The notes beneath the pieces are model-generated. The model was not told the DNA's origin. It made no database searches and saw only the letters and a list, made by a program, of their open reading frames with translations. DNA of 63,763 bases, the filler included, from Reticulomyxa filosa (lineage: Eukaryota; Protista; Foraminifera): NCBI GenBank assembly GCA_000512085.1. It is 26 parts of 26 records of this genome, joined end to end, with 100 filler letters (N's around TTAATTAATTAA, not from the genome) between each part and the next. Parts side by side here need not be neighbours in the genome. Positions count along the whole stretch, not along the records: positions 41,319 to 53,225 come from ASPP01020079.1; 25 more parts are not named here. One strand, 5' to 3'. Made by a program: the position numbers and the translations under genes. Positions 1 to 63,763 of this stretch are shown piece after piece; positions within the stretch are counted from its first letter, which is position 1, and each line of letters opens with the position of its first letter.

Positions 1-13408: not shown

Positions 13409-16068
13409 GCGCTTCGTTATGCCAAATTTCTTGGACATTATGATTGCGCGGGAGTTGACATTCCAATTTTTCTCGTGTGAGAAGAATATTTCTATTAACA
13501 TTCCAAGTCAAAAAAACATTTTGTAATGCGAAATCTTTTTTTTGTATTTTGGAGTAATAAAAAAATCACTCTGTTTTCTTGATTATTACAGTTTCTGAAA
13601 GAAAAGCAAAAAAGAAATCGCCAAAAGCTTCTTTTTTTGTGGTTTGTGTGGAGGTCAGTTTCTGCATTGTGCTATTCCAAAAGATTAGACTCGCTCACTC
13701 AATAAGTTTGATTGGATGAGCAAAAATCATCAAAGTCAAAATTTTCCAACACATTGTTTTACAGACAATTCAACTGACTATTATGTGATATATTCAGTCT
13801 CCTCTGTGAAAAGGATGATGTGTTCAAAACGCAGTTTAAAAAAAAAAACGGGGGAATCCTATGATCATCACAAGTCGAAATATATTATTATTTTTGTGGT
13901 GTTTGCAATGTGTTTGTTTGCTCAATTGTTCCTGCAAAAAACTGCAAAGAGATATTTATGACGTGATCAAGCAGATATCCGCTCATCCGCCAAAGTCGTT
14001 AGACCCAGTTTACTTCGTAGGTATTTATGACAACGTTCCCGACACACTCCCTTCCAACGTAAGAAAAAGGAAAAGCAAAGGCAAAAGAGTGGCGAAAGCA
14101 AACAAACAAACAAACAAACAAACAAANNNNNNNNNNNNNNNNNNNNNNNNNNNNNNNNNNNNNNNNNNNNTTAATTAATTAANNNNNNNNNNNNNNNNNN
14201 NNNNNNNNNNNNNNNNNNNNNNNNNNTTTTTTTTTTTTTTTTTTTTTTTTTATGTGTATATACGTGTTGCACGGAACAATTTTAACTTGAATCGGTGGTA
14301 CCAATCATCTGTTTGGATTTCGACTTTTCGGGTTCGTCATCCACTTCAACAGTTAGCTCTTTCTCTTGAATTTCGACCTCTTTCTCGATTTCTTTGCTTT
14401 CAAATGATGCTGTTTCTGCCAATGCTGATGTGCTTATGATCCTTTTTGCGCTGTTTCTCCTTCCATGCTTACTATTTTACACTCGAATAATGACCGCTGC
14501 AATAATATACTCGTTGTATAATCGACGATCAAATACAGCTGAAGCAATACCAGCAGGTATGCGCCAGCAACATCGCTTGTACTTATACCTATATCATTGT
14601 TTTCATTGACGTTTTTTTCTTTCTATTGTTCCTTGTAACGTATATAGTGACGCACAGCTATCGACCACTTTTTTTTTTGGAATGTTTAGAAAAGTACAAA
14701 CTCACGAAGTTGTTGATTGGTCACTTCTGTCATCAAAATCGATTTGCCTTTTCTTTTTTATTGCACAAAGAATCAATCAGCAACGAAAAACTTTAATACA
14801 TTTCGACAAAGTCCTCTCGGGAACCCTTATTTTCTGTAAGAGCAGCTAAAAACACAGCGTCCCCCCCTCCAAAAATATAACATATCTTTTTGCTAGCTTA
14901 TTTTGAGTGGTCTAACATTTTTTAAAAATAAACCAACAAATTGGTATATTGTATTGGTTATGTGCAAATAAAAGTAATTATTTAATTTTAAAACTTGCAT
15001 TGCCAGAGAAGCTGATAAAACGAATAAACCCAATGTATTAAAATGACACGCGATCGCTTTTAAAAAAAAAAAAGAGAATAGTTTGAATTTGTGTGAATGA
15101 AAAAGAAAGTAATGAATGTATATGAAGTATCGCAATCGCAAGACAAAAGGATATTCTCAAAAATACAAAAGCAAGAGAAAAAAGACTGCACAATTTTTTT
15201 TTTTTTTTTATCACAAATAAGTTGATAAAACAAAATTACAGTGTAAAAGTTGACATGGGAACTGAGAAAAAAAAAAAAAAAANNNNNNNNNNNNNNNNNN
15301 NNNNNNNNNNNNNNNNNNNNNNNNNNTTAATTAATTAANNNNNNNNNNNNNNNNNNNNNNNNNNNNNNNNNNNNNNNNNNNNCTTGTCGTTCCATTAACA
15401 AGTTAATTATATATATATATTTTTTTTCATTTAGATATTTTGTTTTTGTTTTTTTAGGAAGGACCGTTTTGGTCCGCGAGCATCGCAGTATACGTTCTTC
15501 AAAATCTTTTAACTATGCAAGCAATCCAAACTATACAAACGATCACAACAATCCAAGCTACAACAACTCAAACTCTAACATCAATTCAAACGATAACATC
15601 ACAAATAACAACTTTTAGAACAAGCGATTTTTTCATTTTCGTATTCAACACATGATTGATACATGGAAACCAAATATTGTAAAGTAAAACTGACTCTTTT
15701 TCTTTTTGCAGAGTGCTTTTTTTTGGGATTCTTTTAAAAAATAACCCAACTCATCCCCTAATATTTCAGTTTGTTCATTCTTGAGCTTTTCTTTCGACAA
15801 CAATATTAAAACAAAAAACAACTTTGTTTTTCATCAACTTGATTGGAAAAATTATTGAAAGAAATTTTGGTCGTTCTTTTCAAAAACTAAGTTTAATCAA
15901 AAACTATAATCTGTTTCAAAGTTTATATAAGATATTTTATAAAATGTTATTTGAACCTACAACAAGCGAACTTCATCAACTTAAATTTGGCATCTTTCTT
16001 TCAAAACAAAAAATGTGAAAGTCAGCGTATTTGTAAACGTGTTAGTGTGTTTTAAAGATTGTCAAAGG

Positions 16069-16560
16069 TTTATTTAGCTTGTGACAAAACAACCGCAACG
16101 ATCAATCCGTACAGACCCAAGGCATACGCAAATATCAAAATTAAAATTATGCCAACAAACAATGTTATTTTTTGTCCATTGGTCCGAACACCAGCACTCC
16201 GACAATTCCAATTGCTATGCCTGCTCCAAGAGCTGACAATCCCACACTCAAACCGCTAGCTAAATGAGCATAGCCTTTGTAATGGGTATATAAGATGATT
16301 TGACTGCACAAAAAAACAAACTCGCAAACCTTAATTTTCAACATTAAAAGGAAATGACCAGTTTTAAAAAATGGTTCATTTTGACACATAAAAAAAAACT
16401 ACTAACTGTTGCCAATCAAAATGGCAGAAATAATCATGCTGTAAATACCCAATATATCAGCCATAACGACAGGGATCATGTTCTTTATTACATGATCAGG
16501 ATTTATCACACCAATCGCCGAAATTCCTACTCCTGATTCCGCGGTGCCTTATGCCGATAT
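16069..16560 (-). pseudogene. ATP6V0C: V-ATPase proteolipid subunit c (16 kDa) pseudogene
   Basis: 'SA*GTAESGVGIS...NMIPVVMADILGIY', an intron, '[28 protein letters not shown]', a 1-nt deletion, then 'AGVRTNGQ...[27 protein letters not shown]'. It has an in-frame TAA, a frameshift and loss of the catalytic Glu. Confidence 0.9.
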
Positions 16561-17546
16561 GTTTTATTTTTTCATATGCTTAGTGTAAACTCAAGTGGGC
16601 CTCAAACCAGTAATATAATTTTTTTTTGTGCTCATGTGTGATATTTTCGTGCATTGAAAAGTACTTGGCCACTACGTATCAAATGGAGTTGTTTCAACTC
16701 TCCCAGCAGGATAGTCAATTTTTTCGAGTTCTCTATTTCAAATTTCTCGCCTTTGTCTTTACTATCCACAAGATCCTACTTTTGCCATATTACTCGGTCT
16801 TGGATAATATCTCGCACTTTTTGGACATTAATTTCAAACAAGTAATTATTATATATATATGTACACATGTATATGTATGTACAGATAATTTTGTTGTTGT
16901 GGAAAAAGTATGAGATAGAAGAAAAAAGTGAAATTGACAACGAAATACTAGTAGCCGACAACGAAGTGTAAGATTTTAATTTTTGTTTTTCTTCATTACT
17001 GTATATTTATTTATTTTGGCAGAATTTGATTTTCTGACAAGTATCATTTTTTGTCAATAAAATAATTTCTTCAAAAAATTTATTCGATTCCCAACTAAAA
17101 CAACACTAGAATGAGATTTTATTATTCAAAGGTAGTTTGAACATCATGAACGAATACACGTAAAATCAACCGCAAAAATATAAACAAAAATCAACATACA
17201 AACATTTAAAATTTTATTCATGAAAAAGCAATATTATGTTTTTCACCCGATTGACAAAAATATAATAGTTTGCAAAAAAAAATAGCATACATATACTACT
17301 TTATAATATCTCCAATGTTTCTAATTATACAATTGATGATTCTAACGTATTTATTTGTTTTTTCGATGTCTTGTGTTAACAGCTTATTTGACTAAAATTA
17401 ACACATACAAAATTTTGTAATTATTTCCTTTGTCGTTGGAAGAGAATCTTGCAGAACGACACATTTACAATGGAAAACACAAATAATCAAAAATTTGCCT
17501 TTTTTTTTTTTTTAGCAAAGTATGTTTCCTTTATTTATATAATTTG

Positions 17547-18450
17547 CTATCCCCATATTCGAATTGTATTGTCAGAAGAATATGATACGATTATATTACC
17601 ATCTAATGAAACATTAATCATTTTTACTGAATCAAAATGCCCTTCCAATACTTGTATTTCTCGTCCTGATTGTGCATCCCACAAACGAATTGTTTTATCA
17701 CTTGAACAAGATAAAATAGTTTGACCATCTGGAGAATATGTCACATCATTCACACCACTTGAATGCCCTTTCAAAACTTTTAATAGTTTTCCTGTTTCAA
17801 CATTCCATATTCGAACTGTTTTATCAAGTGAACAGGAAACAATAAATTGGCTTCCTGGAGAAAATTTTGCTCGTGTTACTAAATTGGAATGTCCAGTTAA
17901 TTGTTTCAATACTTTACCTGACTTTGCATTCCATAATCGAATTGTTTTGTCTTCTGAGCATGAAGCAAGTATTTCTTCATCAGCAGAAGATTCTGCGATA
18001 TTGAACCAAGCTGAATACTTTTTAAATGTTTGTATTTGTTTTCCTGTTTTAACATCCCATATTCGAAAGGTACTGTCAAATGATGACGAAATAATCGTAC
18101 GACCATCCGGTGAGAATTTTATGGTATTTATGTCATTCATGCGCCCATCTAAAACTTTCCACAATTTAAAATATTTAGCCTATTTTTTGCATTGCATGAT
18201 GATATATTTTCATAAAATTAAATTTTAAAAAAACCCAACATATTTAAAAATGATCTTGTCAAAATTATTGATCCATCCCAATCTGATATTTGATATTTGA
18301 ACCCAGTTTTGGAGTATTATTTTTACTTCTTTTTCGAACTGTTTCAAAATATTCGTTCAACAAACACATTTATATGATTTCAATGCGGATAAGCGTGAGA
18401 ATTACCAATAGTATTGTATTCTCTTTTTTTTTAGTAGTATTCGTCGTCAT
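17547..18450 (-). CDS. WD40-repeat protein (G-beta-like repeats), intron-containing
   Basis: ORF 17547..18164 has about 5 GH...WD-type repeats (SCSEDKTIRLWN, SCSLDKTVRIWN, SCSSDKTIRLWD). An upstream exon near 18240-18330 encodes 'IILQNWVQISNIRLGWINNFDKII'. Confidence 0.9.
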
Positions 18451-18799
18451 GTATCTTTTGTTCTTAAACTGAACTTCTGAATCCGTTTTTTTTTTTGGGT
18501 GAAGCAAGTTAAAACAGGAAAATGACATAAAAATCTTAGTGAAGTTCCAACGTAAGAGAGTATATCGGAAGAGAGATATGATATAAATAATAATTGTAAT
18601 GTTTGTTAATAATAGTTTTCAGAATATGCATTACAAAAATGTAAAATCGATGTAAGGATTACTCATGAAAAAGAAGGGACAAAGCAAATCAAAGAAGGAA
18701 CCGACTACATCGATTATCGGTTTAATTTTGCGTGGAACGTCTTTTATATTGGATCGAACCGTGCATATTATTTCTTGATACGCAAGCTTTCTTGTTCAT

Positions 18800-19194
18800 A
18801 TGTCTTTTGGACAAGAGCCCTCACAATTAAACGGTCATGACGAGAATGAAGCACTGTTACCAAATTCTCCTCGCGATTTGTCTGGGGACAGTCAAAACCC
18901 AGCTGGGACAGAGAGAAACAAATTGGGGACTTTAAATGGAGTTTATGGTAAAAAGCAATTATATATCCGCAAGAGAAGAAGAGAGTGGAGAGGCGAATAG
19001 ACACGAAAAGAGGAAGAAAAAAAAAAAAATGTACATATGAAAAAAAAAAAGGATTGACTTCAGTGAACACGTTTGTTTTTGTGTGTCTGTACAACGTAAT
19101 GTATAGTTCCTTGTGCATTGAATATAATGGGAATGATCCAATTTGAGCGTATGGCATGGTCTGTGGGTGTTGGAACCGAAAGGGTTTGAATTCC
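18800..19194 (+). CDS. SLC12-family cation-chloride cotransporter / amino-acid permease, 5' part (exons 18800-18947 and 19107-)
   Basis: Splicing GT(18948)..AG(19106) gives 'KLGTLNGVY-VPCALNIMGMIQFERMAWSVG', which matches the SLC12 TM1 motif KLG..NGV..PC.LNI.G.I.F.R..W.VG. Confidence 0.8.
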
Positions 19195-20462
19195 NNNNNN
19201 NNNNNNNNNNNNNNNNNNNNNNNNNNNNNNNNNNNNNNTTAATTAATTAANNNNNNNNNNNNNNNNNNNNNNNNNNNNNNNNNNNNNNNNNNNNATTTGA
19301 CGAAAACTCAGATTATTTCTCGATTGCAAATGAAGCTGTTGATCTGGTGGAATGCCTTCATTGTCTTGGATTTTGGCTTTCACGTTCTGGATCATGTGAT
19401 TGTTTTTACTGTTAATATTTTTACAAAGCTATATTCCAAAGTAAAACAAAAATCATTATATCACACTTAAGATAAAGTGCACAACATAATATACTTACAT
19501 TTGCATCGACATTTTTTACTTTTCTTTCTTTGATCTAAGATAATTGAAAAAGCACAACAGACTTTTTTTTAAGAAGAATCTTAATCTATTTGTCCAATGT
19601 TTTTGGTGAAATAATACATTAGATAGCTCATGTAGGATCACACCAAAAGTGTCAATATACAGGCTAAGAAGATATTTGCACAAAATATGAAAATATTTTA
19701 ATTTTTTAGAATTTAAATAACGTAGGTAACACAATAATTTAATATATCCAATTGCATTAAGCTTAATTTTCTTTAAAATACTATCGAAAATTCTTTATTT
19801 GTTGTTTTTAATGCTATATCAATTTAAAATTATTTTTTGTTGCTTTTTAAAGGTAAAATTTATGTCATATTTTTTAAAGTAGAATTTGTGTCTAAATTGT
19901 TATCTACGTTATAATAGATAGGTTTATCTCTTTGTCTTTAAACTTTAGTAAATGTTTATTTGATTTTTATTTGAACAAATTTAACGTGTTGGATATGCAT
20001 CAACGCAATCAAGCAGAAAAAGGAAAAGACTATTAAATTTCAAGGACCATACAAAACACTACATTCATCTTGTAAAATACAAACAAAAAATGACAGTAAA
20101 CAATTGCAAAGCTTTTGAAGATCATCAAAGCAAAAATGTGAAACACTAAGAACGCAACAAAAAATGTATTGTACAAAAAATAAAAATAAACACTTAAAAT
20201 TAATTTAAATTTTGGGAAATGGTAATCTTTACAGGTGATTTCATGTGTTTAATTTTTCCTGCAGCCAACTGTAGAAAAAGAAAACACTTGGAAACTCAGC
20301 ACTAACCAAAAGCTTTGTGACGGAGTGTGTTGTATGTTTCAAATTTTCGAAGACCTGTGAGCAAGAAACTGTAGTAGTTCCGCTTCTAGTTTTTAAAAAA
20401 AACTTGGGCATCTAATGTGGTCTCCCCTTTCCATTAACAACGAGAAAGAGGAAAGCAACAAA

Positions 20463-20679
20463 ATGACGAATCTAATAGATTATGCATTATTGGAAGAACC
20501 AAAATTTGAATTTCCAAAGGAACTAAAACTTCGACTGGGGGAGGTAATGCCGAGCGAGAATCCACTAGAAGCACCTGATTTTGATGAGATCGCCTACATA
20601 AAACGAATGTTTCCAGATGAGAAATCATTGGGAGATGTTCACGACGGAAAGCTGGCTACCACGATAAACCATATTCAAT
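20463..20679 (+). CDS. VPS53: GARP/EARP complex subunit Vps53, first exon
   Basis: 'NPLEAPDFDEIAYIKRMFPDEKSLGDV' matches the Vps53 N-terminal motif DPLD..DF....YIN..FP.E.SL..I. A GT donor follows at 20680. Confidence 0.8.
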
Positions 20680-22350
20680 GTAATGCAAAAAACGAGAAGT
20701 TTTATTTCATTCTAGCTCTTTTTGCTCTCCTCCTCGCATATGCGAATTTTCGCGCTTTAAAAAAGGGATAACAAGGATATGAACTTTTTTACCTTGGAAG
20801 ACCTTTTTTTTTCCAAAAAAAAAAAAAAAAAAAATTATATGAGAATGAATGGCATATGCACTTCTCTCCTCTTTTGTNNNNNNNNNNNNNNNNNNNNNNN
20901 NNNNNNNNNNNNNNNNNNNNNTTAATTAATTAANNNNNNNNNNNNNNNNNNNNNNNNNNNNNNNNNNNNNNNNNNNNAACAAAATTGATTCGTTTGGCTG
21001 CCGATAACAAAGACAGTGAATCCATTGAAGACTTGACCTGATTTCACGATTGATAAACTGCATCCAAAAACGACACTTAAATAAACCAATTGAAGGATTT
21101 CATTTGGAAATTTTTAATATAATGGCCAATCAAAAAATACGCAAAAATTCCGATACGGTTGTGCGTTTATGATTAATTATCGGTAGTTCATTGCAACGGA
21201 CAGCAGTATCTCCACACAGTAGTTGATTAGAATATCTTGGTGTTTGTGGAGGCATCGAGTAGAAAGCAATATGGCGCGCTCATCGTAATCAACACCAGCT
21301 CTTATGTACGCGTTGAGATAGGATTCTTCGTTTCCATCTGCTCGATCTACGCGAATCAGCAACTTGGAGCAAGCCACGGCGCCTCGAGGAACAAGATCAC
21401 CGTTGTCGAATGAAATGCAGCACGTCCACATTGATATCAAGCAGATTTAATATGTCCAATTTGCACAGCACAAGCTTTATTAGTTCGGGTGGGAGTGACT
21501 ATCGTTGTTGTGGGAGCCAAGCTGGACTAGTTTGATGGAGACTTATAGACAATGGTCTTCACTGACTCGTGTGACTAATCCTTTTGTGCTAAAAAAAGAT
21601 TTAAAGATATTAATATTATATTTATACATATATATATTGTATATGCATGTATCATTTTGCACTTGCTGAAGCGAAAAACAAATACTAGATTTGTTCAATA
21701 GATACTGTTGCAAAGGACTAATTGGTGTTTTGATACATGACAGAACTACCATTGAGTTTCCTCTAGATTCCAACTATTCCAACTTTGATCAAATGTGGGG
21801 GCAATTTTGCAGTCTTTTTTGTCGTTTTGTGCAGAAGACGACGATAACACATAGTAACTACACACAATGCTTCTAGCTTTCATGATAGTGACACTTGCAT
21901 TTTGCAAGGTGATGATTCACACGATTATCGACAGACTGTCTTCAATGACGTCGTGTGCAATGTGCACGTGCGTGTAGNNNNNNNNNNNNNNNNNNNNNNN
22001 NNNNNNNNNNNNNNNNNNNNNTTAATTAATTAANNNNNNNNNNNNNNNNNNNNNNNNNNNNNNNNNNNNNNNNNNNNAAATTTATGATGAATCAGACAAA
22101 TTTCAAAAATAAAACTATTTTTTTAATGAAAAAACAAAGGCATGTATTCCTCTGTCAACGCTCTTGATAGAATCAAAGGATAATGTCAAAGATAGACATT
22201 TTCTTGTTATACATAACAATAGAAACAAATATAAGAAGATATATTTGTGTCACTTTTTTTTTGTGAATGTTGCGTTGAAAACGTTATCCTCTAAGGTTTT
22301 ATTAATATATATCTGCTACCACGACCAATCCTCAAATCACTTGGTCTAAC

Positions 22351-23212
22351 TCATTTTAACATTTTTGACGACTTGAAGCGGAGTGGTTTGCAACTTCGCC
22401 TTTTTTTTTGTAACTTTGTGAAAGTTTTACATTCAAATCTGTTTAAGTCTGAAAGTTGTTGCACTTGTTGCAAAAGAACTGAAGCTATCTCGTTCACTCT
22501 TAAACAACTTCGTAATGATGATCCAAAAAAAAACAGAAAGGCATACACATCCAACCAAAAAGAGAAAAAAAAAAGAAAAAAAAAAAAGAAAAACAAAGAG
22601 AACAATTTAAACGGCAAATGGAACTTTTTTTAAAAAGTTGATGAAAATACCACTGATATCACCACAAAAGTCGACTCCAGGTTCTTTCGATTGGACAGCG
22701 GGGTCATCGCCATTAAAATTTTCAGTGCCTCGAATCCAGTAGAATTTTTTGGCATCAAATTTGACCCGAATCTTGGTGGGACGCTTTTTTTTCATTTTCA
22801 AAAAAAAAAGAAAAAAAAAAAAAAAGGGTGAAAATTTTGTAAACGGTAACGTGATGCATTTTGTGTGTAACTTCATTTTCTTGAATGACTTGATCAACCT
22901 TGCCAGAGTATTTTCCTCGAATACAACTTCGTCATTTACCTTCCATTCTTTGCCGCCTTCGCCGTCCTGACGCGAGTTGACACGAAATGAAATGCACTTA
23001 TAAGCAGCGTAACTGGCCAAAAGGAGCAAGCCTATCCCCGAAAGCGAGAACGCAACAATCATAATAATCGATCCTTCTCTTGTGTCGATCACTGCGATAT
23101 GTTGTGGAGCCAGTGCACCTTTCAATGCTTTCTCACTCAACTCTTGCGCGATCATTTGGTGCATCTCTTCATTATTATACGTCTTGAAATCCAAATCCAA
23201 TGTTATTTCCAC
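22351..23212 (-). CDS. Hypothetical single-TM protein, internal and terminal exons
   Basis: 'HIAVIDTREGSIIMIV' followed by a hydrophobic helix. It is interrupted by T/A-run introns. No confident family. Confidence 0.4.
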
Positions 23213-25062
23213 TCTGTTTTTTCGCCCCCACCCAAAAAAAAAAAAAAANNNNNNNNNNNNNNNNNNNNNNNNNNNNNNNNNNNNNNNNNNNNTTAATTAA
23301 TTAANNNNNNNNNNNNNNNNNNNNNNNNNNNNNNNNNNNNNNNNNNNNTTGGTTTGTTTTTTGAAATAAACACTACACTAACATGGCAATATTTCCATTG
23401 GATAACCTTTCACTGCTGAGCCGTTCTTTTCACATGCATTTAGCATTCTGTTCCTTCCAATGCTCTGTTTGTGTGTGTACGTGATCACATCAAAAACAAA
23501 AAATTGTACGCACACTTATCATACAAAACAAAAATTGGAAAGTTTGAATTTGAGGGGGGAATATAATTTTTTAAAAAAGGGGGAACTTGTATACGTGTTT
23601 TTTTTGTAATGTTGTATGTTTTATTTTATTATTATTATTTTTTTGTTTGTTTTTGCAACATGTCTTTTTTTTTAAGACACCTCCAAAAAAAGGAAAAAAC
23701 GAATTCTGACTTTTCTCCATCGTGCGCAAGTTTTTTTCGAGCTAAATCCATGTGAAAATTTAAATACTTAGCAATATATTTCGAGTCCAATATATCTTCG
23801 TATCCATCTTTATGTCGACAAGCCAAAGCAAGCATAATCGTACCATTGGTCGTTATAAAAAACTTTTTCATCATTGTATCTGTTGAGTTTTTATGATTAT
23901 TTGTGTGTGTTGTTTTTTTTTTGTCGCTTTTAAAAATTTTCCTTGTGTTTCTCATTTCCACCTAATCAATCCCACTCTCCTCATCTCACCTGACGTTATG
24001 ACAGCAGTATTGCATCTCTTAGAGGCAAAGATTACGAGATTCATTATTGAACTTGTCAAGTTGAAAAACTACAATTACAAGACCCCCTAAATGAACCTCT
24101 AGAAACATTTGCAAGTTTTGATTAATATTTATCCCATTTAGTTCAAACAACAAACTTTTGTGATTTTTTTTTTATCGAATTATTTTTGTTTTTGTTGAAA
24201 TTTATGCAAAAAGGTAGTCTTTCATTACACTTAATGCCAGCTTCCACATTTTGTTTTAAAAGTCTTTCTGTTTATTGTTTATGCATTCAAACATCATTTG
24301 AAAGACGATGTTTTTATCCATCTACAAAAAAGTTATTATATTTAAATACTACAAGATTTGTAGATATTTTTAAAGGCATACTGTAGTTAGAGATTTATTA
24401 ATTGCAAAAAGAAACATAATGGGAAATAAGTTAATATTTTATTACCCAAACTTAAGAAACTCCAAAAATAAACAAAAATATGATCATCGTTTAGAATGCT
24501 CTTGTTATAAAAAGATTTACAAGTAAATCTTCATAATCATGACTCCTTTATTTCTCTAATTTATCCCACTCAATATCCTTTATAGACTCTGTCTTAAGAG
24601 CCATTATACCAACATATAAATGAGCTCAATGTCGAATACTGTAAAAACTTTACAAAGTAAACATTCTGTTACTCGAAAATATAAAATTTGGAATATATTT
24701 TAGAAAGTATTGCAAATGCTACAACCACAGTTAATCAAAATTCTTTTTTTAAAATTATTTGCACATCATATAGTTTTCCATCTTCCCTAATTGTTTGCAA
24801 AAATTTGTGCATGTACTATAATCATGAAACTTGCCAATTTTTTGTGAGAACTTTCTTAAAGTGTTCCAAAATAAATTGTTTGCGCCGATTTTTTTGAAAA
24901 AAAATTTTACAAGCAAAATGAAAAAAAANNNNNNNNNNNNNNNNNNNNNNNNNNNNNNNNNNNNNNNNNNNNTTAATTAATTAANNNNNNNNNNNNNNNN
25001 NNNNNNNNNNNNNNNNNNNNNNNNNNNNAAAAAAAAAAAAAAAAAAAAAAGAAAGACTTAAC

Positions 25063-25752
25063 CATTGAAATAAACTTGGCTCCTTGTTGTTGAATTTCGG
25101 TGTGTTTGAATAGAGTTGCAATGTCAGGCTGACTATCCAATAAATCTTGATAGAAGGTGTTGCTGAAGTGTTGGGGATCGTCCGCAATTACAGCATCAAA
25201 TGTTTCATGAATTGCTTTCGCATATTCCATATACTGTTGTGGAGTTGTATCTTTTGCAAAGGGAATCAAACTGTTATCTGCGGTCATGCGATCGATGATC
25301 CTTGCCCAAAACCACATCCAGGCCGCTTCTCGACGGTCTGTCCAAGGCACGTATTGTTTGATGGCGCGCATAAACGCTGTTCGAAAGTGCTTGAAATGGC
25401 GCCTTTTCACGCCGTATTTGTTCAAATGTGTCACGCCCAACGCAGTTAGCTTTTCGTCCAATGTAGACAAATCATCCAGGTATCCTACTACTGTGTTAAG
25501 CATCATCATGAACGTATTGCTTTGCTTGTCAATTTTTGTTTGCAAAAATAAGCGTGACATTTCCACTTCTTTCAACAATACTTCTTGATAGATACGTAGC
25601 CCCACTTCTTCTTTCTTTCGCATTAACTCAGCCCAGGTTGTTTTCACTATTTTCACTGCGTCTTCTCTTGCTAAATCTTCGATGCTGGAGTCACTGGTTG
25701 GTGGACCCGTATCTTCGCTGCTGCCAAATACAAAGAAGCGCCAAAAGCTCAT
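25063..25752 (-). CDS. Multi-domain globin (one complete and one partial 3/3 globin domain; 3' truncated)
   Basis: Domain 1: 'IVKTTW...GLRIY...MSRLF...DKQ...LGVTHLNKYGVKRRHF...AAW'. Domain 2: 'AIHETF...NTFYQDLLDSQPDIATLFKHTEIQQQGAKFISM', which ends at a GT donor. Confidence 0.88.
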
Positions 25753-26092
25753 GTTGTTGTTTTTTCCAGTGGTGGGTTGCGATTCGAAGGGAAATCTCTA
25801 AAAAAAAATAAAATTGTTTTCCTTTTTTTGTTAAAAAAATTTTGTTTACTCCTTTTTCTATTTCTTGCAAAATCGGTTTGTGGGTTTGATTCGCAATGAA
25901 ACAACTACAATTAATGATTAACATCACTTTATCAGTTTGAAGAAATTGGAAAAAAGAGGTGTTTACTTCAGTTTTAATAACAATTTGTGTTGTTTTTTTT
26001 TTTTTAAATTTTATATTTTGGATTTTGATTTTTGTTTTTCTCTCAAATAAAAACCAGAATAATGAACATATTTTTGTCACTTCAGTCAATAT

Positions 26093-26384
26093 TCATGTCA
26101 ATTTATTGATCTGAGTTTTAAATCGAACCGAAATAGTATCCCAGAACTTGTCAATTAATGAAATGAAGGTGTAAGTTCCACCGATGATGGCAAAGACGGA
26201 TGTCAAAAAATCGTACAAAGGTCTGCCTTTGGTGCTTACCTTTATCGACAGAGGACTGAACACGTACTGAAAGCGAGCTTGCGGGACAGAGGTTATCTCT
26301 ACATCTGCAAGATGTGATTGCACAGTCGCTTGATACACGACCACCTTTTTTTTTATTTATCAGCATTATGGTTTAAATATATAC

Positions 26385-26421
<37 letters not shown>

Positions 26422-27414
26422 ATAGGCGAAAAAAAAAAAAAAAAAGCAAAACTTTGTCATCAAATCGGGTTGGGATAACATTTAAGTAATGTTGTGGAGC
26501 AGTGTGTGGTTTGAAGGTGATGAAACTGGTGGACTTCATGGGTTCAGTGTTTTTGAAAATGTCTCGAGTGACTTGGGAAGCGGTGCGTTTGGCATAGTCT
26601 TGCATGGCGGCCCGATCACCGACAATATGCAAATGATTGACGCGATGTGACACATTGGTCATGAATGGGTCGAGCGAATCCAGTTTGCTTTCGGCTTCCA
26701 AAAAAAAGTAGCCCGGCACGCGTCTCACGAGCAATTCGCCATGCACCCTGCAGCCCTCCTGAAGCAAGCGGTGATGTGCAACCACCTCGTGTTTGCCAGT
26801 GTCCTCATTGTGAATAAAGTCTTTCACAAAGTTGATTATGCTTTGCTTTTCGCGCGGTCCGGTATATTGAGTGAACGATTTGTCATGTTTGTACAAACGA
26901 ACTGTCGGATATGCGCGAATGCCAATCCTTGCACAGAGATCTCTATCATTATTATTATTTTATTATTATTATTTTATTTTTTTTTTTTAAAAAAAAACAC
27001 ATTGTTATTAAAGTATATACATTATACACATATAATGAATGTATTGATTGAACATAAATTTTTTTTTTTTTTTTACTTACGAAACCCAAAGTCGACACAA
27101 TTGACTCGCAACAATTTAGCTACAACCACCTCTCTGTTTTTATCTCGGAATTCCATTCTGTCCGTCTCCTCTTCGGCCTCTTTCCACGTCGGCGCAAAGT
27201 GTCGACAATGGATGCACCAATTGGCGTAGAAGTTCACCACCGTGAAGTCGTGATACTCCAGCACGGCGTTAAAGTCCGTATGCTGAAAGTGGTCGCTCGT
27301 GCTGTCCCAATCCGCTTCCAGTTCCGGGTGTGCACTTTTCTCTATGTGCGCCAAGTGATGGTCGATGTCTTTGTTCAGTCCACGGTGTTCCGCATCTTTA
27401 TCTTCATCCAACAG
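26093..27414 (-). CDS. PDI-C-type fusion: thioredoxin domain plus Erv41/46 (ERGIC3) C-terminal domain; three 3' exons
   Basis: 'VVNFYANWCIHCRHFAPTW', 'GIRAYPTVRLY', 'EGCRVHGELLVRRVPGYF', 'NVSHRVNHL', 'PLYDFLTSVFAIIGGTYT'. Introns at about 27085-26943 and 26452-26345. Confidence 0.88.
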
Positions 27415-27418
27415 TCCC

Positions 27419-27456
<38 letters not shown>

Positions 27457-30400
27457 NNNNNNNNNNNNNNNNNNNNNNNNNNNNNNNNNNNNNNNNNNNN
27501 TTAATTAATTAANNNNNNNNNNNNNNNNNNNNNNNNNNNNNNNNNNNNNNNNNNNNTTATCTGATTATGCCTTCAGATTTTTACATGATTTTAATTTTGT
27601 CATTTATGATTGCTATTCAAGGTTATTCTTTAAAAATATTCCTTTTTTTTGGGAGTTCGACAGGGTCCAACAATTTCTTAGTTCACACGACCTATCAGCT
27701 TTGAAGAACACACTTCTACATGTCTACATGACCAGACAAAAATAAAAAGGATAGAAGTGGCGCTGAAGTAGTAAACTGGTAGCGTAGGAGTCTAACTGGA
27801 ACAAACCTACTTCAAAACCTTTTGAACAGTCTAATAACAAATTATTAAGAATTATCTTCGGAGTGTGGTCTATTTCATTCAACAGACTAGTTACTGCATG
27901 TTAATCTTTCAGCTCTTTTGTCATTCATTGTTTCTTCAAAAAAAAAAGGATTCATTTGACAACGCATAAATTGAAGAATACTTTTCGTTTTTTTTATTTT
28001 GAAGGGCTTGTATCATACAAAAATTATATTTGAATCAATTTCCTTTAAACACTCAACAATATCCTATCTTGCTGCATAATAACAACACATTTACTCACAA
28101 TCTCACGGCAGCAAAAGCACTTGGTTTTTTTGCTATTAAGAATTTCGTTATTGTTGTTGGATTAGAATGAAAAATCTTTTATATTCAAGAATAACTAAAG
28201 TTGTGGGTCATTTTCTTAAATTGTGGGTCATTTATTATTTTTTTTGAACCTGTTTTTAAAAATGACCCAGTTTTTATTCAATCAAATAAAAAAAATGTTT
28301 TTTATTGTCCGTTATGCACAATTAAGTCAGTTATTGTGATATTTATTTGTTTTATCGAACATAAATTTTATCAAATAATCAACCGAGATAACACGTTACA
28401 AAGGGGTTGTTAGTCCCATTTTTTTTATTTTCGTATCTGTAATGTTTGTTTTTTTTTGCAACAAACTACAAGGTTTGCTGTGTAAAATGATGGCAATATC
28501 TTCTTGAACAGCTCTCTGTTTGTTTTAAAATGAAAAGTAACATAAAAGTGATTAAAAAATACCATTTTCGTAACGTCATACAATTTATCATTATAAATAT
28601 TCTTTACTTTCTTGGTCGATTGAATCAATTTGATTTTATTGATATTTGGAAAACTTTTGTGGAAGCTTTTCGATTATATTGCACCGCACATAAAAATGGA
28701 AATTAATAATGAAATTGCGTTTTATTTTTTAAAAATTGAACTTTTGCTCATACGGACTATATCAAGTTGTTAGAAGATTAAATGAATAAAAAGAACGCAC
28801 TTTTTCATAACGATTCAGAAATATGTCTTGATCCAGATTGAATACTCTCTTCTCTCCAATCTTTTTCCAGCATTTCTATCAAATACATGAAAAAATTATT
28901 TCTTCAATTTTTTTTTTTTTTNNNNNNNNNNNNNNNNNNNNNNNNNNNNNNNNNNNNNNNNNNNNTTAATTAATTAANNNNNNNNNNNNNNNNNNNNNNN
29001 NNNNNNNNNNNNNNNNNNNNNTGAAATTAATTTTAATGAAGACAATTAAAATTTTTGTTAACCATACTGCTTTTAAATATGTTTTGATTTTGTTTATTTC
29101 ATAATCATTCAATTTTTTAAATTATTTTCAAGATATATGAAAACAAATAACTGAATGTTTATAACTCAACAATTAATAAATGTTGATAACAAAAATGGCA
29201 AAAATTTCAAAAAATGAAATTCTGTCGAAAAGAGTATTCAAATGATTGATTGTCTCTAATTGTAGGAATGTTTCAAGAAAAAAAATGCATACAGCAAAAG
29301 AAGATGGCATTGTAGGCTGCATTACACGCAGTAAATCTCGTACATTGCGTACTTCTTTCCAACAATCCATTTGGAACATCTTCAGACCCGGAATCGAATA
29401 TATATTCACGTTTCACAAGAAGGTGGATCATGACGCGATCCCAAATTGAAATATGTTGTTGTGATCGAATTCTTCGATAACAATGTGGAGTCGACACGTG
29501 AAAGAATGACAGCAAATTCAAAACGTTTTTTATTATAATATTCAAGCCCTCGCCCATACGACATTCACTTGACTGTTTTTTGATATCCAGACCTTGCGTC
29601 GTTTGATATCTGCAATGAAAATAATTGGCATCCTCCATCCGATGAATAATTTGTACAATCATACTTGATCACATTTTCCACATATCAATCCTGTGTTGTC
29701 ACATCTTTTAGTATATCCACAGGTCAAATTCACTATCTTTGTTCCACTTGATGTAAACGCTGACAGAAAATAACTTACTCCACAGTTGATATTTCAATAA
29801 TGTAATGCACTGTAGAAAGATAAACGGCTCTTGCTACACAAAAAAACTTACAATCATATGTATTGATAATAAGATCCTTCTCCTTCTTGTATTGTCTTCG
29901 TTGTGATAATCAGTATTTTAGTTTCAATGATATTCTCAATAGTAGCAAAGGTTTAATTTCTGTGTTGCATTATTTTCCTTGCAATGAAATAATTGGATGA
30001 ACATGGACCGATATTGAAGGATATCAAATGATAATAAATAAATTAAAGATACAAGATCTTTTCAAGTGCTTCAACAGATGAATCTCTTTATGTATAAAAA
30101 AAATGCATATAATGAGCTCGAAAGCTTTGAAAATAGCAAAAAAGATGAAATGATGAAGGATAAAAAAATTTTAAAAATGGAACTAACCTTTTGAACCAAA
30201 ACAAGCCAAATTATGATGCTACATTTACCAAATCTTGATCTTTTAATTTTGAAATTAACTTTAAAGGCTTGTTTTGACAATTTTTGAAAGTATTAGTTTC
30301 AATCATTTACACGCAATTTTATCTTTGTCTCATCAAAAAAAAATCATTTCATACAATAATTTAAAATATTATTTTTAAGTATGTTTTAAATTTGAAGCTT

Positions 30401-30725
30401 GCATTAATATAACTATCTTCTAACTTTAGCTTTTTTCTTAGTCGCTGCAATAAAACAATTCCAAAGGACCTGAATTTAAAATGACAGCCAAAAATTTTTT
30501 AAAAAACAATCAAACAANNNNNNNNNNNNNNNNNNNNNNNNNNNNNNNNNNNNNNNNNNNNTTAATTAATTAANNNNNNNNNNNNNNNNNNNNNNNNNNN
30601 NNNNNNNNNNNNNNNNNAAAAAAACAACTTTTATGCCATAAATCCAATTAAAAGACCGTTTACACAGATTTCACCAAAAAAAAAAAAAAAAAAAAAATTG
30701 CAGCCCGTCTTGTGTTACAAAACTT

Positions 30726-31145
30726 TCATTGTAGTTTAACTTTTTCCATGTACTCGTAGAGAGACGGAATAGGATGTCTCTCCACTCGGCATGTTAAGTA
30801 ATTTATCAACCACACGAGCAAAAGCCATGTAAGGAAACACCATAACACATTTCGTGAAGCTACATCTGTTGGAACTTTGGGCATTTCAGCTAAAGAGAGA
30901 TATTGGTTTTTTTTTTTTCTCCTTCCGTCCCGTCTTGGTTGTGGCGAAACTGCGCACAAAACGCTGAAATAGATATAAAGGAGATAAGTGCAAACAAAAG
31001 TGAGTGAATTAGCGCAATTTTTTTTGTATTTTTTACTCGATTTGAAAAGCATCGCTATGGACTCGCTAGTCCTGTCATCCTTTGTAACGAACAAGCAAGA
31101 TAGGGTCTCTGAAAAAAGTTCCGACCTTTTTTTTGCTCTTGCCAT
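30726..31145 (-). CDS. Hypothetical small membrane protein, head-to-head with PRP8
   Basis: The ORF has a C-terminal hydrophobic helix (VLWCFLTWLLLVWLINYL) and starts about 150 bp from the PRP8 ATG. The N-terminal frame is uncertain. Confidence 0.4.
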   Translation of the reverse strand: MARAKKRSELFSETLSCLFVTKDDRTSESIAMLFKSSKKYKKNCANSLTFVCTYLLYIYFSVLCAVSPQPRRDGRRKKKNQYLSLAEMPKVPTDVASRNVLWCFLTWLLLVWLINYLTCRVERHPIPSLYEYMEKVKLQ

Positions 31146-31297
31146 CTTACGAAACGATATAATTTATTGAAGAGAGAGATATATATAACATATATATATA
31201 CTCGGAGGAATTCTGGTGAGAAATTTGGAATCTGTAGAAAGAAGGAAAAAAAAAGATAATTTCTGGTGGACTCGAAAGGCAACTCAAAAGATAAAAA

Positions 31298-32703
31298 ATG
31301 GATCCGCAACAAATGGACTTTGATCCATGGATAAATTTGAGTGAAGGTCAAAAACTAAAGTTTTTTGACGAAAAAGCACGTCGCTGGCAAAAATTGAACT
31401 CGAAAAGATATGAAAGTAAAAAAAAAGGAGGGGTTGCAGAAATGGAGAAGTTTGCAATGCCTCCTGAGCACGTCCGAAAGATAATCAAAGACCACGGAGA
31501 TATGTCGAACCGCAAGTTCAGACATGACAAGCGTGTGTATTTAGGAGCACTGAAGTATGTCCCCCATGCAGTTCTTAAATTATTGGAGAACATGCCAATG
31601 CCTTGGGAACAAGTTACAAATTTTTTTTTAAAAAAATTTTATGTGATATGTATGCGTGTGTGTGTTGGGATGAGATTGAGCAAGGATAAAATTTGACTGG
31701 TGCGCAAAATCGCATTCTGTTGGGAGGGGAGGGGAGAAAAAAACACACTACACAAAACACATACATACATGCATACAAATGAATGAATAAAATGAATGGA
31801 ATAAATAAATAAATATAGGTGCGAGAATGCCGCGTATTGTATCACGTGACAGGAGCGATAACATTTGTGAACGAGATTCCATGGGTGATCGAGCCGGTGT
31901 ATATAGCGCAATGGGCGACAATGTGGATATCAATGCGCAAAGAGAAGCGCGACCGCCGTCATTTTAAGAGAATGAGATTCCCTCCGTTTGACGACGAGGA
32001 GCCGCCATTAGATTACGGCGAGAACATTTTGAACGTGGAGCCGATGGACCCGATTTGCATGGAATTGGACAGCGAAGAGGATCAGGCAGTGTTTGACTGG
32101 TTCTATGATCACAGACCATTGCAATACACCAAATTTGTGAATGGACCTTCGTATCGTCGCTGGCAGCTGAACTTGGCCATTATGGGGACGCTGTTCCGTT
32201 TGGCGGGACAGCTGACGTCGGACATCCCGGACAAGAACTATTACTACCTGTTTGACAAGGAGTCGTTCTTCACCGCAAAAGCGCTGAACATGGCCATCCC
32301 CGGGGGGCCCAAGTTCGAACCGCTGTTCCGAGACATTGAAGACTTTGACGAGGATTGGAACGAGTTCAACGACATTCATAAGGTCATTGTGCGACAGCGT
32401 ATCCGCACGGAATATCGCATCGCGTTTCCTTATTTGTACAATGACAGACCCCGCAAGGTGTTCACGTCGTGTTATCATTACGTCCCGTCCATGTACATCA
32501 AAGCCGAAAATCCCGACCTGCCTGCTTTTTACTTTGACCCCGTGGTTAATCCTATCCCTTCGATTGCGGACGCAGGTAGTAAGAATAATAATAATAATAA
32601 TAATAATAACGCGATGGATGTGGAAGAGACAGTTACTACGAGTGCAGTATTGATGATTGATGGAGTAGTAGTAGTAGGAGGAGGAGATAATAGTAATGGT
32701 AAT
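31298..32703 (+). CDS. PRP8: Pre-mRNA-processing-splicing factor 8, 5' part (exon 1 31298-31612, exon 2 from 31819)
   Basis: '[52 protein letters not shown]|[32 protein letters not shown]...[21 protein letters not shown]'. Confidence 0.99.
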
Positions 32704-32803
32704 NNNNNNNNNNNNNNNNNNNNNNNNNNNNNNNNNNNNNNNNNNNNTTAATTAATTAANNNNNNNNNNNNNNNNNNNNNNNNNNNNNNNNNNNNNNNNN
32801 NNN

Positions 32804-34153
32804 ATTGACAATCATCAAATGTTGAATAATCAATACTATTCACCGAAGTAGTATGTCCAGTGAATGTATTAATTAACTTGGATGATGAGCAAAATGTATC
32901 AAATATAAAGATAGTATATATCTATGTTAAATAAATATTTGTTTTAATTAGCATTTAAGAAAAGAAAAAACAAATAAACTAACATAATTGACAACGATTT
33001 TATCAAAATCTTTGATCCATCCTAATTTAATGTTGAATGTTCGAATCCAATGATGAATAATTATTTGAATCTCTTCTTCTTTTGACTGTTTTAATTATAT
33101 GTTACAACGATAAATAAAAATAAATAATAAAAATGTAAATACAATTGGACTTAACGTTCATTGATGAGTTTAAGTTTACTTGCATTTTTTGTTTTATTTT
33201 TTGAATTTCATTATCTTTTTTTAATTTTTCCATCTCAGCCAATGTTGTTTTCTGTTTAATTATTACTTTTTTTGTTTTTGATATTTTCAATAGATAATAA
33301 AACAAAAAAAAAAATATAACAAACATGAGCAAAGTTTAATTGTAGATTGTTTTTTTGATATTGTTCCAATTGTTGTTTCAAATCTGCAATCTCTTCATCT
33401 TTTTTTCCTTTCAATTGCAACTCCATTTTAAGTTTTTCATTTTCCAAATTTAATTTCTTAATTTTATGCTATTTGTATTTTTTTTCAAGATAGACACAGA
33501 CTGTTTTATTTAAAATTATCCATAAATAATGATACCTGATATTGTGGAATAGTTTGTTGTAATGTATCAAATGATTTGATAACTAAATCAAAATGTAATT
33601 TCATATTTGAGGTCAAATGATCATGAATTGTAGATTTCAAACATAAATGATTGCATCCAAATGGCTCAAACCAACATTTAACCATTTGTAGACAACAAGA
33701 ATTTTCCAAATGATAATCTATATGTTTCACTTTTCCTTTAAAATTACAACTTACAAATCTAGTTGTTTTTCCTTCTTCATATCCTTGTTGTTGTTCTTGT
33801 TCAAATTGTCGTGGACATATCGCATCTAATTCATTAATGTATCGTTTCATCAACCAGTTTTGAGAATACAAACAGTTATCATGATGTTTGACTGGACAAG
33901 AATTTGGTTTTTGACTAAGAAATTGCTTTAAGCAATTTTCTCCAACGATCAATGATTCATCCATGTCTTTATGTTGAGGGCAATCAATTTCCATTGGACT
34001 GTTGGCCACTTGTTTGCAAATCAAACAGATAAAATCGTTGATGTCTTCCTGCTGATTCAATTGTAAAATCCACTTTTTCTCAAAGCAAGAGTGTTGTTGA
34101 GGAATTGACTTTAAGGCCATTTTCATACTACATTTGCTTTTTTCTTCTTCCAT
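32804..34153 (-). CDS. RING/TRAF-zinc-finger + coiled-coil + WD40 protein (multi-exon, 3' truncated)
   Basis: 'FICLICKQVANSPMEIDCPQH', 'CNFKGKVKHIDYHLENSC...VKCWFEPFGCNH', a coiled-coil exon, 'EEEIQIIIHHWIRTFNIKLGWIKDFDKIVVNY' and 'LINTFTGHT'. Confidence 0.85.
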
Positions 34154-34844
34154 CTTACTCAGTTTCTTTCTTTTGGTTCTTGGTTAGATGATGCAGTTTT
34201 TTTTTTAGTTTTCTTTAAAATAAAAATTATAAATATTTTATCTTTTTAATTTTTAAAAATGAAAACAACTTTATTTGCAATCTTTGAGTAATTTTCTTTT
34301 CTTAAGAATGGAACGCCATTTAGGAACTGTGAAAAAGAAAAAAAAGAATTAATTTTTTTTTATTATAATCATATGCAAATGATAACATCAAAAAGAGTTT
34401 AGATTATCTAGGAAAATCAATTGTAACATATACTCCATCGAATAATTCTTTAAAAAAACAATTTATCTTTTTTATTTTAAACTACAACAAAATAGAAATA
34501 CTCAAATAGGAAGCCTATTCAATAAATATAGTAACAATTTTTAAACTATTTTCTCTTTTTACTTTCGGTATTCATTTAGTGAAAAAAAAAACTGAAATTA
34601 ACTAATAAGTTTTTATGAAATTTAACAACAAACCAAATTAACATGTAAAAAAAATCCAATGAATAAAAAATATTGTTATAATAGAATAGCAATTTCTTTT
34701 GAATAAGGAATATTTTACCTATACAATATAATATTTACACGGTCNNNNNNNNNNNNNNNNNNNNNNNNNNNNNNNNNNNNNNNNNNNNTTAATTAATTAA
34801 NNNNNNNNNNNNNNNNNNNNNNNNNNNNNNNNNNNNNNNNNNNN

Positions 34845-34882
<38 letters not shown>

Positions 34883-34895
34883 TATATTTGAATAG

Positions 34896-36119
34896 AAAGC
34901 AGACTCAGCACTGTCTCTGGCCGAATTGGAAGAATTGCAAGAATTGGAGATGCTGGAGGATTATAAGTTTGATAGTGTACGGCGGAACTTGAATGCGTCT
35001 GGAATAGTGTCATCGGTACCGTCAGGTCGGAATGTGGACAATGTGAATGCAGGTGTGGGATCAGAACAGGAAGGGCAGGAACAGGAACAGGAACAAGGCC
35101 AGGGCCAGGATCAAGACTTTCCTTTAATTCGTGTTTTGGCCAATACACTTCGAACGGGGGCCTCCACAGGGTTGGAATTGCCGTCTTCGCTCCGTGTCAA
35201 TTTTCGACGCTTTCGCAGCGATACAGATCGCTCCAGTCGCGCTCATTCCGACACCACGTCTCTTCATTTGGTCGATTACGACGAAATGACCACGGACGCA
35301 AATGCTGCGTATGATGCGGTAGTAGACCGTGTGGTGGCCGCCGTCATGCCAATTCTCCACTTCATGAAGAAAAAGAAGAACAAGCTGCACGGACGAGAAG
35401 TCGAACCCAGCTGCTTCGCAAAGAAGCTGAGCAGCAAGAAGAAGAAGAAGAAGAAGAAGAAGAAGAAGCGGAAGAGGAAGAAGAGGTCGAAGAAATAACT
35501 GAGCGTGGCGATATCGATATGAAGGAAGCCGAGAACAAACAACAAGAAGAAACGGAGGAAATTGAAAATAAAGAGTTTGTGCTGATGGAAGAAAAACAAA
35601 GCAATAGGCAATTGCAAGATTTAGCCAATGATCCTTTATATCTTTTACGCCAACGGAGAATGTGCGAATCCGCACGTCTTCAATGTAACACCACAAATGA
35701 CAAAATCGAGTACACTCGACCACTTATTGAACTGGATCACTTTGCTCATCAGGAAGGAGATTTGTTTCATAGCATATACATGGACCCTGTTTTAATGGAC
35801 CAGGCAAGTGATCCGCACATCCTTTTGAAATGTGGTCATGTCTGTGCTGTCAAGGCATGGGATGATATCTTGGAAACCAAAAGAAGACAAAGAGACACGT
35901 ATGATTTTGTTTTGTTTTGTTTTTTCAAAAAAATCTTGGATTTATTTGAATAATGATAAGAAATTAATTTTAAAAAATCTTCATTGATTGTACAGAAGCG
36001 ATATTAAATGCCAAATGGAATGTCGTCAGAAAACAAGTGCCACTAATAAAAATGAAACACGTTTCCTTTTCAATGTTCCTACCTTTTTAAGACACGGAAA
36101 TTTCTTGAAAGACGTTTGA
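34896..36119 (+). CDS. CTLH/GID complex RING subunit-like protein (RMND5/GID2 or MAEA/GID9 type), 3' part
   Basis: The C-terminus reads 'PLIELD...LFHSIYMDPVLMDQASDPHILLKCGHV...KCQMEC' after splicing 35899-35995. This resembles the RMND5 motif FHSIF.CP....PP..L.CGH...KCPYC. An acidic linker is frameshifted near 35315-35340. Confidence 0.7.
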
Positions 36120-39100
36120 TGATTATTTTTCCGTCTACTGCTTGTTTTTTTTTTTTGGGGGGGAGCTGTGCGATTGGGTGGATGTTATTTTTATTTGGAT
36201 TCTATCCAATTTAAATGTTTTGGAATTGTTACATCTGATGTAGAAAAAATCGAAAAAAGTTTCTTATAATTTTTCACCCATGAGGCAATATTTGCATTTT
36301 TTTTAAAAGGAAAAAGCACAACCTTTTCTAGTTGTAGCAAAATCTGATAAAAAAGCTCGACGAAGAGCTACAACAAGCAAGTTGATTGGCCCAATAAGAG
36401 GAAATTCGAGCGGTGGGTAAATGAAATAAAGGATGAAAATCTGCAGAAAACGATTCGTTTTGTTTTGTATGTAATTTAAAAAAAAGATTGCACGTCGACA
36501 AAAAATTAATATTATTGACAAAATTGTTATGAAATACAGTTGAAAGAAATAAAGTTTATAATCGCTTTTCCCGTGAAAAAGCACAATTAAAATATCTAAA
36601 ATCATGTTTTGATTTGGTTTTTTATTTCATCTTTATTGATTTGTAATTTTAAGAATTGATATTATCCCAAATAAGATTGGCTACATATTTGCAAATATTT
36701 TATGTATTAAGAATTCTATCTACAATAAATTGGATAATTTATTAATTGTAATTGATAATACACTGTTATTGAAACGGATAAGATCTTTAGTCAACAGCAA
36801 CGTTACAATTATGCTCTTTGTTAATTAACACAAATAATCTTATTTACATTTTTATTATACGCTTTTGCGGAATAAACAAATTTTTATGGAACTTAGATCT
36901 AAATCAAGGAAAGATATACGAGCCATATGTGTATAAAAACAATATCTTCAAACTGCAGAGCATTGATAATTTACTTTTTTTAAGGAGAAAAGTTCCTTGA
37001 AGCACCAAAAATGTTTTAGACAATAATGAAACAACTTTAAATTCTCTGTATTCTTTAGAGTTTGTTAAAAAAATTTTGTTACGCAAAAAAAGCACATAGT
37101 GGAAATTGGATATACGTACAATATATAAATAATAGGCTTTTTTTATTGTTTGTTTGATTAGTTGAATATAAGCTTTTGTTCACAGCAAGTAAATCAATTG
37201 TAATAAGTATTGTTTTGCACATTCAAAAAGGCTTACATTCGTCGAATTCAATGTAGTTTTAAAGTTGACTTAGTTCGAGCTACAGTTACGACAAAAAAAA
37301 TTAGCCAACCCTAAAATATGAACTTTTTGTGTTTCTAACGAAAATTTAAGTAGCAAATTGTGATGATTTTTTCTGGTTTACGTTTACACTTTTATAAATA
37401 GTTTGTAAAAACAATAACAAAAATTTAGAAAAATTGTTGAAAAATGATTGTAATTGATGCAACATCTCCACATCACCTTGAGGTAGGTATCAGAATGTAT
37501 TTGCTTTTTACAAAATTATTTACAAGAAGATGCTTCCACAATATATATAATAACTACCGTTACAAACAAATAAAAACAAACAAAAAACACCAACAAAAAT
37601 TCTTAATATTTCGTATGTCCACAACTGGCTTTGATCAAAGCTTTTATCCTATCAAGCATGGATTTCCACTAACGTTCTACAAATATCTTTACCAATATAT
37701 TCACATTCTTTCTCAACACATAACAAAGCTGTTCCAAATTTAACCTTATTGTTTTGGTGGATCTTCGTTTTTATAATTCGCAACATATTCTCGATTTGAT
37801 TGATCTTTGCTATACGTAGTATCTATATTCTATGATTATCCAAAAATTACATAGTTGAATTTGACTTTTGACAATATGTATTGTTTTGCTGAAAGATAAA
37901 GTCATACTGATACTTTTCTTCGATACAATATTGACTATAGTTCTACATTTCGTCAGCGATAATCTCTTTATTCAGAGTTAACAGTTAATGTGATTTTGGC
38001 AGCATCCACAAATAATCATGACTCATAATCCAAATTTCAAAGTATGCTTAGTAGTACGATCGGAGATCATTTCATTATGTTTTTGCCAAATGTATTCTTT
38101 TATGTCACATTGTGAAGATAGTTTTGACACACTGTGGGTCCAACCATTCCATTAGTATTTGATATTGTATAATAACTTGCACTACAAATGACACCATATA
38201 CGACTTGATATATTAATATTGTAATTACATACATTTATATATAATATATTTGTAAATAAAACGCAATTGAAATTTATAATTTTGATTTTTCCATTATTAT
38301 TAAAAAAAAGAAACTGCAAATAAGTAGAGTTTCTTCTGCGAAATTGTCAACTTGCACGGTCATCATTGTTCCAGCAACAACCAGCACACTCTTCTGACCT
38401 CTACTTGTTGGCTACTTGCTATCATTTAGTCGTCCGTCTTCACAAATTTAGTATCATTGTCGTAAGTATAGTCTTATCTTTTACTTGTGCTGGCTTCCTT
38501 TGATATTGATCACGTTTGCAGCGCCGCTGACTTGCATACAAATTTTTTCGAAGTCACTGCTACTGCTGTCACTATCTTCGCATTTCTTGTTTTCCTCATT
38601 TACTATATTGTCGTCCAAGTACAGTGTTACATTTGCTATTGCTTGTATCATTTTTATTTGTCAGTTTTGCATTTGTGTTGTCTGAAAGTTGATTTTATTG
38701 CTGGTTTGCTATGTGACACAATGTTATTGATTATAATAAAAATAACACTTTTGCAGTCAATATTCCACACTGAGTTTTTACCATGTGAAAGAATACGAAG
38801 CAGATAACTTTGTCAGTTGTCACTACACAATTTGCAAGCAAATAATCTACAAATTAAATGATCGATTAGTAGAACCATATAATACGCTGTTAGAGACTCA
38901 TTAGTTGTTGGATAATACTTAAGTTTCTTTGTTATTAGATAATGAAGCAATATACTTGATATGCCAAAAACAACTGCAAATTGACAAACCATATTTGAAT
39001 AACTTGAATAAAATAATTATATAGATATTTCAATGCGCAAAATGATGTCCAAAAAATTACTATTATTGATTTAAGCTAGCAAACTAGTTTGTGAAATTCA

Positions 39101-41692
39101 TATAGTTTGGTCCTGCTGAAGATAAATATATTGATATTTTTTAAACTAAAGCTTTGATATTAAGTCGAAAGAAGCAAACGCAACGATCCAATCGCTGAAA
39201 ACGAACAATAAAGTCACATTAGTCTAGTGATACCAACTAGCGTAAACGAAGTAAAATCTGTAACTTGAAATCATGTTATATCTGGTCAAATAACCAACTG
39301 ACGTTGGATATGATAACGCTGGAAATGACGCATGTGATGCTGGTAACAGTTGAACAGTTGTTGAATAAATTTTGAAAACAACATTTTTGTGCAAGAGTTT
39401 TTTTTAAATTTTTAAAATAGTTGAAATTTTACTTAAAAAACTTTCACTCCAAATTATGTAAATATCGCAAAATTTTGAAAATTTCTTTAAATGGACTAAT
39501 TGGAAATCGTGCATTAAATATTATTATTCGCAACTTGATGTTATGCAACATTAGTGAAAATTCTTGACTAGATCTTATGTTTTCTTTTATCAATAACAAA
39601 AAATAATTGTTAGAACTTTGTTGAAAAAATCTAACGAATATGGTACATTCATGGACATATTGGATGTGTTGTTAGTTTGATCCAAATGTGTTTACGCCAT
39701 CATCTTCATCATCATGTTCACAATCAAATCGATAAACACTGCAAATGTTATCATTTTTTGTTTGTAATGACTCTGTTTTATTAATTGAGACAAGAAAAAA
39801 GTAGTTTACACCCCTTTTTTAAAAAAAAAAAAAAATGCAACTAACACTTTTTAAAGCTCACAAGAAATGAGCCTTTTTTTTTTTTATATNNNNNNNNNNN
39901 NNNNNNNNNNNNNNNNNNNNNNNNNNNNNNNNNTTAATTAATTAANNNNNNNNNNNNNNNNNNNNNNNNNNNNNNNNNNNNNNNNNNNNAAATCAATCCA
40001 TTTACATATTTTCGACTTTCTTTTAAAATATTACTTGGAATATAGGTTGCGTATATGACATGACAATAATCAGCTCACCATTTTCAAATTGTTCGATTTT
40101 CGTTCAATATATCATGCACCACATTACATGATATGGACCTTCAATTTATTTTTTTTTCAAATTATACGCCATTTAAAGCGCAATACTATGATCCATATCC
40201 AATTCATGCCATCACTAAAATCAATATTTGTTTAATGACGGGCACACGTGTTGTAGTGTGGCTCCATGATTTGTATATTGAATTTTCATCAGCAACAATT
40301 TGACAATGATTTGCCACTTTGTTCACCTTCATGTCCGCAACCATCGATACCTGCTGCAACTGTTGCTGTTGCCATTATTGCTGGGAACTCACTGCAGCAC
40401 CAATGGCAATATACACAGCCACAGCTATTCATTTTCATTTGTACACTTTTAAATATCTATTCAAAATTTCAAGCAACACATATAAAAATATAACCAATAC
40501 ACGTATAAAGATGTTATGTTGAACATATATAAAATACTTTTCCAAGCAATGGACCCAATCACGATCATAACGTCAGGTGACAGGAAAGAGGAACATGCGA
40601 AACAGCAGCAAATTCTTGTGACGTGATAAATTGAATTTTTGCTGTTCGAGTGAGCGCTTCGATTTCAATAATAATACCATTATCAAGCATTCCGTTATTT
40701 GGAATCATTGAAAGGTCCGTCCCTTAGAACTACCATTTCAAGTGGTAGTCTTGTCAACAGAAGACTATTCCACTTTTCGCATCCGAGCGATTCGATTTTT
40801 TTGGTATCCGAACAATTCGTTCATATCCACAGTGGCAAGGTCTTTGAGAGGAAGAGGGACACCAAATCAAAGCCGCTGAAATATAGCGACGTCACCCAAA
40901 TATTTGCTCACACAATATCAGTCCAATATCTCGAAACAATTGACTAATGAGTAGAATATAATATGGACTGCGTTTCGTCGTCATCATCATTTTAATCATC
41001 ATTGGATATTGTCACACCAGTCAAGCAGCTTCCATTGGGAGTCTCGGAATACTCTTTTTTCTTTTCATCCACGATATTTTCCGACTACCAAATCCATCTG
41101 CTATTGTCATCGCCCTTGTGATAAGGGATACATCTTGGCCTTATCAAATGGACGTATGGTCATGGACGCAAGTATTCGAATAACGACCATTATCCTGATG
41201 ATCCAATGAGGAATGTCANNNNNNNNNNNNNNNNNNNNNNNNNNNNNNNNNNNNNNNNNNNNTTAATTAATTAANNNNNNNNNNNNNNNNNNNNNNNNNN
41301 NNNNNNNNNNNNNNNNNNTTTTATTTTGTTAAAAAAAAAGAAGTGATCTTACTCAAACAAAAAATGTTTCTATCAAAACATTGATTCAAAAAAAGGAAAA
41401 AAAAAGATTATACGAATTGAAAACTTCGAATTTCATTGTTTATTATTTTGATAATAAAAAAGGTGTGACAAAAAAGATATTATATATTTTTATTAAAAAA
41501 ATTATCAAAAAGAATATCAAAATTAATTGTATGATTTGTTTTGAATGATAACAATAATAACAAATAGCATTTGTTATTAATAACTTATAAAAAAGAAGTG
41601 CATATAAAGTTCAAATATATAATGCGACAATGTGAAATAGTATATGAATATGGTTTAAAAAAACCAAATAATCCAATTATCTTACTATCTCT

Positions 41693-41875
41693 ACATACCT
41701 GGTTCGAACTCATAGGTGATCAAAATGGCTTATGGGTAGTAACTTGTTGGTCTTTCAGTTTATAAAATGCACTCACACCACATTGATTGACTAACGTAGT
41801 TATTTTGCTATATCCCGAGTGGAGTAGCAGTCGACGCAATATTTGGCTATGGTGGATGCGTTAATCGCACCACCT
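41693..41875 (+). ncRNA. U1: U1 spliceosomal snRNA, variant 5' end
   Basis: Elements appear in canonical U1 order: 5' ACATACCTGG; SL1 (ACTCATAGGT/GCTTATGGGT) with loop GATCAAAATG; SL2 (TAACTTGTTGGTC/GACTAACGTAGTTA) with an ATGCAC loop; SL3 (TTGCTAT.TCC/GGAGTAGCAG); helix-H TCGAC; Sm-like AATATTTGG; SL4 (GGTGGATGCG/CGCACCACC). Confidence 0.88.
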
Positions 41876-42741
41876 CCCTATTTTCTATTTTTATTGATGG
41901 TGAAAATTTAATTTGTACTAATAATGATCACTCAAATATTTGTATTACCAGAAAAAAAAGATGCATGCTTTAACTCTTTTATTTTTCTAGGCATATTATT
42001 TCAATAAAAGTAAATTTAAAAAACAAATCGTAATTTGTTTTATAGTTCACTGGATTTTGCAATTAATTCCTTCATTAAATTTTTGTATTTTTTGTTTGAG
42101 TCATCTTTTTAAGTTGATTTATACGTTAAAAATTGTCCCACAAATGTTATTGTAATGTCTTCCACATAAAAAAAGGTGTCCGTAGTTACATTTTCATTTC
42201 CTGAAAAATAGCAAAATCGAATCTTTGTTTTTGGAACAAGCCTAATGTTTAGATTAAAGAGGTTCGAAAGGCTTTTAAAAAGATTCCAACAAGTCGTTTT
42301 TTTTATTTTCATGAATAGATTAATCAATTGCGAACATATTTTAATATTAACATTTTAAAAACAAAAACAAAAAACAGTGCACACGAAAAACAAATAATAA
42401 ATTATGCGTCAATGCAACCTCAAAAACATTCTGGAACGGAAACAATCACCAATTGTAGTCTCCGTAGAAACAAATAAAAATAATGGAAAAAAAATGACTA
42501 TACAAAAAGAAAAATGAAAGAAAGGGGTAAATAAGTAATAATAAAATAATTCGAAAGTGAGTATTTTTTATTTTTTGGATAGCTGTATGTTGATAAATAA
42601 TGATCACCTCACATTCTTCGATCGATATGTTAGGTGGGATCTGTGAAGGGAGGATTATGAACGAGAAGAGTGAGAAAACAAAAGATAAATATAAATAAGA
42701 GACATACACACATACATTATTAAGTATTTGTAAAGAAAAGA

Positions 42742-44272
42742 TTAATAGATTCGTATTTCTAATTTAGAAAAATTACGACATCGGACAGCGGAACGTTTTT
42801 GTGATTTATACTTGTGTGTAATGAATCGATAGGTATTGGTTTCCAAAGAGTCAATATTCAAAATATGATGGAGTCGCATCATAATAGGTTGAAGTTGGTG
42901 CCACGGATACTTCATTTCGAAATACGTGGTCATAAGTGTATCCCATTCTTGGATGGAGGCGCATACACGCATGATGCAGCAAACATAGCAAATGATCGCA
43001 CTGGAAAACCATCGACGGCGGAAAATGCAATGCAATGCTCGAGTCGGCACAACACATTTCCGCTAAAAACATACACAAATGAGTCATGAGCAGATCGTTA
43101 TTGCGATTGCTCATTCGATACTTGGCAATATGAAGATATCGCTCCAAAAAGGACCAATGTGTTACCAAACATACGTTAAAGTCTAAACACAACAAGATAT
43201 GCTCTTCCATTTGAATCAAGTTTTCGCGAGTGAATCGGAACAAATGCTCTGTTTCTTGTTTTTTGTTTTTGGTTTTGTTGATGTTGGCATTGCAATTCGC
43301 CGCGTCATCAAAAGCGTTACTATCATAGTCATCGTTATCGTTAAGGCGAACATTGGCCGCCCAAAACAAATGTTTGTATTCCAAAGTAAACGTTTCTTGA
43401 TACTTGCTGGCAATCCACAAACAACATAACACAAATAATGGGAAACAGTTGGCATTGATTTGTTTGAAACAGGCATCTTTCCGACGATTCGTTTTTGACT
43501 GCTTTTTTTTGTGTTGACACGTAGCACTAGCACTAGCACTAGTACCTTGATCAAAGGATTGTTCTGACGTCCATGTCGGTGTCAATGTTTGCAAGTATTT
43601 GTCCATGATAGCAATGCCAAGGAACAAGGACGCATCTGACAAACGCAGCAAGTGATGTAGTTGCACCATCCAATCTACTCCCCGTCGACGCAGTTCATTC
43701 GTGATTCCCAAACACCTCCATTGTTCACACTCCTCTAATCCGTTTCGAAGTAGTTTGCAACGAGCCATTTCCTTGCTGTAATGATGCGACATTATGTCCT
43801 CCACGTACGATGCGCAATTCAAATCCGTCTCCGATTGCACATTGTCCCAAGGCTTTAATTCCGGTTGTATACGTGTTGTGTTCTTATCTTCTCTTTCTGG
43901 TAGTGTTGCACTTGTGTTTTCCTCATGTCCTTCCTCTCCTTTGTAAGTTTGTTGGAGATCATCCATTTCTTCGTCTTCATCCATTGTGTCGCCCTCATTC
44001 ATGAGTGACTTGTCGCTTCTTTGCATCACCTCTTCCCATGTGCACGTGTTCATATCCATGCCCAAGGGCGATGACGACGACAAGTCGTCTGCCACTGACT
44101 TTTCCTCTTTTTCACTTGATGGTGATGGCGGAGAGAATGTGGGACTGGGAGCAATTAACACACTTTTGCTTATCATTGTGTTTCCGTATCCCCTCCCTTC
44201 GCTCTCGTTGGTGTGTGCTCCGTTCAAAGAGGATTTTTGAGCTTCATACTGGCAATGAGAATAAGTTGCCAT
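42742..44272 (-). CDS. Divergent A/B-type cyclin (1-nt frameshift near 43005)
   Basis: 'ASYVEDIMSH', 'LRRRGVDWMVQLHHLLRLSDASLFLGIAIMDKYL', 'CLWIASKYQE', 'LIQMEEHILLCLDFNV', 'FPPSMV|SSAIICY'. Confidence 0.88.
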
Positions 44273-44703
44273 CCGTTCCGTTTGTGATGACCACAAGTTT
44301 AACAAAATATGAAAAAAGAAAAGAATTGTGTTGACTTGTGAGGAACACTCAAACTAAAAACTTTTCATTACTAAACGAAAATTGAAACGATATATACAGT
44401 TGAGGCACAAACAAAATCATTTTACTTTCAATTATAGTAACTAATTTTACCTTCAACTCCATGTCTCTGGCTATTTTATTCATAGTTTTGGGTTTAATTA
44501 TGTCACTAGCGATCTACTAGCTTTTGCATAAAACAAATAAGACAAATCATTAGTTTAAAATTTCAAGAAAGGACAGAAAACTGAAAGCAGTAACTTTACA
44601 AATTTAGTAGGTGAGTAACCTCACCTACAAAAAGCGAAGTGGGTCGGTGTATGGATTGTTTTTCGTTTTTTATTTTTGTTTACATAGTTGAACGAAAATA
44701 ATA

Positions 44704-45967
44704 ATGGTATCATGGCTGAGTATATCCTATGAAGCGGTCTGTTTGATTTCATGGTGCCTAGAAATGGTAATATTAGGACTCTTTGTGCACCACTGGAGAA
44801 CGCAACCCAATCAACAGCCGAAACCTGGACATGAAAAAGTGACACGAATCTTCCCTCTACTCACTTGTTTATGTATCGTGGCATATTCAGGTATATCAAT
44901 ACTGGGAGCGTTGGAAATGCGAATTGGAAAAACAGGGTGTAGGATTCGATCGCAAGCGAATGCAGTGTTTGTAATAAGCGCTCGTTTTTCCTTGTATAAC
45001 ATACTCATTTTACGCTTACAAGCCATATTCGAAGGCACCGGATTTAGATACTCGGCACGTTTTCTGACATTTTTGAAGCTTAGCGTGTTGGTATACTCGC
45101 TCACCTTTTATGCCTTAAGTCCGTGGCTCGCGAAAGGTAGATCCACCAAATGGAGTGAATGTACATTCACAACAAACATTTGGATCATTACCGCGTTCGC
45201 TGTAACCGACATAATTATCAACATTGTTTGCTTGGCATTATTTGTAAGGTAACTACGATTTTCTTTTTTCTTTTTTTTTTTTTTTTTATGTGCATACGTA
45301 TACGCATATATATATCATGTACATATATGTACATACATGCATCTATAGTATGTACTATATAGCTGTGTATATTATGTCCTTGTACCATACAAGTTTGCAT
45401 GTTGGATTAGTATGGGAACAGTGGGGGGGGGGAAAAAGAGCCACACAAGGATAGAGGCTTTTATTTTTTTTTTTTTTTTTTTGAAAAAAAAAAAAGACCG
45501 CTGTTGCAAGTGTGGATCGAGGCCAGTGCGCAAGAATTGTTCGACGTAACGGTCAAGTACACAGTGTTGACAGCAACTGCGTCATTGACAGAATTGGTGT
45601 CAACAGCGTTATTTGCTACTAGTTGGCCTATTTATCATGTGAACAGAATTGACGAGGTTATTCATTGCTATTTACTCTTCTTTCACACTATGTACTCTCC
45701 CTCCTTCTTTTTGATCGCCACTTTTTTTGATCGCCTCTTTTTTTTTTTTTTTTAGGAATTAATTGCGTTTGTCTGTTGCTGATGACCAACACATACACGA
45801 GATGGTACGAATTCCTGTGTGCTGGTTGCATAAACTGCTGCAGTCTTCCTGTTAAGGCCATGGGCAGAATGACTATTACGATCAATGAGGCTGAAATGGA
45901 ACGTAAACAATCCAAGCTGAGTTTTGAAGCGGTGGGAGAATCCTCCCCAGGCACTCCTAATAAATGA
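44704..45967 (+). CDS. Seven-transmembrane (GPCR-like) protein, three exons
   Basis: Exon 1 has five hydrophobic helices with 'C.I......ARFSLY.ILILRLQAIF'. Two more helices are in the exons at about 45497-45656 and 45756-45967. Confidence 0.7.
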
Positions 45968-46208
45968 TATCTAATCTAGATATTTCTGGAAAACTCATTT
46001 GTAGATTTTTTTAAAAAAAGAGGATGCCAATCAATATTTGAAAATGTTTTGTATGTTGATTTGCCTTGAATGAACTGAAGAAAGAAATAATTTTCCAGTA
46101 ATCGACTTTTTTTTAACAATTGCTTTGTGTAAATACACTTTAAAAATACTTTTTGATATTGTTGAGCCATGTGGAAGCATATTATCTAAATATTTGGCTT
46201 TCTTTATA

Positions 46209-47275
46209 CGGTAAAATGCAAAGTAAAGTTGATACATAAAACGGCACCTTATAGAGATCATTGATTTTATGAATGAAAAAACAACATACAGACAAAATTT
46301 TTTAAAAATCTACAAATAGTGTAGTTTTTAAATATCATTTGGTTTTTTATTACATATTTCCTAATTGTTTAAAAAATTTGAATATTTTATTGATTTTTGA
46401 AAATTTTCGAGAAAAAGTTGACTATCGTGACTATGTCATAACCATGAAACTTGCCAACTTTTTTTAAAGAATTTTTAGAAAATTCTCAATGCGTAGATAT
46501 TTGTAAAAAAAAGATTAGTCTTCTACGTTGAGTAGTTTTTGATAAAGCTCAATTTTTTGTTAACAAAATATTTTTTTTTTGAGAATTTTCAAAGTTTGTA
46601 AAATGTGAAAGAATTATTGTTTTGACTACTGTTTGCTTTGTATTTACTTATAATTGATTTTTTTGCTTTTTTTTGTCCAATGCTAAACAAGTCAAACTAA
46701 TTCAAAAGCATAAGAATTAAAATTTTTTTTTGTGCTAAGATTGTCTTTAATGAAAATTATCATTTGGTTAAATCACTTTTTGCATTTTATACTGCTTGTA
46801 TTTTCTCTGACATTGAATTTGTTAAGTTTGTCTATATTTCTTTGTCATTTTTTTTCATTCTAATTCAAATTGTTTACTGCTTTCTTCTTTTGATCAGAAT
46901 GATCAATTTTTGAATATTTTCGTTTTCACTATAAACCAAAGATTTTCGATATGTTTTGCAACTTTGCGCAAACTCCAGCACTGACTCAACAGTTCAACAC
47001 CAAGTCTTTTGCTAAAATTCTCAATACTTTAGCAATTTTCAAAAAAATGATTAAAAAACTCAAATATCGAACTACATTGAGCTAAAAAAAAAGGATAAAA
47101 TATTGAAATAATTATTAAAGATTTAATAAAAAACTAAATTTAAAATGATATTTAAAAAGTACACGATTTGTATTATTAAAAAAAAATTAGGTCTGAATGT
47201 TGTTTTTTCATTCATAAAATCAATAATCTCTATAAGGTGCCGTTTTATGTGTCAACTTTACTTTGCATTCTACTG
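46209..47275. mobile_element. Non-autonomous Tc1/mariner-like DNA transposon (MITE-like) with long TIRs and a TA target-site duplication
   Basis: The left end TA|cggtaaaatgcaaagtaaagttgatacataaaacggcaccttatagagatcattgattttatgaatgaaaaaacaaca nearly matches the reverse complement of the right end, TA|cagtagaatgcaaagtaaagttgacacataaaacggcaccttatagagattattgattttatgaatgaaaaaacaaca. There is no transposase ORF inside. Confidence 0.88.
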
Positions 47276-47611
47276 TACAACGTGTAAAAGTTGCTTTAGT
47301 TCAAAAATTAATCTCATCTGTTTGAAGTGTTTGAAGAATTTTACTATTTTTCATCACAAATTTAGTGTTCTGTATATGCTTTTGGCATCTTTTCTTTCGT
47401 CAAGCTAACTTTAAACCTAATTATTTTCTTATCATGAAAACAATTAGTTGAAAATTAAAGAAACTATTTTAAAGAACTGGGACATTATCAAGTCAATTTT
47501 ACGTGCCTTATTACATAGAACACGTGTGAAAAGTAATAAAACAAGTTGTAGAGAAGGTCCTGCCAGGAAACAAACCCTTTCGGAACTTAGAAATCTTTTT
47601 TCATTAAAAAG

Positions 47612-48245
47612 ATGACGCAATTAACACAAAAAAAACCTACAAGTACAAAATCAGAACCACAATATGTAGAATTGGCTCCTCAAGTAGAAGCAATAGTGAT
47701 AGCAGACGCAAACGGAAACCGTTTGTGCGCAAAATACTATTGCAAACTGGAAGATTTGAAGGAAAAGAATCTCAAACAAAATTTGAAACTGGAATTTTAA
47801 ATAAAATTAATCGATCTCAAGCAAAAAATGAAACAGATGTAATGTTATACAATGATCATTTAGTGTTATTTAAGTCATTTCAAACAGTAAGACTGTTATT
47901 AATTGCTTCACCAACAGCAAATGAATTAATAATGGATGAAGTATTAAAAGGATTAGAAGATGCATTAAATGCATTATTGAGGTAAGATTGTTAATTTTTT
48001 ACTGCTTTAATAAATAAATACACATTATAATATACATATATAGAAATAATGTTGACAGTCGCTCAATTATTGATAACATGGATTATATCTTACTTGCTAT
48101 TGATGAAATATGTGATGATGGGATCATCTTTGAAACTGCTGGGGATGCCGTTACCAGTCGCGTACAAATGCGGGAAATTTCACCATTATCTCAAGACACT
48201 CTTTCTGATGCTTTTCAAAAAGCGAGAACCCAATGGCTTAGATGA
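47612..48245 (+). CDS. COPZ: Coatomer subunit zeta (two exons; 1-nt frameshift near 47740)
   Basis: 'VEAIVIADANGNRLCAKYY', 'KFETGILNK', 'ANELIMDEVLKGLEDAL', intron 47982-48043, then 'IIDNMDYILLAIDEICDDGIIFET'. Confidence 0.93.
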
Positions 48246-49194
48246 TTTTTTTTTAATAAAAAAAAATAAACATACTTTTTAAAATGTCTCTTCACTTTTC
48301 CATTTTTTTTTGTTTATTGGAGAGAGAAAAAGAAAGAGAGGAGACGCCACATCATTTGCTACCACGTCAAAAAATTATGTCTTTTTCCTTCACATTTTAA
48401 TTATCCAACAACATTTCCTTACATATTTCCATTTACTCTCTTTACTTACACTCTTTTTCTTTTTTATCAAATTTTTGGTTCAATTAATATCTGTTTGTAC
48501 TTCTTGCCATCTTGTTTTTTTCTTTGTATGTCTCGAAATTGAAAAGGTACCTTATACAATTCTCTAAAAATGTAATACACGATTTAATTTAACGTAAAGA
48601 ATATCTCAAAGTTACTACTTTAGTTGTGGTATTTCAGATCTGCATGTTTTTGCTTAAAACTGCCCATTTGTAATAATTGATAAAACAATAATTTGAGAAT
48701 TAGAGTAATACCAGAAAGTGGCAATTAGTTGACCACTAAATAAATTGATCAAAGTATTTTGTAACAAAACTTGAAAATGTTTAGAATTCCAAAAATTCAC
48801 TTCATCAAAATGTGCCTTTAGACACGATGGTTGGATTTGAGGGGAAAAAATTCCCCTTTGGAAAAATTTTAAAAGAAAACAATCAACGCATAAAAAACAA
48901 AGACAGTTCTCTCGTGTTCCTCAGTCCACTAAATCGTGTGTTAGACGAAAAGGGGAACAGGAGGGACAGGGAAAAAGGGGTTAAAAAAAATAAAAACAAA
49001 CTCAACCAAGAAAAAATGCATACAAAAACAATGTGACTAAAGGCCAAAAAAAAATGATGAAACACAAAAAACAAACCAAAAACGAACCTTTTGCTTCACA
49101 GAAACCATAGCTGAATATGTCGTCCAACCACAACAGAGGTTAGTTCAGTTTGACAAACGCATTTGGTTTTTTTTTTTATTGTTGTTGATGTGCA

Positions 49195-50153
49195 TTATTT
49201 AAATCAATCACCAACTTTGATTCAATTTCACTGCCTTGGATGAACTATTATTTCCAACACAACAAAAAAGGGTGCTCACTTCAAAAAAAAAGGGGGGAAA
49301 CAAAAAAAATTTTTAAAACACAAAAAAAAAAAAAAAATCAAAACTTTGGTAAATTCTTCTTCAGATAATTTCCCGTCCTTGTCCTCATCTGCTTGAAAGA
49401 TGGTACGATCCACCAATTGTTGTAGTTGTGTGTCGTTAAGATTATCACCAACCATTATTTTCAGAATTCGGAACAAATCGCCATTGCTGATGTATCCATC
49501 GTTATTTACGTCATAAATTTTGAATGTAACTGTCATCACCACCCATCGGAATATATAAAATATATGTATGTATATGTAAATAACATATGTGTATATATTA
49601 TATACATATATATATTTTTTGTGTATGACACATAAAATACGTGAAACATAAAAAGGTTGTGTCATTGTTTTGAAAACTCTTTCCTTCCTCCTCCTCTGTT
49701 ACAACAATGATACAAGACAAAAAGTATACAACACTAACATGACATTTTGGCCTTTTGGTTAGGTTCATCATTTGAACAAAATATTCCAAGAGCCCCAACG
49801 AACTCTGAAAAGTCAATCTTATCATTGTTATCGTTGTCAAAAATCTCTAATACTCTTGAGACCAATGGGTTTTGTTGTAATGCTTCGATTTGTAAAAACT
49901 CATCTTTTGACAAAAAGCCGTCATTGTTTTTGTCCAAACGTTTGAAATTTCTGAACAATCGCTGTAATTCTTGGGTCGTGACTGTATTGTTTTTTTGTTT
50001 ATTTTGGATTTTATTCGTTTATTTTCCCAGTTTTAGTTTTTTTCTCACAAAAAAAAATTCCAAGATAGTTTTTTTGTTTTTAGTAGTGATACATTTTGCT
50101 GAGAATTTATCTGTGCTCAAATCTTTTGCTTTCAGATCCTGAATATTACCCAT
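49195..50153 (-). CDS. CNB1: Calcineurin B regulatory subunit (four exons)
   Basis: MG start, then '[46 protein letters not shown]' and '[58 protein letters not shown]'. Confidence 0.95.
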
Positions 50154-50887
50154 TCTTCTAAATAGTTAGTAGACACGCTTCAACAACAAATTACTGGAAA
50201 TGGAAAAACTTAGAAACAGGCCAAACCTAAAAAAAACTAAACTTTTTTTTGGACAACTTTCACACTGTTAAAACAATAAAGAAGTCTTGCGTTTTTTTTT
50301 ACTTGTATACATACACGAAAAAATCAATTACATCAAAATTATAATCATTTTTGTCAAATTGGTGTGCTGTGATCTATTTTAACGGCTCTGATACATTGCA
50401 TCGTGATTGCTGACGATTTTTTTAGAAATCGCTTGTGGAACAATGTGACGACAATGATGCTGTTTTTATTGCTTTTTGCTGAGTTTTACTTCTTTTTAAT
50501 TGTTTTGGTGACAATGCACTCCTACAATAACATAGTGTGTTAATCACAAAAAATGTGTTAACTTGGTAAAACCATGCTTAAATATTATTCCAATGAAGAG
50601 AAAATTGCGTGAAGACTAACTTTTGTTTCCCTTGGATTATTGTTTACTTTTAAAACATTTTTACTTGGTTGTTTTGCAACCGTAAGAAAAGGTATGCAAA
50701 AAAGCTTAGTAAGGCTCGATTTTTTATAACCATTATTTTTCTTCTCTTGTAATTGCTCATTTTTTTGCAATTTCTAATTACAGTAAAAAAAAACCACTAA
50801 AATTTTTTTACTTGGAAGGGTAAAAAAAAAAGTGAACGAAATCTAGTTATAATATACAACACAATATCAGCGTGTGTTCAACTAATC

Positions 50888-52308
50888 ATGAAACATGTCC
50901 ACGGAGTTTCATTTTTGATATCTTTGGCACTATTTACCATCTCGTTTTGGTTCTGGATCGATATGACGAGTACTCCTCGTGTAACTCAAGCAAGAGTATT
51001 ACCCGAAGCCGAACCAAGGCCAAAAAAAACGATTCCAATGGTATTTGATAACTTTGGAATGGCAACAGGCTATTTTCATACACTAAACTGTTTTTTTATT
51101 CGCTATCCCTAGTGAAGTGGAACTATTCATGGACAACAACCTACGACACATTGATTGAAATACCTGGACAATTACGGAAAGACAAAAACCCAAATCATTA
51201 CCCAATTCGTTATTTCTTTGACCTATTTGAGACTCCCAATTCGCACAAGCAACATCACTACCTGAAAGTAAGCGACGATTTAAGTTCTTTAGAAGACTCT
51301 CGACTCCGATATTCAGATTGTGACCCTCCGTATGGAAACGCGGACTTTATGCACGACATCCGTCTGTTCTTTGACCGACTCTTAGATCTAAATCGGAGCC
51401 ATCGACCAGTTTGGAGCCTGGATGTGAAAAGGCCTCCCAATTGGTACCATTACTATCCCACTTCGTTGTCCATCTTGTTGATCAACCGCTCCAATGTGTT
51501 TAAACGCGGCCTCGTTAATATCAATTCATTATACGTCGCGCTAAAAAGTTTTTTTGAAAGCGACGTTCCGCAACTGTCACCAACGTTTAAAAAATATGCT
51601 TCTCAAAATGCCAGTTTCAATAAAAATGGGTTTGCATCTGGGAGTCAGGAAAGCAAGTTGTTTCACTTGTTGTCAAAATTTGAGGGAAAAAAGCAGTCAC
51701 TCCAAACTTTGGAGACGGACTCCAAAACTCGGCCTCCTTCTCTCTCTTTGGAGGAAAAGTACGAAAATGTGTTTTGGATGTCACTTAAACTATTTCGTTA
51801 CCAAGTGCAACTCATTTCTCCTGAATACCCTTCCATGAATATTACCACAGCATTGCAGCACTTTGTGGATGCCAGCATTGTCATTGCTGTGCATGGCGCT
51901 GCAGAACAAAACTTGTTCATTAGCAATCCTGGCACTTTAGTCCTTGAAATTTGTCCTCCTTATATGCATTGCAAATGCTATAAAGATAAAAAATCGAGCT
52001 ATTGTCCTGGCTTTTATAGCTCACGCATGAGACATGCACATTTTTTTGCGTACGCTCAAGAAACGGAGTCTTTCAATTGCACTTTGTTTTGTCAAAAAAT
52101 GCCCAACACTATTAATGCAAGGAAAATCGTCAGAAATGGGCCCACTCAAGGGATTGACGTCAACTCCGATGACATCATCTATTTGCTTCTTAAAATGCTC
52201 GCTTTTCGAAACTGGAATTTCTATCAAGACATTTTTACACGAAAACATGCCACTGATGACTTGGAGGCTTTGCTTAACATTTCTTTACTCATGCAATATG
52301 CAAAGTAA
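50888..52308 (+). CDS. GT61/DUF563-like type II membrane glycosyltransferase (frameshift in the T-run near 51090)
   Basis: N-terminal TM anchor. 'ALQHFVDASIVIAVHGAAEQNLFISNPGTLVLEICP' matches the GT61 HGAG..N motif. Confidence 0.8.
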
Positions 52309-52807
52309 AGGCGTAAAAAAAACTTTTTAAAATCTCTCTTCCAAATCTTTTCATCTTTCGTATATTAAATGGGTCCAAAATTGTACGCTCTTTTGTTTTA
52401 TTGCTTGCTTCTTTTTTTTTAAAACTTGTTGTAAGATATCAAGCATTTTCCAAAACAAAAAAAATGGTAACTCCAAAACTTGGAGCTTTTTACTCGCCTT
52501 TCAAAATTTATTGACCAAAATATTTTTGAAAAAACGACAGAACTTGTTTTGGCTTTGTTCTTTATTAAATTACTTTTCTTTGTGATATAACTAACACAAA
52601 CTGTGCAAAAAACACAGTTTACGTTGATCTCAAATAATAATTTTTAAATTACATAAATATTAGTTTGCTTTTGTCTGTAAGTTGAGAAAATCACTACCAG
52701 AACTTTTCTGTTTAACCGATGTCAACCCCCCTTGCCTTTTCTAGAAAAACTTCTGTGAGCATTCATTCTTCATATCAAAATATATTAAATCGTAGAAAGA
52801 AGTAAAA

Positions 52808-53137
52808 ATGACAAGTGACAATAAGAAAACAAATCATAACGAAAAGATTGAACAGCTGGATTCTCCCACAGACGAGAAAACTGGAGGGAAGGATTTGCGC
52901 CGACAATATAAGAATGGAACATCGCATACAGTGAGTTATGAAAAGAAGAGGTCATTCAAGAACAAGTTTATATTATTTTATTACAAAACAATGGAAGAGA
53001 TTGCTCACAACATCCACAACTTGTTCGGTGGCAAAACGGTTCTGGGACAAATATCTTGGGACAATTTTCCGGACGGGTTCCCAAATCTGAAAATTAAAGG
53101 CGCATATGACATCCGATGGTCGGAAGTGATTTTTCTG
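52808..53137 (+). CDS. PRS: Ribose-phosphate pyrophosphokinase, class II (PRS3/4-like), first exon
   Basis: 'ILFYYKTMEEIA...LGQISWDNFPDGFPNLKI...DIRWSEVIFL' matches the class II pattern I.W..F.DGFPNL.I...IR...V.FL. Confidence 0.8.
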
Positions 53138-53473
53138 GTAAAAAAAAAAAAGCGAAAGGGGGGATTTTTTTTTTGATAAAAAAGAAAGCTATTACATATA
53201 TACGTATATATGCAATAATCCTTTTNNNNNNNNNNNNNNNNNNNNNNNNNNNNNNNNNNNNNNNNNNNNTTAATTAATTAANNNNNNNNNNNNNNNNNNN
53301 NNNNNNNNNNNNNNNNNNNNNNNNNAAGTAGAATTTGAAAATTTTTCAAAAAATTTTCGAAAAGGTGACGGGGATATAGGATTTTCGATTTTGATAATAT
53401 CAGCTCAAACTTTTTTCATTTCATCATGTTCATCATGATTATTTTTATGATGGTTCCTTTTGGAAATGCACAA

Positions 53474-56400
53474 CTATGCGCAATACGAGTTGAGCATCTG
53501 TGCATTGCCTTTCTGGAGTTGGATGCTTAACATGTTGTATACGTGTGTCTTTGTCTTGTCTAGGTCGGCGTCTTCTTTCTCTGCTATTGTCTGTGCCAGT
53601 CTATCGAAGAATGCTTTTGCCTCGTGGTGCCATCCGCCCGTTGTTTCCGCGATGAGGGGGGTGTACGATTTATTGGATTGTTCGCAGCGAAGACGGTGTT
53701 TCCTTATCTTTACTCTGTAGTATCTTTCAAGCGACCATTTGTCATTGTCAATCAATGTTTGTGTGTGTGGGTAGGTAATGTGTTGGTGCGTTATCCCAAC
53801 GTCGAGGCATTTGGCATCGAATGGATCGTCGAACCACTTGAGGCAAATATCGCCTGGTCGGTGGTGTGAAATATCGTTGGCCCGGACTTCTTTGTCATGT
53901 GGAATGTTCGCTCGCTTTAGTAAGTTTGATATGCAAGCGACAACTCCATCGTGGCGTGAAACGCGGCCTTTTCCAAATTGGCACGACATTGCGTGATTTC
54001 CAAATTTGTCCATTGTTGCGGCGCAGGCTGGGTTCGACTGGCATTTGGTTTTAAATGTTTGCCTCACCCCCAAACGGAACCGCAGAAGCGCACGGAGTTC
54101 GCGGTTATCCAGCAACGTTCGTCGGAATTTGTTGGGAAGCGCGTTGAGGTAGTTTGACGCAAATGGTTTGGAGATGGCTTTGGCGAGGATGCGTTGTTCC
54201 GGTGATCGTTTCTCGTGTAGTTCGTGTTGGATCCTCGTGTTAATCTTCTTTGACAGCTTCGCTTGACTCGGGGCAAACGTCCAATCGGTTATATTGTCAT
54301 GTGGTTTGGTGTTTTTGTTGTAGTGTGTAATAGCGTCCTCGACCTCGCTTTGGGAGGACCAGTCGACGCTTTGGATGTGGGGATGGATTAGCGGTAGTTG
54401 TTGCTCTGCTGCAAGGGCGGAGGTGATGAAGGCGGCGCTGGATTGCGTGTTTGCGGAATTGAGGCCTAAGCCCCCCTTCTTCGTTGGTAGTTGGCACTGA
54501 AGCCACTGACTATTTGTAAGTGGACATGAGAGGATGGATTCGGTGCAGCGCTTGACGTTGTTGTCGAATTGATTGGTCCAGTTGTGGGCGCTCTTCGCAA
54601 AGTTAGTTCTCATGTGATACATTGCTTTTGTTGTGTTGAGTGAGTTTCTTAGCAGCAATAACTTGGTTTGTGCATGTTTAAGGTTGAGTAGATTGTTGAA
54701 TTGGTGATCCCAGTCCCGGAGAACTGTGTCCATCTCGTTTTTTGTGTGTTCGTCATCGCCGATGGGGGCGCCCACGATCGATGTATTGAATGTTTTGTTA
54801 TGCGGAATTTGGATGAGCCTGTCTGGAGGGGGTGTACTATCATCGGCGATCCATTCGCATTTGTCGAGGTTGATCTTTGTGCCGTGTGAATCGGCTGTTG
54901 CAAGTAGCGCCGATACTGCGCGAGAAACGATGCTGGGGTCATCAGCGGCGATGGTTAAATCGTCGTGGTAAGCCGCGTGGTACAGATTTGGAACGGTGGC
55001 AAGCGCAAATTTGAGAGCGTCGGCGAGGATAATCGCAAAGAAGGTCCCGCCCAAAGGATCTCCTTGGTGGACCCCAGACCTGGATGGGATCGTGTGCCCC
55101 GATGGAAGGAAGAGAGGTACGTGTTTTGCATAGCATCCTCTGGCGTATTCGTATAGCTCCGGGATCCTCTTTCGCACCAGGTCCAAGAGCTTTCGTCGTT
55201 TGCAAGAATTGAACGCGTTCTGAAAGTCGATTTTGACAGCTACGCCTTGTTTGTTTCTTTGTATATGTTTGACCACAGCTTTAAATCCATGAAAGAATGT
55301 TTCGATGCCACGTTTGGCATTTACGCCTAATTGGTTAGGCCCAAGAACCGAAGATATTTCTTTGGAATGTCTCTGTAGGAGGATGGCGCCGGCTGACCTC
55401 CTGAACAATGAGCCGATTGCAATTGGTCTTGGTGTATTGTCTGGTTTGGGGATTGCAATTAATCTAGCCCCATAGGCGATCGCCTGGGCCTCTGGGCAAA
55501 CTTTGCCTTCTATTACCATTTGTGCCACCTTGGCCCAATGCACTAATGTATTGGACTCTGCTTGGTATGGCATTAGGTCGATTAGATGCTGGGCGGTGAA
55601 AAGATCGATGCCGCCAGATGAGGTTCTATTTAATTTTTGGATATATTGGATCAATTCTTCTTCAGTGATTTGTTTGTGCAATGGAAGTGGTGGTAGATCT
55701 GGATCTTGGTTTCTCGCAAATGATGCGATGATATCGGATGGTGGTGGTTCATCTGGGTGCTTCTTCTGGAGTGCAGAAATGGTTTGGTCATTGTAAATCA
55801 TGGAAGGAGAAGGTGCCAAGGCCTTGAATGCCTTTGACAATTCTCCGATGGCAGCGTATTGTATACATCTTTTATTTTTTGTGGCTGTATTGGGCTCCGC
55901 TGGTGCTGTATTTTTGTTCGCATCGTATACATTTGCGGAATGTGACAGGAAGTCTTTCCATAATTGGTTAAAATTTTGCTCTCTCCATAATTTGATTCTG
56001 CTCATTATTACTTTGGTTGTTTGATTATGGTGTGCTTTCCCTCTCCTATTAGGTGTCCATAATATTGTTCGAATCAATATCATCCATTTGGCCCAAGATT
56101 CTTTGTTATTGTTTTGTGAAATATCCAGTAATACCCAACTGGCTATTGATGCGAAGTGGCCCCTTGCTGCTTGGGGAATTCTGGCGATGATTCTTGCAGG
56201 ATATATTGCTATTTCCTCTGGCATTGGAAATCTCCATTGCAACGATTGTTCATCTTCGATAGGTCCATTAAAATCGATCTTGATTTCTGTAATTTGTGGT
56301 TGTTGGCGGTTTGCTGCCCTCGAGCACTTGGGGTGCATGCCCTGCACTGCGTAATTGGCTGGTATCGTGATTCGACAATGGAGGCATGATATCCTTTTGT

Positions 56401-58238
56401 ATGTGCTGAAATACGCTGGTGGGATGACGGTGTCCGGATCTCTTGATATATGTTTATTCACGTGTATGTGCAGGCCCACGACTGTTTTGAATGTTGCACC
56501 ACATTCGTTGACTGGACAAGTGTCAGTCCATTGGAGGTCGTCTATTTTTGACTCGACGATTTTTGTGTCCGGGACGGCATCGTAATCAATGTCGAATATG
56601 TCGTCTTTTGCAAAGGTATCGAACACAGCTGCTTCCTTCTCGTCGTCAGGTCCGTATAGGTCTTCTTGGTGCTGTACAATTCTGTTGTTGTAATCCAATG
56701 TATCATCACTGGAGGCATTGTCATCTTGTGTATTGTCGGATTGGTTATGACTGTGGTTTTCTTGGTTGTCGTTGGGTTCCTCGGTTTCCATCTCATTGGG
56801 TTCCTTGGTTTCTGTTTCATTTGGTTCATTGGTTTCCACCACGCCGGAGTCGATAATTCTCGTCACATTGTGTTCATTGGGGTTCAGCCCGTCGGTCTCG
56901 TAGGCTTTCAATTGTTGGATATTGGATTGCATTTGTTGGAAGTTGGTGTCCATTCGCTGGATATTGTGTTCCGATTGCTGGATATTGGATTCCATTTGTT
57001 GGATATTGGGTTCGTGGTATTGTATCGGTGTGGGTACATCTGCGTTTTTGTTCTCCAGTTGGTTTGTATTGAGGGAAGTGGTGGACAAATTTGGTTCATC
57101 GGCTACCCGATTTGTGATTTGCATTGGCAATTGCACTGGTTGTAATGGTGATTGGGTCAATGGTGGGTTTGATGGTATCTCTGCGATTACCTGGGTTCCG
57201 ATGGCTCCAAGGAATGGAAATAATTTGATGCTGTTTACGTTACCGGGTACTATTCCCCCTACGTTGGAATATTGGTGTGGTTGCAATGGTTTTCCGTTTG
57301 TTGGTTCGTTGATCTGGATATCTTGGCTGTCTCGTTGGGCCAGAAATTGGATTGGCTTGTCTGCACACGTGGTTGGTTTTATCCTCGTGGATGATTTTTC
57401 CGTTTCTTGTGTGCCGTTGACTGGATTGTGGTTCCAGGTTCCTTTGCATTCTTGTTCATTGTTGGGATGATTAATCGTCGATTGCTGGTTAGCAGTTTCA
57501 TGGTGTTTTGGGGGTACGGGTACGTCCGCAATTTCGTGCGTTTTGCGGATTTGGTTGCAAGAACTGGCGACCGATCTAAGCGCTATAATTCCCGTACCAG
57601 CATTGTGTTCTAGCGGCGGAGTTACTGGTTTTGGTAATTGGATCAAGGTTTGTGCTGGTGGATTTGTTTCGGTTGTGTGAGTTTCATTGGAAACGGGAAT
57701 GGGGTGCAATTGGATGTTATCCGCCTTGGCCGGTATCGCTTCTTTTGCGACGGGATATTTGTCTGCTTGCAATGTTTTACCACTTTCTGGTACACTTATT
57801 GTGTCTTTATTTGCACTGTTCTCTGTTTTAATTATTTTTGGGTATACGTTTTGTATATACTTTTGTGTTGTGGTGACGTCAGGTTCGTCATCCAAATCGA
57901 TGATTTTTATTGGTTGGATAGGGGACACGAATGACTGATTGGTATCTTGGTTCCTTGGTTTTTGGTGATCATCGTTACTTGAGCGGTCCTCGCTAGATGA
58001 TATGATATCTTCCCTCCCTCTGCCAATTTCTGTCTCCATTTCTGCTGCTTCACTGCTTGCTGTTGAGGTCCAATTTCCTCCAATTACCGATATTTGCTTG
58101 GTTATTTGCTCCAATGGATTGCTCGCTGGGGCATTTCTCGAACGCTGGGGAGCCAGATTTTCTGCGTACGAACGTATCACGTGTTCGTATGCTGCTTCTT
58201 CTACCCGGCGCGAATAAGGGGATAGTTTGTGGAACTCG
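53474..58238 (-). CDS. Retrotransposon polyprotein: C2H2 Zn fingers - reverse transcriptase - CCHC knuckle - PD-(D/E)xK endonuclease
   Basis: 'CPVNECGATFKTVVGLHIHVNKH', 'PKPDNTPRPIAIG', 'KIDFQNAFNS', 'GVHQGDPLG', 'AYHDD', 'KGGLGL', 'CQSNPAC...HAMSC', 'RHD', 'RPGDI', 'LDVGI', 'KIRKH', 'PLIAETTGGW'. The frame stays open upstream of 58180 to the contig end. Confidence 0.95.
56765..57015 (-). repeat. Coding tandem repeats in the retrotransposon N-terminus (21-bp heptads and 24-bp units)
   Basis: EPNIQQM-ESNIQQS-EHNIQRM-DTNFQQM-QSNIQQL, and ETNEPNE-TETKEPNE-METEEPND. Confidence 0.8.
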
Positions 58239-60277
58239 GNNNNNNNNNNNNNNNNNNNNNNNNNNNNNNNNNNNNNNNNNNNNTTAATTAATTAANNNNN
58301 NNNNNNNNNNNNNNNNNNNNNNNNNNNNNNNNNNNNNNNTTGATACAAGTGTTCGTTTCAGCGTTATTGATTTCAAAACGAAACCACTCCCTTCATAAAT
58401 AAAAAGTGAAATATTTAATTGTACGTTTTGTTTTGTGGTGAATTTTTGTATTGAATTCAGCTTACAATTAAAAAAATCAAGTGCAAGTTCAAATCTCAAG
58501 TGTGAAAGCCATATCTAGATCTTTTCCTTCAATCTTCACAAGATCTATTGTCGAAAAGTTTGGGACTTGTTGAAGAAAAAAACATGACAGAAAAAAATTA
58601 AAAAAAATAAAACTAGCCCCTTTTTGGTGAGCCCTTCAATTGCAAAAAAATGTTTTTAACACTGAATTTTGAAAACGGTTACGGAAGAAGAAAAAAATAC
58701 CTTTGTTATGGAGAATATTAATTACACTTAAATATGTGAAATATTACTTATTTGGGCATCATATAGCAGTAATGACTATAAAGCAATAGTACAAAACCAG
58801 GGCCAATTGGCTTCGTTATTATGTGACGACACTGGAAGATGGATGCATATTTGCAATGCTTAATTAACTCTTCCAGGAACAATTTCAATAAAGAAAAGCA
58901 AAGAAATTTTTGTTTTTTGCAAGTGAACTTTTTTTAGTTTGTTTAAAAACTTGCAAAAAAAATAGAAACGTTTTTCTATCCAAGAATTTTCTAATGTTTT
59001 CTAAGGTGTATCCCCGACGTATACAACTTTGATTTGTGCTGTTGCACAAACAACCAAAAGAATGAAACAACAAATGTCTTAAGTTTTGTTGCAATCTTCT
59101 GAGATAACACGGAATACCACATTCTTCAACAACAAAATTATTTTTGATTGCAATTGAAAATATGTCAAAAATTTATCATTTATTCAGTTGAAGTGTTATG
59201 TATGCTAAGATATTTTTTACTCAAAATATATTCGTTTGTTTGTCTTTAAGCCGTAGTTTTGTTAAAATAGTGAAAAATAAATCGTATTACAAACACTTCA
59301 ATATGCTCGCTGTGCAGACAATCAATGACAAATTATCGTCTNNNNNNNNNNNNNNNNNNNNNNNNNNNNNNNNNNNNNNNNNNNNTTAATTAATTAANNN
59401 NNNNNNNNNNNNNNNNNNNNNNNNNNNNNNNNNNNNNNNNNTTTGGTATTTGTGATTGTCCATTCAAGTATTATTGCCCGTGAATGACTGCAATGTGTAT
59501 TTGCGAGTGTTCTTGTTGGAGCTGGAGCAAATTGTGGAGGCAAATCCATCGCCATGCAATGTTGACGGCTAAGTGCCATTGGATGCCAGTATCGGAGAAA
59601 GCAGCGCATCTTTGCACAAATAGAGAATAGACATCACGGCCGACTCGCAATAAAATTGCTAGTCGGTTGCGTTATGTCCATGTCCCTAATTTGCGCCAGC
59701 AGCGCTTCTATCGCCTTAAGGGCATCGAATGAGCAATTGGACAACATCGACGGATTTCCGCTACAACTTGTGCCAGCAATTGCTGGTCGAACAATGTGTC
59801 GAAATTTCCATCTCCGTCTGTCCATATTTCACTTAGTAACGCCACACCATTGCATAATCTTGGCAATCTTTGTTATCGTATGATATACAGAATTTTTTAT
59901 TTGTTTTAAAAAAAAGGAAGAAAAAACAACTTAACATTGCAGACTTGGCCAACACTTGCGACATAACCAGAGAAATTGTGCAAGCAATGATAAACATTTG
60001 GACGACGATACGTTGTGATAGTTGATCTCTGAGTCCGCTCCAGTGTGGTGCCATGAACAGTTGGTCGCGAACAATGTTTCAAATTTCACAATCGTTTCTG
60101 GTTGACACTGTTTGTACATTTCATTCGATGGTGGTGTCATCATCACTTCTACTTCGCCATTCGCAAACGTACTATTTTTTTTTTTTGAAAATTTTTTTTT
60201 AAATCAAATACATCATATATGTAATCCCTTCTCACACTTACTATCTCTTGCTATAAGTAAATATACACTTTTTTTTT

Positions 60278-60330
60278 CATGAACATATTTTTTTTAATGA
60301 ACATATTTTTTTTAATGAACATTTTTTTTT
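60278..60330 (+). repeat. Short intronic tandem repeat (about 3 copies of atgaacatattttttttta)
   Basis: Directly visible in the sequence. Confidence 0.75.
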
Positions 60331-62257
60331 TCCATTTGATCTTTATATCACTGTTATTTACCTGTATGTTTTGAATGTTAATTTGTAAAAATTCCCTGAT
60401 ATAATCGAAGTTGATGGGAACGTACTCACGGACGGTGTTTTGTTATATGGACTCTTAGATTTGATCGGCAATGTGTTTTGTGGAATACGTATACTTTCGC
60501 TATTAGATTGCATTGACTCCTTATTGAATATTTGCAATAATGATACATCTGTCAAGCTGTTGACTTGTGAATATTGCGCAAATCTACATGTTATCAATTC
60601 CACACATAGTTGATTAACGTATTCCATGATGTTTTCAACATGTTTATATTGTAGTGATGATCCAGATGTGTTTGTTCGTTCGTTAAGTTCACCACTGAAT
60701 TGCGTGTATTCATTATTTGCGCTTGACACCACCATGAGCGCATTTAATATATGTATTGCCACAAATATCAACGANNNNNNNNNNNNNNNNNNNNNNNNNN
60801 NNNNNNNNNNNNNNNNNNTTAATTAATTAANNNNNNNNNNNNNNNNNNNNNNNNNNNNNNNNNNNNNNNNNNNNAAGAATAATTAATTAAATAAAAGAAA
60901 AACAAATAACAAGATTCAGCCAAGTGAAAGAGGAAAGACATGAAAGTGAGCAGTGTGTTGTTAGAATAAAGACGTTCCAAAGTTCACTTGGATTTTGCGA
61001 GAATTGCTTATTACGATATATCATTAGTACTATAATTGATACTATAAAATCATTTTATCGTCACGACATTTGCTAGTTATATTTTAAATTTTGTTCGTAC
61101 TGATAAAGTAGTTAATTTTCTAATACTGTATTTTGCTTAACGTGCTCTTTTAATTCACAAAATCATAAAGCAAATGATGTAAAGTTGCATTTAATGAAAG
61201 TGACATATTAATCAATAACAAATCTGATAAAACAGCTCTTTCAAATACTGGTACAAAAGTTTATACAAACTTTATGTTTTGAAACAGAATTAACAATATT
61301 ATTTTTTCGTTATTGTTGCATAATTACAACATTTAATTTGTAGATTTTATTGAAATAATATTTAAAATTGTAGGATGATTGGTCACTTAGATGTAATCTG
61401 AAAGAATTGTTACTGGAATAAGCGTTCAATAAAAACAAAAGTAAATTAAACAGCGCAAGTTTGTGTTGATTCTTTGTTTGTGACAATAACTTCTTTGTCA
61501 AGTGTGATATATCATATTACGATAAGATTGGTTAACTCGAACTGATATTGTTCAATTTCTAAAAAAAATTTACGTGAAGAAATTTTGGTTTTGATGTAAA
61601 AAAGACCGAGTTTTAAAACCATATCAAAGAAAAAAAAAAGGAAAAATACAAAGTTGTTTTGAAAAAAGGCTATTTGTTTTCTGTTTTTTCAAAACTGATA
61701 TGATTTTTCGAGTAAAGGTTGGTTGAAACTAATTGTTAAAAACAACACACCATCAGCCAACAACATACAAATGAAAGCCTCACTATGGACAAAAAAGAAG
61801 AGAAAAAAGAAAAAAATAAGTGCACACAAAATTCTCGAAGTGGACACACAATTGGATATACCTTGTAAAATCTACGATAATTGAAGAGAGTTGCACTGTT
61901 TATGTATGGACGTGGTTACACTACGTCATGCTGTTCAACAATAGTCAACTTTCCAGTGTGCTTGGAAAGAGTATCTTCAATTTGTTTCCAGATTATTTCA
62001 CTTGGATCATTGTGCAAATGAACAGTGAGAGTATTTTGTTGTGCAAAGAAGGATGCCTTACTGCCGATCTCAACCATTAGCGCTTTGAAAATATTGGGAT
62101 TTGTCAGCATCTGTTGCTGATTTTGTTGCAATCGAAACACTTTGAATGTGGGTATCTGTTCCTTTTATTTCCGCATGATCACATATGTACATAAATATTA
62201 CAGAATGTTATTATTTTTGTTTTTTTTTTTTGAGTGTGATGCAAAAGGGGAGAAGAC

Positions 62258-62297
<40 letters not shown>

Positions 62298-62397
62298 NNN
62301 NNNNNNNNNNNNNNNNNNNNNNNNNNNNNNNNNNNNNNNNNTTAATTAATTAANNNNNNNNNNNNNNNNNNNNNNNNNNNNNNNNNNNNNNNNNNNN

Positions 62398-63763
62398 CAC
62401 GACCACCTGGTGCACTACTACCACCTGCACGCGCTGGACTGGGTAGACGTGGTATCGGCGCTGAAAGCCGACCCCAAGAAAACCAGCGAGCTGGCGCAAA
62501 GCATCTCCAGTTGGCCGCTGTCCAGCCCCGGTTACTTCCGCGACCTGCAGTCGCGGCTGAAACGCTTTGTGGAAAGCGGCCAGCTGGGCCCGTTCCGCAA
62601 CGGCTACTGGGGCCACCCGGCGATGAAACTGCCGCCGGAAGCCAACCTGATGGCGGTGGCGCACTACCTGGAAGCGCTGGATTTCCAGAAGGAAATCGTC
62701 AAGATCCACACCATCTTCGGCGGCAAGAACCCGAACCCGAACTGGCTGGTAGGCGGCATGCCATGCGCCATCAACGTGGACGACACCGGCGCGGTGGGCG
62801 CCATCAACATGGAACGGCTGAACCTGGTGAAACAGGTGATCGACCGCACCATCGAGTTTTGCGAGCAAGTGTACGTGCCGGACGTGATCGCCATTGCCGG
62901 CTTCTACCCGGAGTGGTTCAAGATCGGCGGCGGCCTGGCCAGCCAGAGCGTGCTGTCGTACGGCGACTTCCCGGCGCGCGCCAACGACTACAGCGAAGCC
63001 AGCCTGCTGCTGCCGCGTGGCGCCATCATCAACGGCAAGTTCAGCGAGATCCACCCGGTGGACCTGTACGCGCCGGACGAAATCCAGGAATTCGTCACCC
63101 ACAGCTGGTACAGCTACGGCGACGACAAGAAAGGCCTGCACCCGTTTGACGGCCTGACGCAGCCCAAATTCGAGCTGGGGCCGAACCATAAAGGCACCAA
63201 GACACGCATCGAGTCGCTGGACGAGTCGGCCAAGTACTCGTGGATCAAATCGCCGCGCTGGAAAGGCCACGCCATGGAAGTGGGCCCGCTGGCGCGCTAC
63301 CTGATCGGCTACCACCAGAACAAGCCGGAATTCAAAGAGCCGGTAGACGCGCTGCTGAAGCACTTCAACGCACCGCTGGAGGTGATGTTCTCCACCAATG
63401 GCCGCACCGCCGCCCGCGCGCTGGAGTCGGTATGGGCCGCGCGCCAGATGGCCAGCTTCTACGACCAGCTGATCGCCAACATCAAGAACGGTGACACCGC
63501 CACCGCCAACGTCGAAAAATGGGACCCGGCCACCTGGCCCAAATCGGTGAAAGGCGGTGGGCTTTACCGAGGCGCCGCGTGGCGCGCTGGGCCACTGGCT
63601 GAAGATCGACAACACCAAGATCGACAGCTACCAGTGCGTGGTGCCCACCACCTGGAACGCCGGCCCGCGCGACGACAAGGGCCAGATCGGCGCCTACGAA
63701 GCGTCGCTGATGGGCACCAAGATGGCGGTGCCGGACCAGCCGCTGGAGATCCTGCGCACGCTG
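62398..63763 (+). CDS. hyaB: Bacterial membrane-bound [NiFe]-hydrogenase large subunit (group 1, HoxG/HupL/HyaB type), internal fragment; +1 frameshift near 63555
   Basis: The frame from 62398 reads '[26 protein letters not shown]', '[15 protein letters not shown]', '[27 protein letters not shown]', '[21 protein letters not shown]', then '[13 protein letters not shown]' and '[15 protein letters not shown]...EILRTL'. The DNA is GC-rich with no introns. Confidence 0.97.

Follow-up and report, generated by a model that had tools for sequence, protein, structure and literature searches.

The DNA described here is the entire NCBI contig ASPP01020079.1 of the Reticulomyxa filosa assembly GCA_000512085.1 (11.9 kb, one of 50,809 contigs), which occupies positions 41319-53225 of the window, the whole stretch of 63,763 nucleotides along which all positions are counted. 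When the contig was scanned with 4227 Rfam families (E ≤ 1), the sole non-trivial match was that of the U1 snRNA family RF00003, which aligned over its full length (model positions 1-166 of 166) to positions 41691-41875 of the plus strand with a score of 37.3 bits and an E value, specific to that search, of 1.4e-6. In this alignment, the guide, SL1, SL3, the Sm site and SL4 have high posterior probabilities, and SL2 has an insertion of 50 nt. Its score is lower than the gathering score of the family (69.5 bits) and also lower than the threshold of 55.7 bits employed for U1 in the eukaryote-wide screen of Davila Lopez et al. (2008), and the gene is absent from the annotation probably because of its score being under the Rfam cut-off. 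We regard the assignment of 41691-41875 to the U1 family as secure, its sub-threshold score notwithstanding. The gene and its parts are as follows:

41656-41665, plus strand: A-rich, TATA-like run TTTAAAAAAA, at -37 to -28 relative to 41693
41691-41875, plus strand: U1 snRNA gene, from the extent of the RF00003 alignment and the MFE fold
41693-41701, plus strand: 5' splice-site guide ACAUACCUG, from direct reading and the RF00003 alignment
41700-41707 with 41831-41838, plus strand: helix H, which closes the four-way junction (pair list)
41708-41737, plus strand: SL1, with a U1-70K-type loop at 41717-41726 (RF00003 alignment, pair list)
41738-41804, plus strand: SL2, unusually long, 15 + 5 bp (MFE fold, pair list)
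41805-41830, plus strand: SL3, 10 bp, loop CGAGU (RF00003 alignment, pair list)
41838-41846, plus strand: Sm-site-like AAUAUUUGG, single-stranded in the MFE fold between helix H and SL4
41851-41874, plus strand: SL4, 9 bp, G+C-rich and free of G-U pairs, loop UUAAU (RF00003 alignment, pair list)

Positions 41693-41702 of the window read ACATACCTGG, with the variant A at 41695. The 5' end of the U1, cuACAUACCUGG, differs from AUACUUACCUGG solely by this A, which corresponds to position 5 of human U1. The guide ACAUACCUG is identical at eight of its nine positions to the near-universal ACUUACCUG, which is complementary to CAG/GUAAGU, and the match line of the RF00003 alignment over the guide is blank solely at the U to A base. 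The first seven bases of the guide are unpaired in the MFE fold. In the established register between U1 and the 5' splice site, C8 pairs with G+1, A7 with U+2, U6 with A+3, U5 with A+4, C4 with G+5 and A3 with U+6; hence, position 5 of human U1 faces position +4 of the intron, a base whose identity U6 reads as well. The RNA likely starts at the A of 41693, and if transcription does begin there the variant A is its third nucleotide; the numbering of the Giardia U1 also begins with the A of ACUUAC (Giardia paper).

The unconstrained MFE fold of 41693-41875 (ViennaRNA) is the U1 four-way junction, made up of helix H, SL1, SL2 and SL3, followed by the 3' SL4. Its energy is -56.8 kcal/mol, as compared with -42.4 ± 4.1 kcal/mol for shuffled sequences (z = -3.5), and none of the 200 shuffles folded as well. 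The fold comprises 57 standard pairs (22 GC, 26 AU and 9 GU) and one single-base bulge, which lies in SL2. The U1-70K binding loop of canonical SL1 is AUCACGAA; the loop observed here, GAUCAAAAUG, agrees with the Rfam consensus GAUCAaGAAG at 8 of 10 positions and retains GAUCA..G. In Giardia, the U1 is without the U1-70K loop motif altogether and is still accepted as a U1 (Giardia paper). The SL2 loop carries a U1A-type sequence, AAUGCACUC, at 41766-41774, which contains UGCACUC, the eukaryotic U1A-site consensus as quoted in the Giardia paper, and its heptamer AAUGCAC shows one change relative to AUUGCAC. The Sm-site-like AAUAUUUGG is aligned to the RF00003 consensus AAUUUgUGG; the AUUUGG within it fits the Sm site RAU3-6GR, and a single A breaks a longer U-run. 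Overall, the R. filosa copy has in common with canonical U1 (RF00003) the 5' guide, helix H, SL1 to SL3, the Sm site, SL4 and loops of the U1-70K and U1A types, whereas it differs in its guide (ACAUACCUG instead of ACUUACCUG), in two bases of the SL1 loop, in an SL2 that is about 50 nt longer and bears AAUGCAC, and in the sequence of its Sm site. A sequence-only reading of this DNA had described a complete U1 fold (SL1-SL4, helix H and Sm site) whose guide is altered by one base and whose U1-70K and U1A loops are also changed. The RF00003 alignment and the MFE fold bear out the fold, direct reading bears out the A at 41695, and the loops are indeed altered (GATCAAAATG at 41717-41726 and AATGCAC at 41766-41772). 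Its further claim, that the variant guide favours donors of the GUAUGU type, agrees with the pairing register, in which the A would form a Watson-Crick pair with +4 U.

The DNA that flanks the U1 gene is very AT-rich, with 23-28% G+C. The TATA-like run TTTAAAAAAA is a possible promoter element, although such a run is weak evidence in a flank of 23% G+C. The core of the canonical guide, CTTAC, occurs at 41681-41685 on the plus strand, 8 nt upstream of the presumed start of U1, in the context ATCTTACTATCTCT/ACATACCTGG. This occurrence is probably due to chance, as another CTTAC is present at 41348, and it would be relevant only if transcription began farther upstream. A Rfam scan, a pattern search and a tRNA search found no second U1, other snRNA or tRNA in the 11.9-kb contig, where 41693-41701 is the sole occurrence of ACWTACCTG. 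Metagenomes were also scanned for a pattern in which either guide (ACWTACCTGG) precedes the R. filosa-type loop GATCAAAATGG by 13-17 nt. Two loci matched this pattern. Neither of them had a Rfam match at E ≤ 0.1 or a U1 fold downstream of the pattern, and both were rejected as chance matches in DNA that, by eye, looks protein-coding. A search among 5.8 billion proteins (E < 1e-5) for relatives of the neighbouring cyclin and GT61-like proteins returned only the proteins themselves and, because these neighbour genes are without detectable relatives, no syntenic contig from another species was obtained; a search for contigs that encode them yielded the present one alone.

The donor sites used by the host were examined in two conserved genes of the same contig, which were rebuilt exon by exon from exon homology and reading frame; the NCBI gene models of the contig are unreliable, and annotated introns were left out as evidence. 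The calcineurin B gene (49176-50153, minus strand) has four exons, with its ATG at 50153 and a stop codon that ends at 49176, and introns of 111, 209 and 100 nt. Its exon pieces, searched singly, match calcineurin B structures with E values of 1e-18 to 1e-28. The NCBI model of this gene (129 aa, 49176-49665) begins at an ATG inside intron 2 and is without the first two exons. The zeta-COP (coatomer zeta) gene lies at 47612-48245 on the plus strand, and the alignment of its downstream exon to COPZ1 begins at residue 108. The upstream exon alone gave no PDB match and is assigned to this gene on account of the downstream exon match and the reading frame. A one-base frame shift occurs in this gene within 47737-47764, around a GGAAAAG run, and probably stems from a homopolymer indel of the draft assembly. 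In this case, the NCBI model (128 aa) stops at a TAA inside the GTAAGA donor and is without the last exon, 48044-48245. The donors verified by homology are:

50087-50092, minus strand: AAU/GUAUCA, +4 U, calcineurin B intron 1 (frame restored, with an F codon split across the junction)
49733-49738, minus strand: CAU/GUUAGU, +4 A, calcineurin B intron 2 (exon homology and frame)
49339-49344, minus strand: AAA/GUUUUG, +4 U, calcineurin B intron 3 (exon homology and frame)
47982-47987, plus strand: GAG/GUAAGA, +4 A, zeta-COP gene (downstream exon homology)

Three of these donors, GTATCA at 50092, GTTTTG at 49344 and GTAAGA at 47982, had been placed correctly in the sequence-only reading and are confirmed by exon homology, whereas the GTCATG that it had placed at 49743 is misplaced: the calcineurin B frame closes only with donors at 50092, 49738 and 49344, the second of which is GTTAGT (+4 A). 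The four verified donors, a sample far too small for a logo, are thus two with +4 U and two with +4 A. Additional candidates are GUAAAA at 53138, which the sequence-only reading had also listed, GUAAGG or GUAACU at 45244/45249 and, from the annotation, GUUUUU (51090) and GUAAAG (52306); when these unverified sites are included, three donors have +4 U versus five with +4 A. In terms of pair counts, the variant guide gains one pair over the canonical guide on two of the verified donors and loses one on the other two, and for the two clean GUAAG donors, that at 47982 and the candidate one at 45244, the canonical guide would be the better pairing partner. The donors of R. filosa are degenerate beyond GU, and in this small sample they show no preference that matches the variant guide.

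We consider it probable that 41691-41875 is a functional U1 gene of R. filosa whose guide would prefer donors with +4 U. From its sequence, family match, fold and motifs, all of which are direct observations, we infer that the RNA is transcribed, assembled into a snRNP and used in splicing. The RNA would assemble as an ordinary U1, with U1-70K bound to SL1, U1A to SL2, the Sm ring on AAUAUUUGG and the 5' end free for pairing with 5' splice sites. Opposite intron position +4 it would have A where the canonical guide has U or pseudouridine (ACAUAC vs ACUUAC), so that with GU(A/U)U.. donors the particle would gain one Watson-Crick pair and with GUAAG. donors it would lose one. The combination of a primary sequence far from the consensus (37 bits, with a 50-nt expansion of SL2) and the retention of all helices suggests long evolution under structural constraint. 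This is an indirect argument for function, since intact helices in a strongly drifted sequence are to be expected from selection on structure and not from random decay. Two observations call for caution. The U1-70K loop, otherwise highly conserved, is changed at two positions and the U1A heptamer at one, and the U-run of the Sm site is interrupted by an A; a drifting variant copy would show motif changes of this kind too. Additionally, +4 U is not favoured among the donors of this contig.

These motif changes bear on the alternative that the locus is a non-functional or decaying copy, i.e., a pseudogene, in which neutral drift has produced both the A at 41695 and the altered loops. We regard this as rather unlikely. 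The sub-threshold Rfam score, the departure of three protein-binding motifs (the loops of SL1 and SL2, and the Sm site) from the consensus and the presence of a single dispersed copy between protein-coding genes would all be consistent with it. However, none of the six helices is broken, the fold has 57 standard pairs and was matched by no shuffle, and drift that was able to alter conserved loops should have broken stems too; the locus also lacks the poly(A) tail, truncation or target-site duplication seen in a retro-pseudogene. It is less probable again that the A at 41695 is an error of base-calling or assembly and that the true gene is a canonical ACUUACCUG U1. Errors do occur in this draft assembly, as exemplified by the frame shift of the zeta-COP gene in 47737-47764, but the error observed there is a homopolymer indel and not a substitution, position 41695 lies within the non-repetitive ACATACC, and the same change is reported to occur naturally in Physarum.

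A further alternative concerns how many U1 genes this organism has. The gene could belong to a U1 multigene family that has canonical ACUUAC copies too, either with two or more guide classes or with the present gene as a low-abundance copy comparable to the human vU1s. This corresponds to the repertoire of U1 variants with different guides that the sequence-only reading had suggested. It is a sub-case of a functional gene and its probability is contained within that of the functional reading; we hold it to be possible, though on the doubtful side. The donors on this contig comprise both +4 U and +4 A types, 52% of human vU1 genes are changed in the region that pairs with the 5' splice site, and Physarum, the only other organism reported to have ACAUAC, is described as having standard as well as modified U1 variants. 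Against this, only a single U1 is present in the 11.9-kb piece, human vU1s account for under 0.2% of U1, and it is doubtful whether they have a role in splicing. A more specific proposal, which we put forward only tentatively and with slightly less confidence than the existence of a multigene family, is that R. filosa, and perhaps foraminifera generally, might possess two U1 snRNP classes, one with ACAUAC for +4 U donors and another with ACUUAC for +4 A donors, which would jointly read degenerate 5' splice sites. If true, R. filosa would provide a rhizarian counterpart of the situation in Physarum, the identical guide change having arisen independently.

Few RNA sequences of eukaryotes are as conserved as the U1 guide ACUUAC. 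To our knowledge, natural compensating changes in it are known only from a few amoebozoans, viz. Physarum, Entamoeba and Mastigamoeba. The original description of the ACAUAC guide in Physarum is probably that of Myslinski et al. (1989, NAR 17:1019). According to Roy & Bowser (bioRxiv 10.1101/2022.06.08.495308), who refer to an earlier report, Physarum polycephalum has a U1 with ACAUAC, matching its commonest donor GUAUGU, and the same authors credit it with both standard and modified U1 variants. The two organisms thus share one and the same substitution, by which ACUUAC becomes ACAUAC and can again pair with +4 U; they differ in that GUAUGU is the commonest donor in Physarum, whereas the few donors seen in R. 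filosa are degenerate. Due to the fact that Physarum is an amoebozoan and R. filosa a rhizarian, the guide change in the latter would be independent of that in the former. In Entamoeba, the U1 guide ACAAAC matches GUUUGU donors, and in Mastigamoeba the guide is ACGUAC and the donor GUGCGC (Roy & Bowser, bioRxiv 10.1101/2022.06.08.495308). The U1 RNAs of these two genera have four stem-loops, U1-70K and U1A sites and an Sm site (bioRxiv 10.1101/2022.06.08.495308), and they share with the R. filosa copy a natural guide change that faces intron positions +3/+4 in an otherwise recognisable U1. However, their guides match a near-universal atypical donor and are conserved across species, whereas the R. 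filosa guide is seen in one species and the few donors examined show no matching preference.

Guides that depart from the canonical form are also found in the human vU1 genes, 52% of which differ in the pairing region and whose transcripts are rare (<0.2% of U1 in HeLa), and in the diplonemid Sulcionema specki, the second U1 of which carries a C-run guide. Although these RNAs resemble the R. filosa copy in that the region pairing with the 5' splice site is not canonical, they are minor species beside an abundant canonical U1, whereas in R. filosa one copy was seen, within the contig. The converse situation is provided by 69 Saccharomycotina species and by Giardia and Trichomonas, all of which keep ACUUAC despite +4 U donors (bioRxiv 10.1101/2022.06.08.495308); many of their donors are GUAUGU and a U-U mismatch is tolerated. 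In contrast, the R. filosa copy has the compensating A, which is seen in none of the 69 yeast species. The R. filosa U1 is a natural guide variant that belongs to a small known class, comes from a new supergroup and has a guide identical to that of Physarum. The sequence-only reading had considered it to be a candidate for an undescribed system, which is overstated, as the identical ACAUAC guide has been reported for Physarum and other guide variants are published.

A rhizarian U1 with ACAUAC would be an independent occurrence of this guide in a different supergroup, and in a host whose donors are degenerate rather than uniform. It bears on the question of whether intron loss and homogenised splice sites are required for snRNAs and introns to co-evolve, and also on whether several U1 guides can share the work of splicing. 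A U1 snRNA of Reticulomyxa, or of any other foraminifer, was not mentioned in any paper found by our literature search; this would be the first foraminiferal U1 to be described, and it is one that standard Rfam thresholds miss. If the copy at 41691-41875 is minor or dead, none of these implications hold.

The remainder of the contig contains several other features. The cyclin gene (42851-44305, minus strand) consists of a single exon with Cyclin_N and Cyclin_C domains, and the N-terminal half of its product is long, acidic and of low complexity. The GT61-like protein RFI_23015 [Reticulomyxa filosa] (511 aa, plus strand) has a model that requires a 23-nt "intron" at 51090-51112, GTTTTTTTATTCGCTATCCCTAG, and a low-complexity C-terminal exon (52306-52447) that lies past a natural stop at 52308; both the short intron and the C-terminal exon look like gene-model artefacts or frameshift patches. 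At the edge of the contig, an ORF at 52808-53137 (plus strand) ends at the possible donor CTG/GTAAAA (53138). Its motif SWDNFPDGFPNL presumably resembles those of class II PRPP synthases, but its identification as the N-terminus of a phosphoribosyl-pyrophosphate-synthase-like protein was rejected, since Pfam and PDB searches lent it no support. Two ORFs, 44704-45252 and 45504-45755, belong to an uncharacterised multi-pass membrane protein; the apparent intron between them contains an AT/CA-rich microsatellite hairpin (45253-45500), and its candidate donors, GTAAGG at 45244 and GTAACT at 45249, each have +4 A. Sub-threshold Rfam matches to mir-297, mir-466, mir-3149 and similar families at 45281-45350 and 49564-49634 were rejected as miRNAs, these being AT/CA-rich low-complexity hairpins far below the gathering scores. 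Lastly, a pair of inverted repeats of about 137 nt and about 90% identity (46204-46340 and 47143-47280) encloses about 800 bp of AT-rich DNA in which no clear ORF was found, and may represent a foldback element, a terminal-inverted-repeat element or an inverted duplication.
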